Shown here: positions 1 through 64,000 of the stretch, one piece after another
How positions within the stretch are numbered: the stretch's first letter is position 1
Layout: every line of letters begins with the position of its first letter
Assembly: GCA_963666055.2 (NCBI GenBank)
Contig: CAXWPH010000015.1
Location: 768,001-832,000, forward strand
Source: Acidobacteriota bacterium
GTDB lineage: Bacteria > Acidobacteriota > UBA890 > WLXD01
DNA: 64,000 nucleotides
Direction of reading: 5' to 3'
Made by a program: the position numbers and the translations under genes
The notes under the pieces: model-generated
Databases searched by the model: none
Told to the model about the DNA's origin: nothing
Seen by the model: the letters and a program-made list of their open reading frames with translations, nothing else

Positions 1-156
1 TTCTCGACGGTCGGGCCTATGGGTAACTACGCCGCCTTCCCGACGGCCACCAAGGTGGTTCTGTTCCTGAACATGTGGATCGGGCGCCTCGAGGTCATCA
101 CTGTACTGGTGCTGCTGCAGCCAGCGGTCTGGCGGCGCCTACGCTCGGCGAGCTAG
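1..156 (+). CDS. trkH: TrkH-family K+ uptake protein, C-terminal end (runs off window)
   Basis: Frame 1 reads FSTVGPMGNYAAFPTATKVVLFLNMWIGRLEVITVLVLL..., the TrkH C-terminal M-x-x-GRLE motif; TAG at 154-156. Confidence 0.8.
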   Translation, partial: FSTVGPMGNYAAFPTATKVVLFLNMWIGRLEVITVLVLLQPAVWRRLRSAS

Positions 157-161
157 TCGGC

Positions 162-1286
162 TCACCCTGAAGGGAGTCGCCCGGCGCGCAGGAGCGCCGA
201 GTGGATCAAGCGCTCGATGAGCGCCGCAAACGACACTCCCGCCGCCGCTGCACCCTGAGGTAGGAGGCTAGTCTCCGTCAGCCCGGGAATAGTGTTGAGC
301 TCGAGCATCATCGGGCCCGCCGCCGACAGGATGAAGTCGCTACGCGACATTCCCTCGCAACCCAGCGCCTCGTGCGCCATCACTGCGAGCTCCTGTACGC
401 GCGCCGTCGTCTGGTCATCGACCTCCGCAGGCGTAATCTCACGGCAGGCGTCGGTAGTGTACTTGGCACGGAAATCGAAGAACTGTCCGTCCCGCGGTCG
501 GATCTCGGTAAGCGGAAGTGGTTGAGTCGGCTCCCGCCCGCCTCCCAGAACGCCACAGGTCACCTCCACCCCTTCGAGATAGCTCTCGATCAAGACAGGC
601 TCACCGCCGACGGAGCCGGCACTCAACGCCTCTGCCAGCTCGGCAGGGTCGCGGGCTATGTAGACGCCGACCGAGGAACCCGAGGCCACCGGCTTTACGA
701 CACACGGCAGCCCGATTTGATCGATGGCGACGTGCAGCGCCGCTGGTTCGCCCTGCTCGTGCCGCACCAATATATCGTCGGGTACAGGAACCCCGAGGCC
801 GCGGAGATGTCGCTTCGTACGTGCCTTGTCCATCGCCAGTGCCGACGCCAACACGCCGGAGCCGGTGTACGGAACATCTGCCAGGCTGAGCATCCCCTGC
901 ACGGTGCCGTCCTCTCCACCTGGCCCATGGAGGGCGACGAAAACAACGTCGATGTCAGGCGCGCGCAGACGCTCGAAGGCGCCTCCGGTCGGTGGCGGCA
1001 CCCCGCACGACGACCCTGTTGGGGCGGCAGTAGGCGGCGGGTTTCCGGGCGCACGAGCCAGGACCGGCGTGGCGGGGCGATGATCGAAGTGCCATTCGCC
1101 GCCACGATCTATGTAGATGGGACGCCCGTCAAAGCGGTCAGGATCGAGCGCATCCAGGACATTCAAGCCGCTGCAGACGGACACGTAATGCTCGGCGCTC
1201 TCGCCGCCGAGCAAGACGGCTACGGAGATTCGTGTGCCCACCCCCACGGCCGGAGGGTACCATGACGTCTCCGATCGCCCGATCAA
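162..1286 (-). CDS. ddl: D-alanine--D-alanine ligase
   Basis: GGESAEH, LHGPGGEDGTVQG, MDKARTK, GSSVGV, ELNTIPGLT motifs; true start probably ~40 nt further in. Confidence 0.93.
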   Translation of the reverse strand: MIGRSETSWYPPAVGVGTRISVAVLLGGESAEHYVSVCSGLNVLDALDPDRFDGRPIYIDRGGEWHFDHRPATPVLARAPGNPPPTAAPTGSSCGVPPPTGGAFERLRAPDIDVVFVALHGPGGEDGTVQGMLSLADVPYTGSGVLASALAMDKARTKRHLRGLGVPVPDDILVRHEQGEPAALHVAIDQIGLPCVVKPVASGSSVGVYIARDPAELAEALSAGSVGGEPVLIESYLEGVEVTCGVLGGGREPTQPLPLTEIRPRDGQFFDFRAKYTTDACREITPAEVDDQTTARVQELAVMAHEALGCEGMSRSDFILSAAGPMMLELNTIPGLTETSLLPQGAAAAGVSFAALIERLIHSALLRAGRLPSG

Positions 1287-1307
1287 CAGTGCTCGCAGGA
1301 GTGATCA

Positions 1308-1625
1308 ATGAGTCCCGACAGTATCTTCGACAAGCTGGCGAGCCGTGTCTCGCAGCGGCCCGAGCTGGTGGACGAAGTAGCCGCCGTTTATCAGTTCGAC
1401 GTGGGCGGCGAACAGGGAGGCTCCTGGGTCGTCGACCTCAAGAACGCTCCCGGTAGCATCCGCGCCGGCGCCGACGCCGACGCCGATTGCGTGATCACCG
1501 TGAATCAGGACGACCTGGCCGGCATCATGGACGGGAGCGTCAACCCGCAGACCGCGTTCTTGATGGGGCGCATCAAGATCGCCGGCAACTTCATGCTGGC
1601 GACGAAGCTCGGCGCTCTCGTCTGA
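1308..1625 (+). CDS. SCP2 sterol/lipid-binding domain protein
   Basis: YQFDVGGEQGGSW...ADCVIT...NPQTAFLMGRIKIAGNFMLATKL; AGGAG RBS. Confidence 0.88.
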   Translation: MSPDSIFDKLASRVSQRPELVDEVAAVYQFDVGGEQGGSWVVDLKNAPGSIRAGADADADCVITVNQDDLAGIMDGSVNPQTAFLMGRIKIAGNFMLATKLGALV

Positions 1626-1656
1626 CCGACCGCGGACCCTGTTGCACAAGCAGCGC

Positions 1657-2121
1657 TCAGCTCGCAGCTTCCTTGTTCTCGGCCTCTTGGATCAACGAAG
1701 CAATCGACTTCCGACCGAAGGCCGACGAGATCGAATCATCGGACTGCTCGGAGCCTTCGTCATTACGAATGGTCGCGGCTAGCCCGTTCACGGCCTCGTC
1801 ATCGCCGTCCACACGGAACGGCGTGGAGCTCGTCGTGATGAGTTCGACCGGCTCAGGCTCGGCCGCTACCGGCTCGGGCGTCGAGGGAACGGGATCGGGC
1901 ACGATGGCAACAAACTCGGGCCGCGGCGGTCGCGGCACCTCTGCCACCGGCGCCACCTCTTCCTTCCGCTGGCCGTTCTTACGGAACGCATCGAGCTCCT
2001 CGACCGCGGCACGCAAGAACGGCAGTACGATGTCCGCCTCATGCTGGGCGACAACGGCGGCCGCGTAACGGCTTTCCCAGCCTTCGATGGCCTGCTGGAG
2101 TTGCTCCATTCCTTCGCTCAT
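1657..2121 (-). CDS. Hypothetical protein (helical N-terminus, Pro/Glu-rich linker)
   Basis: Open ORF with GAGGAG RBS before ATG 2121 and AT-rich upstream region; no family recognised. Confidence 0.55.
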   Translation of the reverse strand: MSEGMEQLQQAIEGWESRYAAAVVAQHEADIVLPFLRAAVEELDAFRKNGQRKEEVAPVAEVPRPPRPEFVAIVPDPVPSTPEPVAAEPEPVELITTSSTPFRVDGDDEAVNGLAATIRNDEGSEQSDDSISSAFGRKSIASLIQEAENKEAAS

Positions 2122-2223
2122 TTTTCGGTCTCCTCTGCAAGGCACTGATTAGGTGGCCTTTGAGTTACCTGTAATATCCATAAACAAGTACCGCACTGTT
2201 AACAATGTCTACAAGCCTTAACA

Positions 2224-2246
2224 GTTAATATTAGATATTATTAGTT
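2224..2246 (-). promoter_or_regulatory. AT-rich motif AACTAATAATATCTAATATTAAC shared with pilin-gene upstream regions
   Basis: 19/23 identity to 29939-29961; CTAAT direct repeat with 10-bp period. Confidence 0.45.
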
Positions 2247-2462
2247 CTTATTGATTACTTTTGATACCCAGAGCTATCCAGAGACCGGAGCAGGATCGGC
2301 CTGCATAAGATGCGCCCGGTACGCCGCGAACCCGGCAATACGGGTGCGTCAGGCCTCTGGGGATGGTGCGCACCGCGGCCAACGCTCGGAGCTACATGCG
2401 TGCCTGCTCGCCAGCACCGGGCGACACGGCGAAGTTGTTGCGGCACCAGATACACCGCGCCA

Positions 2463-2561
2463 CTACCGCCGCGCCAGCGCCTCGAACGCTCTCCCGACAA
2501 CATCGATGGCGACCGCCATGTCGACGCTGTCGCGAATCTCCTGTTCCGTCAACAAGAGCAC
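2463..2561 (-). pseudogene. N-terminal relic of ornithine cyclodeaminase/EutC-like gene
   Basis: VLLLTEQEIRDSVDMAVAIDVVGRAFEALARR* directly after the EutB-like gene, matching eutB-eutC order. Confidence 0.55.
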
Positions 2562-2564
2562 CGG

Positions 2565-3530
2565 CTACTCGTCATTGGTCAGCACGGCGGCGAAAAGCGC
2601 CGCGTCGATGTTGCCTCCCGACACCACGAGCGCGGTCGTTCCATCGGGCACCAGCCGGCCAGAAAGGATCGCCGCGAGAGCGACAGACCCACCGCCCTCG
2701 ACCACCAGTCGGTGACGCCAAAAAGCAAAGCGCATGGCGCTGGCGATCCCCTCCTCACTCACCTCGACATAATCGTCAACCAACTCGCTGACCAATCGCA
2801 GCGTGTGATGGTTCTCGGGGCCCAGGTTACCCGACAGGGAGATGGCAAGCGTTTCTTGTTCCGGCAATCTCACCAGCTTGCCGGCCTCGACGCTGCGCGC
2901 CAGTACCGCCGATCGTTCCGCGGACACGCCGGTCACCCGGATGCCCGGGTCGATGCTCTTCAGACCGACGGCAACGCCGGCGATCAGGCCGCCACCCCCC
3001 ATCGGCATGACGACGTGCTTCACGCTGGGCAGCTGCTCGAGGATCTCGCGACCGATCGTCGCCTGTCCGGCGATGACCTCGACCTGATCGAAGGGGTGCA
3101 CATAGGTAAGGCCGCGCTCGCGGGCCAGCCGCAGCGAGACGGCCTCGGCGATCTCCGCCGTCTCGCCCTCGACGATGGCCTCCGCGCCGAACTCGCGAAT
3201 CGCACTCAACTTCGCCGGGTCAACCCATTCGGGAACACAGATCGTCGCAGCCAGCCCCTCGCGCTTGGCGACATACGACGTCGCGAGACCATGGTTGCCA
3301 CTCGAGGTGGTGATGATGCCGCGTCGGCGCTGATCCTCGTCGAGGCCGAGGATTCGATTGGTGGCACCGCGAAGCTTGAACGATCCGGTGACCTGCAGGC
3401 ACTCTAGCTTGAGCCAGATCGGGCACCCGGTTAGATCCGTCAGCCAAGTTGAAGGCAACAGCGGGGTTGTTATGGTCACGCCCGCGATCCGCGCCCGCGC
3501 ACCCTCGACATCGTAGTCACTGAGTCTCAT
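2565..3530 (-). CDS. PLP-dependent threonine/serine dehydratase, EutB-like
   Basis: KLECLQVTGSFKLRGA, SSGNHG, HPFD, MGGGGL, VSGGN; TLAISLSGNLGPEN resembles EutB. Confidence 0.88.
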   Translation of the reverse strand: MRLSDYDVEGARARIAGVTITTPLLPSTWLTDLTGCPIWLKLECLQVTGSFKLRGATNRILGLDEDQRRRGIITTSSGNHGLATSYVAKREGLAATICVPEWVDPAKLSAIREFGAEAIVEGETAEIAEAVSLRLARERGLTYVHPFDQVEVIAGQATIGREILEQLPSVKHVVMPMGGGGLIAGVAVGLKSIDPGIRVTGVSAERSAVLARSVEAGKLVRLPEQETLAISLSGNLGPENHHTLRLVSELVDDYVEVSEEGIASAMRFAFWRHRLVVEGGGSVALAAILSGRLVPDGTTALVVSGGNIDAALFAAVLTNDE

Positions 3531-3954
3531 GGCTGCAGACTATAGCCGGGTCGTAAATGCGCTGCGCCCCTTACGACGCGCCACCTCGGGTAGCGGCAGC
3601 GCCTTGAGTGCATGGGAAGCCAGGCTTCCCCCGCTACTTCTCCCGGTGCTCCACCCGCCCACCTCAGCAGGCTCCAAAAGCACCGCTAGCTGTCGCTCGT
3701 GGATCTCTTGTTGCCGCCCGCGAGAAACCCTTATACGATCCGCCGCGGCGGCCAGCCGCTACGCACGCCATCCACTAGCTAGCAGCTGAGGATCGAAAAA
3801 GGAGAGGGTCTTGCGCCTGTCCACCATCCTCGCACTGGCGTCAATGGCGACACCTATCGCCCTCACCACCCAACAACACTCGCCACTCAACATTGGGCCT
3901 CCCCCGATTTCCCGGACACCTTTGGAAGCCCGATAATGGGCTCGGAGGTGAAGA

Positions 3955-4250
3955 ATGGGGTCACGGCGGCGGTACAGTCGCGAGTTCAAGATTGAGGCTG
4001 TGAGGATGGTGACGCAGCTGGGCCATCCGGTGTCTGAGGTGGCGCGGGATCTGGGCGTTGGCCGCGGCATGTTGACCAAGTGGCGCAAACAACTCCAGGA
4101 GCAGGGGGTCACCGCGTTTCCGGGAGTGGGGAAGATGCCCGACCAGGACCTGGACGGGCAACAGCTACGGCGGGACCCTGCGGGCGAGTACGGCAGGAGC
4201 GCGACATTCTAAAAAAAGCGTTGGCGATCTTCTCGGAACGCCCGCGATGA
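3955..4250 (+). CDS. IS3 transposase OrfA (apparent homopolymer frameshift near 4175-4185)
   Basis: RRRYSREFKIEAVRMV...VARDLGV; continues ERDILKKALAIFS in another frame. Confidence 0.8.
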
Positions 4251-5240
4251 AAGTACCCGATCATCAAGCAACTGTCCGGCAAGTTCCCGGTGCGGCGGTT
4301 GTGCAAGATGCTCGAGGTGTCTCACGGCGGTTACTACGAGTGGCGAGGAAGGGGGCCGAGCCCGAGAGCGCGAGAAGATCGCCGTCTACGTGTGCAGATC
4401 AGAGCTGCATTCCGAGAGAGCCGCGACCGTTACGGAAGTCCGCGCATCCACAAGCAACTTCGGCAACGAGGGATCCGCTGCTCTCGCAAGCGGGTAGCTC
4501 GGCTGATGCGCCAGGAAGGACTTCGAGCTCGCCAACCCCGTCGGTTCCGGGTGACAACACGGCCCACACCTGGGCGGTCAGCGGCGCCCAACGTGCTGGC
4601 ACGGCGCTTCACGGTGGATGCCGTGGACAGCGTCTGGGTGGGCGACCTGACATACCTGTGGACGCAGGAAGGATGGGCTATACCTGGCCGTGCTGATGGA
4701 TCTGTGCTCGCGACGGATCATCGGCTGGGCGGTGAGCGAGACGATGACGGACGATTTGACGCTGGCGGTCCTGGATCAGGCCTTGGAGCAACGCCGTCCC
4801 GGTTCCGGAGTGCTCCATCACAGCGACCGCGGCAGCCAGTACAGCAGCGACGATTACCTAGACAAGCTGCGTGACCGTGGCTTCACCATCAGCATGAGCA
4901 GGAAAGGAGACTGCTGGGATAACGCGCCGATGGAGAGTTTCTTCTCTACCCTGAAGTTCGAACTCGGTGGCTGCTTCAGTTCCCGGGCGGCGGCCCGAGC
5001 CGAGTTGTTCCACTACATCGAAGTGTTCTACAACCGGGCTCGCATGCACACCTCGATCGGAGACCAGAGTCCGGCTCAGTTGGAGGCGGCAATGCGGCGG
5101 CCAGGCCAGAGCGGCCAATCAGCTGTGGAAGCTGACGCGCCCGTGGAAATCGATTCCCGATTTCCACCGTCGCTTGGACAACGCTCCGCGTTGCCAACAG
5201 CTCCCACAGCCGCTACTACGACTACGACAATGGATCTTAA
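4247..5240 (+). CDS. IS3 transposase OrfB (integrase core; frameshifts near 4250 and 4677)
   Basis: YGSPRI, WVGDLTYL, HHSDRGSQY, DCWDNAPMESFFSTLK, FYNRARMH. Confidence 0.85.
5122..5210. repeat. Three-way-junction inverted-repeat element at IS3 distal end
   Basis: GCTGTGGAAGCTG/CAGCTCCCACAGC encloses GTGGAAATCG/CGATTTCCAC and TTGGACAACGC/GCGTTGCCAA. Confidence 0.75.
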
Positions 5241-5253
5241 ATTAGGGGATGCG

Positions 5254-5681
5254 ATGAACGATGAGACCGTTGGTGGTGTGCACTGGAGTTTCTGGGCAAT
5301 CAGCGCTATCGCGCTGATCTGGAATGTTATGGGGGCGTAATAAATTTCCTCGTGCAAATGAATCCAGATGTACTCACTGCATATCGCGAGTCCGAGCGCG
5401 CGATAGTTGCAGGCCGACCCGCATGGGCCACCGGAGGTTTTGCGATAGCCGTCTTCGGCGGTGCGCTTGGCTGCCTTCTGCTTCTGCTCAAGAAGTCGGC
5501 TGCGTACTATTTGTTTATCGCGTCGCTACTTGGCGTGATTGTGACAATGATCCATACCCTTGGCCTCGATATCGACTTCCGTCTCGGTGAGATCTTGGGA
5601 ATTATTCTGATGCCGCTGGTGGTGGCGGTGTTCTTGATCTGGTATTCGAAGCAAGCCGAGAGCAAGGCTTGGATCAGTTGA
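5254..5681 (+). CDS. Small multi-TM membrane protein (frameshift in G-run near 5331)
   Basis: MNDETVGGVHWSFWAISAIALIWNVMG joined to INFLVQMNPD...RPAWATGGFAIAVFGG. Confidence 0.7.
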
Positions 5682-5682
5682 T

Positions 5683-5805
5683 TCCTACTCGCCAAACAAC
5701 CACGTGCATGTCTTTCGGCTCGAGTCGTTGGATGAAATTGGCGGCCTCTTTGAGCGCCGGATCCGTGAGGCGTATCAAGTGGGCGAGCAGCGACACCTCA
5801 GTTAA
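5683..5805 (+). pseudogene. C-terminal relic of DUF5655-like cassette gene
   Basis: SYSPNNHVHVFRLESLDEIGGLFERRIREAYQVGEQRHLS* with no start, just before attC. Confidence 0.55.
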
Positions 5806-5818
5806 TGTGGGCGGCGCG

Positions 5819-5902
5819 GCCTAACAACCGGATGGAGCTGACGGGAACAAGTCGGCGCTCCGCGCCTCCTTTGTTCCCGCAGTTCATCCTTGTCCGTTAG
5901 GC
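5819..5902 (+). repeat. attC site 1
   Basis: GCCTAAC...GTTAGGC; arms GGATGgAGCTGaCGGGAACAA / TTGTTCCCGCAGTTCATCC with two extrahelical bases. Confidence 0.92.
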
Positions 5903-5994
5903 AGCCACATCCTTGCGTCCTTTTCGAATGTGGATCGTCTCCTACGGTGAAGACCTCGCATTGGGGCGAGGTCCATACCCAAAGGAGACGAACC

Positions 5995-6621
5995 ATGCAG
6001 ATCGACAATCAGGCATCCAAGCAGAGAACGAACTCGACGCCTCTGGTGATAGACATAGAGCTACTTGCGCTCGATCTGACCAGTTGCACCCGTTGTGTGG
6101 GAACACTGGACAACATCGGGAGGGCGATCGAGACTATCCGCCCTGTACTGGAAGTGACGGGGGCTCAAGTGAACGTGAGAAAGCTTGCCATAGAATCGGA
6201 AGAGCAGGCACGCCAGTACCAGTTCGTCACCTCTCCAACCGTTCGGATCAACGGCAGAGACATTGCCTTCGAGACGCTGGAGAGCGAGTGCGAGTCCTGC
6301 ACCGACCTGTGTGGCTGCGACGAAGGAACAAGCTGCCGCGTTTGGCCCTACCGGGAAGAGGAGTACACGGAGGCGCCGGTGGGGCTTGTCGTAGAATCAA
6401 TACTACGTGAGATCTTCGGTAGCAGCAGCGAGTCCGTTGGTGACGCTCTTGCGTACCGCGGAGTGCCGGAAAACCTCCGACGCTTCTTCAGGAGCAAGTC
6501 AGCTGCGCGACCCGCTGCACAGTCCTGCTGCCCACCGGCCGAACAGGAGACCTGCTGCGAGTCGGGTCAGGAGGCTGCGTGTTGCGATGCCTCAGAACCT
6601 GAAACGTGTGGTTGCCACTGA
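5995..6621 (+). CDS. DUF2703-like thioredoxin-fold protein with Cys-rich tail
   Basis: LDLTSCTRC, FVTSPTVRINGRD, CESCTDLCG, CRVW; tail CC...CC...CC...CGCH. Confidence 0.75.
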   Translation: MQIDNQASKQRTNSTPLVIDIELLALDLTSCTRCVGTLDNIGRAIETIRPVLEVTGAQVNVRKLAIESEEQARQYQFVTSPTVRINGRDIAFETLESECESCTDLCGCDEGTSCRVWPYREEEYTEAPVGLVVESILREIFGSSSESVGDALAYRGVPENLRRFFRSKSAARPAAQSCCPPAEQETCCESGQEAACCDASEPETCGCH

Positions 6622-6625
6622 ACCG

Positions 6626-7208
6626 ATGCAAGTGCGTCACGGCACCATAGAGGCCACGGCCTGGCAGGCGCATAGGGACGAACTGTACCGCTTCGTCCGG
6701 AAGCGCGTGCGCGACGAAGCAGCGGCCGAGGATATCGTCCACGATGTCCTGATCAAGGCCTACGTCCGGCAGGAGACGCTCAAAGAGCCCTCAAACTTGC
6801 GACCATGGTTGTACCAGATCACTCGCAACGCGATCATTGACTATTACCGATTGCAGAAGCCCTCGCAGGCGGTTCCAGACGAGCTCATTTATGAGGACCC
6901 GGGGGAAGAGGATAATCGCGCCGAGCGAGAGTTGGCGCGTTGCCTCGTGCCTCTGCTCGACCAGCTTCCCGAGCCTTATCGCTACGCGCTGAGGCTCGCG
7001 GAGTTCGAGGGTGCCAAGCAGCGGGAAGTTGCATCGAGGCTGGGACTCTCGCTATCTGGAGCGAAGGTCTCGGGTGCAGCGTGCTCGCAAGATGCTGCGC
7101 GGAGTCCTTTTGAAGTGCTGTCAGGTTGAGCTGGATCGTCGTGGCGGCGTTGTGGACTATGAGGCAAGTGAAGGATGCGATGGCTGTCGAGGACCAAGCG
7201 GCACGTAG
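6626..7208 (+). CDS. sigZ: ECF RNA polymerase sigma factor, SigZ-like (frameshift near 7068)
   Basis: AEDIVHDVLIK, WLYQITRNAIIDYYR, LSLSGAK joined to SRVQRARKML...CCQVELDRRGGVVDY. Confidence 0.75.
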
Positions 7209-7222
7209 GGGAAGGTATGGCT

Positions 7223-7284
7223 GCCTAACACCGGCATGCAGCTGACGGCGCTTCGCGCCGCCGCTGATGCCGAAACCGTTAGGT
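7223..7284 (+). repeat. attC site 2
   Basis: GCCTAAC...CGGCATgCAGCTGaCGGCGC ttc GCGCCGCCGCTGATGCCG...GTTAGGT. Confidence 0.93.
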
Positions 7285-7429
7285 GGAATCGCGGATCGGT
7301 CCTGCAGGTAGGCGTCGAGGGTCGTGAACTTGACGCTACGTGACCTGAGTTCGAGCGGCACGTGATCTAGTAAATCGGCGCTCAGGTAGGGCAGAGCGTG
7401 GATCGGCCCCGGAATAGAGGAGGAGAGGC

Positions 7430-8035
7430 GTGCGAAAAGAGATCGTCCTGCTTGTGGCCATGTTCGTCGCGACCAGCCAGTCAGCGGTGACCGGACAGGA
7501 GGCGGGAGCAGACACTCCGGTAGAGGTACGAAACAAGCAGATCGCGCGGGCCTTCTATCAGGACCTCTGGTTCAGCCGGAACACCGATCGCTATGCGAAC
7601 TACGTCGCCGAAACGTACGTGGTGCACGATGTCGGAGACCGAAAAGGGGTGACGGAGCCGGCTGTTGAGCAAAAGAACATTGCCGACTTTTTCTGGCAAA
7701 ATGGAGAGCTTTCTGGCCAGATCGACTTCCAGATCGCGGAAGGTGACCTGGTCGCAACCCGTTGGCGGGCGCGACTGGAGCCCAGCACCTTCTTGGGGCG
7801 CTTCCTCATGGGCGAGGGGGATCTACCCATCATCAACGTGTTTCGCATTAGGGACGGCAAGATCGTCGAAATCTGGAATCATCGCCACGACATCGACACC
7901 GGGCAGAATATCCGGTTCAAGGCGCAGGGGTTCGGGTTTGGCTTTCTCTTCGCCCTGATCCCGATCGGGTATGTGATTGTGCTCCGTCGTCGCCTGAAGA
8001 TAGCCACGGAGGAGCCCCGCTCCGGTACACCTTAG
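7430..8035 (+). CDS. SnoaL-like/ester cyclase protein with signal peptide and C-terminal TM
   Basis: NKQIARAF, QIAEGDLVATRW, INVFRIRDGKIVEIWNHRHD. Confidence 0.8.
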   Translation: MRKEIVLLVAMFVATSQSAVTGQEAGADTPVEVRNKQIARAFYQDLWFSRNTDRYANYVAETYVVHDVGDRKGVTEPAVEQKNIADFFWQNGELSGQIDFQIAEGDLVATRWRARLEPSTFLGRFLMGEGDLPIINVFRIRDGKIVEIWNHRHDIDTGQNIRFKAQGFGFGFLFALIPIGYVIVLRRRLKIATEEPRSGTP

Positions 8036-8147
8036 GCGCGCCCCTGCACTCCAAGAGGCGGTGCGTCCGGTACGCTTGAGCACATTGGGCATCGGGGTTG
8101 GAGCATCAAGCATGCGTGTCACGGTGCGCGCAGGGGACATCGTTTCC

Positions 8148-8238
8148 ACCTAACAAGCGTTAGCAGCTGACGCGGCATACCTTTCGGGTAGTTGCCACGG
8201 CCACAGTGGCGCGCAGCTGAAACACAAATCCGTTAGGA
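8148..8238 (+). repeat. attC site 3
   Basis: ACCTAAC...CAGCTGaCGCG...CGCGCAGCTG...GTTAGGA. Confidence 0.88.
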
Positions 8239-8250
8239 GGATGGAAGAAC

Positions 8251-9423
8251 TTGTTGCCACGGTGCACAGGTTTACGCGTGAAGAGCGGCGTGTTGGAGGT
8301 AGCATTCCCCACCGTAGCGCTCTTGCTCGTGGCCTGCGGGCCCGGGGCTAGCCACGCGGAGCAGGTCGCATCTGCACGTCCCGTTGCCGATGAACTCTCG
8401 GCCGTAGTTGATTCTCTAGTCTTCGCTGAGGCTCTGGATCGATCCGTGCCAGGCGTTGCCGTGACACTCGTCGCAGACGGCGAGGTGCTGCTGAGCCGCG
8501 GGTACGGAACGGCTGACCTTGCCACGGGTCGGGCCGCGTCGGCATCGACTCCGTTCAACATCGCGTCGATCACGAAGCCGTTCACCGCTGCGGTCGTCCT
8601 GAAGTTGGCGGCGGAAGGTGCTGTGGACCTCGATGGACCGGCCGCTGACTACTTGGATCTGCCCGCGATCTATCAAACTCTGACTCTTCGAGATCTCCTT
8701 ACACACACCTCGGGCATCGCACGGGATCTCCGCACCGGCAACAACGACGATCCCAGCGCGTCGGAGTACAGAGACCGACTCTTCAACTCTCAACCGAGCT
8801 TCGCGCCGGGCACCCGCTTCGAATACAGCAACACCGGCTACACAGTCCTTGGGTGGCTCATCGAAAGCGTCGAGGGTCAGCCTCTAGACGCTGTGTTCAG
8901 ACAGCGCCTGTTTTCTCCGCTCGGGATGGACGAAGCAAGGTATCGTGCCCACCTAGAGGACGATCCAAACCGCGCGCGACCTCACGTCATAGTGGGCGAC
9001 ACCGTTAGTGGGGAGCTCTTCGTGTCCGGTGGCTTCGGATCCGGCGGCCTCTCCCTGTCGGCGGATGACTTCGGCGCCTTCGCTCTTGCCCTGCAGCGCG
9101 GTGACTTCCTTGCCCCGAGTCAGCTACTGGATTCTTGGACACCGGCGACGCTCTCTGATGGGAGTCCGGTATCCGTCCGAATCAATGCCGATACCGACAG
9201 CTACGGCTTCGGGTGGTTCCTCAGTGAGCTGGATGGCAGGCGTCTGGTGACCCACGGCGGAGGAATCACTGGGTTCTCGGCCAATCTGTATCACTTCCCC
9301 GACGAACGGGTCACCGTTGCTGTCCTGGCCAACATCAAGGCGCGCGACGATGGCGCAGCCCCCGTTGACGCTCTGGCTCGGCGCATCACCGAAGCGTACT
9401 TCTCGTTGGTGTCCACCTCCTAA
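8251..9423 (+). CDS. Serine hydrolase, beta-lactamase class C/PBP-like, probable lipoprotein
   Basis: SITK, LLTHTSG, YSN, HGG motifs; LVAC lipobox; stop TAA lies in the attC R'' core. Confidence 0.88.
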   Translation: MLPRCTGLRVKSGVLEVAFPTVALLLVACGPGASHAEQVASARPVADELSAVVDSLVFAEALDRSVPGVAVTLVADGEVLLSRGYGTADLATGRAASASTPFNIASITKPFTAAVVLKLAAEGAVDLDGPAADYLDLPAIYQTLTLRDLLTHTSGIARDLRTGNNDDPSASEYRDRLFNSQPSFAPGTRFEYSNTGYTVLGWLIESVEGQPLDAVFRQRLFSPLGMDEARYRAHLEDDPNRARPHVIVGDTVSGELFVSGGFGSGGLSLSADDFGAFALALQRGDFLAPSQLLDSWTPATLSDGSPVSVRINADTDSYGFGWFLSELDGRRLVTHGGGITGFSANLYHFPDERVTVAVLANIKARDDGAAPVDALARRITEAYFSLVSTS

Positions 9424-9531
9424 CAAGGTGTTGCTGCAGTCGGATCGCGTTTTCAAAGGAGTCCAGCTACGCTACGCTGCGCCGGACCTGATTCGTTTTG
9501 CGCCCGCAGCAGAACAACGGATCCGTTAGGC
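9418..9531 (+). repeat. attC site 4
   Basis: TCCTAAC...TGTTgCTGC...GCAGAACA...GTTAGGC. Confidence 0.85.
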
Positions 9532-9588
9532 GGCTCCCGGGGCGTTGTGCGAGATCCCACAGCCAATGTGGATCAGGAGAGACTACCT

Positions 9589-10348
9589 ATGCGCGACGAG
9601 GTTACAGCTACCTCCCATGAACCCGCGCGCGGGGCACGACGAGATTCACACGGGATTTTCTTCGTCGGAATGGCAGTCTTACTCACGGCTCTCGTTTTCG
9701 CTGCGTTTGCGCCGACGTTCTACATGAAATCATTGTTCTCGTTTCGCGACCTGACGAACCTCGAGCACATCCATGGCGTGGTAGGAACCGCTTGGCTCCT
9801 TCTCTTCTTCGCCCAGACTGTCTTGTATCTCACGACGACGGGTCGCCCTCCACAAGAGGCTCGGGTTTCTCACGCTAGGACTTGCCGTCGCAATGGCCGG
9901 GCTGATCACGGTTCTCATGATCCAAACTGCCCACACCCGCAACGCTACTGGGACTACAGAGCTTGGGTACGTGACCGCTACGGGGCGCCTGTTCTGGGGA
10001 AATGTGAATATCCTGATTGGGTTCTCGATCTTTGTTGGGCTTGGCTACCGCTACCGACGCCGACCGGAGCTACACAAACGGTTCATGCTTTTGGCCATGC
10101 TGAGTTGGATGCCAACAGTACTTGGACGGATCGCGCGTTTCGCCTTCTGGGGCCTCCCTGTACCTGTGGTCATGGTTCCCCTTTTTCTTTCGACGCTCCT
10201 ATTGATCATTGTGTACGACGTCCGCACTAGAGGGCGCCCTCACCCCGCGTCTCTCATTGGGGCATCCGCGATATTCGTGGGGGCTGTCACTGCAGCCTTT
10301 GTGGTCCCGCAGCTCGAGATCGCACGTAGGATTGTCGCATCCCTGTAG
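9589..10348 (+). CDS. Multi-pass membrane protein (frameshift near 9845)
   Basis: FAPTFY...HIHG...WLLLFFAQT / LHKRLG...HKRFMLLA...YDVRTRGRPHPAS. Confidence 0.7.
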
Positions 10349-10374
10349 CGCTCAACGCCTGGTCGGATAGGGCC

Positions 10375-10507
10375 GCCTAACCAGGGCTTGCAGCTGACAA
10401 CAGACAGCCGAGCGTCCTGAATCCGGTAGCATGCTGGCGTCGGGGCTCCGTGGCATGGCGTTGACGATCAGCACTGTCTGTTGCAGCTGAAGCCCAATCC
10501 GTTATGC
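10375..10507 (+). repeat. attC site 5
   Basis: GCCTAAC...GGGCTTgCAGCTGaCAACAGACAG / CTGTCTGTTGCAGCTGAAGCCC...GTTATGC. Confidence 0.9.
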
Positions 10508-10557
10508 CGCTTGACACGAGTATGGCGGCTCTCGGCCAACCAGCGAACTGGAGACAC

Positions 10558-11035
10558 ATGAAGGCTATTATCCCCTGCGTCCTCCTCGTCCTGCTCGTAG
10601 CCTCGTCCCATGCGCAGGAGCATCTCCCGGTCATCGACATGCATCTCCACGCGCTCGCGGCGGACGACCAGGGACCACCGCCCCTCGCCATCTGTACTCC
10701 CATCGATCCGTTCCCGGTCTGGGATCCAGCACAACCCTATGGTGCGACGTTCATGGCCATGCTGAAGGAGCCGTCCTGTGATAACCCGGTCTGGTCGCCG
10801 ATGACGGACGAGGCGCTGATGATTCAGACGCTTGAGGTCATGGAGCGCCGCAACATCTTTGGTGTCCTGAGTGGCACGCCGGACCGCGTTGCCACGTGGA
10901 TGGCGGCTGCTCCGGGTCGCTTCTTTGCCGGCCTTGGGTTCCGATTGGGCCACGATAGCCCTTCTCCCGACTCCCTGCGTGCATTACATGCGGAGGGTCA
11001 TCTCGCGGTCTTTGCGGAGGTCACCAACCAATACG
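10558..11035 (+). pseudogene. Secreted amidohydrolase, 5' part only
   Basis: Signal peptide, PVIDMHLH, AVFAEVTNQY, then abrupt switch into HicA sequence. Confidence 0.75.
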
Positions 11036-11149
11036 GACGGAGCGCGCATCCTCACGATCCCGCGAGCCAACCCGATCAACGCCTACGCGATGGGCGGTAT
11101 CGCTCGCGACGCTGAGCTGACTCCCGAAGTGTTCAAGAAGCTCCTGTAG
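11033..11149 (+). pseudogene. hicA: HicA toxin C-terminal relic
   Basis: TDGARILTIPRANPINAYAMGGIARDAELTPEVFKKLL*. Confidence 0.7.
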
Positions 11150-11155
11150 TCTGCT

Positions 11156-11240
11156 GTCTAACAGGAGCCAGCAGCTGCCGGCTCCGCGTCTGGTTGGGGA
11201 GCCTCAGAAACCCAGAGGCTCTGGCGGGCGACGCTCCCAG
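11156..11240 (+). repeat. attC site 6, left half only
   Basis: GTCTAAC aggAGCCAgCAGCTGcCGG present; complementary arm and GTT core absent. Confidence 0.6.
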
Positions 11241-11255
11241 TATTAGTCCTTTATA

Positions 11256-11274
11256 TATATCCGCTACGGATATA
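11256..11274. promoter_or_regulatory. Palindromic operator upstream of padR
   Basis: TATATCCG-cta-CGGATATA, 10 nt before ATG. Confidence 0.65.
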
Positions 11275-11284
11275 GTATACAAGC

Positions 11285-11647
11285 ATGGCAAAGAGTACAA
11301 GCAACGCGCCCCTCACTCCGGCGGTGCTTCATATCCTTCTCGCGCTTTCTACGAAAGAGCGGCACGGCTATGGAATCATGAAGCAGGTCGAGTCGGACTC
11401 GCAGGGAAAGGTGAACATGGGGCCGGGTACGCTTTACGGCTCGATTGGTCGCATGATCGAGGCCGGATTGATACGCGAGAGCAACAAAAAGATAGACCCT
11501 GAAATGGACGACGCGCGGCGGGTCTATTACAAAATCACCGGCCTCGGCCAAAAAGCGCTCGCGGCGGAGTTGCAGCGATACCGTGAGGTCGTAGCGGTCG
11601 CCAAACAAAAACGGCTCTCGCCGAGTACTTTTGCGTATGGCATATGA
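11285..11647 (+). CDS. PadR-family transcriptional regulator
   Basis: HILLALS..ERHGYGIMK..GPGTLYGSI..RRVYYKIT..G. Confidence 0.92.
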   Translation: MAKSTSNAPLTPAVLHILLALSTKERHGYGIMKQVESDSQGKVNMGPGTLYGSIGRMIEAGLIRESNKKIDPEMDDARRVYYKITGLGQKALAAELQRYREVVAVAKQKRLSPSTFAYGI

Positions 11648-12404
11648 ACACTCAATACGACGATTCCAAAGCTGTTACGCAACACTGCTTCGTTTCTACC
11701 CGAAGCGGTATCGCGAGCGCTTTGGAGAACCGATGGAGCAAACCTTCAACGATCTTCTCCGAGAGCGCGCAGAGGAAGAAAAAGGATTATTTGGCTTCGC
11801 TCTCTGGATGTTCGTCGAAACATTCGCAGGACTTATTAGAGAGAACATGACAGTTATCATCATGCAAAACAAAAGCATTATCCGCATTGCGCTCGCGACA
11901 GCGTTCATATTGCTGCTGCCCTTGTTAGCGATGCAGTTGACTGATGAAGTGGTCTGGAACCTGGCCGATTTCGCTGCCGCCGGCGTCCTCCTGTTCGGCG
12001 CTGGTCTCACGTATGAGCTGATAGCGAGGAAGGCAGGCCATATCGCGCACCGAGCCGCCGTCGGCGTTGCGGTCGCGGCAGCGCTCCTCCTTGTCTGGAT
12101 AAACCTTGCCGTTGGCATCATCGGAAACGAGGGAAACCCCGCCAACTTGATGTACATTGGGGTGCTCGCCGTCGGAATTATCGGTGCCCTCATCGCGCGC
12201 TTCCAGCCACATGGAATGGCGCGCGCGTTGTTCGCGACGGCGCTTGCTCAGATGTTGGTCGCCGTGATCGCGCTGGCCGCTCGGCTAGGCACCAGTGGAC
12301 CGGTTTGGCCGAGAGATGTATTGATCGCGACTGGATTCTTTGCCACGCTGTGGCTCGGATCGGCTTTGCTGTTTCGACGCGCAAGCGCCTCGGACCCGAC
12401 GTAG
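11637..12404 (+). CDS. PadR-associated membrane protein
   Basis: YATLLRFYPKRYRERFGEPMEQTF then TM region LLVWINLAVGIIGNEGNPAN. Confidence 0.75.
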   Translation: MAYEHSIRRFQSCYATLLRFYPKRYRERFGEPMEQTFNDLLRERAEEEKGLFGFALWMFVETFAGLIRENMTVIIMQNKSIIRIALATAFILLLPLLAMQLTDEVVWNLADFAAAGVLLFGAGLTYELIARKAGHIAHRAAVGVAVAAALLLVWINLAVGIIGNEGNPANLMYIGVLAVGIIGALIARFQPHGMARALFATALAQMLVAVIALAARLGTSGPVWPRDVLIATGFFATLWLGSALLFRRASASDPT

Positions 12405-12490
12405 AACTGACGGCTTGAGTGGCGGTTTAGTACGCCAAGCGCAGAGAATGCTTTCGCCTGCGCACTTTGAACCCGACATGGCAAACTTTC

Positions 12491-12622
12491 TTCTGGCTTG
12501 AGCCTCAGGTCGAGGTGGCTCGAAGGCACAGGCTCAGCGACAAGCAAATCCGTCGGGCGTTGGAGTTCGTCGAGGAGCGTGAGGATGAAATCCGCGAAGC
12601 TTGGCAAGAGCACTTCAGCTGA
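12491..12622 (+). pseudogene. DUF4160-family putative toxin, C-terminal relic
   Basis: FWLEPQVEVARRHRLSDKQIRRALEFVEEREDEIREAWQEHFS*; N-terminus missing. Confidence 0.7.
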
Positions 12623-12860
12623 GCTCTCGAACGTCTCGGCTCACGGAATGTGGATTCTGGTCGATGAGTAAGAGTTCTATCTGTCGTTCGAGCAGTTTCC
12701 GTGGTTCCGCGACGCATCGATCGGTCAGCTCGCCCACATCGAACAACCCCAGCCGCATCACCTGTACTGGGCGGACTTGGATGTCGACTTGACGCTTGAG
12801 TCAATTGAGAACCCCGAGCGCTATCCTCTCGTTAGCAAGTCGCGGCCTAACAACAGCTAG
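12585..12860 (+). pseudogene. DUF2442-family putative antitoxin with nonsense codon
   Basis: MKSAKLGKSTS...HGMWILVDE*EFYLSFEQFPWF...HLYWADLDVDL...NPERYPL; TAA at 12669-12671. Confidence 0.75.
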
Positions 12861-12907
12861 GAGCCGCCGGCGCTCCGCGCCGCAGCTCAAGCTGTGAACC
12901 GTTATAC
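12845..12907 (+). repeat. attC site 7
   Basis: GCCTAAC aACAGCT..GAGC..CGGCGC tcc GCGCCG..GCTC.AGCTGT...GTTATAC. Confidence 0.88.
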
Positions 12908-12970
12908 GGCGCTGGCGACGGTGAGGTTAGGATTCCCAGCGTTGTGCCGCCGCTTCTGAGCGTAATAGCC

Positions 12971-13369
12971 ATGAATCAGATTGTTCTGTTCTCCAATTCA
13001 GTCAAGCGGGATCCAGCCATCGATGCCTGGATGAAGGAGCATTCGGTTGACTTGGGGGCTATCGCGCGGCATTGGTTTGACGTCATGCGCGAGCGTGGAG
13101 ACGATGTTCGAGAGCTATTGCATGACGGCCATCCGACCGCGTGCGTAGCGGACGCGGCATTCGCCTACGTCAACGCGTTTACGGCCCACGTCAACGTGGG
13201 ATTTTTCCGTGGTGCCGAGCTTGCGGATCCGGCGGAGCTGCTGGAAGGCACCGGCAAGTACATGCGCCATGTGAAGCTCAGCCCCGAAAGCGACGTCGAC
13301 GCTACGGCGCTAATCAAGCTAGTCGATGCGGCATACGCTGATATGAAGGGGCGCCTCGAGGCAGAGTAG
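12971..13369 (+). CDS. DUF1801-family protein
   Basis: ELLHDGHPTACV...HVNVGFFRGAELADPAELLEGTGKYMRHVKL. Confidence 0.88.
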   Translation: MNQIVLFSNSVKRDPAIDAWMKEHSVDLGAIARHWFDVMRERGDDVRELLHDGHPTACVADAAFAYVNAFTAHVNVGFFRGAELADPAELLEGTGKYMRHVKLSPESDVDATALIKLVDAAYADMKGRLEAE

Positions 13370-13419
13370 TTCGTGCCGGCTATCGACAGATCTGGTCTTT
13401 TCGAGGTAATCGAGGAGCC

Positions 13420-13460
13420 GTATGACAACGGGATGGAGCTGACAGTCCAAAAGTGACACG
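13420..13460 (+). repeat. attC site 8, mutated left half
   Basis: GCCGTATGAC matches the cassette start GTTATACGGC except AAC>GAC; followed by GGATGGAGCTGAC as in attC1; right arm absent. Confidence 0.65.
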
Positions 13461-13571
13461 CCGATCGTGCTCGATCAGCAAGGCTGTCTCCGTGAGAGCA
13501 TCCGCGCTCATCGGGCTCGCGGAAACGAACAGCTCAATCGTTGATCACTTTTGGCCTCGCACACCTGTACT

Positions 13572-14375
13572 ATGCCTGCCATGTTGAGAGGTTCCACCAC
13601 GGGTCCGAATGACGTGCCGCCGGCGCCCGCCCCGCACCGTCCGGGAGATGACCGGCACACGCTTTGGGTCAGGATCACGCACTGGTTAACAACTGCGAGC
13701 TTCTTGACGCTCGCCTTCACCGGATTCGTCATCCTGATGGCCCACCCGCGGCTGTACTGGGGTGAGGTCGGCAACAGCCTGACGCCGGCCCTGCTCGAGT
13801 TGCCGATCAGCCGGAACTATCAACATGGTGGCTGGGAGGATGTGCAGCCCTTCTTCGAAGGTGCTGAATCGCCGGTGAGCGCTGACCGCACCTTCAACAT
13901 GTTCAACCAGAACAGCTGGGGGCGTAGCCTGCACTTCCTGGCGGCCTGGATCCTCGTAGCGACGGGCGCCGTCTACTTGCTCACCGGCATCGTCACGAGC
14001 CACTTCTGGCGACATCTCCTGCCGCGCTCCGGCGAGTTCACCCCACAGCTCCTGTGGCAGGACCTGATGCGCCATTTGCGCCGGCAGTTCCGGCTCGCTA
14101 CAGGCGGGCCGCAGTACGGCCTGCTGCAGAGATGCGCGTACCTCAGCGTCGTCTTCGTGGGCATGCCGCTGATGGTGGTCACCGGTCTGGGGATGTCGCC
14201 CGCGGTTACTGCTGCGTACCCGTTCCTGTCCGGCATGTTCGGCGGGTTCCAATCGGCCCGTACGATCCACTTCTTCCTGTTTGCCGCGCTGGTCCTCTTT
14301 CTGGTCGGCCACGTGCTGATGGTCTTCCTGTCCGGCTTCCGCCGTCAGATACGCGCCATGACCCTAGGGGAATAG
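13572..14375 (+). CDS. Cytochrome b/b6-domain membrane protein
   Basis: HTLWVRITHW, HPRLYWG, GRSLHF, GLGMSP, GGFQSARTIHF. Confidence 0.88.
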   Translation: MPAMLRGSTTGPNDVPPAPAPHRPGDDRHTLWVRITHWLTTASFLTLAFTGFVILMAHPRLYWGEVGNSLTPALLELPISRNYQHGGWEDVQPFFEGAESPVSADRTFNMFNQNSWGRSLHFLAAWILVATGAVYLLTGIVTSHFWRHLLPRSGEFTPQLLWQDLMRHLRRQFRLATGGPQYGLLQRCAYLSVVFVGMPLMVVTGLGMSPAVTAAYPFLSGMFGGFQSARTIHFFLFAALVLFLVGHVLMVFLSGFRRQIRAMTLGE

Positions 14376-14376
14376 A

Positions 14377-15147
14377 ATGAAAGACGACATGGTCATCACC
14401 CGCCGTCGCGCCCTCCTCACGGGACTCAGCTCGGTCGCTGGACTGGCGCTGACAGGTTGCTCGGACGAGCTACCTCCTACCTACGGCAACCTTCTGCGGA
14501 TGGGCGATGTGCTGACCTACAAGGCGCACCGCCTGCTGCTGCCTGCACGATCGCTGGCGCGCGAATACACCCACGCACAGATCTCCTCGTCCCCCGCCAT
14601 CGGCACCACGGATCCCGGTGACCCGACCCGTTCCTACTTCGACGTCGAAAGTGGACCGATCTACGACCGCCTGAGACATGGAGGGTTCGCCGACTGGCAC
14701 CTCACGATCGAGGGCAGCGTGGCCCGGCCGCAAGCCTTCTCGCTCGCGGATCTGAAACGGCTTCCTTCCCGCACGCAGATTACGAGGCATACGTGCGAGG
14801 AAGGCTGGTCCGCCATCGCCGAGTGGACCGGGGTGCCGCTCCGTCAGGTCCTGGAGGCCGCGGGCATTCTCCCGAGCGCCCGCTTCGTCCAATTCTACGC
14901 CTACGATGCCATCGCCGACGGCATCGACATGCTCGATGCCCTGCACCCACAGACGATTCTGGCGTACGGCATGAACGGTCGCGACCTGCCCGTTCCGCAT
15001 GGAGCGCCGGTGCGCCTGCGAGTGGAAACGCAGATGGGCTACAAGAGCATGAAGTTCCTCCAGCGGATCGTCGTCACCGACCACTTCGACGATCTGGGCA
15101 GCCGCGGACCGCTGCACGGCGGGTGGTCGTGGTACGCGGGGATCTGA
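14377..15147 (+). CDS. Molybdopterin oxidoreductase (sulfite oxidase/MsrP-like), Tat lipoprotein
   Basis: TRRRALL..LTGC; TQITRHTCEEGWSAI; DALHPQTILAY; HGAPVRLRVETQMGYK. Confidence 0.88.
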   Translation: MKDDMVITRRRALLTGLSSVAGLALTGCSDELPPTYGNLLRMGDVLTYKAHRLLLPARSLAREYTHAQISSSPAIGTTDPGDPTRSYFDVESGPIYDRLRHGGFADWHLTIEGSVARPQAFSLADLKRLPSRTQITRHTCEEGWSAIAEWTGVPLRQVLEAAGILPSARFVQFYAYDAIADGIDMLDALHPQTILAYGMNGRDLPVPHGAPVRLRVETQMGYKSMKFLQRIVVTDHFDDLGSRGPLHGGWSWYAGI

Positions 15148-15175
15148 GCGCGCTCGGTAGTAAGTACTGAGGAAC

Positions 15176-16135
15176 ATGTGGCCCACCACACTTTCACCAC
15201 GGCCTGCTAGACATCTCTCTGCGGTCACGCTCCTGCTCGGCAGCCTGTGCCTCCTCTTCGCGGGTGATCTCGAGGGCCAAGCCCAGTGTCCTTCCAGTGG
15301 TGTGGCAGTACAGGTCCTGGGCTCGGGAGGGCCGCGTGCAGGGACGGCACGTGCGTCGGCGAGCTACCTCGTGTGGGTCGATGGCCGCGCTCGCGTCATG
15401 GTGGATGCTGGGGGAGGGTCATTCGTACGCTTCGGTGAGTCGGGAGCTCGGTTGGCGGACCTTAGTCTCCTGGCCATTAGCCATCTGCATCCGGACCACG
15501 TCACGGATCTGGCCGGGCTCCTCTGGCTGAGTGACTCGGATCGGCAGGAACCACTGCCCCTGGTCGGACCCTCGGGACGCAATGAATACTCCTCCTTCTC
15601 GACCTTTCTCGATCGGTTATTCGACCCGGCCGACGGTGCGTTCCCAGTTCTAAGCGGCACGGTCGGAGGTCCCGGGCGTGGGGTGCTGGTCGAACCGTTG
15701 ACCATCGAGATCGAGACGAGGGCTTCTAGCCTGGTCCTGGAAGAGTCGGGCCTGGTCGTGCGGGCCCTGCCGGTGCCACACGGCAACGTGCCTGCCCTGG
15801 CCTACCGCGTCGAGGTCGGAGGGGTGAGCGTGGTGTTCAGCAGCGACCAGAATGGCAGCGATCCGCGCTTCGTCGAATTCTCCAGGGATGCGACGGCGCT
15901 CGTGATGCATCTTGCCGTATCGCCTACCGCATCGGGTTTCGGCCGCGAGCTTCACGCGACTCCGGCGACCGTGGGTCGCGTGGCGTCTGAAGCGTCCGTT
16001 CGACAGCTAGTTCTTAGCCACTTGTTCGTGCACGAGAGCCCGGAGGAGTTGGAGGCGGGGGTCGCTGAAGTGAGGTCTCACTATTCCGGGATCCTGCGCG
16101 CCGCTGATGACCTCGCGTGTTTCCCGCTCGGATAG
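15176..16135 (+). CDS. Secreted MBL-fold metallo-hydrolase (RNase Z/arylsulfatase-like)
   Basis: VQVLGSGGP, DAGGG, SHLHPDH, SSDQNG, LVLSH. Confidence 0.88.
   Translation: MWPTTLSPRPARHLSAVTLLLGSLCLLFAGDLEGQAQCPSSGVAVQVLGSGGPRAGTARASASYLVWVDGRARVMVDAGGGSFVRFGESGARLADLSLLAISHLHPDHVTDLAGLLWLSDSDRQEPLPLVGPSGRNEYSSFSTFLDRLFDPADGAFPVLSGTVGGPGRGVLVEPLTIEIETRASSLVLEESGLVVRALPVPHGNVPALAYRVEVGGVSVVFSSDQNGSDPRFVEFSRDATALVMHLAVSPTASGFGRELHATPATVGRVASEASVRQLVLSHLFVHESPEELEAGVAEVRSHYSGILRAADDLACFPLG
15187..15210. repeat. Solo terminal inverted repeat of the MITE at 54621-54899
   Basis: CACACTTTCACCACGGCCTGCTAG, 24/24 identical to 54876-54899. Confidence 0.85.
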
Positions 16136-16212
16136 GGTGCGCCAGAGTGACGGGATAGTCGGGAGCCGCCTGTCAGCTCTCAGCATTTTAGGCTGCCAGC
16201 GCAACACGGAGA

Positions 16213-16480
16213 TTGGCATACGTGCTCCTGACGCTGCCGTTTCTGGTCGTGATTGGCTTGGTGTTGCCGGCGCTGGTCTGGTCGAGTGCTCGCGCGTTGT
16301 CTTCGCCCGACTCTGCCTCGACTGCTATGCCATCGGCACGAGCAATGGCCGTGCAAGTGCTCGCTGTGCAGGCTCTCGTCTTTGGTCTCGCATGGCTAGC
16401 CATGGTCGGTGCGAAGCTCTTGATCCCGTGGCGCTCCTTGTTCACGCCAATGACGGTCGGCATGCTCGTCGCCAGCAGAA
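16213..16480 (+). pseudogene. Truncated membrane-protein gene fragment
   Basis: Hydrophobic helices then loss of coding character. Confidence 0.35.
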
Positions 16481-16601
16481 TCGCGAGACGTTCGACGGCC
16501 AACGCTGAGCGCTGCCGAAATCTCCCCAGGATCGAGGCACGGCCAGCTGCTAGCATCGCTGCAGATCCTGGTATGTCTTGGGTGGTCGCAGCGGAGGGCA
16601 C

Positions 16602-17033
16602 ATGAAAGTAGCACTCGCCAGTCTGGTCCTCGCGGTCTCGGTGGGCTTCGGCCCTGGCCCCGCTCAGTCGTCTGGCTACGTGGTGATCGTGCACCCGGAC
16701 AACCCGGTGAGTTCGATTTCGAAGAAGGAGCTGTCGGCCTACCTGCTCAAGGAGCGTTCTCAATGGCCCGGTGGGGTAGAGGCCAGGCCGGTCGACCAGG
16801 TAGCGAGCTCCTCGTCCCGGCGAGCTTTCTCCCGCGCCGTGCATGGCCGCTCCGCCGCGAGCATCAAGGACTACTGGCAGCAACAGATCTTCTCCGGGGA
16901 TGGTGTTCCGCCTCCCGAAGTTGCGGGAGACGACGAAGTGGTCGCCCACGTCAGGAGAAATCGGGGTGGAATCGGCTACGTTTCCAGATCTATGCGGCTC
17001 GAGGGCGTGAAGGAGCTGGCGATTCCGAACTGA
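16602..17033 (+). CDS. Periplasmic phosphate-ABC substrate-binding-like small protein
   Basis: Signal peptide; VVIVHPDNPV, YWQQQIFSG..PP, V..NRGGIGYV. Confidence 0.8.
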   Translation: MKVALASLVLAVSVGFGPGPAQSSGYVVIVHPDNPVSSISKKELSAYLLKERSQWPGGVEARPVDQVASSSSRRAFSRAVHGRSAASIKDYWQQQIFSGDGVPPPEVAGDDEVVAHVRRNRGGIGYVSRSMRLEGVKELAIPN

Positions 17034-17077
17034 TTCCTTCGAGCGTTCCGGGCTCCATCTGGTCCGCTAGTCTCCGG

Positions 17078-17102
17078 CTGCGGCTGAACTCAAACGTTGG
17101 AT
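17078..17102 (+). repeat. attC site, right half only
   Basis: GCGGCTGAACTCAAACGTTGGAT has the L'-spacer-R' layout; left half absent. Confidence 0.55.
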
Positions 17103-17130
17103 GGCTAAGCGAAGCAGGAGAGCTGCTGGG

Positions 17131-17856
17131 ATGACGACCCTCGTGGTTGGAGCTAGCGGGGCGACCGGACGGCTGCTCGTGCAGCAATTGCTCCATCGCG
17201 GACAGAACGTCAAGGTGATCGTACGATCACCCGACAAGCTGCCCGAAGCCCTCGAGAATCACGATAGCTTGTCCGTGATCCGCGCAAGCGTCCTGGACCT
17301 CAGCGACGCCGAGATGGCCCAGCACGTCAACGGGTGTGACGCGGTGGCTTCGTGCCTGGGACACAACATGAGCTTGAAGGGTATCTACGGGCACCCGCGC
17401 AGGCTTGTCACCGATGCAACTCGCCGCTTGTGCGATGCCATCAAGGCACACAAGTCCGAACAGCCAACCAAGTTCGTGCTCATGAACACGGCCGGCAACA
17501 GCAACCGCGATCTTGACGAACGGGTTTCGTTTGGCCAGAAGTGCGTCATCGGGCTTCTTCGTCTACTGCTGCCTCCGCACGTCGACAATGAGAAGGCTGC
17601 GGACTATCTGCGAATCAAGATTGGCCAAAACAACGGTGCGATCGAATGGGCCGCGGTTCGCCCGGACAATTTGATCGATGAGGACGAGGTCACGGAGTAC
17701 GAAGTCCATTCTTCGCCGACTAGAAGCGCGATCTTTGATGCGGGTGTGACCAGTCGAAGCAACGTTGGTCACTTCATGGCTGACCTGATCACCGACGACG
17801 ACACATGGAACAAGTGGAAGGGGCAAATGCCGGTGATTTACAACAAGGGATCGTAG
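17131..17856 (+). CDS. NAD(P)H-binding oxidoreductase (atypical SDR)
   Basis: VVGASGATG Rossmann motif; WAAVRPD; KGQMPVIYN. Confidence 0.88.
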   Translation: MTTLVVGASGATGRLLVQQLLHRGQNVKVIVRSPDKLPEALENHDSLSVIRASVLDLSDAEMAQHVNGCDAVASCLGHNMSLKGIYGHPRRLVTDATRRLCDAIKAHKSEQPTKFVLMNTAGNSNRDLDERVSFGQKCVIGLLRLLLPPHVDNEKAADYLRIKIGQNNGAIEWAAVRPDNLIDEDEVTEYEVHSSPTRSAIFDAGVTSRSNVGHFMADLITDDDTWNKWKGQMPVIYNKGS

Positions 17857-17972
17857 TCGAGCGAAATGGAGGTTCATCCGGAAATCGCTCTGCTCGACCG
17901 GGTGATCTTCCATGGCCTGGGCCGCATCCGCCGGGGTCATCATCCAAAACTGATAGAGAGGATGAGGTGCTT

Positions 17973-18638
17973 ATGGCCAATTCCACTGACTATGCTGCTC
18001 GCCTGGAGATCGACTATTCGGAGACACTGGACCGGCTGACCACTTTCTTGCGTCTTGTCTGGATCGTTCCCATCGCCATCACCCTGGGCCTCATCTCGGG
18101 GGCCGGCGAGACAGTCGTGGAGACGGTGGTCATCGATGCCGCCGGTGAGGTCGTGGAAAGAAGCAGGGAGACGGCTGGGCGGCTGGCCAGCGGTCTTGTA
18201 GCGGCAACGGTGCTGATGATCGTCTTTCGCCAGCGTTATCCGCGCTGGTGGTTCGACTTCTCTCGCGAGTTGGTCCGATTCGGGGCCAGAGTCGGCGCCT
18301 ACCTATTCCTTCTCACCGACCGATACCCGTCGACCGTAGAGGAGCAGGCTGTCCACCTGGACATCGACTACCCCGACGCGAAACGTGATCTCAATCGGTG
18401 GTTACCGCTGGTCAAGTGGCTGCTTGCGATCCCCCATGTCGTCGTCCTGTTCTTTCTCAACATCGTGGCCATCTTTGCCGTGATCTTGGCTTGGCTCGCC
18501 ATTCTGGCCACCGGTCGATACCCGAAAGGGATCTTCGACTTCATCGTGGGAGTCGGCCGCTGGCATCTGCGGGTGGGGGCCTACGCACTCCTGCTGGTGA
18601 CCGATCGCTATCCACCATTCAGCCTGCGTGCCGCCTGA
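17973..18638 (+). CDS. DUF4389 membrane protein
   Basis: Two repeats of YPRWWFDF...AYLFLLTDRYP / YPKGIFDF...LVTDRYPPFSL. Confidence 0.88.
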   Translation: MANSTDYAARLEIDYSETLDRLTTFLRLVWIVPIAITLGLISGAGETVVETVVIDAAGEVVERSRETAGRLASGLVAATVLMIVFRQRYPRWWFDFSRELVRFGARVGAYLFLLTDRYPSTVEEQAVHLDIDYPDAKRDLNRWLPLVKWLLAIPHVVVLFFLNIVAIFAVILAWLAILATGRYPKGIFDFIVGVGRWHLRVGAYALLLVTDRYPPFSLRAA

Positions 18639-18690
18639 GGGGCGTGTCGAGTAGGGCGCGAAGCGACGACTGAGGATCCAAGTATCGCTG

Positions 18691-18749
18691 ATGGGCGGTA
18701 TCGCGCGCGACGCCGGGCTGACTCGCGAAGCGCTCAAGAGCTCCTGTAG
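18691..18749 (+). pseudogene. hicA: Second HicA C-terminal relic
   Basis: ATGGGCGGTATCGCGCGCGACGCCGGGCTGACT...CTCCTGTAG, closely similar to 11090-11149. Confidence 0.65.
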
Positions 18750-18756
18750 TCTATTT

Positions 18757-18873
18757 GTATGACAGGAGGAGCCAGCGGCTGACAGCGGCGCGGTTCGCTG
18801 GGAGAGTGTCGGAAACTGACGACTCCAGACAAGGCCGCGGAGGCGCCGCAGCTGTGGCTCAGGACCGTTAGCG
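18757..18873 (+). repeat. attC site 9 (full length, cores mutated)
   Basis: GTATGAC...GAGCCA.CGGCTG...GCGGCGC / GCGCCGCAGCTGTGGCTC...GTTAGCG. Confidence 0.75.
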
Positions 18874-19644
18874 TGTGCTGGAGACTCCTCACGAGGTTGG
18901 TGGTCATCTTATCGGGCGGTGTTGGCGTACTGCTTAGCGCCTGTGCGCCAACCCCTCCTCCTGATGCGGAGACGGTGATCCTGGTCCACGGCCTGGGTCG
19001 CACGCCCGCGTCGATGTCGGTACTGAGTCTGCGTCTCAGGGGGGGGGGATTCCAGGTCGTCAACTTTGGCTACCCGTCGACCTCCGCAGAGATCGAGGAT
19101 CTGGTCGATACTCTCGAGGCGGCGGTCGCCTCCTGTTGTGAGGACCCGGCCGGCACCACGCACTTCGTGACTCACTCCCTGGGCGGTGTGCTTGTCCGGA
19201 GCTATCTCGCAGGCCGGGCGCCCGGGTTCGCTGGCCGTGTCGTGATGCTGAGTCCCTCCGAACCAGGGAAGCGAGTTCATTGACGCTTTCAACGACTCAC
19301 CGCTCCTTCGATCGCTCCTGGGCCCGGCCGGCGCTCGACTTGGCACCGACTCGAGTGGCATCGCTCAGGAGCTCGGGCCGATCGACTTCCGCCTCGGCAT
19401 CATCACAGGTGATCGAAGCATCAACCCGATCGGATCTTGGCTGATTCCCGGACCCGACGATGGCAAGGTCGGCGTCGACAGGGCGCGACTCGACGGAGCT
19501 GCAGACTTCCTCGTGGTCCCCGCTACGCACACCTTCATCATGAACCGCGGAGATGTAGCCGGAGAGATCGTACATTTCCTCACGCGGGGAACATTCATGA
19601 ATGAAGGCAATGGAGTGGGTGCACGAACAACTGGGGGCAGGTAG
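18873..19644 (+). CDS. Alpha/beta hydrolase (lipase-like), frameshift near 19255
   Basis: LVHGLGR, YPST, THSLGG, then PNQGSE...DDGKV...HTFIMN. Confidence 0.8.
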
Positions 19645-19780
19645 CCAAGATCCAGGGCTCCGACGGCTTGGACGGCGACGAGTTCGGCGTTGCGGTGGCG
19701 ATTTCGGGCGACACCGCCGTTGTCGGGGCTTTCCTGGTGGGCCTTGGACACGGCGCGGCGTATGTCTTTCAGGACCCCGT
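19631..19780 (+). pseudogene. FG-GAP repeat fragment
   Basis: WGQVAKIQGSDGLDGDEFGVAVAISGDTAVVGA...GAAYVF. Confidence 0.6.
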
Positions 19781-19841
19781 TGCGGCTAGGAACCGCCGCC
19801 GATGGCAGTGAACGGTGCGCCCTATGCGGTGCCGCAGGCGT

Positions 19842-19955
19842 CAATGAAGGTCATCACGATCCAGCGTCGTGTCGCGTGCTCGGTACACCTGCCCCATCCC
19901 GCCTTCACCGAGCGGGGCGAGGATCTCGTAGTGGCCGAGCGTCTTGCCGATCATC
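19842..19955 (-). pseudogene. Ser/Thr kinase N-terminal relic
   Basis: [33 protein letters not shown] then stop; start overlaps the stop of the upstream kinase. Confidence 0.8.
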
Positions 19956-22753
19956 AGGAGCCGCCCGTCGGCACGCGCTGCTTCAACTCCTCGAACCAAT
20001 TTAGGACCACGTTGAGTCGTGTGTTGGGTGCCGTTGCCTCAGTCTCATCACTACCAGCGGGCACCGTCACCAGGAACTTGTCGCCATCGGCGGTGACATC
20101 GAAGTTGCCAGTGCGACTTATGTCGATGTCCGAGACTTCGACAGGGTCGGATGCGGAAAACGACTCCACATCCACTTCCGCAACGAGGATGCCTGGACCT
20201 ACGCGGGATCGGTAGTAAATCTCCCTTCCATGCTGCGACCAGCGAGGGAAAAAACCACCACGGGGTACTCGTAGGCCGTCTTGTCTATCGTCGAAATGGC
20301 GCGCGACAGTGGGCACTGCACCGAACCGACGCAATCGAGACCGGAAATGTCCGACCGCTCGATACCTCCCGCACGTACACCTCATATTGCCCGGTCTCGT
20401 TTGACGAAAAGGCGAAAAAGCGACCGTCCGGCGAGAAACTGCCCCGTCGCTCATCGGCGGCGGTATCGGCGAGCATCTCCGGCTCCTGATCTGAATCGAG
20501 AGCCAGTAATCCCAAGTCGCGATTCGGGAAGACCCCGCTGTCAAACAGCAGCATCTCACCGTCGTCCGAGATCGATACTGGGGCCACGGGAGCCTCTGCA
20601 TCCAACACCAGCTCGGCGTCGAGACTCCGGTCAGCCCGGCGCTTCCAGATGTCGTTGTTGCCACCCCGATCCGACCTAAAGAAGACCCACTCTCCATCGG
20701 GCGACCAAACGGGCAATTGGTTGTTACCCTCCGTGGTCAGCAGCACCTGGCTGCCCCCTCGTTCGATCTCGTAGATCCAGATGTCCCAGTCCCCATCATC
20801 TCCCCGGATTTGGAGCGCGATGCGCTGGTCATCCGGCGAGAGGTCTAAGTACTGAGACCTACGCGGCTCGAAGGGCAGCGGCTCGATTTGGCCGTCACGT
20901 TCCACCCAGGCGAGTTGGAAAGCGCTCAAAGCGCTGCCACTTCTGATGTGATAGATGAGCATCCCGGTCTCGGAGAAGTCGAACGAGACCCCGCCTTGAG
21001 CGTTGGCGGCGAGGTTCTCGACGACGGGTATCGGCGGGCCGGTCGTCTCCAGGGTATCGAGGTCGAAGGGCACCGCGAACAACGCTCCAGCGTCTGAATA
21101 CACCAGATGGCCCGTCGGCACGTATCGGCCGTAGGTGCCGCCCTGGTGCACGACCTGGCGCTCGCCAACCTCGAGATCTACGACCTCGAGGTTGGCCCCG
21201 TCGAAGCCTCCGGTCCCGGCCGAAGTGAATAGCACGGCCTTGTCGCCGGGTAAGAACTGGGGCCAGCGGTGGCTGCGCTCGCCTTCGGAAAGCTCGGTGA
21301 GCGTTCCTGGCTCACCCTCGACAGCCGACACGACAAACAGGCCGCTGGTGCGGTTTGGTGTGAAGACGATCGTATCGTCGGGTCCCCAATCCGCACCTCG
21401 ACTCGCGTTCACCGGCGCGATCGACTGCGGGGTGCCTCCGGTTATGGACACCTTTTTCAGCTCCCTTGGGGTGACGAACCCTACCCACTGCCCGTCGGGC
21501 GAGAAGAATGGATGGTACGGCGAACCCTCGATGGTTGCCGACGACGCGAGTGTCGTCGAGTCCTCCTGGTCCAGAGCGCGAAGGTACAGCGCGCTTCCAT
21601 CGTTCGGGTCACCCTCGACGTAGGCAACGTGCCGTCCATCGGGCGATAGCACGACTGCGGAGCCGTTCCTACTCATGATCGTGTCGACGCGGGGGTCGAG
21701 CTGCACGCGGATGGTGCTTCCGGGCTCCTCGGGCTCCGGCTGCATTGCCCACCAGGTGGCAAGAACCGCCACCAGCATGAGCGCGGCAACCACAGGGGCG
21801 GCCAGCTTCAACGAGATGCCGCGAGCCGTTTCCACGGCGCTTGGAGCGATGGCCATCTCGCCGCTTCCAGTCAGGACCGCCACACCCGCTGCGATGTCAT
21901 CGTGGAGTTGGCGAAGGTCAGCTCCGAGATCGCCCGCTGTGTGGTAGCGACGGTTCACGTCCTTCGCCAGCGCCTTGTCGATGATCCATTCGAGCTTCAA
22001 CGGCAAATCATCACGGATCTCGTGAACCGCCTGCGGAGTCTTGCTGATGATCTGGCTGAGCGTCTCGTGAATGTTGCCGCCCGCAAACGCCCGCCGTCCT
22101 GTGACCATCTCGTAGAACACCGCACCAAAGGCAAACAGGTCGGCCCGATGGTCGATCTTGTCGGAGCCCTCAACCTGCTCCGGGGCCATGTAGCCGGCAG
22201 TACCCATCACCTGACCAGCAACCGTCCCCATCATCGTCGGTGACTGCGTTGCACCGCCCGGCGAGCCTGCCCCCGCCACCTCGGTGAGCTTCGCCAACCC
22301 GAAGTCCAGCACCTTGGCGTGGCCCTCCTTGGTGACGAAGATGTTCTCCGGCTTCAAATCCCGGTGGATGATCCCGGCGGCATGTGCCGCTGCCAGCGCC
22401 TCGGCAATCTCGGTGGCCAATCCGAGCGCCTTCTTGAGCGGTAGCGCACCCTTCTGTAGCGGCACCCGAAGCGTGTCTCCCTCCAGGTACTCCTGCACCA
22501 TGAAGTGGGTGCCGTCCTCGGTTCCGACATCGAAGACCGAGGCGATGTGAGGATGGTTCAGGGCGGCAGCAGCACGAGCCTCCTGCTCGAAGCGGGCGAG
22601 GCGCTCGGGGTCAGAGGAAAACTCGGCGGGCAGCACCTTGATGGCCACCTTGCGGCCCAGGCGTGTGTCCTGAGCCAGGTACACCTCTCCCATGCCGCCA
22701 GCACCGAGCTGCTCGGTGATCTCGTAGGGGCCTAGTTTGGTGCCTGGTTCCAT
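19954..22753 (-). CDS. Ser/Thr protein kinase-TM-TolB-like propeller, frame disrupted by 70-bp insert at 20263-20332
   Basis: [30 protein letters not shown]; SPDG repeats; C-terminus [10 protein letters not shown] in another frame. Confidence 0.9.
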
Positions 22754-22822
22754 CGCGCTACCGCAGTAGGGTGGATGAGCGCCTGAAGCCTATCGCCGGA
22801 GCGTGCGAGGGTCCAAGGGAGA
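22741..22822 (-). promoter_or_regulatory. Kinase promoter/5' region, duplicated at 28511-28592
   Basis: 69/82 identity between copies; TTGGAC-N18-TAGGCT sigma70-like. Confidence 0.6.
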
Positions 22823-23021
22823 CGCCGGAATGCCGCCGCTCAGCGCCTTTCTAACGTCCACCGTAGCCCAGCCCACCCCAAGTGCCGGTCAGGTTGTCGG
22901 CGGCCCGTAGCGGGGCCTTCTCGGGGCTCCTAAACAGACATATGACTGGTGTCTGTCCCGGCACTACGGACGAGCGGAATCGAAGGTCGCTGGGCGCTTC
23001 GCGAGACTCGGCTGAGCGCGC

Positions 23022-23099
23022 TACGGGTCCGTCGGCACGAGCCGCTCTAGCTCGTCGAACCAGTTGAGGACGGCGTTCAGCTCGTTACTGGGGCCATCG
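23022..23099 (-). pseudogene. Ser/Thr kinase-propeller C-terminal relic
   Basis: DGPSNELNAVLNWFDELERLVPTDP*, paralogous to [19 protein letters not shown]. Confidence 0.7.
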
Positions 23100-23103
23100 C
23101 CGA

Positions 23104-26100
23104 CTACCAGTTGAGCGATCGGGTGACCTTCAGAGTCAGTGAGCGGTCGTGGCGGCCGAACCGGAAGCCGTCATATTCACCCGCTTGGCGATAGACAAGA
23201 TAGATGTCGTCGCCGACGCGATAGATGTAGCGCAGCCGCGCGAAGATCGACAGCGAGTCCGACTGACTGTTGTACTGAACCATAGCGTCGGTGAGCCACC
23301 GGTCAGAAAAGCTGTAGTTGGCGTCGGCATTGAGCACGTTGGTCGTGAAGCTCCCCCCGGGCAGCTCGACCCGGTTGTAGCTGAAGCTCGGCGAGATGCG
23401 GAACCGCTCGTTGAACCTGAACGATACACGCGGCTCGATGGTGACGACATCGCCGTCGTAGATCTCACCGATGCGCCCGCTGACGCTGGCGCTAAATGCG
23501 CGGCCGCCATACGTGGACAGGAAGAAGAACAAGTAGCGGAAGTCGTAATCCCCGGGCGGGATGGTCACGTCTGGATGGATCTGGAAGGGGAGGTCCAGTC
23601 GATCGAAGTTATCGACGAAGAAGGTGCCGAAACTGTCCCCAGACTCGAGGTTGATGACCGACGCCACCCACCGCTGCCCGCTGACCAACGTGCCGGATGT
23701 GTCGTGGAAGGTCGTGTCGGCGACGTTGAAGTTCACCTGCCGGAGCCATGGAACGCTCGGTCGAGGCTTCCACGAGCCCCGGTAGGCTCGACGAATGATG
23801 TCCTCCCGCAGGACGAAGCCCAGATCGCTTCGGAAGTCGGGGTCGATGCGCATCACGTCGAAGCTGGCCTCCCACAGGTCGCTCTCCCACCCCACCCGGA
23901 ACTGGCCGGCGAGCTTACCTTCGTCGAGCTCGTCGTCGGTAGCACGGGCGCCGAACGCCGAGATGTTGAGGTTATCGAAGAACGTGAAGTTGGCGTCGGC
24001 TGCGACGACCGTGTTGATGGCGCCGTCGGGCCTCTGGACGTTGGTCACCAAGGCTCCGACGCTGGAACGGGCCAGTACGTCCTGTCGCCAGCGAAACGCG
24101 CTGTAGTTGTGTCCGCCGCCGATCGTTGCGTCGCTGGTCTGCACGTGCAACAGGCCGAGGTTGCCGGCACCGACCTTGCCGGTCACCCGACCGCCAAAGT
24201 CGATCGGAATCGGCACGCCGTCATCCGACAGCCCGATGTTGCGCGAGTGGAAGAGATTTAGAATAGGCGGGTCGGAAGTGTCGAAGCCGCTGCGCTGCTG
24301 GCCGAAGCTGAAGTTGTTGGCGGCCTCGAGGAAGAAGTCGCGCTTTTCCGGAAAGAACAGCGAGAAGCGCGTCAGGTTCACGCGCTGCTGATCGAGCTCG
24401 ACCTGGGCGAAATCGGTCTTGTAGGTGAGATCGGCCGTGAGGTTCGAGGTCAGTTGCACCTTGAACACGTCGATGCCGAGTTGGTTGGTGACGTCGGATT
24501 GCCGTCCGGGGTCCTGGAACACCGACGTCGCGCCGCCCAGGAAATACGGCTTGAGGCGGAAGCGCTGCGTGACCGAAAGGTTCTCAAAGCCGCGCAGGTC
24601 ACCGGCCTGCGAGACGGCGATGAACTCGTAATCGCGTCGGTAATTGCTCCATATCGCCTGTTCGTTCTTGCGCCGGATCTGCCGTTCGAAGTCGACTCCC
24701 CAGTCGGCAACGCCGGAGGAGAACCTCAGGATCGATAGCGGGATCACGAGCTCGGCCTCCCAGCCGCGCGCGGTGATTTGCGCAGCCGCGCGCCACGCCT
24801 CGTCCCAGTCGGTATTGAGCTCGCTCTCGTTCCTGATCAGCGCATCGTGCCGGGTGCCCAGTGCGTTGACCGTGAACTGAAAGGCGCTGCGGCCGTCGTG
24901 GAAGGTGTCGAACAGGATGGTGAAGGTGTCGTCGGACCCCCCCCCTGCGTCCACCGAGCTCGTCGCGTCGCAACTCGGTCGCGAGGATGGCGCCCGGGTT
25001 GCTGTCGTAGGCGATGACGCCGACGTAGACGTTCTTGTCGTCGTAGAGAATGCGCACCTCGGTGCGCTCGGTTGCGGGCTGTCCCTCGTTGGGCTCACGC
25101 TGAAGAAAGTCGCTGGCGACGTCGGCGCCATCCCAGCTGGCCTCGTTCACCAGCCCGTCGAGCACCGGTACTTCCGGCGCGCGCCCGACCACCATGCTGG
25201 GTGCGACGCCGGGGGCTCGTATGGTGCGCGGCGCTGCCGGCACCTCGGTCGTAGCGGCGGCACCAGGCGTTCTCGGCGGCGGGTTGGCGGTTCCAGACAG
25301 CTCCGGCGGCGCGAGCGGCACGACGACGATCTGCACACGGCCCGAGGAACCACGTCTCGATGGTGTCACCATCTTGAAGTCCTCGATGCCGAACGCGGCA
25401 GAGCTCTCCGAGATCGGCACCTCCCGCTGCTGGAAGGAATCGTATCCACCGAGCACATAGGGCTTGAGGCGAAAGCGCCCCGTTAATCGCAGGTCTACCA
25501 GGCCCTGCAACTGGCCCGCCTGGGAGATCGTCGTGAACTCGTAGTCCTGGCCGTAGTTGCTCCAGACGACCTCCTCGTTCTTGCGACGAATCTGGCGCCG
25601 AAAGTCGATCCCCCATATCGGATTGCCCTGCGCATAACGCAAGCTGGCCCAGGGAATGCTCATCTCGGCCTCCCATCCCCGGTCGGTGATCTGGGCTGCC
25701 GCCTCCCAGCGCTCATCCCAATCCTGATTGACCTCGCGCTCGTTTCGCACCGTCGCATCGCTGCGCGTACCCAACGCGTTGACGGTGAACACGAAGGCGT
25801 TGCGATGATCGTGAAAGGTGTCCAGGATCACGCTGACGGTGTCGTCGGATAGTCCGGCCGCTGCGGCTCCGGCACCGCCCCCACCCGTACCTCTGCCCGG
25901 CCGCCGGGTGCGAAGCCGGAGGCTGTCGCGTCGCAGTTGGGTGGCGCGAATCCCGCTCGGGTCGCTATCGAAGAGAACGAACCCGAAGTAGAGGTTGTCG
26001 TCGTCGTAGAGGATGCGAACCTCGGTTCTCTCGGATGCCGGCGCTCCCTCGATCGGCTCCCGCTGACGGAATTCGGAGGCCGCGATCGCTTCGGTCCAGA

Positions 26101-26296
26101 CCTGGTCGTCGAGGCGACCGTCGAGCGTCGGCGCGACGGTTACCCGGGTTGCAGCGATGGACTTCTCCAGGTCAACGGTGCCCGGCACCTGTACCCCCGC
26201 CGCGACCCCTCCATCGGCTGCCTGGGCCATTGGGATCCACGCTGCCGGCAGCAGCGCACAGGTCGCCACCAACAGGCGCGCGAGGCGCGTAGGCAC
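23104..26296 (-). CDS. CBM9-like/DUF5916 outer-membrane protein; two paralogues fused by deletion, frameshift in C-run near 24940
   Basis: Two copies of LDG..W..F.QREP..ERTEVRILYD..DTFHD..WD..W; one NLTRFSLFFPEKRDFFLE barrel region. Confidence 0.78.
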
Positions 26297-26562
26297 AGCA
26301 CCGCCGTGTTCCAAGGGGCCTGTTGTCACGGGCGCTCCAATCTCTGGAGATCCACAATTGCTTTCGGTAAGCAGATCCCCCGAAGCGGTATTCTTACCAG
26401 ATCGCCGCACGCTGACCAGTCCACACAGGTCCTTGCTACCGGCCGGCGCTCGCTAGTTGGCTTCCACTACGTGGAGCGTCAACGACCGGACCGCCTGCTC
26501 GTCGGCGATCGTATCTATGATCTACAACTCGACCAGGTACTCATCGAGGTCGAGATACGTCA

Positions 26563-28380
26563 TCACTTCAACGAGTCGAGAAACGCCATGATCTTCAGCA
26601 TCTCGTCGAGGGTGATGCGGCCGGCGGCGGGCTGCATCGCGCCCACCCCGCCGGCGTAGATCACCTCGAACATCCCGACGTCCGTGGAGACGCGCGCGTG
26701 AGTGTATTGATCGTCGACGAGGCTCGACCCGATGCGGCCGGTACCATCCTCCAGGTGACAGGAGGCGCACTCCTGGAGATAGGTCGTCCTTCCCTCGCCG
26801 ACGGCCGTCGCATTCCCGTTGTAGGGATTCAGCCCGGAATCCCGGAACTGCCGGACCGTCGCGGACAGGCTTGCCTCCGGCTCGCTGTTGAAATCCAGCG
26901 GCGTGTCATCCAAGGCGTTCCGAAACACCAGGGGACCGCCGCCCGCCACTGCGCCCGTCGAATCCCCGGTGACCACTCTTGCGACCTCGGTGCCGGGCCC
27001 GACTTCGCTCGAAGGGACGATGCGCCAGAGCGAGCCCGGCGGATTCGCGGCGGGACCGCGGTCCGACGTGTAGAAGCAGTTGCAGTTGACGGCGAGGACG
27101 AACCCGTCTTCGTCATAGCCGCCGGCGGTGAACTGCAGGTTCGTCTGCAGGAGCTCCTCCAGCTGCCAACGCGCGCCGTCCCATCCAAGACCGAAGAGCC
27201 GCCCCGAGCACCAGTCCCCTACCAGATAGACGCCGTTCATTCCGCCGTAATTCGCCACCCCCAGTCCCTGCACCGAGCAGCCAAAGCCTCCCGTGAGCGG
27301 CGCTGCGCCCGGGTAAGGGACTTCGTGCGGATACTCCGCTGCCGGCAGCAATCCCACCTGCGGGCATTGGTCGGAAGGGCCCGTCATTGGGTAGCACTTC
27401 GTTCCGTTCATCCTCGGCCAGCCGTAGTTTTCTCCTCCACGGCTCGCTGAGGGCTGGAAGATGATTTCCTCCCAGTGGTTCTGTCCGACGTCGGCGATGT
27501 ACAGATCGCCCGTCTTCAGGTCGAAGGAAAACTCGTAAGGATTGCGCACGCCGTAAGCCCAGATTTCCGGGCGCGACCTCGTCTTGATCTTCGAGAAATC
27601 GAGCTCCGAAATTCCGAAAAGCTGCATCAGCCGCTCGTCACTGGCGCTGGCTAGGGGGTTCGTCTCGGGAATTCTGTAGGGGATGCGATCGTTGTCGGAG
27701 GTGTCGACGTCGATCCTGATCATCTTGCCGAGCAGCGTCGAGAGATCCTGCCCAGCCTCCAGTGGATCACCTTCCCAACCGCCGTCCCCGGACCCGATGT
27801 AGAGATAGCCGTCGGGACCGAACTCGATCTGCCCGCCGTTGTGGTTGTAGTAGGGCTGCTCGATCCGCATCAGGACCTTCGCGGTCTGGCGTGTGCGCTC
27901 CGCCGTCACGATGTCCGGGCTCTCGGGGTCGACCTGGAAACGCACGATCATCCCGTCTCCGTTGAACGGCAGCGACGCGTAGTGCGCATAGAAATACCCG
28001 TTCTCCCTGAAACTGGGATGGAACGCGATCGCGTAAAGCCCCTGCTCGACGAAGCCCGTTTGCACGTCGCTCCCCAGGGGATTGATGTTGGTGAGATCGA
28101 GAAACGGCTCCTTCTGCACTCGCCCGTCCCGGTGGACGATCCGGACCCGGCCGGCGCGCTCGACCACGAAGATCCGGCCGGTGCCGTCCCCGGCGCTGGC
28201 AACATTGGTCGGATCCCGAAAGCCGTCCGCGATCTTGACGAGCGAGATCTGGACGTTGCCCGGCAGCTTCCCTCCGGGCCGGGCGACCTGCCCGGGCGTC
28301 GCGGGCATGCGGGGCTGCTGCGCCACAACGGCAGAAACCGGCAAAAGAAGTATCACGGTCAGGATCCGAATCGTCTTCAT
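26563..28380 (-). CDS. PQQ-dependent sugar dehydrogenase (GSDH) fused to C-terminal cytochrome c
   Basis: HNGGQIEFGPDGYLYIGSGDGG, WAYGVRNP, DVGQNHWEE; CASCH heme motif. Confidence 0.88.
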   Translation of the reverse strand: MKTIRILTVILLLPVSAVVAQQPRMPATPGQVARPGGKLPGNVQISLVKIADGFRDPTNVASAGDGTGRIFVVERAGRVRIVHRDGRVQKEPFLDLTNINPLGSDVQTGFVEQGLYAIAFHPSFRENGYFYAHYASLPFNGDGMIVRFQVDPESPDIVTAERTRQTAKVLMRIEQPYYNHNGGQIEFGPDGYLYIGSGDGGWEGDPLEAGQDLSTLLGKMIRIDVDTSDNDRIPYRIPETNPLASASDERLMQLFGISELDFSKIKTRSRPEIWAYGVRNPYEFSFDLKTGDLYIADVGQNHWEEIIFQPSASRGGENYGWPRMNGTKCYPMTGPSDQCPQVGLLPAAEYPHEVPYPGAAPLTGGFGCSVQGLGVANYGGMNGVYLVGDWCSGRLFGLGWDGARWQLEELLQTNLQFTAGGYDEDGFVLAVNCNCFYTSDRGPAANPPGSLWRIVPSSEVGPGTEVARVVTGDSTGAVAGGGPLVFRNALDDTPLDFNSEPEASLSATVRQFRDSGLNPYNGNATAVGEGRTTYLQECASCHLEDGTGRIGSSLVDDQYTHARVSTDVGMFEVIYAGGVGAMQPAAGRITLDEMLKIMAFLDSLK

Positions 28381-28395
28381 AGTCACCTCGTTGTT

Positions 28396-28507
28396 CTCCG
28401 GTGGACGGCGGTCACGAACCTACTCGGAGCCGGCGTACCAGGCACCGTGGCGATGAAGATCACAGGGCACAAGACGCGAAACGTCTTCGACAGGTGCGCG
28501 ATCGCGA
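28396..28507 (+). pseudogene. Tyrosine recombinase (phage integrase) C-terminal relic
   Basis: LRWTAVTNLLGAGVPGTVAMKITGHKTRNVFDRC: box II pattern with catalytic Tyr replaced by Cys. Confidence 0.7.
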
Positions 28508-28510
28508 AGG

Positions 28511-28592
28511 TACCGGGTTCCATGGCGCTCCCGAGGCAGGGTGGGTGAGCGCCTGAAGCCTATCGTTGGAGCTTGCGTGGATCCAAGGGAGA
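28511..28592 (-). repeat. Duplicate kinase promoter plus MEPGT start relic
   Basis: ATG GAA CCC GGT ACC at 28523 with upstream region matching 22741-22822. Confidence 0.75.
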
Positions 28593-28739
28593 AGCGAGGA
28601 CGGCGAGCAACACTCGGCCCAGGGCGCACGGACCTGCGGCGAGACAGTAGCCAGCTGAGTCAACCGGGCTCCAGGCCCCGACTCGTCGCAACCAGGCGCA
28701 CCAGACTTCCCCCACGGCCTGCTAGCCAGGATCGGCAGC

Positions 28740-29693
28740 CTACTCCGACGCCGAGTGCGCCATGCTCGCAGCCACCAGGTCGGTTAATGCCTGGCCGATG
28801 GCTTTGAATACGGTGATCTCTTTGTCGTCGGTTCGCAGCGTGGCCTTGCCCGAACACATTTCGGACAGCTCGGCAACAACGTCTCCCTTCGTGAAGACGC
28901 CCTCTTGGATGGGCACCAGAATCTCACCGGCTTCCTTGAAGGCGTTGACGTAGCTGTCCACGTAAACGCGGCTCTTGGTGATCACTTCGGTGTCACATTC
29001 CCGCTTGTCGGCGTGGTGGTTGCCGATGAAATCTAGGTGCGTGCCGTCTTTGATCCAGGCACCCCTGACCAAGATGTCGGGAGAAGAGGTGGCGCTAACG
29101 ATGATGTCGGCTTCGCCGCAGGCGGCCTCGAGATCCGTGATGACGGAGAAATCGATGTCGGGCAGCTCTGCCGACGCTCGTGCGACGAGAGCTTCGGCAT
29201 CAGCCACCGGGGGCATGCCATCGGGGTTTCCCCAGACCATGATTTTCTCGAGGGGTCGCACCGAGGCATTGGCCCGGATCATGTAGGTAGACAGGTTGCC
29301 GGTGCCCAATAGCAACATGGTGGAAGAGTCCTCACGACTCAGCAACCGTGTGGCCAAGCCCGAAACGCCGCCGGTGCGCCAGAAGGTACACGTGGCGCCG
29401 TCCACTAGTGCCAAAGGCTCGCCGTGGGGCCGGTCGAAGATCATGATCTTGGAGTAGAGAAGATCGTAAGGCGGCGAGTTGCTGGGGAAATAGGTGAACG
29501 CCTTGATGGCGATGATCTTGTCGTTCCAGGCGGGCAGCAACGCAAAGGCGTCGAAGTTGTCGTCGGCGTCATCGAGCAAGAAGACCTGGCGCGGCGGCTG
29601 CTTGTAGTCCTTGCCGAAAGCGTCTTGTAGAGCGTCGACCAACTCGGGATAGCTGAGTGCGGCGTGTACCTGGTCCGCGCTGATGATCTTCAT
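28740..29693 (-). CDS. Ornithine cyclodeaminase/mu-crystallin family protein
   Basis: LVDGATCTFWRT, LLGTG, ADIIVSAT, GTHLDFIG, EITVFKAIG. Confidence 0.9.
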   Translation of the reverse strand: MKIISADQVHAALSYPELVDALQDAFGKDYKQPPRQVFLLDDADDNFDAFALLPAWNDKIIAIKAFTYFPSNSPPYDLLYSKIMIFDRPHGEPLALVDGATCTFWRTGGVSGLATRLLSREDSSTMLLLGTGNLSTYMIRANASVRPLEKIMVWGNPDGMPPVADAEALVARASAELPDIDFSVITDLEAACGEADIIVSATSSPDILVRGAWIKDGTHLDFIGNHHADKRECDTEVITKSRVYVDSYVNAFKEAGEILVPIQEGVFTKGDVVAELSEMCSGKATLRTDDKEITVFKAIGQALTDLVAASMAHSASE

Positions 29694-29938
29694 GTTGCGA
29701 GCCTCTGCTGAGAGTTGTTGTGAGTGCGATTTCGTCAGGCAGCATCGAGCGCTAGCCCAGGGTTCAATCCCGATCGAGATACTGTCAAGTTAGCTCGCAA
29801 TCGGCAACAAGCGTGTGATCGCTGAATCCCGAGGTACTTGACGTGCGGGCAGCGACGGCAAACTCACCAGCGGCACGCGAAGGCCGCTCGTGTCCTCCAG
29901 TAACTCACCAGGGAGATCGATTTTGCTTTCGCTAAAGT

Positions 29939-29961
29939 AACTAATTGTATCTAATACTAGC
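29939..29961 (+). promoter_or_regulatory. AT-rich motif upstream of pilX-like gene
   Basis: AACTAATTGTATCTAATACTAGC, 52 nt before ATG 30014. Confidence 0.45.
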
Positions 29962-30013
29962 CAAAGAGAACGTAAAAAACGTTGAGACAACCAATAATGT
30001 TTTTAAAACTCGC

Positions 30014-31419
30014 ATGAGGGGCCAAAGGGTCTCCAACGGTGCCAGCGAGCGCGGCAGCATCATTGTGGCGCTGTTGCTGGTCATGTGCCTGAGCGCGGTG
30101 GTGATGTCGAGCCTTATGATCTCTACCGTCGAGTACGAGCTGTCGGCGAACACCCTGCGCGAAGCGCAAGCGTTCGCGTTCTCCGATTCCGGCATCGAGT
30201 ACGGCCTGCACATGCTCCGCGAACCCGGCGTAGACGCCAACGGCGACCCGATCGTCGTCAAACATCGACGCCCTGCTGCTGGGCGACGACGGCACCGCCA
30301 ACACCGACGATGACGGCCTGCTCCTGGATGCGCCGCTGATCATCGCCGACGGCGGCTTTTGGATCCAGGTTGTCGACAACGACGACGGCGATGGCGATCC
30401 GTTCACCGATCTCGACGGGAGTTTCAGGCTTGGCTCCACCGGCTTCTCGCACAACAGCGGGCGGCGGACGTGGGTCGAACTCAGCCGCTCCGGAGGGGGT
30501 GGCAGTAAGGGTGGCGGTCCGAACTCGTTCGTCACCAACGGGGCGCTCGAAGTCGGCGGGCACACCAACTTGTATGGATCGGGCGGGGGTGCTGCACTCC
30601 AACACGGAGCTGGTACTGAAGAACAGAACGACGGTGGAGGGCGTGGTGACGAGCTCCGGCGCGCTTGTGCTGGAGCGCGATCTCATGATTGGCGGCGAGC
30701 TGCTCGATACCGACGCCGAGAAGGACGCCTACATCGCGACGCACTCTAACGTCGGGGAGATCGAAGTCCCGCAGGTCGACCCGCGAGAGATCCAGCATCT
30801 CGCCGACTACAAGCTGGGGGCCGATGGCAAGGTGCGCGACAACAACGACAACGTTGTCTTTGACGCCTCGGATGATCCCTTCAATGGCTGGGTCTACAAG
30901 GGCTCCCACGGCTGGGTTCTGGGCGACGTGGAAGCTGCGGACTTCCCGCCTGCCACCTACTACGTTCAGGGCGATGCCAAGATCGATCGTCATAGTGGCA
31001 CCCCCACGGAGCCGTTGCGAATGACCCTGATTGCCGAGGGGACGATTGAGATCAAAGGGCACACCTACCTCAATGCTGACACCCCGGACCTGCTGCTCGT
31101 GGCCGGCGGTGACCTGAGGATGAGCGGACACTCAGAGTCGGGCTTCGAGTACGACGGAGCCATCTTTGTCCACGAACAAATCTCCTTGCACGGCCACACA
31201 CGGTTCCGAGGCGCTATTTGGGTGGAAAATGCCGAGGACGAGCACAGCCTCGTGTCGGAGAACGGGGTCCACGGGCATGTGGACGTGCTGGCCGGATCAG
31301 GAGCCGGATGGCCGGGCGGCGGCGGCGGCGACGACAGTTTCACGGTGATTACCTGGCACGAGGAGCCCATGGGCAACGTCAGCATCACGTACAGGGCGAA
31401 GCACCAAAACGGCGCCTGA
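30014..31419 (+). CDS. PilX-like minor pilin (frameshifts near 30260 and 30590)
   Basis: ERG|SIIVALLLV..., AFAFSDSGIEYG; DNDDGDGDP Ca-binding-like loop; beta-helix-like C-terminus ending ITWHE. Confidence 0.7.
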
Positions 31420-31473
31420 CCCTCGCGTTAGTTGTGCATTCGGAGGACTGGTTATTTTAACTTTAGTTTGCGT

Positions 31474-31496
31474 GACTGATCGTATTCAATAGTGGG
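31474..31496 (+). promoter_or_regulatory. Weaker copy of the AT-rich motif upstream of pilV-like gene
   Basis: GACTGATCGTATTCAATAGTGGG, 15/23 to the 29939 copy, also 52 nt before ATG. Confidence 0.3.
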
Positions 31497-31548
31497 TATC
31501 GATGTTAAAGAACTGTTCTTCTAGTCTTCGAAACGCGTGGAGAATCGT

Positions 31549-31956
31549 ATGAAGTCCAGGGCGAACCACGAGAACGACGCCGATCGTCGGACCGCTGGAT
31601 TTTCGTTGATCGAGGTCATGGTGGCCGCCCTCATCGTGGTGATGGTGGTGCCGCTGCTGGTGGCGCTGCAGATCCGCGTGCTGAAGATGAACGGCGAAGC
31701 GGCGCAGATGGACATTGCGGTGTGGGCTGCCGAGGCCAAGCTCGAGGCGCTCACCACCGCCGACATCGCGACGCTTTTCGGCGGCAGCGAGGAGATCGTG
31801 CTGGCCGACGGTCGCAAGTTGCTACGGACCTGGAAGACGGACGTCGACAACCCCGAGACCGGGCTCACGGCGGTCGAGGTGACCGTCATTGACATGTCGA
31901 TCGACGAGGCAAAACCGGTGACGCTGTGGTTCGTCATCGGTCCACAAGGCTCATGA
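31549..31956 (+). CDS. PilV-like minor pilin
   Basis: Prepilin site AG|FSLIEVMVA. Confidence 0.8.
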   Translation: MKSRANHENDADRRTAGFSLIEVMVAALIVVMVVPLLVALQIRVLKMNGEAAQMDIAVWAAEAKLEALTTADIATLFGGSEEIVLADGRKLLRTWKTDVDNPETGLTAVEVTVIDMSIDEAKPVTLWFVIGPQGS

Positions 31957-32609
31957 GGCGCCTCGCCGACCGCCGCGGATTCTCGATCGTGGAGGTGCTT
32001 ATCGCCACGGCGGTGATGTCGGTGGTGTTCATGGCGGTGTCGCGAGTGCTTGTGCGCACGCAGTCGAGCTTCGAGCACGTGGCTGCCACCACTGGCCTGC
32101 GGCAGTATGCGCGGACGGCGTTCAACCGTATGACCTTCGAGATGCGCCTCGCCGGCTACAACCTGAAGACGGTGCCCGAGGCGTTCGATGCGGCTGCCAC
32201 CACCAGCGTTCGGTTTGCTGCCGATCTCGATCTCGGCGATGCGGCCGGTCCGTGCACCGTGGAGTCCGGCAACGACGGCGTCGAGCGTGTCACCTACAGG
32301 CTTGGGAGTGGATCCCTCTATCGTGCGGTCGATTGCTGGCAGGGAGGCGCCTGGGTTGTCGGCCAGGCTGACCAGCCCTTGGCCTCCGATGTCGATGTCT
32401 CGGCGTCGCGCTTTGCCTACTTCGACATCAACGGCAACGAGCTCGTCACCGGCGGCGGATCGCTGACCAGTGCCCAGCGGGCGTTGATCGCGCGCGTGCA
32501 GATCATCCTGACCCTGTCAGGTAGCGAGCCTGCGGCTCCCGGCATGCCGCCGGCTCGATACCGCGCCGTTACCGACGTGCTGGTGCGCAATGCTGGCGGT
32601 GCCTACTGA
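31953..32609 (+). CDS. PilW-like minor pilin
   Basis: RRG|FSIVEVLIA; EMRLAGY; ends VRN. Confidence 0.82.
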   Translation: MRRLADRRGFSIVEVLIATAVMSVVFMAVSRVLVRTQSSFEHVAATTGLRQYARTAFNRMTFEMRLAGYNLKTVPEAFDAAATTSVRFAADLDLGDAAGPCTVESGNDGVERVTYRLGSGSLYRAVDCWQGGAWVVGQADQPLASDVDVSASRFAYFDINGNELVTGGGSLTSAQRALIARVQIILTLSGSEPAAPGMPPARYRAVTDVLVRNAGGAY

Positions 32610-32730
32610 GGATATGTAAGAGATGTCTCAATCGGAGTCATCCGGTCGCATCCTGGTGCCGCTGCCGAGCGCGGCAGCATCATCGTGTACACGGCCAAGA
32701 TGCAGACGGGCGGGGACAAGAAATAGAGTA

Positions 32731-33111
32731 ATGAGTCGAGCAATGCGTCACGCAATCCTGCCCACGCTGATCGTCGCACTTCTGTGCGCAGTGGGCTGTG
32801 GCGACACGGCCGTCGTGGTGCCCTCTGAGCTGCACGGTACCTGGCATACCGACGAGCCGCGCTACGCGCATGCCTTCCTCAGTATCGATGCCACCACGGT
32901 CGTCTTCGGAACCGGCGAGCCGCAACCGCCGCGCTACCCGATCGTCGGAATCGAAAGCGAGTTCGGACCTTCCGGGACCCTGTACACGATCGGGTACAAG
33001 ACGGGCGAGGCGGTCTCGCGCCTTGGGGTCATCTACGAGCAGCGTGACGGGGCGGCGCTGCGGCTGCGCAACCAGCCGTCGTTCTCCTGGCGGCGGCAAC
33101 GCTCCAGTTGA
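32731..33111 (+). CDS. Hypothetical lipoprotein
   Basis: AVGC lipobox; PSELHGTWHTDEPRY. Confidence 0.6.
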   Translation: MSRAMRHAILPTLIVALLCAVGCGDTAVVVPSELHGTWHTDEPRYAHAFLSIDATTVVFGTGEPQPPRYPIVGIESEFGPSGTLYTIGYKTGEAVSRLGVIYEQRDGAALRLRNQPSFSWRRQRSS

Positions 33112-33134
33112 GTGCCCGTCACGGAGCTGAGCCA

Positions 33135-33653
33135 ATGAGCACAGGCAACCAGATTCGGCCGGCCGTCGCCGGTTGTCGCCCGGTGCAGTGGAGTTGGTAT
33201 TGTCACGACCGGCGAGCCGGGTTCTCTCTGATCGAGGCGATGATCGTGCTCGCGCTCCTGGGCTCGCTGTCGGCGCTCGGCATTCCCGCCTACATGGATC
33301 AGCGCGAGAACTCTCGGGTGGCTACCGCGGTGACCGACATCGTCGCCATGAGCCTGGACCTCCAGGCCTTCAAGGAGCTCAATGGGCGATTCCCCGACGA
33401 CCTGAATGCGGCCGGGCTGGGCGGCGCCACCGACCCCTGGGGTCAGTCCTACCAGTATCTGAAGATCGAGGGCCTGGGCAATAACGGTCCGGTAAAGAAG
33501 GACAAGTTCCTGGTGCCGCTCAACACCGACTACGACCTCTACAGCGTCGGTTACGACGGCAGCACCCATACCCGGCTGAGCAATGCAAGCTCTGCCGACG
33601 ACGTCGTACGCGCCACGAACGGCACGTACGTCGGCCTCGGCGCCGATTACTAG
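33135..33653 (+). CDS. GspG-like pseudopilin
   Basis: RAG|FSLIEAMIV; DPWGQSYQY; YDLYSVG.DG; DDV. Confidence 0.82.
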   Translation: MSTGNQIRPAVAGCRPVQWSWYCHDRRAGFSLIEAMIVLALLGSLSALGIPAYMDQRENSRVATAVTDIVAMSLDLQAFKELNGRFPDDLNAAGLGGATDPWGQSYQYLKIEGLGNNGPVKKDKFLVPLNTDYDLYSVGYDGSTHTRLSNASSADDVVRATNGTYVGLGADY

Positions 33654-33682
33654 ACACCGTACTCCTCGCGGGACACGAGGCC

Positions 33683-35791
33683 ATGCGCTATTCGAGCGGT
33701 CGCTTTCTCTCCAGTCGTCTGGGCCGCCGTATGTTCGCCATGTTCTGCGCGTGCGCCATAGTGCCGGTTGCCGCGCTTGCCCTGGTTTCGTACTGGAACA
33801 CGAGCTCGAGCCTACGCGACAACAGTCGCGCCCGCCTGCAGCAGGCTACAAAGAGTTTCGGCATGTCGTTGCTGGAGCGCCTGATGTTCGCCAGGAGCGA
33901 GCTGCGGATGCTGGATCGTCAGCTCGCCGCTGGCACCATGCTGGCGGAGCTTGAGCAAGATGTCCACGACGGATTCGAGGGTTCGCAGCGGCGGTTTCTG
34001 GGCATCGCCCAGTGGCGCGATGGTGAGGTGGTGGCTCGGGCCGGGACGGCCTTCGAGCACAGGGCGCTGCTCGATGGCGAGCTGCAGCGTCTCGCCGCCG
34101 GCGACGCCTTGGTCACCTTCCCAGCAAGCGGCGACGCCGGGCAGCTGACCGCGGTGGTGTGGGAGGCGACTGCCGACGACACCCTGCTGTCGGGGTGGGT
34201 GAACCCGGAGTACGGCTGGGGGGATGCACTGCAAGTAGGCCTCTCGGAAGGCACTCATCTGATCATCCTGACTCCCGAAGAGCGGGTTCTGGGATCCAGC
34301 CTGGAGGCCTCGACGACACGTGAGGTTCTCCAGAGGATTGGCGCGCAGGTTGGTGCCCTGCGCAGGTTCGAGGTCGAGACCGCGGCCGGGTCGTTCTTCG
34401 GCGGACGCTGGGAACTTCCGTTGAGCTACGAGTTCGGCCACCACGGGCTGACTTTACTGGCGCTGGAGGATGATGCGCTCGTCATGGCGACGGCGAATGG
34501 CTTCGGTCGCAGCTACGCCTTGCTCGGCCTGACCGCTATCTGGGTCGTCATGCTGCTGAGCATCTCGCAGATTCGCCGCAATCTGGTACCGCTGGAAAAG
34601 CTCAAGGCGGCGACCGAGCGGGTGGCGGTGCGCGACTTCAAGCACAAGGTGGAGGTGGTCAGCGGCGACGAGTTCCAGGATCTGGCTGAGTCGTTCAACG
34701 CCATGACCGGCCGCATCGACAGCCAGTTCGCTCACCTGGCCACGCTGGCTTCGATCGAGCGCGGAATATTGTCGTCGCTCGAGCTCGAGCAGATCGTCGG
34801 CAAGACGATCAGAATTCTCGAGCGCACCTACCCAGGCTCCCACACCAGTATCCGGCTGGTTTCGCAGCAGGACGCCACGGCGCGGATCTACTTCCCCGGC
34901 AAGGGGGACGAGCTCGAGATCAGGGCCGGCTGCCACGACCCGGCGGCCGCGCAGCCGAATGAATCCGGGTATACCGTGTATGAGTCGAGCCAACGCTGGC
35001 CGTCGGATGCCGAGGTGCTGCGCAAGCGTGGCGCCCGAGGCTGCCTGGAGTTTCCGTTCGCTATCGACGATCGGCCGGCCGGCGCGCTGTTGGTAGCTTG
35101 CGAGGGCGAGCTGCCGGACACCGACGACCGGGCGCAGCTGCGCCAGATCGCATCACAGCTCGCGGTTGCGCTGGCCAACGCGCGCCTGGTCAACGAGCTC
35201 GACGGCATGATGCAGGGTGCGCTGACCGCTCTGGCCCGTGCGGTGGACGCCAAGTCGGCCTGGACGAAGGGCCATTCGGAGCGTGTGACACGGCTCGCGG
35301 TACGGCTCGGTGTGGAGCTCGGCCTTCCCGAGGCTGATACCGAGCGTCTGCATCGCGGCGGGTTGCTGCACGATATCGGCAAGATTGGCGTGCCTAATGC
35401 CATCCTCGACAAGCCCGGTCCGCTGAGCGACGAGGAGTACACGGTGATCAAGACGCACCCGACCATAGGCGCACGCATTCTCGAGCCGATCCGCGCCTTC
35501 GCCGACGTACTCCCCATTGTCGAGCAGCATCACGAGCGCGTCGACGGCAAGGGCTACCCCAGCGGGCTGACCGGCGAGGAGATGCATCCGCTGGCGCGGA
35601 TTACCGTCGTGGCCGACGTTTTCGACGCCTGCAGCTCCGCCCGCCCGTATCGGGCCGGCATGCCGCTGGCGAAGGTCGTCGGTATTATCTGCGAGGGTCG
35701 GGGATCACACTTCGATCCGCTGGCTGTGGATGCATTCGAGAGCGTTGTTGCCGCCGAGGCGGAGTTCTTCAAGGCGCTCAAGGCAGCCTGA
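33683..35791 (+). CDS. Membrane sensor with HAMP, GAF-like and HD-GYP c-di-GMP phosphodiesterase domains
   Basis: Two TMs; SGDEFQDLAESFNAM; GHSERV, LLHDIGK, HHERVDGKGYP. Confidence 0.9.
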   Translation: MRYSSGRFLSSRLGRRMFAMFCACAIVPVAALALVSYWNTSSSLRDNSRARLQQATKSFGMSLLERLMFARSELRMLDRQLAAGTMLAELEQDVHDGFEGSQRRFLGIAQWRDGEVVARAGTAFEHRALLDGELQRLAAGDALVTFPASGDAGQLTAVVWEATADDTLLSGWVNPEYGWGDALQVGLSEGTHLIILTPEERVLGSSLEASTTREVLQRIGAQVGALRRFEVETAAGSFFGGRWELPLSYEFGHHGLTLLALEDDALVMATANGFGRSYALLGLTAIWVVMLLSISQIRRNLVPLEKLKAATERVAVRDFKHKVEVVSGDEFQDLAESFNAMTGRIDSQFAHLATLASIERGILSSLELEQIVGKTIRILERTYPGSHTSIRLVSQQDATARIYFPGKGDELEIRAGCHDPAAAQPNESGYTVYESSQRWPSDAEVLRKRGARGCLEFPFAIDDRPAGALLVACEGELPDTDDRAQLRQIASQLAVALANARLVNELDGMMQGALTALARAVDAKSAWTKGHSERVTRLAVRLGVELGLPEADTERLHRGGLLHDIGKIGVPNAILDKPGPLSDEEYTVIKTHPTIGARILEPIRAFADVLPIVEQHHERVDGKGYPSGLTGEEMHPLARITVVADVFDACSSARPYRAGMPLAKVVGIICEGRGSHFDPLAVDAFESVVAAEAEFFKALKAA

Positions 35792-35911
35792 TCGAACGCT
35801 GCTCCGTACCCGCATGACGCGCCACAGCGCTGATGATCATGTTTGCGCTGGCGCTCACTTGCCCGCTTGTCGCTTTCACACATGCCGGCCTCCTGGCAAA
35901 GTGCGGTGCTG

Positions 35912-37312
35912 ATGACGGAAACCTCGCAAGGGACAGAGCTACATCGGGCCATTGGGCTACATCGCGCCATCGGGCTGCGACACGCCACGGCGATGGTTGC
36001 CGGCACGATCATCGGTGCCTCGATCTTCGTGCAGCCGTCCGAGGTCATCGGGCAGGTCCCGTCGATGGCCGGAGCCGCGCTCGTCTGGCTGACGGCCGGT
36101 GTGCTGACCATGCTCGGCGCCCTGGTCGTGGCCGAGCTCGCATCGTCGATGCCCGCCAGCGGCGGGGTCTACGTTTACCTGCGCGAGCAATTCGGTGCCT
36201 GGCTTGGCTTCCTCTGGGGCTGGGCGATGTTCTGGGTCATGCACTCGGGGATCATCGCTGCAGTGGCCATGGTGTTCGCTTCCTACGCGGGCTTCGTCGT
36301 GCCGCTCAACGACATATCGACGCGGATGGTGGCGGTAGCGACCATCCTGGTGTTGTCGGCTGTCAACTACCGCGGCGTGCGGCACGGGAGCAATCTCCAG
36401 GCTGCATTTACCTTGGTCAAGGTTGCTGCAATCGTCCTGATCGTGGTCGTCGGGCTGGCGTTGGGGCAACCACCATCGCGGGACGCGGTCGCGGCCAGCG
36501 CGGCCATCGATTCCAGCGTGAACGGAGTTGCCGGGGAGGGCTTCGCGATCCTGGGCGGTGGCAGTCTGTCCGATTTCGCGCTGGCCGTATCGGCGGCCCT
36601 GTTCGCCTTCGGCGGCTGGCACATGGTGAGCTACAACGCCGAAGAGACGATCGAGCCCCACACCACGATTCCTCGTGCTCTCATCGTGGGCGTGGCGATC
36701 GTTACCACCTGCTATATCGCTCTCAACGGCATGTATTTTTACCTGCTACCCCTCGACACAGTGATCCAATCGCAACGCATCGCCGCCGACGCTGCCGAGG
36801 CCGTGCTCGGCGGCCGGGGTGGCAAGGCAATGACCGTGCTGGTGCTGTTCTCGACCTTCGGAGCCCTCTCTGGAATCGTTCTTTCGGGTCCGCGGGTCTA
36901 CTACGCGATGGCGCGTGACGGTCTCTTGTTCCGTTGGGTCGGGGAAGTGCACTGGCGATTTCGCACACCTCACCGAGCCATCATCCTGCAGGCGTTGTGG
37001 TCGTCGGCGCTGGTGCTTACGGGAACGTATCGAGCGTTGTTCACGCGCGTTGTCTACACGGAGTGGATATTCTTCGGTGTCATGGCGCTGGGCTTGATCA
37101 AGCTGCGAGTATCGGCGACGCGGTTGCCCGCGTATCGCCTCGTCGGGTATCCGTTTACACCGATCGCCTTCGCGCTCGCCGCGTTTGCCATCGTCATCAA
37201 CCACATCGTCAGCGATGCTGCCGGGAGCCTGTCGGGGCTCGCCATCGTCGTGGCCGGTCTGCCGGTGTACATGGTCTGGACATATCTGTCTTCTTCAGCG
37301 AGATCCGCATGA
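35912..37312 (+). CDS. APC-family amino acid permease
   Basis: GTIIGASIF, ELASSMPASGGVYVYL, FAFGGW, PRVYYAMARDG. Confidence 0.9.
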   Translation: MTETSQGTELHRAIGLHRAIGLRHATAMVAGTIIGASIFVQPSEVIGQVPSMAGAALVWLTAGVLTMLGALVVAELASSMPASGGVYVYLREQFGAWLGFLWGWAMFWVMHSGIIAAVAMVFASYAGFVVPLNDISTRMVAVATILVLSAVNYRGVRHGSNLQAAFTLVKVAAIVLIVVVGLALGQPPSRDAVAASAAIDSSVNGVAGEGFAILGGGSLSDFALAVSAALFAFGGWHMVSYNAEETIEPHTTIPRALIVGVAIVTTCYIALNGMYFYLLPLDTVIQSQRIAADAAEAVLGGRGGKAMTVLVLFSTFGALSGIVLSGPRVYYAMARDGLLFRWVGEVHWRFRTPHRAIILQALWSSALVLTGTYRALFTRVVYTEWIFFGVMALGLIKLRVSATRLPAYRLVGYPFTPIAFALAAFAIVINHIVSDAAGSLSGLAIVVAGLPVYMVWTYLSSSARSA

Positions 37313-38286
37313 TCATCGACTTCCACAACCATTACTTCCCACCCGGCTATGTCGAGGCGATCAAGGCCGGGCCTAGCAATTTCCGCATCACCACGGACGA
37401 CGACGGCAACCCCGTGTTGCACTCGCCTGGCGACTACAACGTCCTCGTGCCCGGCCACCGCGATATCGACTATCGCCGTCACGTCCTCGACGATGCCAGC
37501 GTCGACATGCAGGTGCTCAGCTTCACTGCTCCCGGAACCAGCATCGAGTCGCCGCAGCGCGCCGCCGAGCTGGCGACGATGATCAACGACGGACTGGCCG
37601 AAGCCGTGGCAGCGCATCCAGATCGTTTTATCGCGCTAGGGCACCTGCCGCTCAACAACCCCGAGGCGGCCGCACGAGAGCTCGATCGCCTCCTCGAGCA
37701 ACTCGATCTCCCGGGCGTGATGCTCTACAGCAATGCCGGCGGAGTAGCGTTGGCGGATGAGCGCTTCTGGCCGTCGTACGAGCGCGCCAACGACAGCGGC
37801 GCGGTCGTATACATCCACCCCACATACCCGCTCGGCGTCGAGGCGATGGAAGAGTTCATGCTCATGCCATTGGTGGGATTCCTCTTCGACACCACGCTGG
37901 CGGCAGCGCATTTGGTCTTCGCCGGAATACCGGAGAGGTACCCGAAGATCCGCTGGGTGCTGTGCCACAACGGCGGGGCGATCCCGTTTCTTGCCGAACG
38001 ACTCGACCGCGGGTACGAAGCCTTTCGCCGCTGCCGGAAGAACCTGCGCAAGCTCCCAAGCGAGTATCTGAAGGATTTCTACTACGACACGGTCAACTTC
38101 GATCCGGCGTGCCTGCAGCTGACCATCGAATTTGCCGGGCCCGGCCAGGTCGTTGCCGGCAGCGACTATCCCCACATGATCGGCAGCCTCGAGAAGATGA
38201 AAACGTCGATTGCTGCGCTGAAGGTTTCGGAAACCGACCGTGCCGCGCTTCTCGGCGCCAACGCGCGGCGGCTGCTCGGCTTCTGA
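37309..38286 (+). CDS. Amidohydrolase_2 family (ACMSD/decarboxylase-like)
   Basis: IIDFHNH, YIHP, HNGGAIPF, GSDYPH, GANA. Confidence 0.88.
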   Translation: MIIDFHNHYFPPGYVEAIKAGPSNFRITTDDDGNPVLHSPGDYNVLVPGHRDIDYRRHVLDDASVDMQVLSFTAPGTSIESPQRAAELATMINDGLAEAVAAHPDRFIALGHLPLNNPEAAARELDRLLEQLDLPGVMLYSNAGGVALADERFWPSYERANDSGAVVYIHPTYPLGVEAMEEFMLMPLVGFLFDTTLAAAHLVFAGIPERYPKIRWVLCHNGGAIPFLAERLDRGYEAFRRCRKNLRKLPSEYLKDFYYDTVNFDPACLQLTIEFAGPGQVVAGSDYPHMIGSLEKMKTSIAALKVSETDRAALLGANARRLLGF

Positions 38287-38823
38287 TCAGGCCGAGCCGC
38301 CCTGGGTGGTAAGCCGAGCCACGATCTCGTCGACCACGGCTTCCGCGCGTGCCTGGATCTCTTCGGCCGTTTGATCCTGGATCGGATGGGGTACGAATAC
38401 CGCATCGAGATCAGGGCGCCCCAGCCGGCTCGCCTGGATGCGGGCGGCTACTCGGAACTCGTCTGTGGCGATGGGAACCGTGGGAATACCTCGGCTCTCG
38501 AGCGCGACGCTGTCGTGCAAACTGCACGTCGTGCACGACCCTCAGTCAGCCAGTGCCTCGATAACTCCGTCGGCAAGGCCGAGCCGCTCCAGGAGCTTCG
38601 CCGGGGCGGGCTTGGTGTAGGTTGGCTTGGTCTCTCGGACGAAGTCCGACACCCCGTGGCGTTCGCGCAGCAGGTGCTCCAACCGGTCCAGGAGGACGCT
38701 GCCGCCGCGCTTGCTGATGTCCAAGAGCGCGATCGTCTTACCCTTCAGCTGGTCGAGACGCGGCGCAGCGGCCTGGGAGCTTTGAGCAGCCTCGTCGAGC
38801 GGACTTACCAGGATCTCTGACAT
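38287..38823 (-). CDS. UGSC-family selenoprotein (Sec94 at UGA 38542-38544)
   Basis: Track ORFs 38542-38865 and 38287-38520 are one frame: ...EALAD-U-GSCTTCSLHD...; SECIS-like hairpin follows. Confidence 0.85.
38512..38539 (-). promoter_or_regulatory. SECIS-like hairpin
   Basis: GTGCA-GTT-TGCAC apical stem with G-first loop 19 nt after UGA; also GTCGTGCA/TGCACGAC inverted repeat. Confidence 0.65.
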
Positions 38824-38858
38824 GAGAGGGCTCCACTGGAATGGCCGGAGAGTAATTT

Positions 38859-40475
38859 TTACCACGCGACCGGGTAGGTAACGATCTGGGTGCCGCCGGG
38901 GCCTGACGGCCAGCCGCCGATCACCGCGGAGAACTTGCCGGCGGTGCCGCCGGCAACGACGATCCGAATCTGGCTCGGGTCGCTGAACTTACGGTAGTGT
39001 GGCTCGCCGTCGATGACGATTTCTTCGTACGTATGGCGAATCTGTGTTCCCTCGGTGCCTTCGTGATCGAATGCCCGCAGCGGCACACCCGTATGCTCGA
39101 ATAAGAACTCGCGCGCGTTCGCTTTCGAGAAGCCATCGGTCGCCAGTGTTGCGGCGTGTTCCGGAGAGACGATCAGCACCGCATCGACCCGTCCGCATAC
39201 GCGCCAGCTCCAGACCACCGCGAGCGTCGCAGCAATTGTCCGCAGTAGCGAAGCGCCCGCCCGAGCCGTGTGCTCGCTGACCTCTTGAATCCCGGCCGCT
39301 CCAAACAGCGTGATGGTGCTGTCGCCCGGTTCAAATCCGAGCTCGACGTGCAAGGGCTCCCAGGGGTTCGCGGCCTCATCTTCGGCGATGCAATAGGAGA
39401 ACTTTCCCGGATTCCCCAGCGTCGACATATCGATCTCGCCCGGCAGAGCGCCTCCGAGATTGGCAATCACGAGCTGAAACGCTCGGCCGATAGAACTGTT
39501 CGCTCGGGCCGTATTGCCGAACAGCCCCGCTCCGCTCGTAAGCCCCAGCCGCTTGGCGATCTTGCCACTCACGATCGTCAGCGGCGTGGCCGAATGCGTT
39601 GTCGCCTGCAAACCGTGAAGGTTGAAGCGCTCGTCACAGGCGGCGCGCACCAGCGGCACCAATACCTCCATGTACTCTGGCCGGCAACCGGCCATCACCG
39701 CGTTAGCGGCGATCTTTTCGACGGTCGCCGCTCCGTAGCACGGCGGAATCAAACCGACCACCAGGTCGGGGGACAGCGGTGCTGCCGCGAGGAAGCGATC
39801 GACCCGAGCGGCGGTGGGCGGAACAACCGGAAGGCACGGAGAGAACCCAGCTTCCATGCAATAGTCGTACAAATCGGTACCGTCGTCGACGGCCATGCGC
39901 GTCGCCCGGGCTCCCGTCTCTGGGCGCAGATCGATGGGAGCCGCACTGTCGAGTGTGACGTCAACCCCGAGCTCGAGATGCCGCGAAGCGCAGCCGGGCT
40001 TGCTCTCCGGCGCGCCGTCGTTCGGCTCGGCGATCGTCTGGGGCTCGAGATTCAGCGCCACGAGCATGCGGGTGGCGATCTCGTTCAGGTCGCCTTTGTG
40101 GAAGCCCGCGCCGGTGAATTGGATACGTCCGTCAGTGCCTATGAGGAACAGTGCGGGTACGCTCGATGGATCGAAGAGACGGGACACCTCGAGATTGCGA
40201 TCGAGCAATGTCGGCAGCTCGATGTGCAGGCTCTCGACCATCTGCCGGGTGTCGTCTTCCGGATCCTGGGAGATCGCGATGACGCGTCCGGGGTTCGAGC
40301 TGAGCGCTTCGTCGAGGCGCTTCAGGTACGGGACGAGCAGCCTGCAGGTCGGGCAGTCGGTCTCGAGAATCGCAAGCAGTACCGGGCCCCTGGCGGTCTC
40401 GCTGTCGGAGCTCCAGCGTTCTCCTCCAGCTCGCGACAACGTGAAGCTCGGAGCCAGCTCTCCCGCGGCGCGCAC
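38859..40475 (-). CDS. TlpA/redoxin (CxxC) domain fused to UGSC-partner domain
   Basis: APSF.L, DCPTC, SQD, VPALF; KPGCAS linker; LPVVPPT, TVEKIAANAVMAGC.PEY, RANSSIGRA. Confidence 0.8.
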   Translation of the reverse strand: MRAAGELAPSFTLSRAGGERWSSDSETARGPVLLAILETDCPTCRLLVPYLKRLDEALSSNPGRVIAISQDPEDDTRQMVESLHIELPTLLDRNLEVSRLFDPSSVPALFLIGTDGRIQFTGAGFHKGDLNEIATRMLVALNLEPQTIAEPNDGAPESKPGCASRHLELGVDVTLDSAAPIDLRPETGARATRMAVDDGTDLYDYCMEAGFSPCLPVVPPTAARVDRFLAAAPLSPDLVVGLIPPCYGAATVEKIAANAVMAGCRPEYMEVLVPLVRAACDERFNLHGLQATTHSATPLTIVSGKIAKRLGLTSGAGLFGNTARANSSIGRAFQLVIANLGGALPGEIDMSTLGNPGKFSYCIAEDEAANPWEPLHVELGFEPGDSTITLFGAAGIQEVSEHTARAGASLLRTIAATLAVVWSWRVCGRVDAVLIVSPEHAATLATDGFSKANAREFLFEHTGVPLRAFDHEGTEGTQIRHTYEEIVIDGEPHYRKFSDPSQIRIVVAGGTAGKFSAVIGGWPSGPGGTQIVTYPVAW

Positions 40476-40532
40476 CTCAGGTGCCCTCCGGGGCGGGTGG
40501 CAGCGCGTCGTTGACCGATGTGCCGTCGTCGC

Positions 40533-41138
40533 TCACCGGCCCGATTCCACCTTCTCGGCAAGTGGCGGCATGTCGGCGACGACATTGCGGAAACTCTGAC
40601 CTGACGGCTTCTTCGGACCGAGCCACGCCAGGCAGTGGGTGGCATCCGCGTACAAATCAGTGGGAAGAAACAGCGAACACTTGCGTCGCGTCCACAGGTG
40701 GATCCGCCCGTGACGATCGGCAAAGCTCAGCATGGCCTCGCGGATACCTGCCGCTAGTCGATCAGCCCCTTCGCCGGCGCGGAAGGTGCCCGCGAAGCGT
40801 TCGGTGCTGTCTTTGGTGTAGGCGCCCCGGTGGGTGATGCTGCCGATGAGCTGAGGAGTGTTGACCGGCATCACAACGGTCATTCGCAGCACGGCTCTTC
40901 GCTTGCCATCGATGTCCGGTGTGGGAGCGTTCACCAGCCCGGCCACGAAGGCCCGCGCGCCCTCCTGGCCCGAATGCCAGTCGGTTGTGCCCATGGAGGC
41001 TTTGGCGTGCAGCGGCTTGAGGCCGTGCCCGCCAGAGAGCACGACCCTGACTTGCCGGCGCGCCCGTTTGGCCAAAACGAAGGCGAGCCCCAAGGCCAGG
41101 ATGACGGTGGCCAGCGCGATCGCCATTGGTACGAGCAC
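40533..41138 (-). CDS. Hypothetical membrane-anchored protein
   Basis: N-terminal TM, open 201-aa ORF, no family recognised. Confidence 0.5.
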   Translation of the reverse strand: MLVPMAIALATVILALGLAFVLAKRARRQVRVVLSGGHGLKPLHAKASMGTTDWHSGQEGARAFVAGLVNAPTPDIDGKRRAVLRMTVVMPVNTPQLIGSITHRGAYTKDSTERFAGTFRAGEGADRLAAGIREAMLSFADRHGRIHLWTRRKCSLFLPTDLYADATHCLAWLGPKKPSGQSFRNVVADMPPLAEKVESGR

Positions 41139-41210
41139 GATGTGTCCCCGGGTTGTTGTTGGCGTCGCGACGATAGTACAGCCTCTACGTCATCTGGTCG
41201 GCGCGGCCTG

Positions 41211-42668
41211 TCAGAAGGGGATGATCGTCGAGACGGCGACTTCCGTCGGGGTTTCGAGCTTGAGGGTCAACTCCTTGTTGACCCAGTCGATTTCGATGGT
41301 GCCGTACTTCGACTCGGGCTTGTTGATGATGTGTCGGTCCTGCGTGGTGTAGGCAGAAACGTTGCTGCTGATTGCCCCGACCTGCCCGGTCGGAATGGTC
41401 GCTCCGGCGGGCGCGCATTGGCCCCAGGCGGCGGGGACGCCGTTCCCGTTGGCGTCCAACTGCGTGTAACACCATGGCGCCGTGCGGTCTGCCGTGGTGC
41501 AGCCTTCATAGGTCGTGCCCGCATGGCTGAACGGCAGTTTGCAGCGGGAATCGTAGGTTCCGTTGCCCTGCGTGTCGGCCCAAACCGGAAGGCGGTTGGG
41601 GCTCGGTACGTCTTCCGGGAAGTTCTGATCGAACCCGGACGCCGTCACTTCAAAGAAAGTCACGGCCGGCCCCTCCGCGGCGGAGGGCGGCGTCGTCTTC
41701 TGCAACAGTTCACCCCAGTGCTGATCCCCGGAGACAAAAATCACCAGCTTGGTCTTGCCGGCGTTGACGGCTTTCTGGGCCAGGCGTAGCAACCGTTCCC
41801 GCTCTGCCGGCATTTCGGCCCACGATTCGTATTCTGTCCCCGAATCGTTGGTCTCGTTGAGGTTGGCGATGGCAGCGTTGAATTCCACCCCGTCCCCGTA
41901 CGCGCAATAGTCGGTCAGAGGTCTGTCCCGATTGAGCGGCGGGAGCACTTGCGTGCCGGAGGCGATCAGGGTGATCTCCGAGGTCGCACTCATCTGTTGT
42001 TCCAGCCACGACCACTGATCGTCCCCCAGCATGGTGGAGACGGCGCCCTGACAGACGCCGTACTCGAGGAAGGTCGGGGAGCGATGGTAGCGTGCGTCGA
42101 GCATGATCACATTCACTCGATTGTGCTGCGCTGCAGACCCGAACAACGTGGCGTTGTAGACCCCAGCTTGCTCCCCGTAGCGGACATCGTCGGTCGGCAC
42201 GTCGAAATGGCGCAGGAACTCCAATTGGCTTTCCGAGCGCTTGGAATAGTTGTCTCCGACGTTGTTCTCACCGAAATCGTGATCGTCCCAGGTGGCCATC
42301 ACGGGTATACGCGCCTGAAGAAAAGGCCGATAGGTCGCGCCGTTCTTCTTGGTGTCGTAGGTGTCGCGCATCGCGGCCATGTCAGTCGTGTCGGCGTAGA
42401 CGTTGTCTCCGAGCCATAAGAACAGGTCGGGCTGCTGGGAGGTCAGACGGTCGATTGCCTTCCCGGTCGTGCCGCCGTCGTCGTGCCAGCAAGAGCCGAA
42501 GGAGATGGTCTCCAGATGGGACGAAGCGTCGGGCTGGGTGTGAGGCCTGACTCGCGAACACGCGGCCAAGCACATGGCCAGGACGACTGCCGAAACCGCC
42601 GCAGCCCAGAAGCGAATCGGATCGCCGGCTGAGCGAACAGGCCTGCTGGAACAAATCAAGGCGCTCAT
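41211..42668 (-). CDS. PhoD-family alkaline phosphatase lipoprotein with inserted fibronectin type II domain
   Basis: FGSC, WLGDNVYAD, TWDDHD, LDARY, SGDQH; FN2 pattern at 41415-41543. Confidence 0.88.
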   Translation of the reverse strand: MSALICSSRPVRSAGDPIRFWAAAVSAVVLAMCLAACSRVRPHTQPDASSHLETISFGSCWHDDGGTTGKAIDRLTSQQPDLFLWLGDNVYADTTDMAAMRDTYDTKKNGATYRPFLQARIPVMATWDDHDFGENNVGDNYSKRSESQLEFLRHFDVPTDDVRYGEQAGVYNATLFGSAAQHNRVNVIMLDARYHRSPTFLEYGVCQGAVSTMLGDDQWSWLEQQMSATSEITLIASGTQVLPPLNRDRPLTDYCAYGDGVEFNAAIANLNETNDSGTEYESWAEMPAERERLLRLAQKAVNAGKTKLVIFVSGDQHWGELLQKTTPPSAAEGPAVTFFEVTASGFDQNFPEDVPSPNRLPVWADTQGNGTYDSRCKLPFSHAGTTYEGCTTADRTAPWCYTQLDANGNGVPAAWGQCAPAGATIPTGQVGAISSNVSAYTTQDRHIINKPESKYGTIEIDWVNKELTLKLETPTEVAVSTIIPF

Positions 42669-42845
42669 TCGTTAGTGTCCTGTAACAGAGGTCGATTCGA
42701 TTACGGCATCTGTTCCGTCAGGGTAGTCGATCATGGTCGCAGTGCGATCCGTTTGTGCGGTCTGCAACCGAGGTCAACCCTCGATGGGTAAGGGAACTCC
42801 GCGGCGCCGCCGCGGGCCGAGCAGCAAACAACGGGACCGTCAGAT

Positions 42846-43619
42846 TTGAGTACCCGGCACGAGCTGTTGAGATTTCCTGGCGCCTACGGCGTCCAGCTTG
42901 CCGCTCGCCTCGACAGCCCCGTCGAAGAGCCCCGGGCATATGCCCTGTTTGCCCACTGCTTCACGTGCTCGAAGGATCTCAAAGGCGCTCGCTGGATCAG
43001 TCAGACGCTGGCGCGTCGTGGTATCGGTGTGCTGCGCTTCGATTTCACAGGCCTGGGGGAGAGTGAGGGAGATTTCGCCGACACGAACTTCTCCTCCAAC
43101 CTCGAAGACCTGGTAGCGGCATCGAACTTCATGCGCCAACGGTACCGTGCGCCGCAGATCTTGATCGGACACAGCCTCGGTGGTGCGGCGGCGCTGGCCG
43201 TTGCCCATCGCGTTCCGGAGGTGCGCGCTGTCGCGACGGTGGGTGCGCCCAGCGAGACAAGCCATCTCAGCGAGACGCTGGTGCGGATCGCGCCTGCCCT
43301 CGAGGCGCGCGATGAGGCCGAGGTCGAGCTCGGCGGAAGGCGGTTTACCATCAAGAAACAGCTGCTGGAGGATCTGCAGGCGCACAAGCTCCACGAAGCG
43401 ATCGCCAACCTGGGTCGGGCGCTGCTGGTGATGCACGCTCCGACGGATACCGTTGTCAGCATCGATCACGCCGCCAGGATCTACGAGGCGGCTCGCCATC
43501 CCAAGAGCCTCATCTCCTTGGATGGTGCGGATCATCTGCTTTCGAAGGAACGGGACGCCCGATATGCGGCTGAGCTGCTTGTCGCCTGGGCCACTCGCTA
43601 CGTTGACTCGCCAGTTTGA
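42846..43619 (+). CDS. Alpha/beta hydrolase (N-terminal domain of OsmC-fusion family)
   Basis: LFAHCFTCSKD, RFDFTGLGES, GHSLGG, HPKSLISLDGADHLL. Confidence 0.88.
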   Translation: MSTRHELLRFPGAYGVQLAARLDSPVEEPRAYALFAHCFTCSKDLKGARWISQTLARRGIGVLRFDFTGLGESEGDFADTNFSSNLEDLVAASNFMRQRYRAPQILIGHSLGGAAALAVAHRVPEVRAVATVGAPSETSHLSETLVRIAPALEARDEAEVELGGRRFTIKKQLLEDLQAHKLHEAIANLGRALLVMHAPTDTVVSIDHAARIYEAARHPKSLISLDGADHLLSKERDARYAAELLVAWATRYVDSPV

Positions 43620-43721
43620 TGCGAGAGCTCCTGAACTGATCTGTCGGCAATGATTTCCACAGACTAACCTTCCAGGCCAGCGAGGTAGCGTCGTTTGGGG
43701 CGCCCACGATCGGAGGAAGAA

Positions 43722-44405
43722 ATGGTACTTGCTCGAGGTGCCCTTCTATCGGTGAATGTCGGCGGTGTCCGCGAGTTCGAATTCAATGGCCGGGCTGCCG
43801 TCAGCGCGATCTGGAAGGTGCCGGTCACCGGTCGAGTAGCTGCTCGGGGGGTGAATCTGGAAGGCGACGAGCAGGCTGATCGCGCCGCGCACGGCGGGCC
43901 CGACAAGGCGGTCTACGCCTACGCTATCGAGGACATGCGGTGGTGGAAGGAGGACCTCGGGCGCTCGCTCGAGTATGGCGAGTTCGGCGAGAACCTCACG
44001 ACGGAAGGTATCGACGTCAACGGTGCGACCGTCGGAGAACGTTGGGAAATCGGGGGAGCTGTGCTGGAAGTCACGGAGCCTCGTATCCCATGCTGGCGAC
44101 TCGGTGTGCGAATGGAGGACAAGCGTTTCCCTCGTCGCTTCTCTCAGGCTGGGAGGCCAGGCGCCTATCTACGGATAGCTGTCGAGGGTGATGTAGGCGC
44201 TGGAGACGAGATCCGAGTCGTCGAACGGCCTGACCATGATCTGACCATCGGCGACGTCTTCCGTATCTATACACGCGACCGAGACGACGCGGGGCGGCTC
44301 CTCTCGGTACCTCAGATGTCGTCGAGCTGGAAGCGATGGGCCGAAGAACGGATGGAGAAGAGCGAGCGCCGTCGCGCTGATTCGACCGATCCAGGGTGCT
44401 GCTAG
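43722..44405 (+). CDS. MOSC domain protein (YiiM-like)
   Basis: GDEQAD..HGGPDKAVY, FGENLT, PRIPCWRL, G.YLR. Confidence 0.92.
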   Translation: MVLARGALLSVNVGGVREFEFNGRAAVSAIWKVPVTGRVAARGVNLEGDEQADRAAHGGPDKAVYAYAIEDMRWWKEDLGRSLEYGEFGENLTTEGIDVNGATVGERWEIGGAVLEVTEPRIPCWRLGVRMEDKRFPRRFSQAGRPGAYLRIAVEGDVGAGDEIRVVERPDHDLTIGDVFRIYTRDRDDAGRLLSVPQMSSSWKRWAEERMEKSERRRADSTDPGCC

Positions 44406-44436
44406 TGTGTAACGAATATCGATCACCGGACACTAG
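44402..44436. repeat. Short CTAG-flanked IS/MITE scar
   Basis: CTAGTGT...ACACTAG; related end TAGTGTCCTGTAAC at 42673. Confidence 0.4.
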
Positions 44437-44757
44437 GCTAGCGTCACCGAAAACCGCCCAAACAGGTTGATGCTAAAATAGCTTCCAACGCCTATTAAGA
44501 TCCGGTGTCGGCTTTTAGCTGCAGCGGCTCGCTCGGCGGCCCGTAGCCCGAAGTGGAGGGCGGGGCGGCGTCGCGCCACCTGGACGTGACGCGGGTCCAT
44601 TGACCTACTCGCGGCGACAACAGGACCTCCTCCACTAGCTTCCGAGGTCACGCCGCCCATCGTTCGATCTGCCCCGGTCTGTTGTGCGGGCAGGAACGCA
44701 ACGACCGTTTAGGGCGCACGAAACGTGCGCCGACACGGTGGAGACCCAGTTCATTTC

Positions 44758-46059
44758 ATGGCTTCTCAGTTGACCGATTCTCCGACCAGCTTCGACCGGT
44801 TCGGCCTCGATTCTTCCGTCCTCCGGGGGGTGCTCGCCGAGGGCTTCGTCGAGCCTCGCCCCATCCAGGTGGACACGATCCCCGCAGCCCTCGCGGGCCG
44901 CGATGTGCTGGGCCTCGCCCAAACTGGTACCGGCAAGACGGCGGCCTTCGCGTTGCCCTTGCTGCACCGCTTGGGACGCGAGCGCCGCCGTGGACCGCGC
45001 GCGCTCGTGCTGGCGCCAACCCGCGAGCTGGCGGCACAGATCAGCGCTGAGATCCGCACATTGGCGCGCTTTACCCAGCTGCGCGTCGTCACCGTCTTTG
45101 GCGGCGTATCGGCCCATGGCCAGATCCAGGCTCTGCGTCGACACCCAGAGATCGTCGTCGGCTGTCCAGGCCGCATCCTCGACCTCATGGGGCGCGGTGT
45201 GCTGCTCCTCGGGGAGGTCGAGAGCGTCGTACTAGACGAAGCCGACCACATGTTCGATATGGGCTTCCTGCCCGACCTGCGACGCATCCTGGCGGCACTG
45301 CCGCCGAAGCGGCAGAACCTGCTTTTCTCTGCCACCATGCCGGCGGAGATTCGAGCGCTCGCCGACGTGTTTCTACGGGATCCGCACGTCGTCGAGCTGG
45401 CGCATTCCGGTCCGGCGGCGACCATCGATCACGCCGTGGTGGCTGTTCGCGAGGATCGTAAGCGCGATCTGCTCGAGCGCATACTGAAGGAAGACGGCTG
45501 CGAGTCGGCCATTGTCTTCACGCGCACCAAGCATCGGGCGCGCCGCTTGGCGCAGCAGCTCGACCGGGCCGGCCATCGTGCCGTGGGTCTGCAAGGCAAT
45601 ATGTCGCAGTCGCAGCGATCGCGCGCTATGCAGGGCTTCAGGAAGCGAACCTTCAACGTGCTGGTTGCGACGGACATTGCGGCGCGCGGGATCGATGTGA
45701 AGGGTGTCTCGTACGTCATCAACTTCGACGTGCCGAACACGCCAGATGCCTACACTCACCGCGTTGGTCGCACCGGACGCGCCGAGCTTGAGGGCCGGGC
45801 GCTGACTTTCGTGACGCGCGATGATACGGCATGGCTTCGAGCCACCGAGCGCAAGCTCGGCAATCAGATCCCGCAGCGAACGGTGGAGGGCTTCGAGGCG
45901 GAGCGCCTCGACAGGGGTGATCGACACGGGCCCTCTCGTCGGGTCGGCTGGCGGAACGGGACCACGCCCTCACGATTGGGCGACACCGCACCGCCGCAGG
46001 GGCGCAGGCGCCGCCGCCCGGGGCGCGCCTCGGCGCGGCCACGCCGTCGTCAACATTGA
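44758..46059 (+). CDS. rhlE: DEAD-box RNA helicase (RhlE-like)
   Basis: AQTGTGKT, PTREL, DEAD, SAT, ATDIAARGID, HRVGRTGR. Confidence 0.9.
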   Translation: MASQLTDSPTSFDRFGLDSSVLRGVLAEGFVEPRPIQVDTIPAALAGRDVLGLAQTGTGKTAAFALPLLHRLGRERRRGPRALVLAPTRELAAQISAEIRTLARFTQLRVVTVFGGVSAHGQIQALRRHPEIVVGCPGRILDLMGRGVLLLGEVESVVLDEADHMFDMGFLPDLRRILAALPPKRQNLLFSATMPAEIRALADVFLRDPHVVELAHSGPAATIDHAVVAVREDRKRDLLERILKEDGCESAIVFTRTKHRARRLAQQLDRAGHRAVGLQGNMSQSQRSRAMQGFRKRTFNVLVATDIAARGIDVKGVSYVINFDVPNTPDAYTHRVGRTGRAELEGRALTFVTRDDTAWLRATERKLGNQIPQRTVEGFEAERLDRGDRHGPSRRVGWRNGTTPSRLGDTAPPQGRRRRRPGRASARPRRRQH

Positions 46060-46228
46060 CCGCGACGGTCCACCCCTCGGTGTTGTCTGAGCTGTTCCGT
46101 TCGTCGTCTGGAGCTCGCGTTACATGCGACCCGATCAGGTCGCGTTTGCCAGCGTTGTACACTTGACTCTCCGGCGGCGTTCTGCAGCTCACCCGAGCAA
46201 TCAGCACGTATCCAATGGAGGCTCACGT

Positions 46229-46597
46229 ATGCGGCCCGCTCGTGACCGCGATCGACCCCAGAAGCCTGAGACAGCAGCAGCGTCCAAGAGGCTAGGTGTG
46301 CTAGTAAGCGGGTTGATCGACGCTGGTGTGATTGTTCCGCCGCTGCCGTTGGAGAGGATGTATCTCGACCGGCGGCTCAAGGCTCAGATCGAGCTGGATG
46401 GAACGGTGACCTGCATGGGCCGGTGCTTTGACACACTTTCTTCGGCCGCCAGCCATGCCCGCAGCACCTGCACAGAGTTGTTGGGAGCAGGGTCGCATCG
46501 GCTCTCGAGCAACGGCTGGGCGTTCTGGCAGTTTCGCGACGAAGAGGGTGAGCTCGAGAGCATCGGTAGCCTCAGGAGCCGCTTCCTACGCGGCTAG
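46229..46597 (+). CDS. Stand-alone RAMA-like (modified-DNA reader) domain protein
   Basis: LIDAGVI..L...A.I..DG.V...G..F.TLSSAA...NGWAFW...I.SLR. Confidence 0.6.
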   Translation: MRPARDRDRPQKPETAAASKRLGVLVSGLIDAGVIVPPLPLERMYLDRRLKAQIELDGTVTCMGRCFDTLSSAASHARSTCTELLGAGSHRLSSNGWAFWQFRDEEGELESIGSLRSRFLRG

Positions 46598-46616
46598 GTT
46601 GCCGCCTGGCGGCCGA

Positions 46617-47424
46617 CTACAGCGTTTTCAGGTATTCGATCAGCTGCCAGCGCTGCGTCCTGCCGAGTCGCTGCGTAGCGTGCTCGTGGCCGATGCGCGA
46701 GTTGCCCGGTAAGGATGTATCAACGCGAGTGCGCCCTGGCCCGCGCCGCGCGTCAAGACCGATCCGGACGGCATCGCACTCTCGGCCGCCAACGTAGAAT
46801 ACGCGGCGGCGATCCTTGGCCGGCAACAACAGCTCGTAGAGATTCATCACCGATCCGTTGTGCAGGAACGGTGCCGTAGCCCAGATGCCGTGCAGCGGTC
46901 GGGCCTTGTAGCGCATGAGCTTGGAATCCGCGCCACAGGCTTCCGGCGCCGTCGACGAGTGAGAATCGCTCGCGGCTAGGGCATGGCTCGCGTCCGCAGC
47001 CCCGGACCATGTGACCCTCGTCGGGGATAGAAGCGTTCCGAAAGTGACATGCTCGAGGAGCTCGCGGCCGCTCACCGGGTTCGGCAGCGGCTCGCCGAAC
47101 AGGGGGCCGAGCGACGCGCCCTCCAGGCGACCCGAGTCGAGAACGCGGCTGCAGTAATTAGGTATCGGGCCCGTCGAACGGTGACCGCAGAAACTCGTAG
47201 CGGACCAGGCCATCGGCGAACAGCTCCCTGCTGCCGACTCTCTCGAGGGCGCGAAACCACTCCGACGACAACATGCGCGACCCTTGCGTGGTCGCATAGA
47301 AGAAGCGCCGCTCGTTGTCGGTCCAGCCTTGGTGGAGGTCGAGCGGGAAGCGTTCGAACGGCAGCGACGCACCGAGCCCTACCAACACGAGGACCGCACC
47401 CGCAAATGTCACGCCTTTCATCAC
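46617..47424 (-). pseudogene. Di-heme cytochrome c (RoxA/peroxidase-like) gene with large internal deletion
   Basis: N-terminal QGW...FY.TTQGSR...WFRALE and C-terminal YKARPLHGIWATAPFLHNGSV...GNS..GHE...IEYLKTL; no CxxCH left. Confidence 0.7.
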
Positions 47425-47527
47425 GTTCGCACCGTGCCCCAGCTATGGACTCCCGCGACCACGGCAACGATAACGCGGCCGGAGCCGCGCCCTATACCGT
47501 TTCGGCGCACCCCGCCGTTTGAGGCAC

Positions 47528-48757
47528 CTATTCCGCCGGCTCAATCAGCGGCGCAAGCGGCGTCTCGATCTTCAGCCGCGCGCTTTGCGGCCGGTAACAG
47601 ATCGTTTCGCTGCAAACCTGATAATCGACGAAGATACTCAGCTCGACCGGCGGTTGACCGTCGGCTCCACCGGACTCAGACGATCTCCATAGCTCGGTGG
47701 TTCCGGTGATCGGAACGGCGATATCGGCGACCTCCTGGTAGACGTTCAGCGTCACACCGAGAATCTCGAACTCTTTCGGCGTGGTCGGCGGGTAGGCCGG
47801 CTCGCCGATTCTCAGGCCACGAGCCGGTCGAACGTTGATCCTCGTCGGATAGAAACCGTCCGGGAGCGGCTCACCGTAGAGGTGAAACCCCTCCGCCAGC
47901 TCCAAGCGAACATGGAGTGTGTTGATGACCTCCAGTTTCAGATCCGCATCCGAGAGGAAGGCGGTGATCCTGACTCGGTCGTCCTGCTCGTTGGCTTGGG
48001 GCGACTCTGCGTGCAGCAAGACCTTCCCGAGGGCCTTGTCGAGGATCGTGCCGGCCGACTCGCGGGTTGCGTAGTGGCGACTGAAGAACTTCTCGGTGAC
48101 GATGCCGAGCTCGTCCGCAACGTACGTGCCCGGGAACGGGATCCCGTAGAAGTCGCCGGCTCGGGGATCTTCGGGGTCGATGAGGGTGTTGAGAATGCCG
48201 AAGCGTCGGATCACCACCGAGCCGACATCCGAGAGCAGGTCGTAGGTGATCCCGTAGCGGTCCGAAAAGCTCTTCAACGCCTCTTGTGGATCGTAGCTGA
48301 TGCCATAGATGCGGATCCCGGCCGCGTCGAACTCTTTGATCTGGTTTTGCAGCTCGACCAGCTGCGTCATGCAGTACGGTCACCAGACGGCGGACCGATA
48401 AAAGATGAGGACGGCCTTTTTCCCCGCATGGTGTTGCTGGAAGTCGATTGTCTGGCCATGCTGGTTCAGCAGGGTGAAATCGGGGAGTCGCTCACCGACC
48501 GCCGGACCGGTCGGGAAATCGGCCGAGCCAGGGTGCACGACGCCGGGATGGTCGATCGACACTCCGGCCTCTAGCCCGAGCTCGTCCACGAATGTGTTAC
48601 TCGGGTCGCTCACCGCATCGTGCGCGGCACGCAACGGTGTTGCCTCCTGAGACGGATTCGTCTTCTCTGACGACCCGGGCTCCTGCTGCGCACAGGCAAG
48701 CAGGGCGCTCAGAGCGATGACGGCCGTCGCAGTTGCTCGCTGCTCGATGAGCTGCAT
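47528..48757 (-). CDS. Lipoprotein peroxiredoxin-like (AhpC/TSA) selenoprotein with DsbD-N-like C-terminal domain (Sec126, UGA 48380-48382)
   Basis: In frame: FYRSAVW-U-PYCMTQLVELQ; LLAC lipobox; GFHLY...YQVCSETICY.P. Confidence 0.85.
48349..48365 (-). promoter_or_regulatory. SECIS-like hairpin
   Basis: GCAGCT-GGTCG-AGCTGC, loop begins 20 nt after UGA. Confidence 0.65.
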
Positions 48758-49003
48758 CTTCCTGCCTCCTAGTAGCCTGTAAGTTAGCCGGGATCAGCGC
48801 TTGCCGCGTCGCGCCCAGGAGCAACCCTTCATCCTTGTGGGCCGCGTTCGTTCAGAGACGCCCGGGGGACAGCCTGGATGATAACCGTCGCTTGCGGCTA
48901 CACTTGCGCGCGTGTCCGACTCGGGCAGTCTTGGATGCGTCGCGCTCGTCAAAGACTGATGTGCGGACACCTTCGGAGAGCGCCTGTCGCTTCGGGAGTA
49001 AAG

Positions 49004-50083
49004 ATGAAGATGAATCTCTGGACCTCGCTGCGGCTCGGGCAATGCGCCATGATTACCGCGGTGATCTCGTTGTCGGCCGTGACACTGTTGTCGCCCGCGG
49101 CGGCGCAGAGCGCTGCTTCCGACGCCACACAGTGGCAGGTGCCCAGGACGCCGTATGGCCACCCGGATCTCCAGGGCAACTGGACCAACGCCACGCTTAC
49201 CCCCGTCGAGCGCCCGCAAGGCCTGGGGCCCGTTCTCAGCCGGGAACAGGTAGCGGAGATCGAGGAGGGGCAGGCGGCCACTGTCGTCAAGGGCGCCGCG
49301 CCGAGCGACCCGAACCGCCCGCCACCGCCGACGGGCGGTACCTACCCAGTCTGCATTGACACGGCTACTGGCTGTTACAACGAGGTTTACCGGGAGCCAG
49401 GCGAGCGCGTGGCGGTGGTGAGTGGCGTGCCCAGGAGCTCGCTGATCACGACCCCAGCGGATGGCGTCGTGCCGGAGCTGACGCCGGAGGGACTTCGGCG
49501 GATGGAGGAGCGTGCGGCGCTCAGGAGCCAGTTCGGTCCGCACGATCATCCCGAGCTCCTACCGCTGGCGCAACGCTGCCTCGTGTCGTTCGGTTCCAAC
49601 GCCGGTCCGCCGATGCTCCCCAACTACTGGTACAACAACAACTACACGATCGTGCAGAACGCCGATCACGTGATGATCATGACGGAGATGGTGCACGACG
49701 CCCGGATCATCCGGCTCGGTGAGCCCGCACCGCTGCCGAACGACATTCGTCCCTGGTTCGGTGACTCGTGGGGTCGCTGGGAGGGAGACACGCTGGTGGT
49801 CGAGACCACCAACTTGAATCCCGATCATGCGTTCCGAGGTGTCCCTCCCTCCGAAGATGGCAAGGTGATCGAGCGCTTCACCCGAGTCGATGAGGAGACC
49901 ATTCTCTACGAGTTCACCATCGACGACCCGACGATGTATGCGAGCACCTGGGGAGGCGAGGTGCCGTTCGAGCGCTTCGACGAATCGCTCTACGAGTATG
50001 CCTGTCACGAAGGCAACTACTCGCTCTACAACGTGTTGAGCGGCGCGCGCTATGAGGAGACAAGCGAGGAGCAGCAGCGGTAG
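49004..50083 (+). CDS. Conserved secreted hypothetical protein
   Basis: PRTPYGHPDLQGNWTNAT, GDSWGRWEGDTLVVET, YEYACHEGN. Confidence 0.78.
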   Translation: MKMNLWTSLRLGQCAMITAVISLSAVTLLSPAAAQSAASDATQWQVPRTPYGHPDLQGNWTNATLTPVERPQGLGPVLSREQVAEIEEGQAATVVKGAAPSDPNRPPPPTGGTYPVCIDTATGCYNEVYREPGERVAVVSGVPRSSLITTPADGVVPELTPEGLRRMEERAALRSQFGPHDHPELLPLAQRCLVSFGSNAGPPMLPNYWYNNNYTIVQNADHVMIMTEMVHDARIIRLGEPAPLPNDIRPWFGDSWGRWEGDTLVVETTNLNPDHAFRGVPPSEDGKVIERFTRVDEETILYEFTIDDPTMYASTWGGEVPFERFDESLYEYACHEGNYSLYNVLSGARYEETSEEQQR

Positions 50084-50188
50084 TCTCCAGGCACCGCGCT
50101 TTTCCCTGGCGGTGTACGGATTGGTCGAGCGCCGTCGTGCTCGCCCGTCAACGAAGGACACCCATGCTTGCCCTCTGGCGCAGTCTTC

Positions 50189-51046
50189 CTATTGCTGTTG
50201 TGCAGCGCCCTCGATCCGCGCTATTCCCGAGGCGGCGCCTTTCAGCGCCGCCTGCGCGCCCAGGTAGATCAGGCGGGTGTCATCGGGGGCCTGAAAGAAG
50301 CTGAACCCGTCGCGGTTCGCCCAGCCTAGGGGACCGCCCAGCGTCAGTCCCGCCCCCAACGCAGCCTCGCGAATCGTGGTCACCATTGCTTCGTATACCG
50401 GATCGCCCTGGCGCCTGCCCGAGAAGCTTCCGAGGTCGGTGCCTGCGGCGAAGATCGCGTCGACGCCGGCAACGGCGGCGATCGCATCCGCGACGGCCAC
50501 ACCGGTGGTCTGCTCGATCATGGCGACCACCATGATGTTGTCGTTGGCGGTGGCACGGTAGTCGTCGCCCCACAGCGCTCGGTACTGGCCGCTGCCCTGG
50601 CTCCGCTCGCCCACCGGTGGGTACTTCGCGAACCGGACCGCCCGCTCCATCTTCTCCGCCGAGGCGACCATCGGCACGATGATTCCCAATGCGCCAATGT
50701 CGACCGCTTTCTGGATGTCACCCTCTGTGGCGTCGGGCACGCGGATGAACGGAATGGCCGGCGTCCCTCTGCAGGCCCAGATCATGCGGGCGACGTCCTG
50801 AAAGCCGAGTGGACTGTGCTGCATCTCGATCCAGAGGAAATCGAACCCGGAGCTCGCCATCGCACAGTAGATGTTCGGGTCCGGTGACGAGACGGTTCCG
50901 CCGACCACCGCCTTGCCGTCCATCAGCTTCTGTTTGACCGTGTTGTAAATCCGAACGGTTCCTTCCTGCCCTTGCATGCTCGAAGCGGGCAGCAGACAGA
51001 TCACGGCGATCGCCAGGATCCGTACAGCGGTTTTTCGCGGTGTCAC
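50189..51046 (-). CDS. HpcH/HpaI aldolase/citrate lyase family with signal peptide
   Basis: DFLWIEMQH, IRVP, YPPVGERS, AMIE, GTDL. Confidence 0.85.
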   Translation of the reverse strand: MTPRKTAVRILAIAVICLLPASSMQGQEGTVRIYNTVKQKLMDGKAVVGGTVSSPDPNIYCAMASSGFDFLWIEMQHSPLGFQDVARMIWACRGTPAIPFIRVPDATEGDIQKAVDIGALGIIVPMVASAEKMERAVRFAKYPPVGERSQGSGQYRALWGDDYRATANDNIMVVAMIEQTTGVAVADAIAAVAGVDAIFAAGTDLGSFSGRRQGDPVYEAMVTTIREAALGAGLTLGGPLGWANRDGFSFFQAPDDTRLIYLGAQAALKGAASGIARIEGAAQQQ

Positions 51047-51074
51047 GTGTCTCTCCTTTGGGTGTGCCGACGGC

Positions 51075-53117
51075 TCATGGAAGGGCGAAAGCGATGAGCT
51101 CTTGTTTCCAGACGCCCATTCCTCCGACGGCGATGACGAGGTGCTGCCGTCCGTCTTGCATGTACGTCATGGGTTGCGCGGACGCAGGACCCGGCAGCTC
51201 AAACTCCCACAGCACCGTGCCGTTGTCCTTGTCCAGGGCGCGAAGACGCGTCTCCTCCAACTCCCCCGTTGATGCTTCGGAGCCGTACTCCCACCATGCC
51301 GACTCGCGGCCCGGGGCGCGCCCCTCGCTCAGGAAGAGCAGACCGTTCTCGGTAACGAGGGGGAACCTGAACCTCGGGCTGCCGAGATCGGGCAACTCCA
51401 GTGGCTGAAGCGTCGGATGATGCCGCGGTCCTTCACCCACTGGAACCATCCACAGATGCCGCCCCTGCTCGTTGAGTCCTATGGCTGTCAGTCGGCCATA
51501 GGGCGGCTTGGTCAAGGGCAGCCCCTGCGGACCTGAGCCCCAGGCGTACTCTTCCCGAACGAGCCGAAAATCGGTGGATGAAGCCGCCGTGCCGAGTCGG
51601 TAAATGTCGACTTTGGACAGCGAAGGGACGTAGAGAATGCCGGTTTCGGGGTCGAACGCTGCGCCACCCCAGTTGGCTCCACCGATTCTGCCCGGCATGA
51701 TCAACGTGCCCTCCAATGAGGGCGGTGAATACAGCGGGCCATGGTTGTGCTGCTGCAGAATCGTCAAGGCCTCCTGTCTGAGCTCCGGCGTGAAGTCGAT
51801 GAGGTTGCCGGGCGTCACGCCTTGACGCTCGAAGGCTTCCGGAACGGTCGGAAAGGGCTGCGTCGGTGACAGCATCTCCCCTTCGACGGTCGGCGCGGTG
51901 GGGACCCCCCGTTCCTCTATCGGCCATACGGGCTCGCCCGTTTCCCGATCGAACACGAAGGTGAAGCCCTGCTTGGTGACCTGCGCGACCGCCTTTATCT
52001 GTCGGCCGTTCACCTCGATGTGCGCCAGCACGGGAGCCGCAGGAGGGTCATAGTCCCACAGGCCGTGATGAGTCAGCTGGTAGTGCCAGACTCTACGGCC
52101 CGTTGCTACATCCACCGCGACCAACGATTGGGAAAACAGGTTGTCGCCCGGGCGGTGGCCGCCGTAGTAGTCGTTGGTCGTTCCGCTGACTGGGAGATAG
52201 ACGTAGTTGAGCTCGGGGTCGTAGCTCATCAGAGTCCATACGTTGGCGTTGCCATGAATCTCCAAGGCGTCCAGCGGCCAGGTGTCGGCACCATGTTCGG
52301 CCGGCTGCGGAACCGTGTTGAATCGCCACAGTTGCTCGCCGGTTCGCGCGTCGTAGCCGCGCACATCACCGGGCGGACCGTCGAATCCGATGAGCGCGTC
52401 GACGAGGTTCGATCCGACCACCAGCACATCGCCGCAAACCATCGGCGGTGAGCTGACTCCATAGGCGAGCCGGTTGTCTCTACCGACCGTGCCGCGCACC
52501 AGCGGTCGCGACAGCCCCTGGGTCAGATCGACAATGCCGGCGTCCCCGAATTCAGGGTCTGGGCGTCCGGTCTTTGCATCCAACGAGATCAATCGTCCAT
52601 CGCCCGTACCCATGTAGACGCGTTGAATCCGGCCGTCGGACCAGTAGGCGACGCCGCGGTGAGCGAAGGCCCAGTTCGGCGGGGCCTGGCTCGCGGGATC
52701 CTCGTCCGGTCCCCGTAGAGCATTGCGCTTCCAGACGCCGGGATCGTAGGTCCACAGTGTCTGGCCGGTCGCGGCATCGATCGCCGCGACCAGGTGGTAC
52801 GAGGTGGAGGTGTACAGGACACCGTCTGTCATGATCGGCGTGGCTTCATGCAAGAACGGTGGTCGCAGCGCGGGGTTCGCGGCGCGTATTGCCGTATCCG
52901 GTGATTCCCATCGCCACGCGATGCGCAGATCGTTGACGTTATTTCTGTTGATCTGATCGAGCGACGAGTACTTGCGGCTCCCTGGATCGCCTCCGTGGTG
53001 GAGCCACTCGCCCTCGGCGCTCGCAGGCTGGATGCTGGCTGGGGCAGCGCACGACGCGACCAGAAGGATGGATGTGATCCCCGCCGACCTCCCGCGCAGT
53101 TGCTTCAGGCGGTGCAC
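51075..53117 (-). CDS. PQQ-dependent glucose/quinate dehydrogenase-like lipoprotein
   Basis: YSSLDQIN, HRGVAYW, PGDVRGYD, HHGLWDYD, GGANWGG, KPPYG. Confidence 0.9.
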   Translation of the reverse strand: MHRLKQLRGRSAGITSILLVASCAAPASIQPASAEGEWLHHGGDPGSRKYSSLDQINRNNVNDLRIAWRWESPDTAIRAANPALRPPFLHEATPIMTDGVLYTSTSYHLVAAIDAATGQTLWTYDPGVWKRNALRGPDEDPASQAPPNWAFAHRGVAYWSDGRIQRVYMGTGDGRLISLDAKTGRPDPEFGDAGIVDLTQGLSRPLVRGTVGRDNRLAYGVSSPPMVCGDVLVVGSNLVDALIGFDGPPGDVRGYDARTGEQLWRFNTVPQPAEHGADTWPLDALEIHGNANVWTLMSYDPELNYVYLPVSGTTNDYYGGHRPGDNLFSQSLVAVDVATGRRVWHYQLTHHGLWDYDPPAAPVLAHIEVNGRQIKAVAQVTKQGFTFVFDRETGEPVWPIEERGVPTAPTVEGEMLSPTQPFPTVPEAFERQGVTPGNLIDFTPELRQEALTILQQHNHGPLYSPPSLEGTLIMPGRIGGANWGGAAFDPETGILYVPSLSKVDIYRLGTAASSTDFRLVREEYAWGSGPQGLPLTKPPYGRLTAIGLNEQGRHLWMVPVGEGPRHHPTLQPLELPDLGSPRFRFPLVTENGLLFLSEGRAPGRESAWWEYGSEASTGELEETRLRALDKDNGTVLWEFELPGPASAQPMTYMQDGRQHLVIAVGGMGVWKQELIAFALP

Positions 53118-53217
53118 GATTCCCCTTTACCTGTTGTCCGACAGACGGCACCCTTTCAGGCGGGCCGAATTCGTCGGGAAGATTGCGCTATTGAATCGTA
53201 GGAAGCCAGGGGAGCCG

Positions 53218-54624
53218 ATGCACTTACCTGCCATGCCGAGCTCGTGGCGCCGGGTTGCAGATCGACGCGACGTGCTCATCTGTCTGCTGGGCGTATTGGC
53301 GCTAGGCCTGGCGGCAACTTCGCTGGCGCTGACCGGTCTGCCATCCCAGCCAACCGAGGGGCAGGAATGGCGCCAGTTCCGCGGTCCCGGCGCCCGCGGC
53401 GTGGCCGCCGACCCCTCCCTTCCCGCCTCGTGGAGCACGACCGACAACGTTGTCTGGACGGCTCCGGTTCCAGGGATGGGCTGGAGCTCACCGATCGTTA
53501 CCGCCGAGCTGATCGTGGTGACGTCGGTGGTCAGCTCGGAGCTCGGGGAAGAGCCTCGCCCGGGGCTCTACTTCGGCGGTGAGCGGCCCGCCCCATCGGA
53601 TCTGCATCGCTGGGTCGTTTACGCCTATGACGTCGACACCGGTGAGCTGCGCTGGGAAACGGAGCTCCACCGTGGTGTCCCCGCAATGCCCCGTCACCTC
53701 AAGAATAGCTATGCCTCCGAGACGCCGGTAACCGATGGGAAGCGGATCTTCGTCTACTTCGGCAACGTCGGGCTGTTCGCCCTCGACCTGCAGGGCGGCA
53801 TGTTATGGGAGCGGCGCTGGCCGACCGTCCGAACTCGCAATGGCTGGGCCACAGCTGCCTCGCCGGCGCTGCACGAGGGACGCCTGTACATCGTCAACGA
53901 CAACGACGAGCAGTCGTTCATCGCCGCCGTGGATGCGGCTACCGGTGAGGATTTCTGGACCGTGTTACGCGACGAGGGGACCAACTGGGCGACGCCGTTC
54001 ATCTGGGACCACGAGCTGCGCACCGAGGTGGTCACCTCCGGGACAGATCGCGTCCGGTCCTACGATCTCGACGGCAACCTGCTCTGGGAGATGGGCGGCA
54101 TGTCGTCGATTACGATTCCGACCCCGTTCACGGAGTTCGGACTCCTGTACCTTGCCTCTGGTTACGTCGGCGATGAGCGTCGACCCGTCTTTGCGATCCG
54201 GCCCGGCGCTGGCGGTGACATCTCGATCCTCGAGGGAGAAACATCGAACGATCACGTCGCCTGGTCGCTGCCGCAGGGCAGCGCCTACAACCCCTCACCG
54301 CTCGTCTACGGCGACCAGTACTACACCCTGTACGACCGCGGCTTCATGACCGCTCACGACGCGCGCACGGGCGAGGAGATCTACGACAAGCGTCGCGTCG
54401 CGGCGGCGACCGGTTTCACGGCGTCGCCGTGGGCCTACAACGACTTTGTCTTCGCTGCCAGCGAGGACGGCGACACCTACGTGATCCGTGCCGGGTCGGA
54501 GTTCGAGGTCGTCGCGGTCAACAGCCTCGAAGAGATGGTGATGGCGACGCCGGCGATAGCGCGCGGCAGCCTCTTCATCCGCACGGCCTCCCGCCTCTAT
54601 CGCATCGCAGAGGCAGGCTCCTAG
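53218..54624 (+). CDS. PQQ-like beta-propeller repeat protein (BamB-like)
   Basis: WRQFRGP, GWSSP, NSYASETPVTDG, ATPAI...LFIRT. Confidence 0.85.
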   Translation: MHLPAMPSSWRRVADRRDVLICLLGVLALGLAATSLALTGLPSQPTEGQEWRQFRGPGARGVAADPSLPASWSTTDNVVWTAPVPGMGWSSPIVTAELIVVTSVVSSELGEEPRPGLYFGGERPAPSDLHRWVVYAYDVDTGELRWETELHRGVPAMPRHLKNSYASETPVTDGKRIFVYFGNVGLFALDLQGGMLWERRWPTVRTRNGWATAASPALHEGRLYIVNDNDEQSFIAAVDAATGEDFWTVLRDEGTNWATPFIWDHELRTEVVTSGTDRVRSYDLDGNLLWEMGGMSSITIPTPFTEFGLLYLASGYVGDERRPVFAIRPGAGGDISILEGETSNDHVAWSLPQGSAYNPSPLVYGDQYYTLYDRGFMTAHDARTGEEIYDKRRVAAATGFTASPWAYNDFVFAASEDGDTYVIRAGSEFEVVAVNSLEEMVMATPAIARGSLFIRTASRLYRIAEAGS

Positions 54625-54899
54625 CAGGCCGTGGTGAAAGTGTGATGGGTCTGGCGACAGGGTCTTGCGAAGTGGAGGCAAGGAGAGAGGAGGAGGCGAT
54701 GGAACCCCCATCGTTGACGAGGAACGACGCAGCCTACGCGCGCAACCCCCTGTCGCCCGAAGGGTTACGGCGAGTTGGGGCCATCTGCGGTGTTGGCCTT
54801 CCTCGACGATGGCCGGGGCATCGCCTGTGTCAGGCCGCCTTGCATCTGGCCCCAACTCGCCGTAACCAGACCCCCCACACTTTCACCACGGCCTGCTAG
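54621..54899. mobile_element. MITE (279 bp) with 24-bp perfect inverted ends including CTAG
   Basis: CTAGCAGGCCGTGGTGAAAGTGTG / CACACTTTCACCACGGCCTGCTAG; internal 21-bp inverted repeat; no transposase. Confidence 0.82.
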
Positions 54900-55285
54900 G
54901 CGCTCTCCAGCCCCAGGTGCGCGACCATGGGATCGAAGTCCCGGTCTGTATATAACAGCGGATAGCCGTGTTGGATGCAGAAGCTGCCGATCATCACATC
55001 GATCGTCTTGCGCGCCGTGACGCCCATCTTGCGCAGCTTCCGATAGTTGTCAGCCGCGAACAGAGCGACCTCGCGTCCCAGCATGTCACGACACTCGAGT
55101 CGGGCCAGGAGCTCTCGGGCACGATGGAAATCCGAATCGCGGCGGAATCCCTGCAGCACCTCAGCCAGAATAATGTCGCCGGTCAGTATCAGCTCGCCGG
55201 CGAGTCGCGAATCGAGCTCGTCGGTCTCCCTGCAGTCGACTCCGTTGAAGAAGTCGATCCATACGGAGGAATCGACGAGGATCAC
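54896..55285 (-). CDS. vapC: VapC PIN-domain toxin
   Basis: MILVDSSVWIDF, EVLQG, TID, DRDF. Confidence 0.92.
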   Translation of the reverse strand: MILVDSSVWIDFFNGVDCRETDELDSRLAGELILTGDIILAEVLQGFRRDSDFHRARELLARLECRDMLGREVALFAADNYRKLRKMGVTARKTIDVMIGSFCIQHGYPLLYTDRDFDPMVAHLGLESA

Positions 55286-55476
55286 GCGTCGCGCCGACTC
55301 TCGCCGAGGTCACCCTCCCAGCTCAGCTTGCCGCGAGCGGCACGGATCGCCTCCTGGTCTTGCAGCCTGCCGAGCAATCGAAGCCCCGTCTCCACCGCTT
55401 CTCGCTTCGTCTTGATACCGGTTTTCTTCAGGACGTCGGCCATCAGATCGTCGTCGATGACGATGTTTGTCCGCAC
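55282..55476 (-). CDS. vapB: VapB antitoxin
   Basis: RTNIVIDDDL...TKREAV..GL...L.WEGDL; overlaps vapC start. Confidence 0.9.
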   Translation of the reverse strand: MRTNIVIDDDLMADVLKKTGIKTKREAVETGLRLLGRLQDQEAIRAARGKLSWEGDLGESRRDA

Positions 55477-55500
55477 GAGCTGCCTCCCAGGAGATTCTTG

Positions 55501-55530
55501 ATGTGTATAAACAGTAAGAATCATACACAT
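55501..55530. promoter_or_regulatory. Probable vapBC operator
   Basis: ATGTGTAT-N14-ATACACAT inverted repeat upstream of vapB. Confidence 0.7.
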
Positions 55531-55641
55531 TCCAGTTCGTGATTCCAGCTCCATCGTCTCGAGGACATGAGATGGACCGCCGTCGCGTCGACGAGGGCGA
55601 GCCCCGGGGGCCGCAGTCGTTCTGAGCGTCCGAGCCCGGGC

Positions 55642-57568
55642 TCACCGGGTAGGGCCGCGACTCTGATCGCGCAGCCTGAATACGAATAGGGCCGAGCTGC
55701 CGTCGGGCCGCGGGATTTCCGGCGTCAGCCCGAAGAATCCGGCGGTGCTGCCGGTCGGCACGGCCAGGTACTGTATGCCGTCCACTTCATAAGTCACGAC
55801 CGTACCCTGCACGGGGTTAGGCAGGCGCGTCGACCAGAGCGTCTCGCCGGTCTGCGAATCGAGGGCGCGGAGCTCGCGGTCGATCGGTCGATGTCGCCGT
55901 GGAAGACGAGGCCGCCGCCGGTGGCGACGACGCCACTGTGCGACGACCCCCGCTGGTCACGCCGCCAAAGCTGACGGCCGGTCGCGACGTCGATTGCAAT
56001 GACGGCGCTGAAGGTCCCGTCCGAGTCCGGCGTGGGGACGAGCCTGAGACTTGCGCTGTCGTGGTAGGCGCCGGCCTCGGGGGATACGTCCTTGAGCGTG
56101 TAGTCCATGCAGGTCTTGTTGAAGCCCACGAAGAAGATCCCTGTGTCGGGATCGACCGCAGTCCCGGGCCAGTTGCGTCCGCCGGCGAGGCTGGGGCAGA
56201 CGAACGTCGTCTCACCGATGCCGCCCATCAGGCTCTCGTTCAGATCGGCGCGGCCGGTCGTTACGTCGATGTCCGCCACGACGTTCTGGTAGTAGGTCTC
56301 TCGGGCCCAAAGTAGTCGGCCGGTCTCGGCGTCCATGGCGCGAATGATTCCGGACTTTCCGAACATGCCGAACAGCATCTTCAGCGGCTGCTGCGGCAGA
56401 TCGTCGGCGATCCACCGGACCTCTGCGGGGTCGGGTCGCGCCTCGGCGACCACCACGTGCCGCTCGAACACGGTATCCATGTCGAAGTTGCCGGATGGAA
56501 TATGTTGCTGCGCCCACTTGATCTCTCCGGTCACGGTGTCCAACGCCAGCGTCGAGTTGGTGTGGAGGAGATCACCAGCCGCGGCCCGCTGCGCCCGGCC
56601 CCAGGGGATGGGAACCGCCGTGCCGACGAAAAGCGTGCGCGTCTCGGGGTCATAGGATGGCGGCATCCAGACGGAACCTCCGTATCGTTCCGTGCTCGGA
56701 ATACCGCCCCAGCTATCCCCACCCGGTTCGTCGGGCGCGGCAATCGTGGTGCGTCGCCAGATCTCCGAGCCATCGTGAGGGTCGTGGGCGGAGATCCAGC
56801 AACCGCCCTCGTTGATCATGTAGCAGCCTGACATCGGCGCGATGATTCTGCCGTCGGCAACGATCGGGCCCGCCGAGTACCCATAGCCCTCGGCGTGATC
56901 GGCAACCTGCACGTCCCAGCGCACTTCGCCCGTTCGGGCGTCGAGCGCCACGAGGTGGGCGTCTCCGGTGCCCAGGATGATCATGTCCTCGTAGATCGCG
57001 ATATTGCGGTTGGCGTAGGCGAATCGGAACAGGTCGTCCGGAAGGTTGCGGTCGTAGCTCCAGAACAGATCGCCGCTGGTAGCGTCGAGCGCCTGGATCA
57101 CATCGGCGGACTGATTCAGGAACATCACCCCGTCATGGACGAGCGGCTGCACCTGGGTTCTTTTCCCGTTCATCGCCCACGCCCACACGAGCTCGAGCTC
57201 GGCGACGTTGTCACGGCTGATCTGGCTCAGCGGCGAGTAGCCCGAGAGCCCGTAGCCGCGCCGGTGGCTCAACCATTCGCCGTCCGGTGGGTTCCCGAGG
57301 TTGTCGTCGGTGACCGGCGACAGGTCTCGGAGCAAGGGCGGCAGCGTGTCTGGCTGCTCGGTACGAAAGAACGTCTACGTGCTCCCCTGTTGGGCGATAT
57401 TGGTGACGGAGTCCGAATCGGGCGCCGCTCGCCGGGCGCTCGGGGTGGCGCTGGCAGCCAGGTGCCGAGGTTGTGCCAGACCGCTCGAGACCGGTGCCTG
57501 GCCGCCGACTGCCAGGGCGATTAGCACCACGGGCACACGCCTACTCCGAATGCTACGGACGCCGGCCA
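55642..57568 (-). pseudogene. PQQ alcohol dehydrogenase-like gene, frameshifted near 57380 and by an 8-bp duplication at 55877-55892
   Basis: YSPLSQI, NRNIAIY, GGSVW, CPSLAGGRNW; C-terminal QYLAVP..FVFRL in another frame. Confidence 0.75.
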
Positions 57569-59739
57569 TTGGCGCTCGCTTGCTCGGCCACATAGCGGAT
57601 GTAATGGCGCATCGCCAGAAGCTCGTCGTCCGTGAACTCCGGATAGGCCGGCATGCCACGGGCGAGACGCGAGCCGTCGCGGACCACGGTCGCGAACCCG
57701 ATCTCCGAGAGCACGACTAGTGATGCCCTGAGATCGGGTGCCTGTCCTCCGGCGACGAGGCCCTCACCTCCGCCTCCATGACAGCCGCCACAGCGGCCGC
57801 CGTATACGCTGCCGCCCTGGCGCGCCAGGTCAGCGTCGATCGCGAAGTCGGCAGAGCGGATTGGCACGGGGACTACCGGTGGCGGCGAGGGCGGCAGGTC
57901 CGCGTCCCCGTCGAGGGAGAACACCACCAGGCGACGCGGATGAACTCCATACGCCCATCCATGCGCCGCCGACTCGGCTCCTCCGATCCCCGCCCAGACG
58001 CCACCCCAGCCGACGAGCAGGGCAACGTACTGGCGCCCGTCGATCGCGTAGCTGATCGACGGGGCCGAGATCCCGGAGCCCATCTCGAACGTCCACAGTG
58101 TCTCACCGGTCGTGGCGCTGTGGGCCGCGAAGGTTCCGTCGGTGCGGCCTTGAAATACGAGGTTGCCGGCTGTCGTCATCGTTCCGGCGTTCCACAGACC
58201 GGGCAGCGGGACCTCCCATGCAAGCTCCTGTCGTACGGGGTCCCACGCCTGCAGAGATCCGAGGATCCCGTCCGACCTGGAAGAGCCGACCGTCGTCGTG
58301 GTCACCCCGGTGCCCCCGCGCCCCACCGGGGAGTGCCAGGTTTTCAGGTCGATGCCCTCGTCGCTGAACAACATGGCGAGGTGGATTGCGGGTATGTAGG
58401 CCAGTCCTGTCAACGGGCTGTACGACATGGCGTGCCAGTTGTGCGCGCCGGCGAACGAGGGCGTTACCTGCGCTGGTCGATCCTCGTATCTCGCGCCATC
58501 GACCTCGACCGGCCGCCCGGTCTGCAGATCGATCTCCGTCGCCCAGCTGACCTCGGCGAAGGGCTCTGCCGAGATCAGCTTCCCGGTCTCGCGGTCGATC
58601 ACGTAGAAGAAGCCGTTCTTGGGGGCGTGGAGGATCGCCTTGACCTCGCGTCCGTCGATGGTGAGATCGGCGAGCACGATGTCCATGTTGGAGTTGTAAT
58701 CCCAGCTCTCGCCCGGCGTCGTCTGATAGTGCCACAGGTACTCGCCGGTGTCGGGATCGAGGGCGACGATGGAGCACAGGAAGAGGTTGTCGCCGCCGCC
58801 GGGGCTGCGGATTTTCCGGTTCCAGGGCGATCCGTTGCCGGTGCCGATGTAGAGGGCGTCGAGCTCGGCGTCGTAGGTGAAGCCGTGCCAGGCGTTGCCG
58901 CCGCCGCCGAACTTCCACCACTCACCGGTCCAGGTCTCGGCGGCCATCTTCATGGCCTCGTTCTCGAATCCGTCGGCGGGGTTGCCGGGGACGATCCAGA
59001 AGCGCCACGCCTCCTCGCCGGTCTCGGCGTCGTAGGCGGTGACGTAGCCTCGTGCCGCACCGTGCTCGGTGCCACCGTTGCCGATCAGCACCTTGCCTTT
59101 GAAGATCTTGGGGGCGCCGGTGATGTAGTAGTGCACGTCCGGATCGACCGTCATGACGCTCCACAGCTCCTCGCCGGTGGCGGCGTCCACCGCGTTGAGG
59201 CGTCCGTCCCAGGTGGCGACGTAGACTTTGCCCTTCCAGAAGCCGATGCCGCGGTTGTGATCCCAGCCGGCTCGCATTCGATGCGCGGCGTGACCCGCGA
59301 TGTCCGGGTCGTACTCCCAGATCACCTCGCCGGTGGCCCCGTCGACGGCGCGCACGACGTTCATGCTGCCGATGAAGTACAGGATGCCGTCGATGACGAG
59401 CGGGGTGGACGTCAGGCCCCTGTCATTCGGCAAGTCGAGATACCAGTCCACCGCGAGGTCGCCGACGTTGGACGTGTTGATCTGGACCAGAGGGCTGAAG
59501 CGCTGCTCACTGTATGTTCGGCCGAATGCGAGCCAGTCCTCGCCCCGCGACTCGTCCGCCAACGCGACGTCGTCCACCAGGGTCGGCGATGGGGGCCGGC
59601 TGGAGGATTGCGCGGCGCCAATGGACAGCACCATCGCTGACAGCAGCGCCAACCGACAGATCCCCCGAGTCAGCAACCTACGACGTTTCAACGAACAGGC
59701 CTCCTTCTCGTCGGTCTCCACACACTCAGTCGGGCGCAT
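57553..59739 (-). CDS. Quinohemoprotein (type II) PQQ alcohol dehydrogenase
   Basis: RTYSEQRFSPL, GNGGTE, GTGNGSPWN, WDYN, GAHNW; CGGCH heme c. Confidence 0.9.
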   Translation of the reverse strand: MRPTECVETDEKEACSLKRRRLLTRGICRLALLSAMVLSIGAAQSSSRPPSPTLVDDVALADESRGEDWLAFGRTYSEQRFSPLVQINTSNVGDLAVDWYLDLPNDRGLTSTPLVIDGILYFIGSMNVVRAVDGATGEVIWEYDPDIAGHAAHRMRAGWDHNRGIGFWKGKVYVATWDGRLNAVDAATGEELWSVMTVDPDVHYYITGAPKIFKGKVLIGNGGTEHGAARGYVTAYDAETGEEAWRFWIVPGNPADGFENEAMKMAAETWTGEWWKFGGGGNAWHGFTYDAELDALYIGTGNGSPWNRKIRSPGGGDNLFLCSIVALDPDTGEYLWHYQTTPGESWDYNSNMDIVLADLTIDGREVKAILHAPKNGFFYVIDRETGKLISAEPFAEVSWATEIDLQTGRPVEVDGARYEDRPAQVTPSFAGAHNWHAMSYSPLTGLAYIPAIHLAMLFSDEGIDLKTWHSPVGRGGTGVTTTTVGSSRSDGILGSLQAWDPVRQELAWEVPLPGLWNAGTMTTAGNLVFQGRTDGTFAAHSATTGETLWTFEMGSGISAPSISYAIDGRQYVALLVGWGGVWAGIGGAESAAHGWAYGVHPRRLVVFSLDGDADLPPSPPPVVPVPIRSADFAIDADLARQGGSVYGGRCGGCHGGGGEGLVAGGQAPDLRASLVVLSEIGFATVVRDGSRLARGMPAYPEFTDDELLAMRHYIRYVAEQASANGRRP

Positions 59740-59988
59740 GCTGGCACGACTCTAGCGACGACGCTCGAAACGGACAACAGAACGCCGGAGCACCGCCCCG
59801 AATTACCACCGAACGGCCGCGCTGCAAGGAGCGGGCTCACCTGCTCAGCTCGCTCACGGTCCTTTGGCTTCCTCGCGAGACCGTGGTAAGAGAGGGGTCG
59901 GCGCGGTCCGCGATTTGTGTGGGTCGCCGCGAGCGAGATGCTCTCCCGGTTCGGCACAACAAAACGGGTCAGGCAAAGGAGAAGCCAG

Positions 59989-60666
59989 GTGGGCCGCAAG
60001 CCAAGGGACCCTGACGATCGTCGACGCGACGAGCTCTCGCGCCGCGAGCTGCTGAAGCGCGCCGGAATCGTCGGTGCGACAGCCACCTTTCCGGTTTCGA
60101 TGCTTCCCGCTCGCCAGATCGCCGCCATTGCTCAGGGTGGCTTCGAAACGCTCGCCGAGGCGGAATCAGTGGCGCTCGAGGCGATCGTCGCACGTTTGAT
60201 CCCTACCGACGAGACCGGTCCCGGCGCCACCGAGGCGCGCGCCGTCCACTACATCGACCGCGCCCTTGCCGGTGCGCTCGCACCCGAGCGTGACGCCTAT
60301 GCGGCAGGCCTCGCCGCCGTCGACGCATACGCGCAGGCGGCGCACGGCGCCCTGTTCGCCGAGCTAACGTCGGACGACCAGGACAGCGTCCTGAGCGACA
60401 TGGAGAACGACGTCGCCACCGGTTTCGATCCCGACGCGGGCACGTTCTTCGAGCTGGTACGGACCCACACGATCCACGGCACGTTCTGCGACCCGTACTA
60501 CGGCGGCAACGCGGTTTTCGTCGGTTGGGACCTGATCAGCTATCCGGGCGTGCGCGTCGTCGTCACCGCTTCGCAGCAGCGAATGGATCGGGCCGCCAGG
60601 CCGACACGCAGATCGGCCTACGACGCTGGCGGATTCTCCACACCGGGGACGGGCAGTGGCGGTTGA
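59989..60666 (+). CDS. Gluconate 2-dehydrogenase subunit 3 family (Tat)
   Basis: SRRELLK; RLIPTDETGPGA, YIDRAL, DPYYGGN..GW.L..YPG. Confidence 0.9.
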   Translation: MGRKPRDPDDRRRDELSRRELLKRAGIVGATATFPVSMLPARQIAAIAQGGFETLAEAESVALEAIVARLIPTDETGPGATEARAVHYIDRALAGALAPERDAYAAGLAAVDAYAQAAHGALFAELTSDDQDSVLSDMENDVATGFDPDAGTFFELVRTHTIHGTFCDPYYGGNAVFVGWDLISYPGVRVVVTASQQRMDRAARPTRRSAYDAGGFSTPGTGSGG

Positions 60667-62051
60667 GCTGAAGAAGACTGACGTGGTCGTCGTCGGCCTG
60701 GGCGCCGCCGGCGGCGTCGCGGCCCTGCCGCTCGTTGAAGCCGGCCTCGAGGTGATCGGTCTGGAGGCGGGAGAATGGCATTCGCCTTCCGAGTTCGCTC
60801 CCGATGAGCTGCAGAACAATGTGCGCGGCTGGCCGCGGGCGGTGCAGAAGGCGAACCGGGAGATTCCCGTGCACCGGCCCGACGCGGCGTCGCCCGACTC
60901 ACCCCGGGCGGCCGTCCACCCGATGATGAACGCGGTCGGCGGCACCACGCTGCACTACTGGGCGCAGAGCTGGCGCCTCAACCCGTGGGACTTCCAGGTC
61001 GTCAGCGAGACGACGCGCAGGTACGGCGCCGGGAGAGTTCCCGCGGGCTCCACCGTGCAGGATTGGCCTCTCGGCCTCGAGGAGCTCGAGCCGTACTACG
61101 ACAGGGTGGAACAGGCGATCGGTGTGTCGGGTCAGGCGGGGAACATCGGCGGCGAGATCGACCCGCGCGGCAACATTTTCGAGGGGCCGCGCCGTCGCCA
61201 CTACCCCATGCCGGCGCTGCGGGGCACCGGGTTCACCGAGCTCATGACCGGGGCGGCGCGAGGGCTCGGGTGGCATCCGTTCCCGGGGCCGGCGGCGATC
61301 AACTCGAGGCCCTACGGCGACCGATCGGCCTGCGTCTACCACGGCTTCTGCAGTCGCGGCGGCTGCCACGTTAGCGCCAAGAGCTCGACCGCGGTCACGA
61401 CGATCCCGAAGGCCCAGGAGACGGGCCGCCTGGAGGTGGTCACACGAGCCCACGTCACGAGCATCGACGTGGACGGTCACGGGCGCGTCAGCGGTGTTCG
61501 TTACCTGAAGGACGACGAGACGTATTTCCAACCGGCCTCCGTAGTGCTCCTTGCCAGCTACACGTATGAAAACGTCCGGCTTCTGCTGCTTTCGAGGTCA
61601 GCGGCGTATCCGGACTGGCGCGTACATCCAGACGACGACGCTGCCGTACCAGGACAACTACCTCGACCTACACCCCAGCGTGACCGACCCGCTCGGCTAC
61701 CCGGTGTGCCGCATCACGGCCGACTACAAGGGCAACGAGAAGCGGCTTGCCGCCTTCGTGCAGCAGAAGATGGTCGAGTGGTTCAGCGAGGCCGGCGCGG
61801 TGGAGACGGAGAAGAACGACATCGGCACGATGGGTCCGACGACGCACGCCTACGGCGGCACGCGCATGGGCAACGATCCCGGCACCAACGTTGTCGACCG
61901 CTGGGGGTTCTCTCACGAGGCGCCGAACCTCGGCGTCCTCGGGGCCTCGGTGATGGGCACCAGCGGCGCCCACAACCCTACGCTCACCGCGCAGGCGCTC
62001 GCCTGGCGAACCGCCGATCATCTGGTGACGAACTGGGCGACGATCGCCTGA
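60656..62051 (+). pseudogene. GMC oxidoreductase (gluconate 2-DH flavoprotein) with internal deletion/frameshift near 61615
   Basis: VGLGAAG, VGGTTLHY, ENVRLLLLS; C-terminal THAYGGTRMG, NPTLT in another frame. Confidence 0.78.
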
Positions 62052-62267
62052 CTTAGGAAGACCTCCGATTCGCGGGGTAGGGGGCTCCTGGTGAAGCAAC
62101 ACGGATATGATCCCGAGGAGGGCACATGTTGCCCTTTCGAGGAAACTTGGGCAAATTGCTGCGAGACAGAACTGAGGACGTGGACACGATGAAGAACTCC
62201 GATAGCTGCGGATCGCCCTCAGCTGAATACGAACCTCCTACCGAGCGACGTCGATGATGAGGAAACC

Positions 62268-64000
62268 ATGATCCAGAGCTCTCGCATCTCGGCCAGGGTT
62301 AGGCGCGTTGCCTCGGTGCTAGTTTTCTTGCTGGCTACCACCGTAGTTCGAGCCGACACTGGGATTCGGGTCGAGCTGGTGTCGTCCGAGGGAGGATCGA
62401 CCACGGCCCTGGTCGATCCCCGCGACGGAACCGGCCGTCTCTTCATCGTGAAGCGACTGGGGCAGATCTTGATTCTCGAGGACGGCAACGTCCTGCCTAC
62501 CCCGTTTCTCGATCTCTCGAACAATGTGTCGTGCTGTGAACTGGAGCGCGGGATGACGAGTCTCGCTTTCCATCCTGACTATGAGACCAACGGCCGCTTC
62601 TTCGTCGGCTACGTCAACAACAACCTCGAAACGGTGGTCTCGCGGTTCACGGTCTCAGCCGATCCGAGCCGAGCCGACGCTGCCTCAGAGCGCGAGCTAC
62701 TGAGCTGGGCAAAGATCGGCAGGATTCATCACGGTGGCATTCTGGCCTTCGCCCCCAACGGCTATCTCTATGTCGCCAACGGTGATGGCGACAATCGGCC
62801 CGAGGCGCAGGATCTAGGAACGTTCCCGGGCACGATCCTGCGGCTCGACGTTGACCGCGGCTCGACCTACAGGATTCCGCCGGACAACCCGTTCCGCAAC
62901 ACGCCCGGGGTGCTACCCGAGATCTGGGCCTGGGGCCTGCGCAACCCCTGGCGGATCAGCTTCGATCGCGAGACCGGGGATCTCTTTATCGGCGACGTCG
63001 GCGGAACGCTCTACGAGGAGGTCAACTTCGCTTCGGCCTCGAGTGAAGGTGGGCTCAACTACGGTTGGCCGATCAAGGAGGCCGAGGAATGTCTCAAGAG
63101 TGAAAAGAAGTGCGCTGATCCGACGCTCGTCGATCCGATCATCCAGTACCCGCATGATCCAGATGACGATCAGTGCAATTCAGTCATCGGCGGCTACTTC
63201 TATCGCGGCCCAGAGGCTCCGACGCTTTACGGCACCTATATCTACGGGGATTTCTGCACCGGACAGATCTGGGGAGCACGACGTAACTCCGCTGGCGAGT
63301 GGATCACCAATAAGCTTCTCGACACCGATCTCAACATCACCACCTTCGCCGAGAGCGAGAGCGGCGTCCTCTACGTAGGCGATTTTCCGGGCGCCGTCTA
63401 CCGTGTAGTCGGTCAGGAGCTCTTCGCATCCGGCTTCGAGTCCGGCGATACTCGGGATTGGTCGGAGAGCCAGGGAGATCTGGAGGTCGTACGACCGGGG
63501 CTCGGGCGCTCTGCCAGGGCGCTCGAAGTGCCGGTCGACGGCTCGGCCACCAAGCGTTTCCGTGCGCTCCAATGAGCCGGGCGGCGAGTCGACCTTCCGG
63601 CTGGGCTTCGACCTCAACATCAACGAGGTCTCACTCGGCAGTCGGCCGCTCGAGATCCTGCGCGTCGCGGGCAGCAAAGACACCAACCACCTCCGGCTGA
63701 CTCTTGAGAAAGACGCGGGTCACTACTGGCTCAGCCTGAGAGTCCGCCGCGCGGATAGTAGCTTTCGACACGTTGGGCGCACCCGCGTGCCGCCGAAGAG
63801 GACGGTGCGGATCGAGATCGACTGGCTCAGAGCCTCCGCTAAGGACTCGGCAGACGGCGAAGCGCGGGTGTTCAAGAACGGAGAGCTCAGAATCGCCGCT
63901 ACGGATCTCCGCAATGGCGGCCGCAACGTGCGCTCCGTGACCCTTGGACTTCCCGCGGGCTCCAACGGCGCTGACTCCGGGAGCTTTTTGATCGACAGCT
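62268..64000 (+). CDS. PQQ-dependent sugar dehydrogenase (GSDH) with extra C-terminal domain; frameshift near 63560, runs off window
   Basis: HHGG..F.PNGYLY, WGLRNPWR, GDVG, NYGWP; LFASGFESGD..WS. Confidence 0.82.

Follow-up and report, generated by a model that had tools for sequence, protein, structure and literature searches.

Fibronectin type II (FN2) modules are commonly considered vertebrate specific, with exceptions among invertebrates (10.1101/2021.03.15.435234). In MMP-2 and MMP-9 the modules are inserted internally in the catalytic domain (PMC3927616), and in PDC-109 choline is held on W47 and W58 and phosphate on Y30, Y54 and Y60 (PMC2823774). Among PhoD phosphatases, the ligands C180, D207, D265, D266, N271, N272 and D436 of the Bacillus subtilis enzyme have been mutated, and phospholipase D of Streptomyces chromofuscus, a member of the PhoD family, acts on phospholipid (PMC4223295). 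CamPhoD of Cobetia amphilecti is a marine secreted PhoD with a fibronectin-named domain; this domain is, however, of type III, lies at the N-terminus and is unrelated to FN2 (PMC6950083).

No description of an architecture uniting PhoD and FN2 was found in searches of the accessible full-text literature. Fibronectin domains in the accessible portions of PMC6950083 and PMC9426491 are either type III or host FN2, the word 'fibronectin' is absent from those of PMC10907312 and 10.1101/2025.04.09.648040, and those of PMC6211748 and PMC3927616 describe no PhoD-FN2 protein. The FN2 lead offered by PMC1262709 was rejected as an accession misprint for WD repeats. Automated databases already label PhoD-FN2 proteins with fn2.

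Here we present such a protein, encoded in a window of 64,000 nucleotides (the whole stretch of DNA that was analyzed) from the genome of an Acidobacteriota bacterium, G000. With moderate confidence we propose that it is an exported, likely membrane-anchored Fe/Ca phosphatase-phosphodiesterase in which FN2 forms a putative non-catalytic pocket for substrate retention. The gene and its parts are as follows.

41211..42668, minus strand: whole open reading frame of the PhoD-FN2 protein (P0001), 485 amino acids, from translation and Pfam
42558..42668, minus strand: predicted export signal, a hydrophobic helix and a lipobox-like motif with Cys37, read by eye
41589..42515, minus strand: PhoD catalytic core, residues 52-360, from Pfam, ligand motifs and fold match
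within 41589..42515, minus strand: metal ligands of the core, C60, D88, Y91, D128, D129, N135, N136, D315 and H317
42033..42080, minus strand: family-typical segment with near-invariant Cys206, from alignment A2
41829..41939, minus strand: insertion peculiar to the family, about 40 residues long and carrying invariant Cys255, from alignment A2
41388..41588, minus strand: whole FN2 insert, residues 361-427, including a lead-in that aligns with the FN2 lead-in of MMP-2
41415..41543, minus strand: FN2 module proper, residues 376-418 (C376, C390, C400, C418; W399, W415), from Pfam PF00040 and PDB matches
41214..41387, minus strand: C-terminal strands completing the phosphatase beta-sandwich after the FN2 insert, from the model and an alignment with 2yeq that runs to residue 485
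42673..42692, plus strand: lone MITE-end remnant lying 5 bp before the PhoD-FN2 start codon, from genome-wide motif matches

The enzyme core is clearly PhoD. Pfam PF09423 matches residues 69-321 at 60.4 bits against a cut-off of 27, and an AlphaFold model built on a 110-row alignment has a mean pLDDT of 94 and a pTM of 0.91. The predicted fold is a PAP-like beta-sandwich: B. subtilis PhoD (2YEQ) ranks first in Foldseek (E 1.5e-14) and, in a wide structural search, 2yeq reaches Z 30.3 (rmsd 3.1, 322 residues aligned), the next entry standing at Z 24.3; the rows listed in these whole-model searches are filled by phosphatases and include no FN2 entry, which they may mask. The seven mutated B. subtilis ligands map by motif, in order, to C60, D88, D128, D129, N135, N136 and D315, each kept in 48-49 of the 50 rows of the bacterial clade described below. 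Y91 and H317, assigned by motif, we take to be the remaining Fe ligands. By analogy with B. subtilis PhoD, the protein is probably an active phosphatase.

The model contains a hydrophobic helix at residues 20-37, ending at Cys37 in a lipobox-like motif. The motif recurs in the genus relatives P0002, P0003 and the copy of genome G001; P0004 and P0005 lack the Cys. From this signal, read by eye, we infer that the protein would be exported and lipid-anchored. In the orthologue from G001 (L084, G001:C178:1833-3272) the Trp codon of the catalytic WDDHD motif is replaced by TGA; this copy is either a pseudogene or an assembly error.

The FN2 module is equally well defined. The preliminary description had placed it at 41415..41543 from the letters of the DNA, and the minus strand there encodes exactly the noted peptide. 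PF00040 matches over its whole profile (positions 1-42 of 42); against a cut-off of 22.2 bits, the full protein scores 28.2 and the module on its own 33.8. Among PDB chains the region matches MMP-2, MMP-9, PDC-109 and fibronectin, with a best E of 4.4e-10, and C376, C390, C400, C418, F380, Y387, W399 and W415 align with MMP-2 and PDC-109, bearing out the four-Cys pattern noted in the preliminary description. Since this is the only fn2 match in the genome and 14 control genomes have none, the match is not due to chance. The same description had the module inserted before the last PhoD strands, and the predicted fold agrees: strands 455-461, 466-472 and 477-484 follow an insert modeled with a pLDDT of 96-98. 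Modeled by itself from a 7-row alignment, the domain reaches a pLDDT of 49.

The four cysteines are kept in 48 of the 50 bacterial-clade rows (alignment A2). FN2 disulfides pair cysteine 1 with 3 and 2 with 4. One or two extra, degenerate FN2-like repeats precede the core in all nine gammaproteobacterial proteins printed; the first repeat has lost cysteines 2 and 4 together and kept 1 and 3 in 9/9, a joint loss that fits this pairing. GC3 is 0.81 in the module and 0.80 in the core, and dN/dS is 0.09-0.17 in the insert and 0.10-0.17 in the core, with dS of up to 0.87 between members of the genus. The module is under purifying selection and maintained. Together, the matching GC3, the low dN/dS and the high dS point to a gene that has long been resident.

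The protein belongs to a distinct family. A homologue search gave 1042 matches, of which 120 were listed; among those listed, the relatives of the same genus are followed by a group at about 55-61% identity (Pseudoalteromonas, Microbulbifer, Thalassomonas, Gallaecimonas, Marinagarivorans and Tahibacter) and then by proteins of the same layout at 34-46%. At the latter level, or from a profile search, come members from the diatoms Synedropsis, Ditylum and Corethron and from the loricate choanoflagellates Diaphanoeca, Stephanoeca and Didymoeca. Once 11 incomplete sequences were left out of 125 family rows, FN2 was found at the same site, between the core and the last strands, in 105 of 114 complete rows and was absent from nine, none of them in the bacterial clade. 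These nine complete members indicate that the core does not need FN2. Cys206 is kept in 109/110 and Cys255 in 110/110 rows of alignment A2, a pattern in which Cys255 would be the disulfide partner of Cys206; short PhoDs break into two HMM pieces at the site of the roughly 40-residue insertion that carries Cys255.

Several members depart from this plan. The choanoflagellate proteins P0151, P0152 and P0159 join kringles and PhoD-FN2 in one chain of 1300-2600 amino acids, two of them with a Pfam M11 peptidase, and the FN2 of the Didymoeca protein is only partial. P0101, P0097, P0103, P0104 and P0163 are divergent members, three without FN2 and some with low-complexity Asn/Lys-rich ends; none of the five matched viral contigs. 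The P0056 clade is suspected to be crustacean. Outside the family, P0326, a trypsin-FN2 protein of Tigriopus, has modules in which the last Trp follows a long loop, as it does in the PhoD-FN2 family.

Against 355 stored modules, the query module scores 56-90 bits with the other bacterial family copies; the rest of the family reaches up to 58 bits, and modules from outside it no more than 46 bits; the best single solved animal FN2 domain, with slightly different query bounds, scores 26.6 bits. A homologue search with FN2 alone told little, since just 4 of its 79 candidates were close relatives. An atlas search, to be taken as a lead only, has a best match of 0.84 and an fn2 cluster that is mostly eukaryotic. 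A scan of genome collections returned 2 full-length matches in the best 80 of 591, the matches being to generic PhoD motifs, so that it yields no prevalence figure.

FN2 had been called rare in bacteria, and the counts agree. It occurs in 5 of 401 genomes of the phylum, all of one genus, that of the query (g1), and, above the cut-off, in 1 of 400 across Gammaproteobacteria; one genome of this class-wide sample went unscored, and its sole match is the genome on which the sample was centred. Within the genus of Pseudoalteromonas luteoviolacea, fn2 is present in 52 of 140 genomes, and all 30 loci fetched are PhoD-FN2. The gene is found in all four other genomes of the query genus (G001-G004, 76-91% identity) and in none of six genomes from other genera of its family; G001 and G002 have it in syntenic position, G003 and G004 elsewhere. 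Across phyla, members are known from Gammaproteobacteria, this Acidobacteriota genus and a Leptospiraceae bin. Viral carriage was considered and rejected: viral contigs held no relative, and one phage match was weak and confined to the core. Seawater and sediment contigs contain near-identical pieces or close relatives, and the sequencing runs that match best are labelled with coded organism names, not 'seawater metagenome'; no RNA run is among the listed runs that carry the sequence. An assembly chimera is ruled out by the four orthologues and by one contig of run X2, which may be the source sample of the assembly, that holds the stretch whole.

The neighbors of the gene within the window are not phosphate genes. 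Directly downstream lies a 201-amino-acid open reading frame (40533-41138, minus strand) with an N-terminal hydrophobic stretch; it is conserved in G001 and G002 and has no Pfam match. Two further, distant PhoD homologues, 25-27% identical, are encoded elsewhere in the genome (G000:C15:572315-573019 and C2:70264-70977), which also contains marker families that point to Acidobacteriota: TIGR03436 is matched 16 times above cut-off and TIGR03434 more than 30 times. At 38542-38544 (minus strand) an in-frame TGA stands in a UGSC-type motif, the frame continues past the stop, and NF041046 (UGSC family seleno-protein) is matched by the part that precedes it; this gene is likely a selenoprotein split by annotation. 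A second TGA at 48380-48382 (minus strand) links, in frame, the open reading frame 48380-48757 to a peroxiredoxin-like one at 47528-48370; a UxxC motif results, and the joined frames likely encode a second selenoprotein.

The proposed role of the protein follows from these parts. The gene encodes an intact PhoD of a distinct subfamily, in whose fold FN2 is inserted, and its product is predicted to be exported and likely membrane-anchored. The aromatic pocket of FN2 would then hold the enzyme on particulate or membrane-bound organophosphate, from which it would likely scavenge phosphate. A putative binding role is suggested by the kept Trp pair, by purifying selection and by the extra FN2-like repeats in Gammaproteobacteria. 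In the locus L002 a PhoA-like alkaline phosphatase (L002:2612-4276, below the curated cut-off) is encoded divergently from the PhoD-FN2 gene. A consensus scan for Pho boxes gave weak matches only, with none clear upstream in three gammaproteobacterial loci.

Our best single guess for the ligand, a tentative one argued by analogy, is a quaternary-ammonium head group such as the choline of phospholipids. W399 and W415 align with W47 and W58 of PDC-109 and are present in 48 of 50 bacterial-clade rows (two gaps) and in 43/60 and 49/60 of the other rows. The Tyr positions of PDC-109 fare differently: Y30 corresponds to H382, Y54 is absent and Y60 corresponds to Q417, although the Y30 position is Tyr in 36/50 bacterial-clade and 38/60 other rows. 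FN2 may direct the enzyme to choline lipids, as the preliminary description suggested, but only half of the PDC-109 site, the Trp pair, is kept here, without the phosphate-binding Tyr.

FN2 was excluded from every tree, leaving the core and the C-terminal strands. The set comprises a 164-row FastTree (125 family and 39 outgroup rows), two quick 69-row trees and a careful 42-row tree under LG+G4 (34 family and 8 outgroup rows spanning the clades, bootstrap not fully settled). The family separates from ordinary short PhoDs with full support in all four, 100/100 in the careful tree. Rows that group with the named bacteria form one clade (support 95, 96, 90 and 89/84), within which Tahibacter and P0035 are the sister of the query genus (97/90 in the careful tree). 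Separate phylogenies of the two parts had been suggested; the core-only tree gives one family clade, and FN2, compared by score in place of a tree, tells the same story.

The preliminary description had proposed a module derived from eukaryotes, of animal type. The whole PhoD-FN2 unit is common to bacteria, diatoms and choanoflagellates, and the nearest relatives of the module are the family's own copies, which speaks against both an animal source and capture of the module alone; the 'animal-type' label misleads. The gene has likely moved between kingdoms as a whole, not been freshly borrowed from animals. As fn2 in the phylum is confined to five genomes of one genus, the whole gene likely reached this genus by lateral transfer, and we infer another bacterium as the likely donor. 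The AU test does not fix the direction of the older exchange: it fails to reject a topology in which the bacteria branch as the sister group of the rest of the family (p 0.275), and a eukaryotic derivation of the bacterial copies is no more than a candidate history.

One history that would account for this distribution, less likely than not in our judgment, is assembly of the family in bacteria after an early FN2 capture, followed by passage to protists. All named outgroup rows are bacterial short PhoDs, and the AU result accommodates this history. The free tree, by contrast, puts P0158 (with kringles) and P0156 (with extra fn2) outside the bacteria and the rest (96/96), a placement that would nest bacteria within eukaryotes and for which FastTree flagged long branches; moreover, the bacterial clade is shallow and patchy, whereas the other rows are deep and diverse.

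A rather doubtful alternative is that the subfamily was assembled in a marine microbial eukaryote, in which FN2 would already have been a phosphatase-targeting module independent of collagen, that the whole gene then passed to bacteria, where it spread from phylum to phylum and FN2 multiplied, and that the Trp pocket grips choline to make a phospholipid-directed scavenger. If true, this would represent an enzyme transfer from eukaryote to bacterium and open a window on the role of FN2 outside animals.

Our proposal of a substrate-retaining pocket has to be weighed against two other views of the module. In the first, FN2 is a structural subdomain that packs on the edge of the beta-sandwich and stabilizes a secreted enzyme through its disulfides, with no ligand. 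In the model, which has a high pTM, the insert is as confident as the core, the module alone is modeled poorly (which may just reflect the shallow alignment), and the conserved Trp and Cys could be fold residues. We nevertheless judge a purely structural role fairly unlikely, in view of the clean loss of FN2 in the nine complete members and the N-terminal gammaproteobacterial repeats, which fit a portable binding unit.

The second view, improbable in our judgment, has FN2 bind collagen or gelatin and park the enzyme on animal matrix in the manner of MMP-2/9. These two proteins do supply the best PDB sequence matches, and the coded organism labels of the best-matching runs leave room for a host-associated source. 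But the PhoD-FN2 unit is also present in diatoms and choanoflagellates, a single module stands here in place of the three of MMP-2, near-identical pieces occur in seawater and sediment contigs, and animal matches reach about 27 bits per domain versus up to 90 within the family. Animal-matrix targeting, raised in the preliminary description, gained no positive evidence from the comparisons made here and leaves the protist members unexplained.

The possible IS-end scar reported at 42673 is real: the 20-mer 42673-42692 is the remnant of a MITE. Allowing 3 mismatches, the genome contains 41 matches to it, many of which form inverted pairs spaced by 170-280 bp. Elements of this MITE family in G000 have two end variants and come in two or more lengths, among them about 170 and about 275 bp, as at C12:302801-302972, C15:21860-22136 and C7:81153-81428. 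ISAzo13 (PF07592), the sole transposase family searched, gave no match in a search run without a positive control. No partner MITE end lies in the window. In a seawater contig 156 other letters replace 13 at 42675, and in two seawater runs of one study the replacement begins with the same end and belongs to a longer element. G002 is colinear at the scar and differs there at 6 of 20 positions; near the gene, none of the genomes G001-G004 matches the motif within 4 mismatches. The MITE remnant is younger than the gene and is not its carrier; since other members of the genus have the gene without the motif, two of them at another locus, the scar is uninformative on how the gene arrived.

Recent capture of an animal FN2 by the bacterium's own PhoD, helped by an upstream element, has next to no probability, since both the core tree and the architecture common to the family refute it. 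The MITE remnant 5 bp upstream speaks for it; against it, the insertion site is identical in bacteria and protists, module and core agree in GC3, dS is high among genus members that all have the gene, the other PhoDs of the genome are just 25-27% identical, and the window contains no second end of the element.

FN2 is seen here as a stable, selected part of a phosphatase common to bacteria and protists. With the cultured Pseudoalteromonas members it should be easy to study which ligands FN2 has outside animals, and if particulate or lipid phosphorus is the target of some marine PhoDs.

Among known systems, the protein shares with B. subtilis PhoD (2YEQ; Rodriguez et al. 2014, PMC4223295) the fold, the Cys-type Fe ligand and the Asp/Asn Ca ligands, but is only 19% identical, has no detected PhoD N-terminal Pfam domain and, in the model, no C-terminal capping helix, and adds the FN2 insert and the Cys-bearing insertion of about 40 residues. 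S. chromofuscus phospholipase D, of the Cys-ligand PhoD subfamily, is a precedent for a PhoD working on phospholipid membranes; the likeness is by description, not sequence, and lipid activity of the present protein is hypothetical. Short PhoD-like phosphatases of Bacteroidota, Planctomycetota and Verrucomicrobiota have the same core motifs at about 28-39% identity, yet measure about 330-360 amino acids, lack both FN2 and the Cys insertion, and are set apart from the family by the 100/100 branch. The FN2 of PDC-109 and the BSP proteins (1H8P, PMC2823774) is like the present one in its four Cys and in the W47/W58 pair; there, however, two tandem modules stand without an enzyme domain, whereas here one is embedded in a phosphatase and the residues Y30, Y54 and Y60 are not kept. 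MMP-2 and MMP-9 (1EAK, 1L6J) likewise hold FN2 within a catalytic domain, behind a similar lead-in, but the host enzyme here is a phosphatase and not a protease, with one module instead of three and a longer loop before the last Trp.
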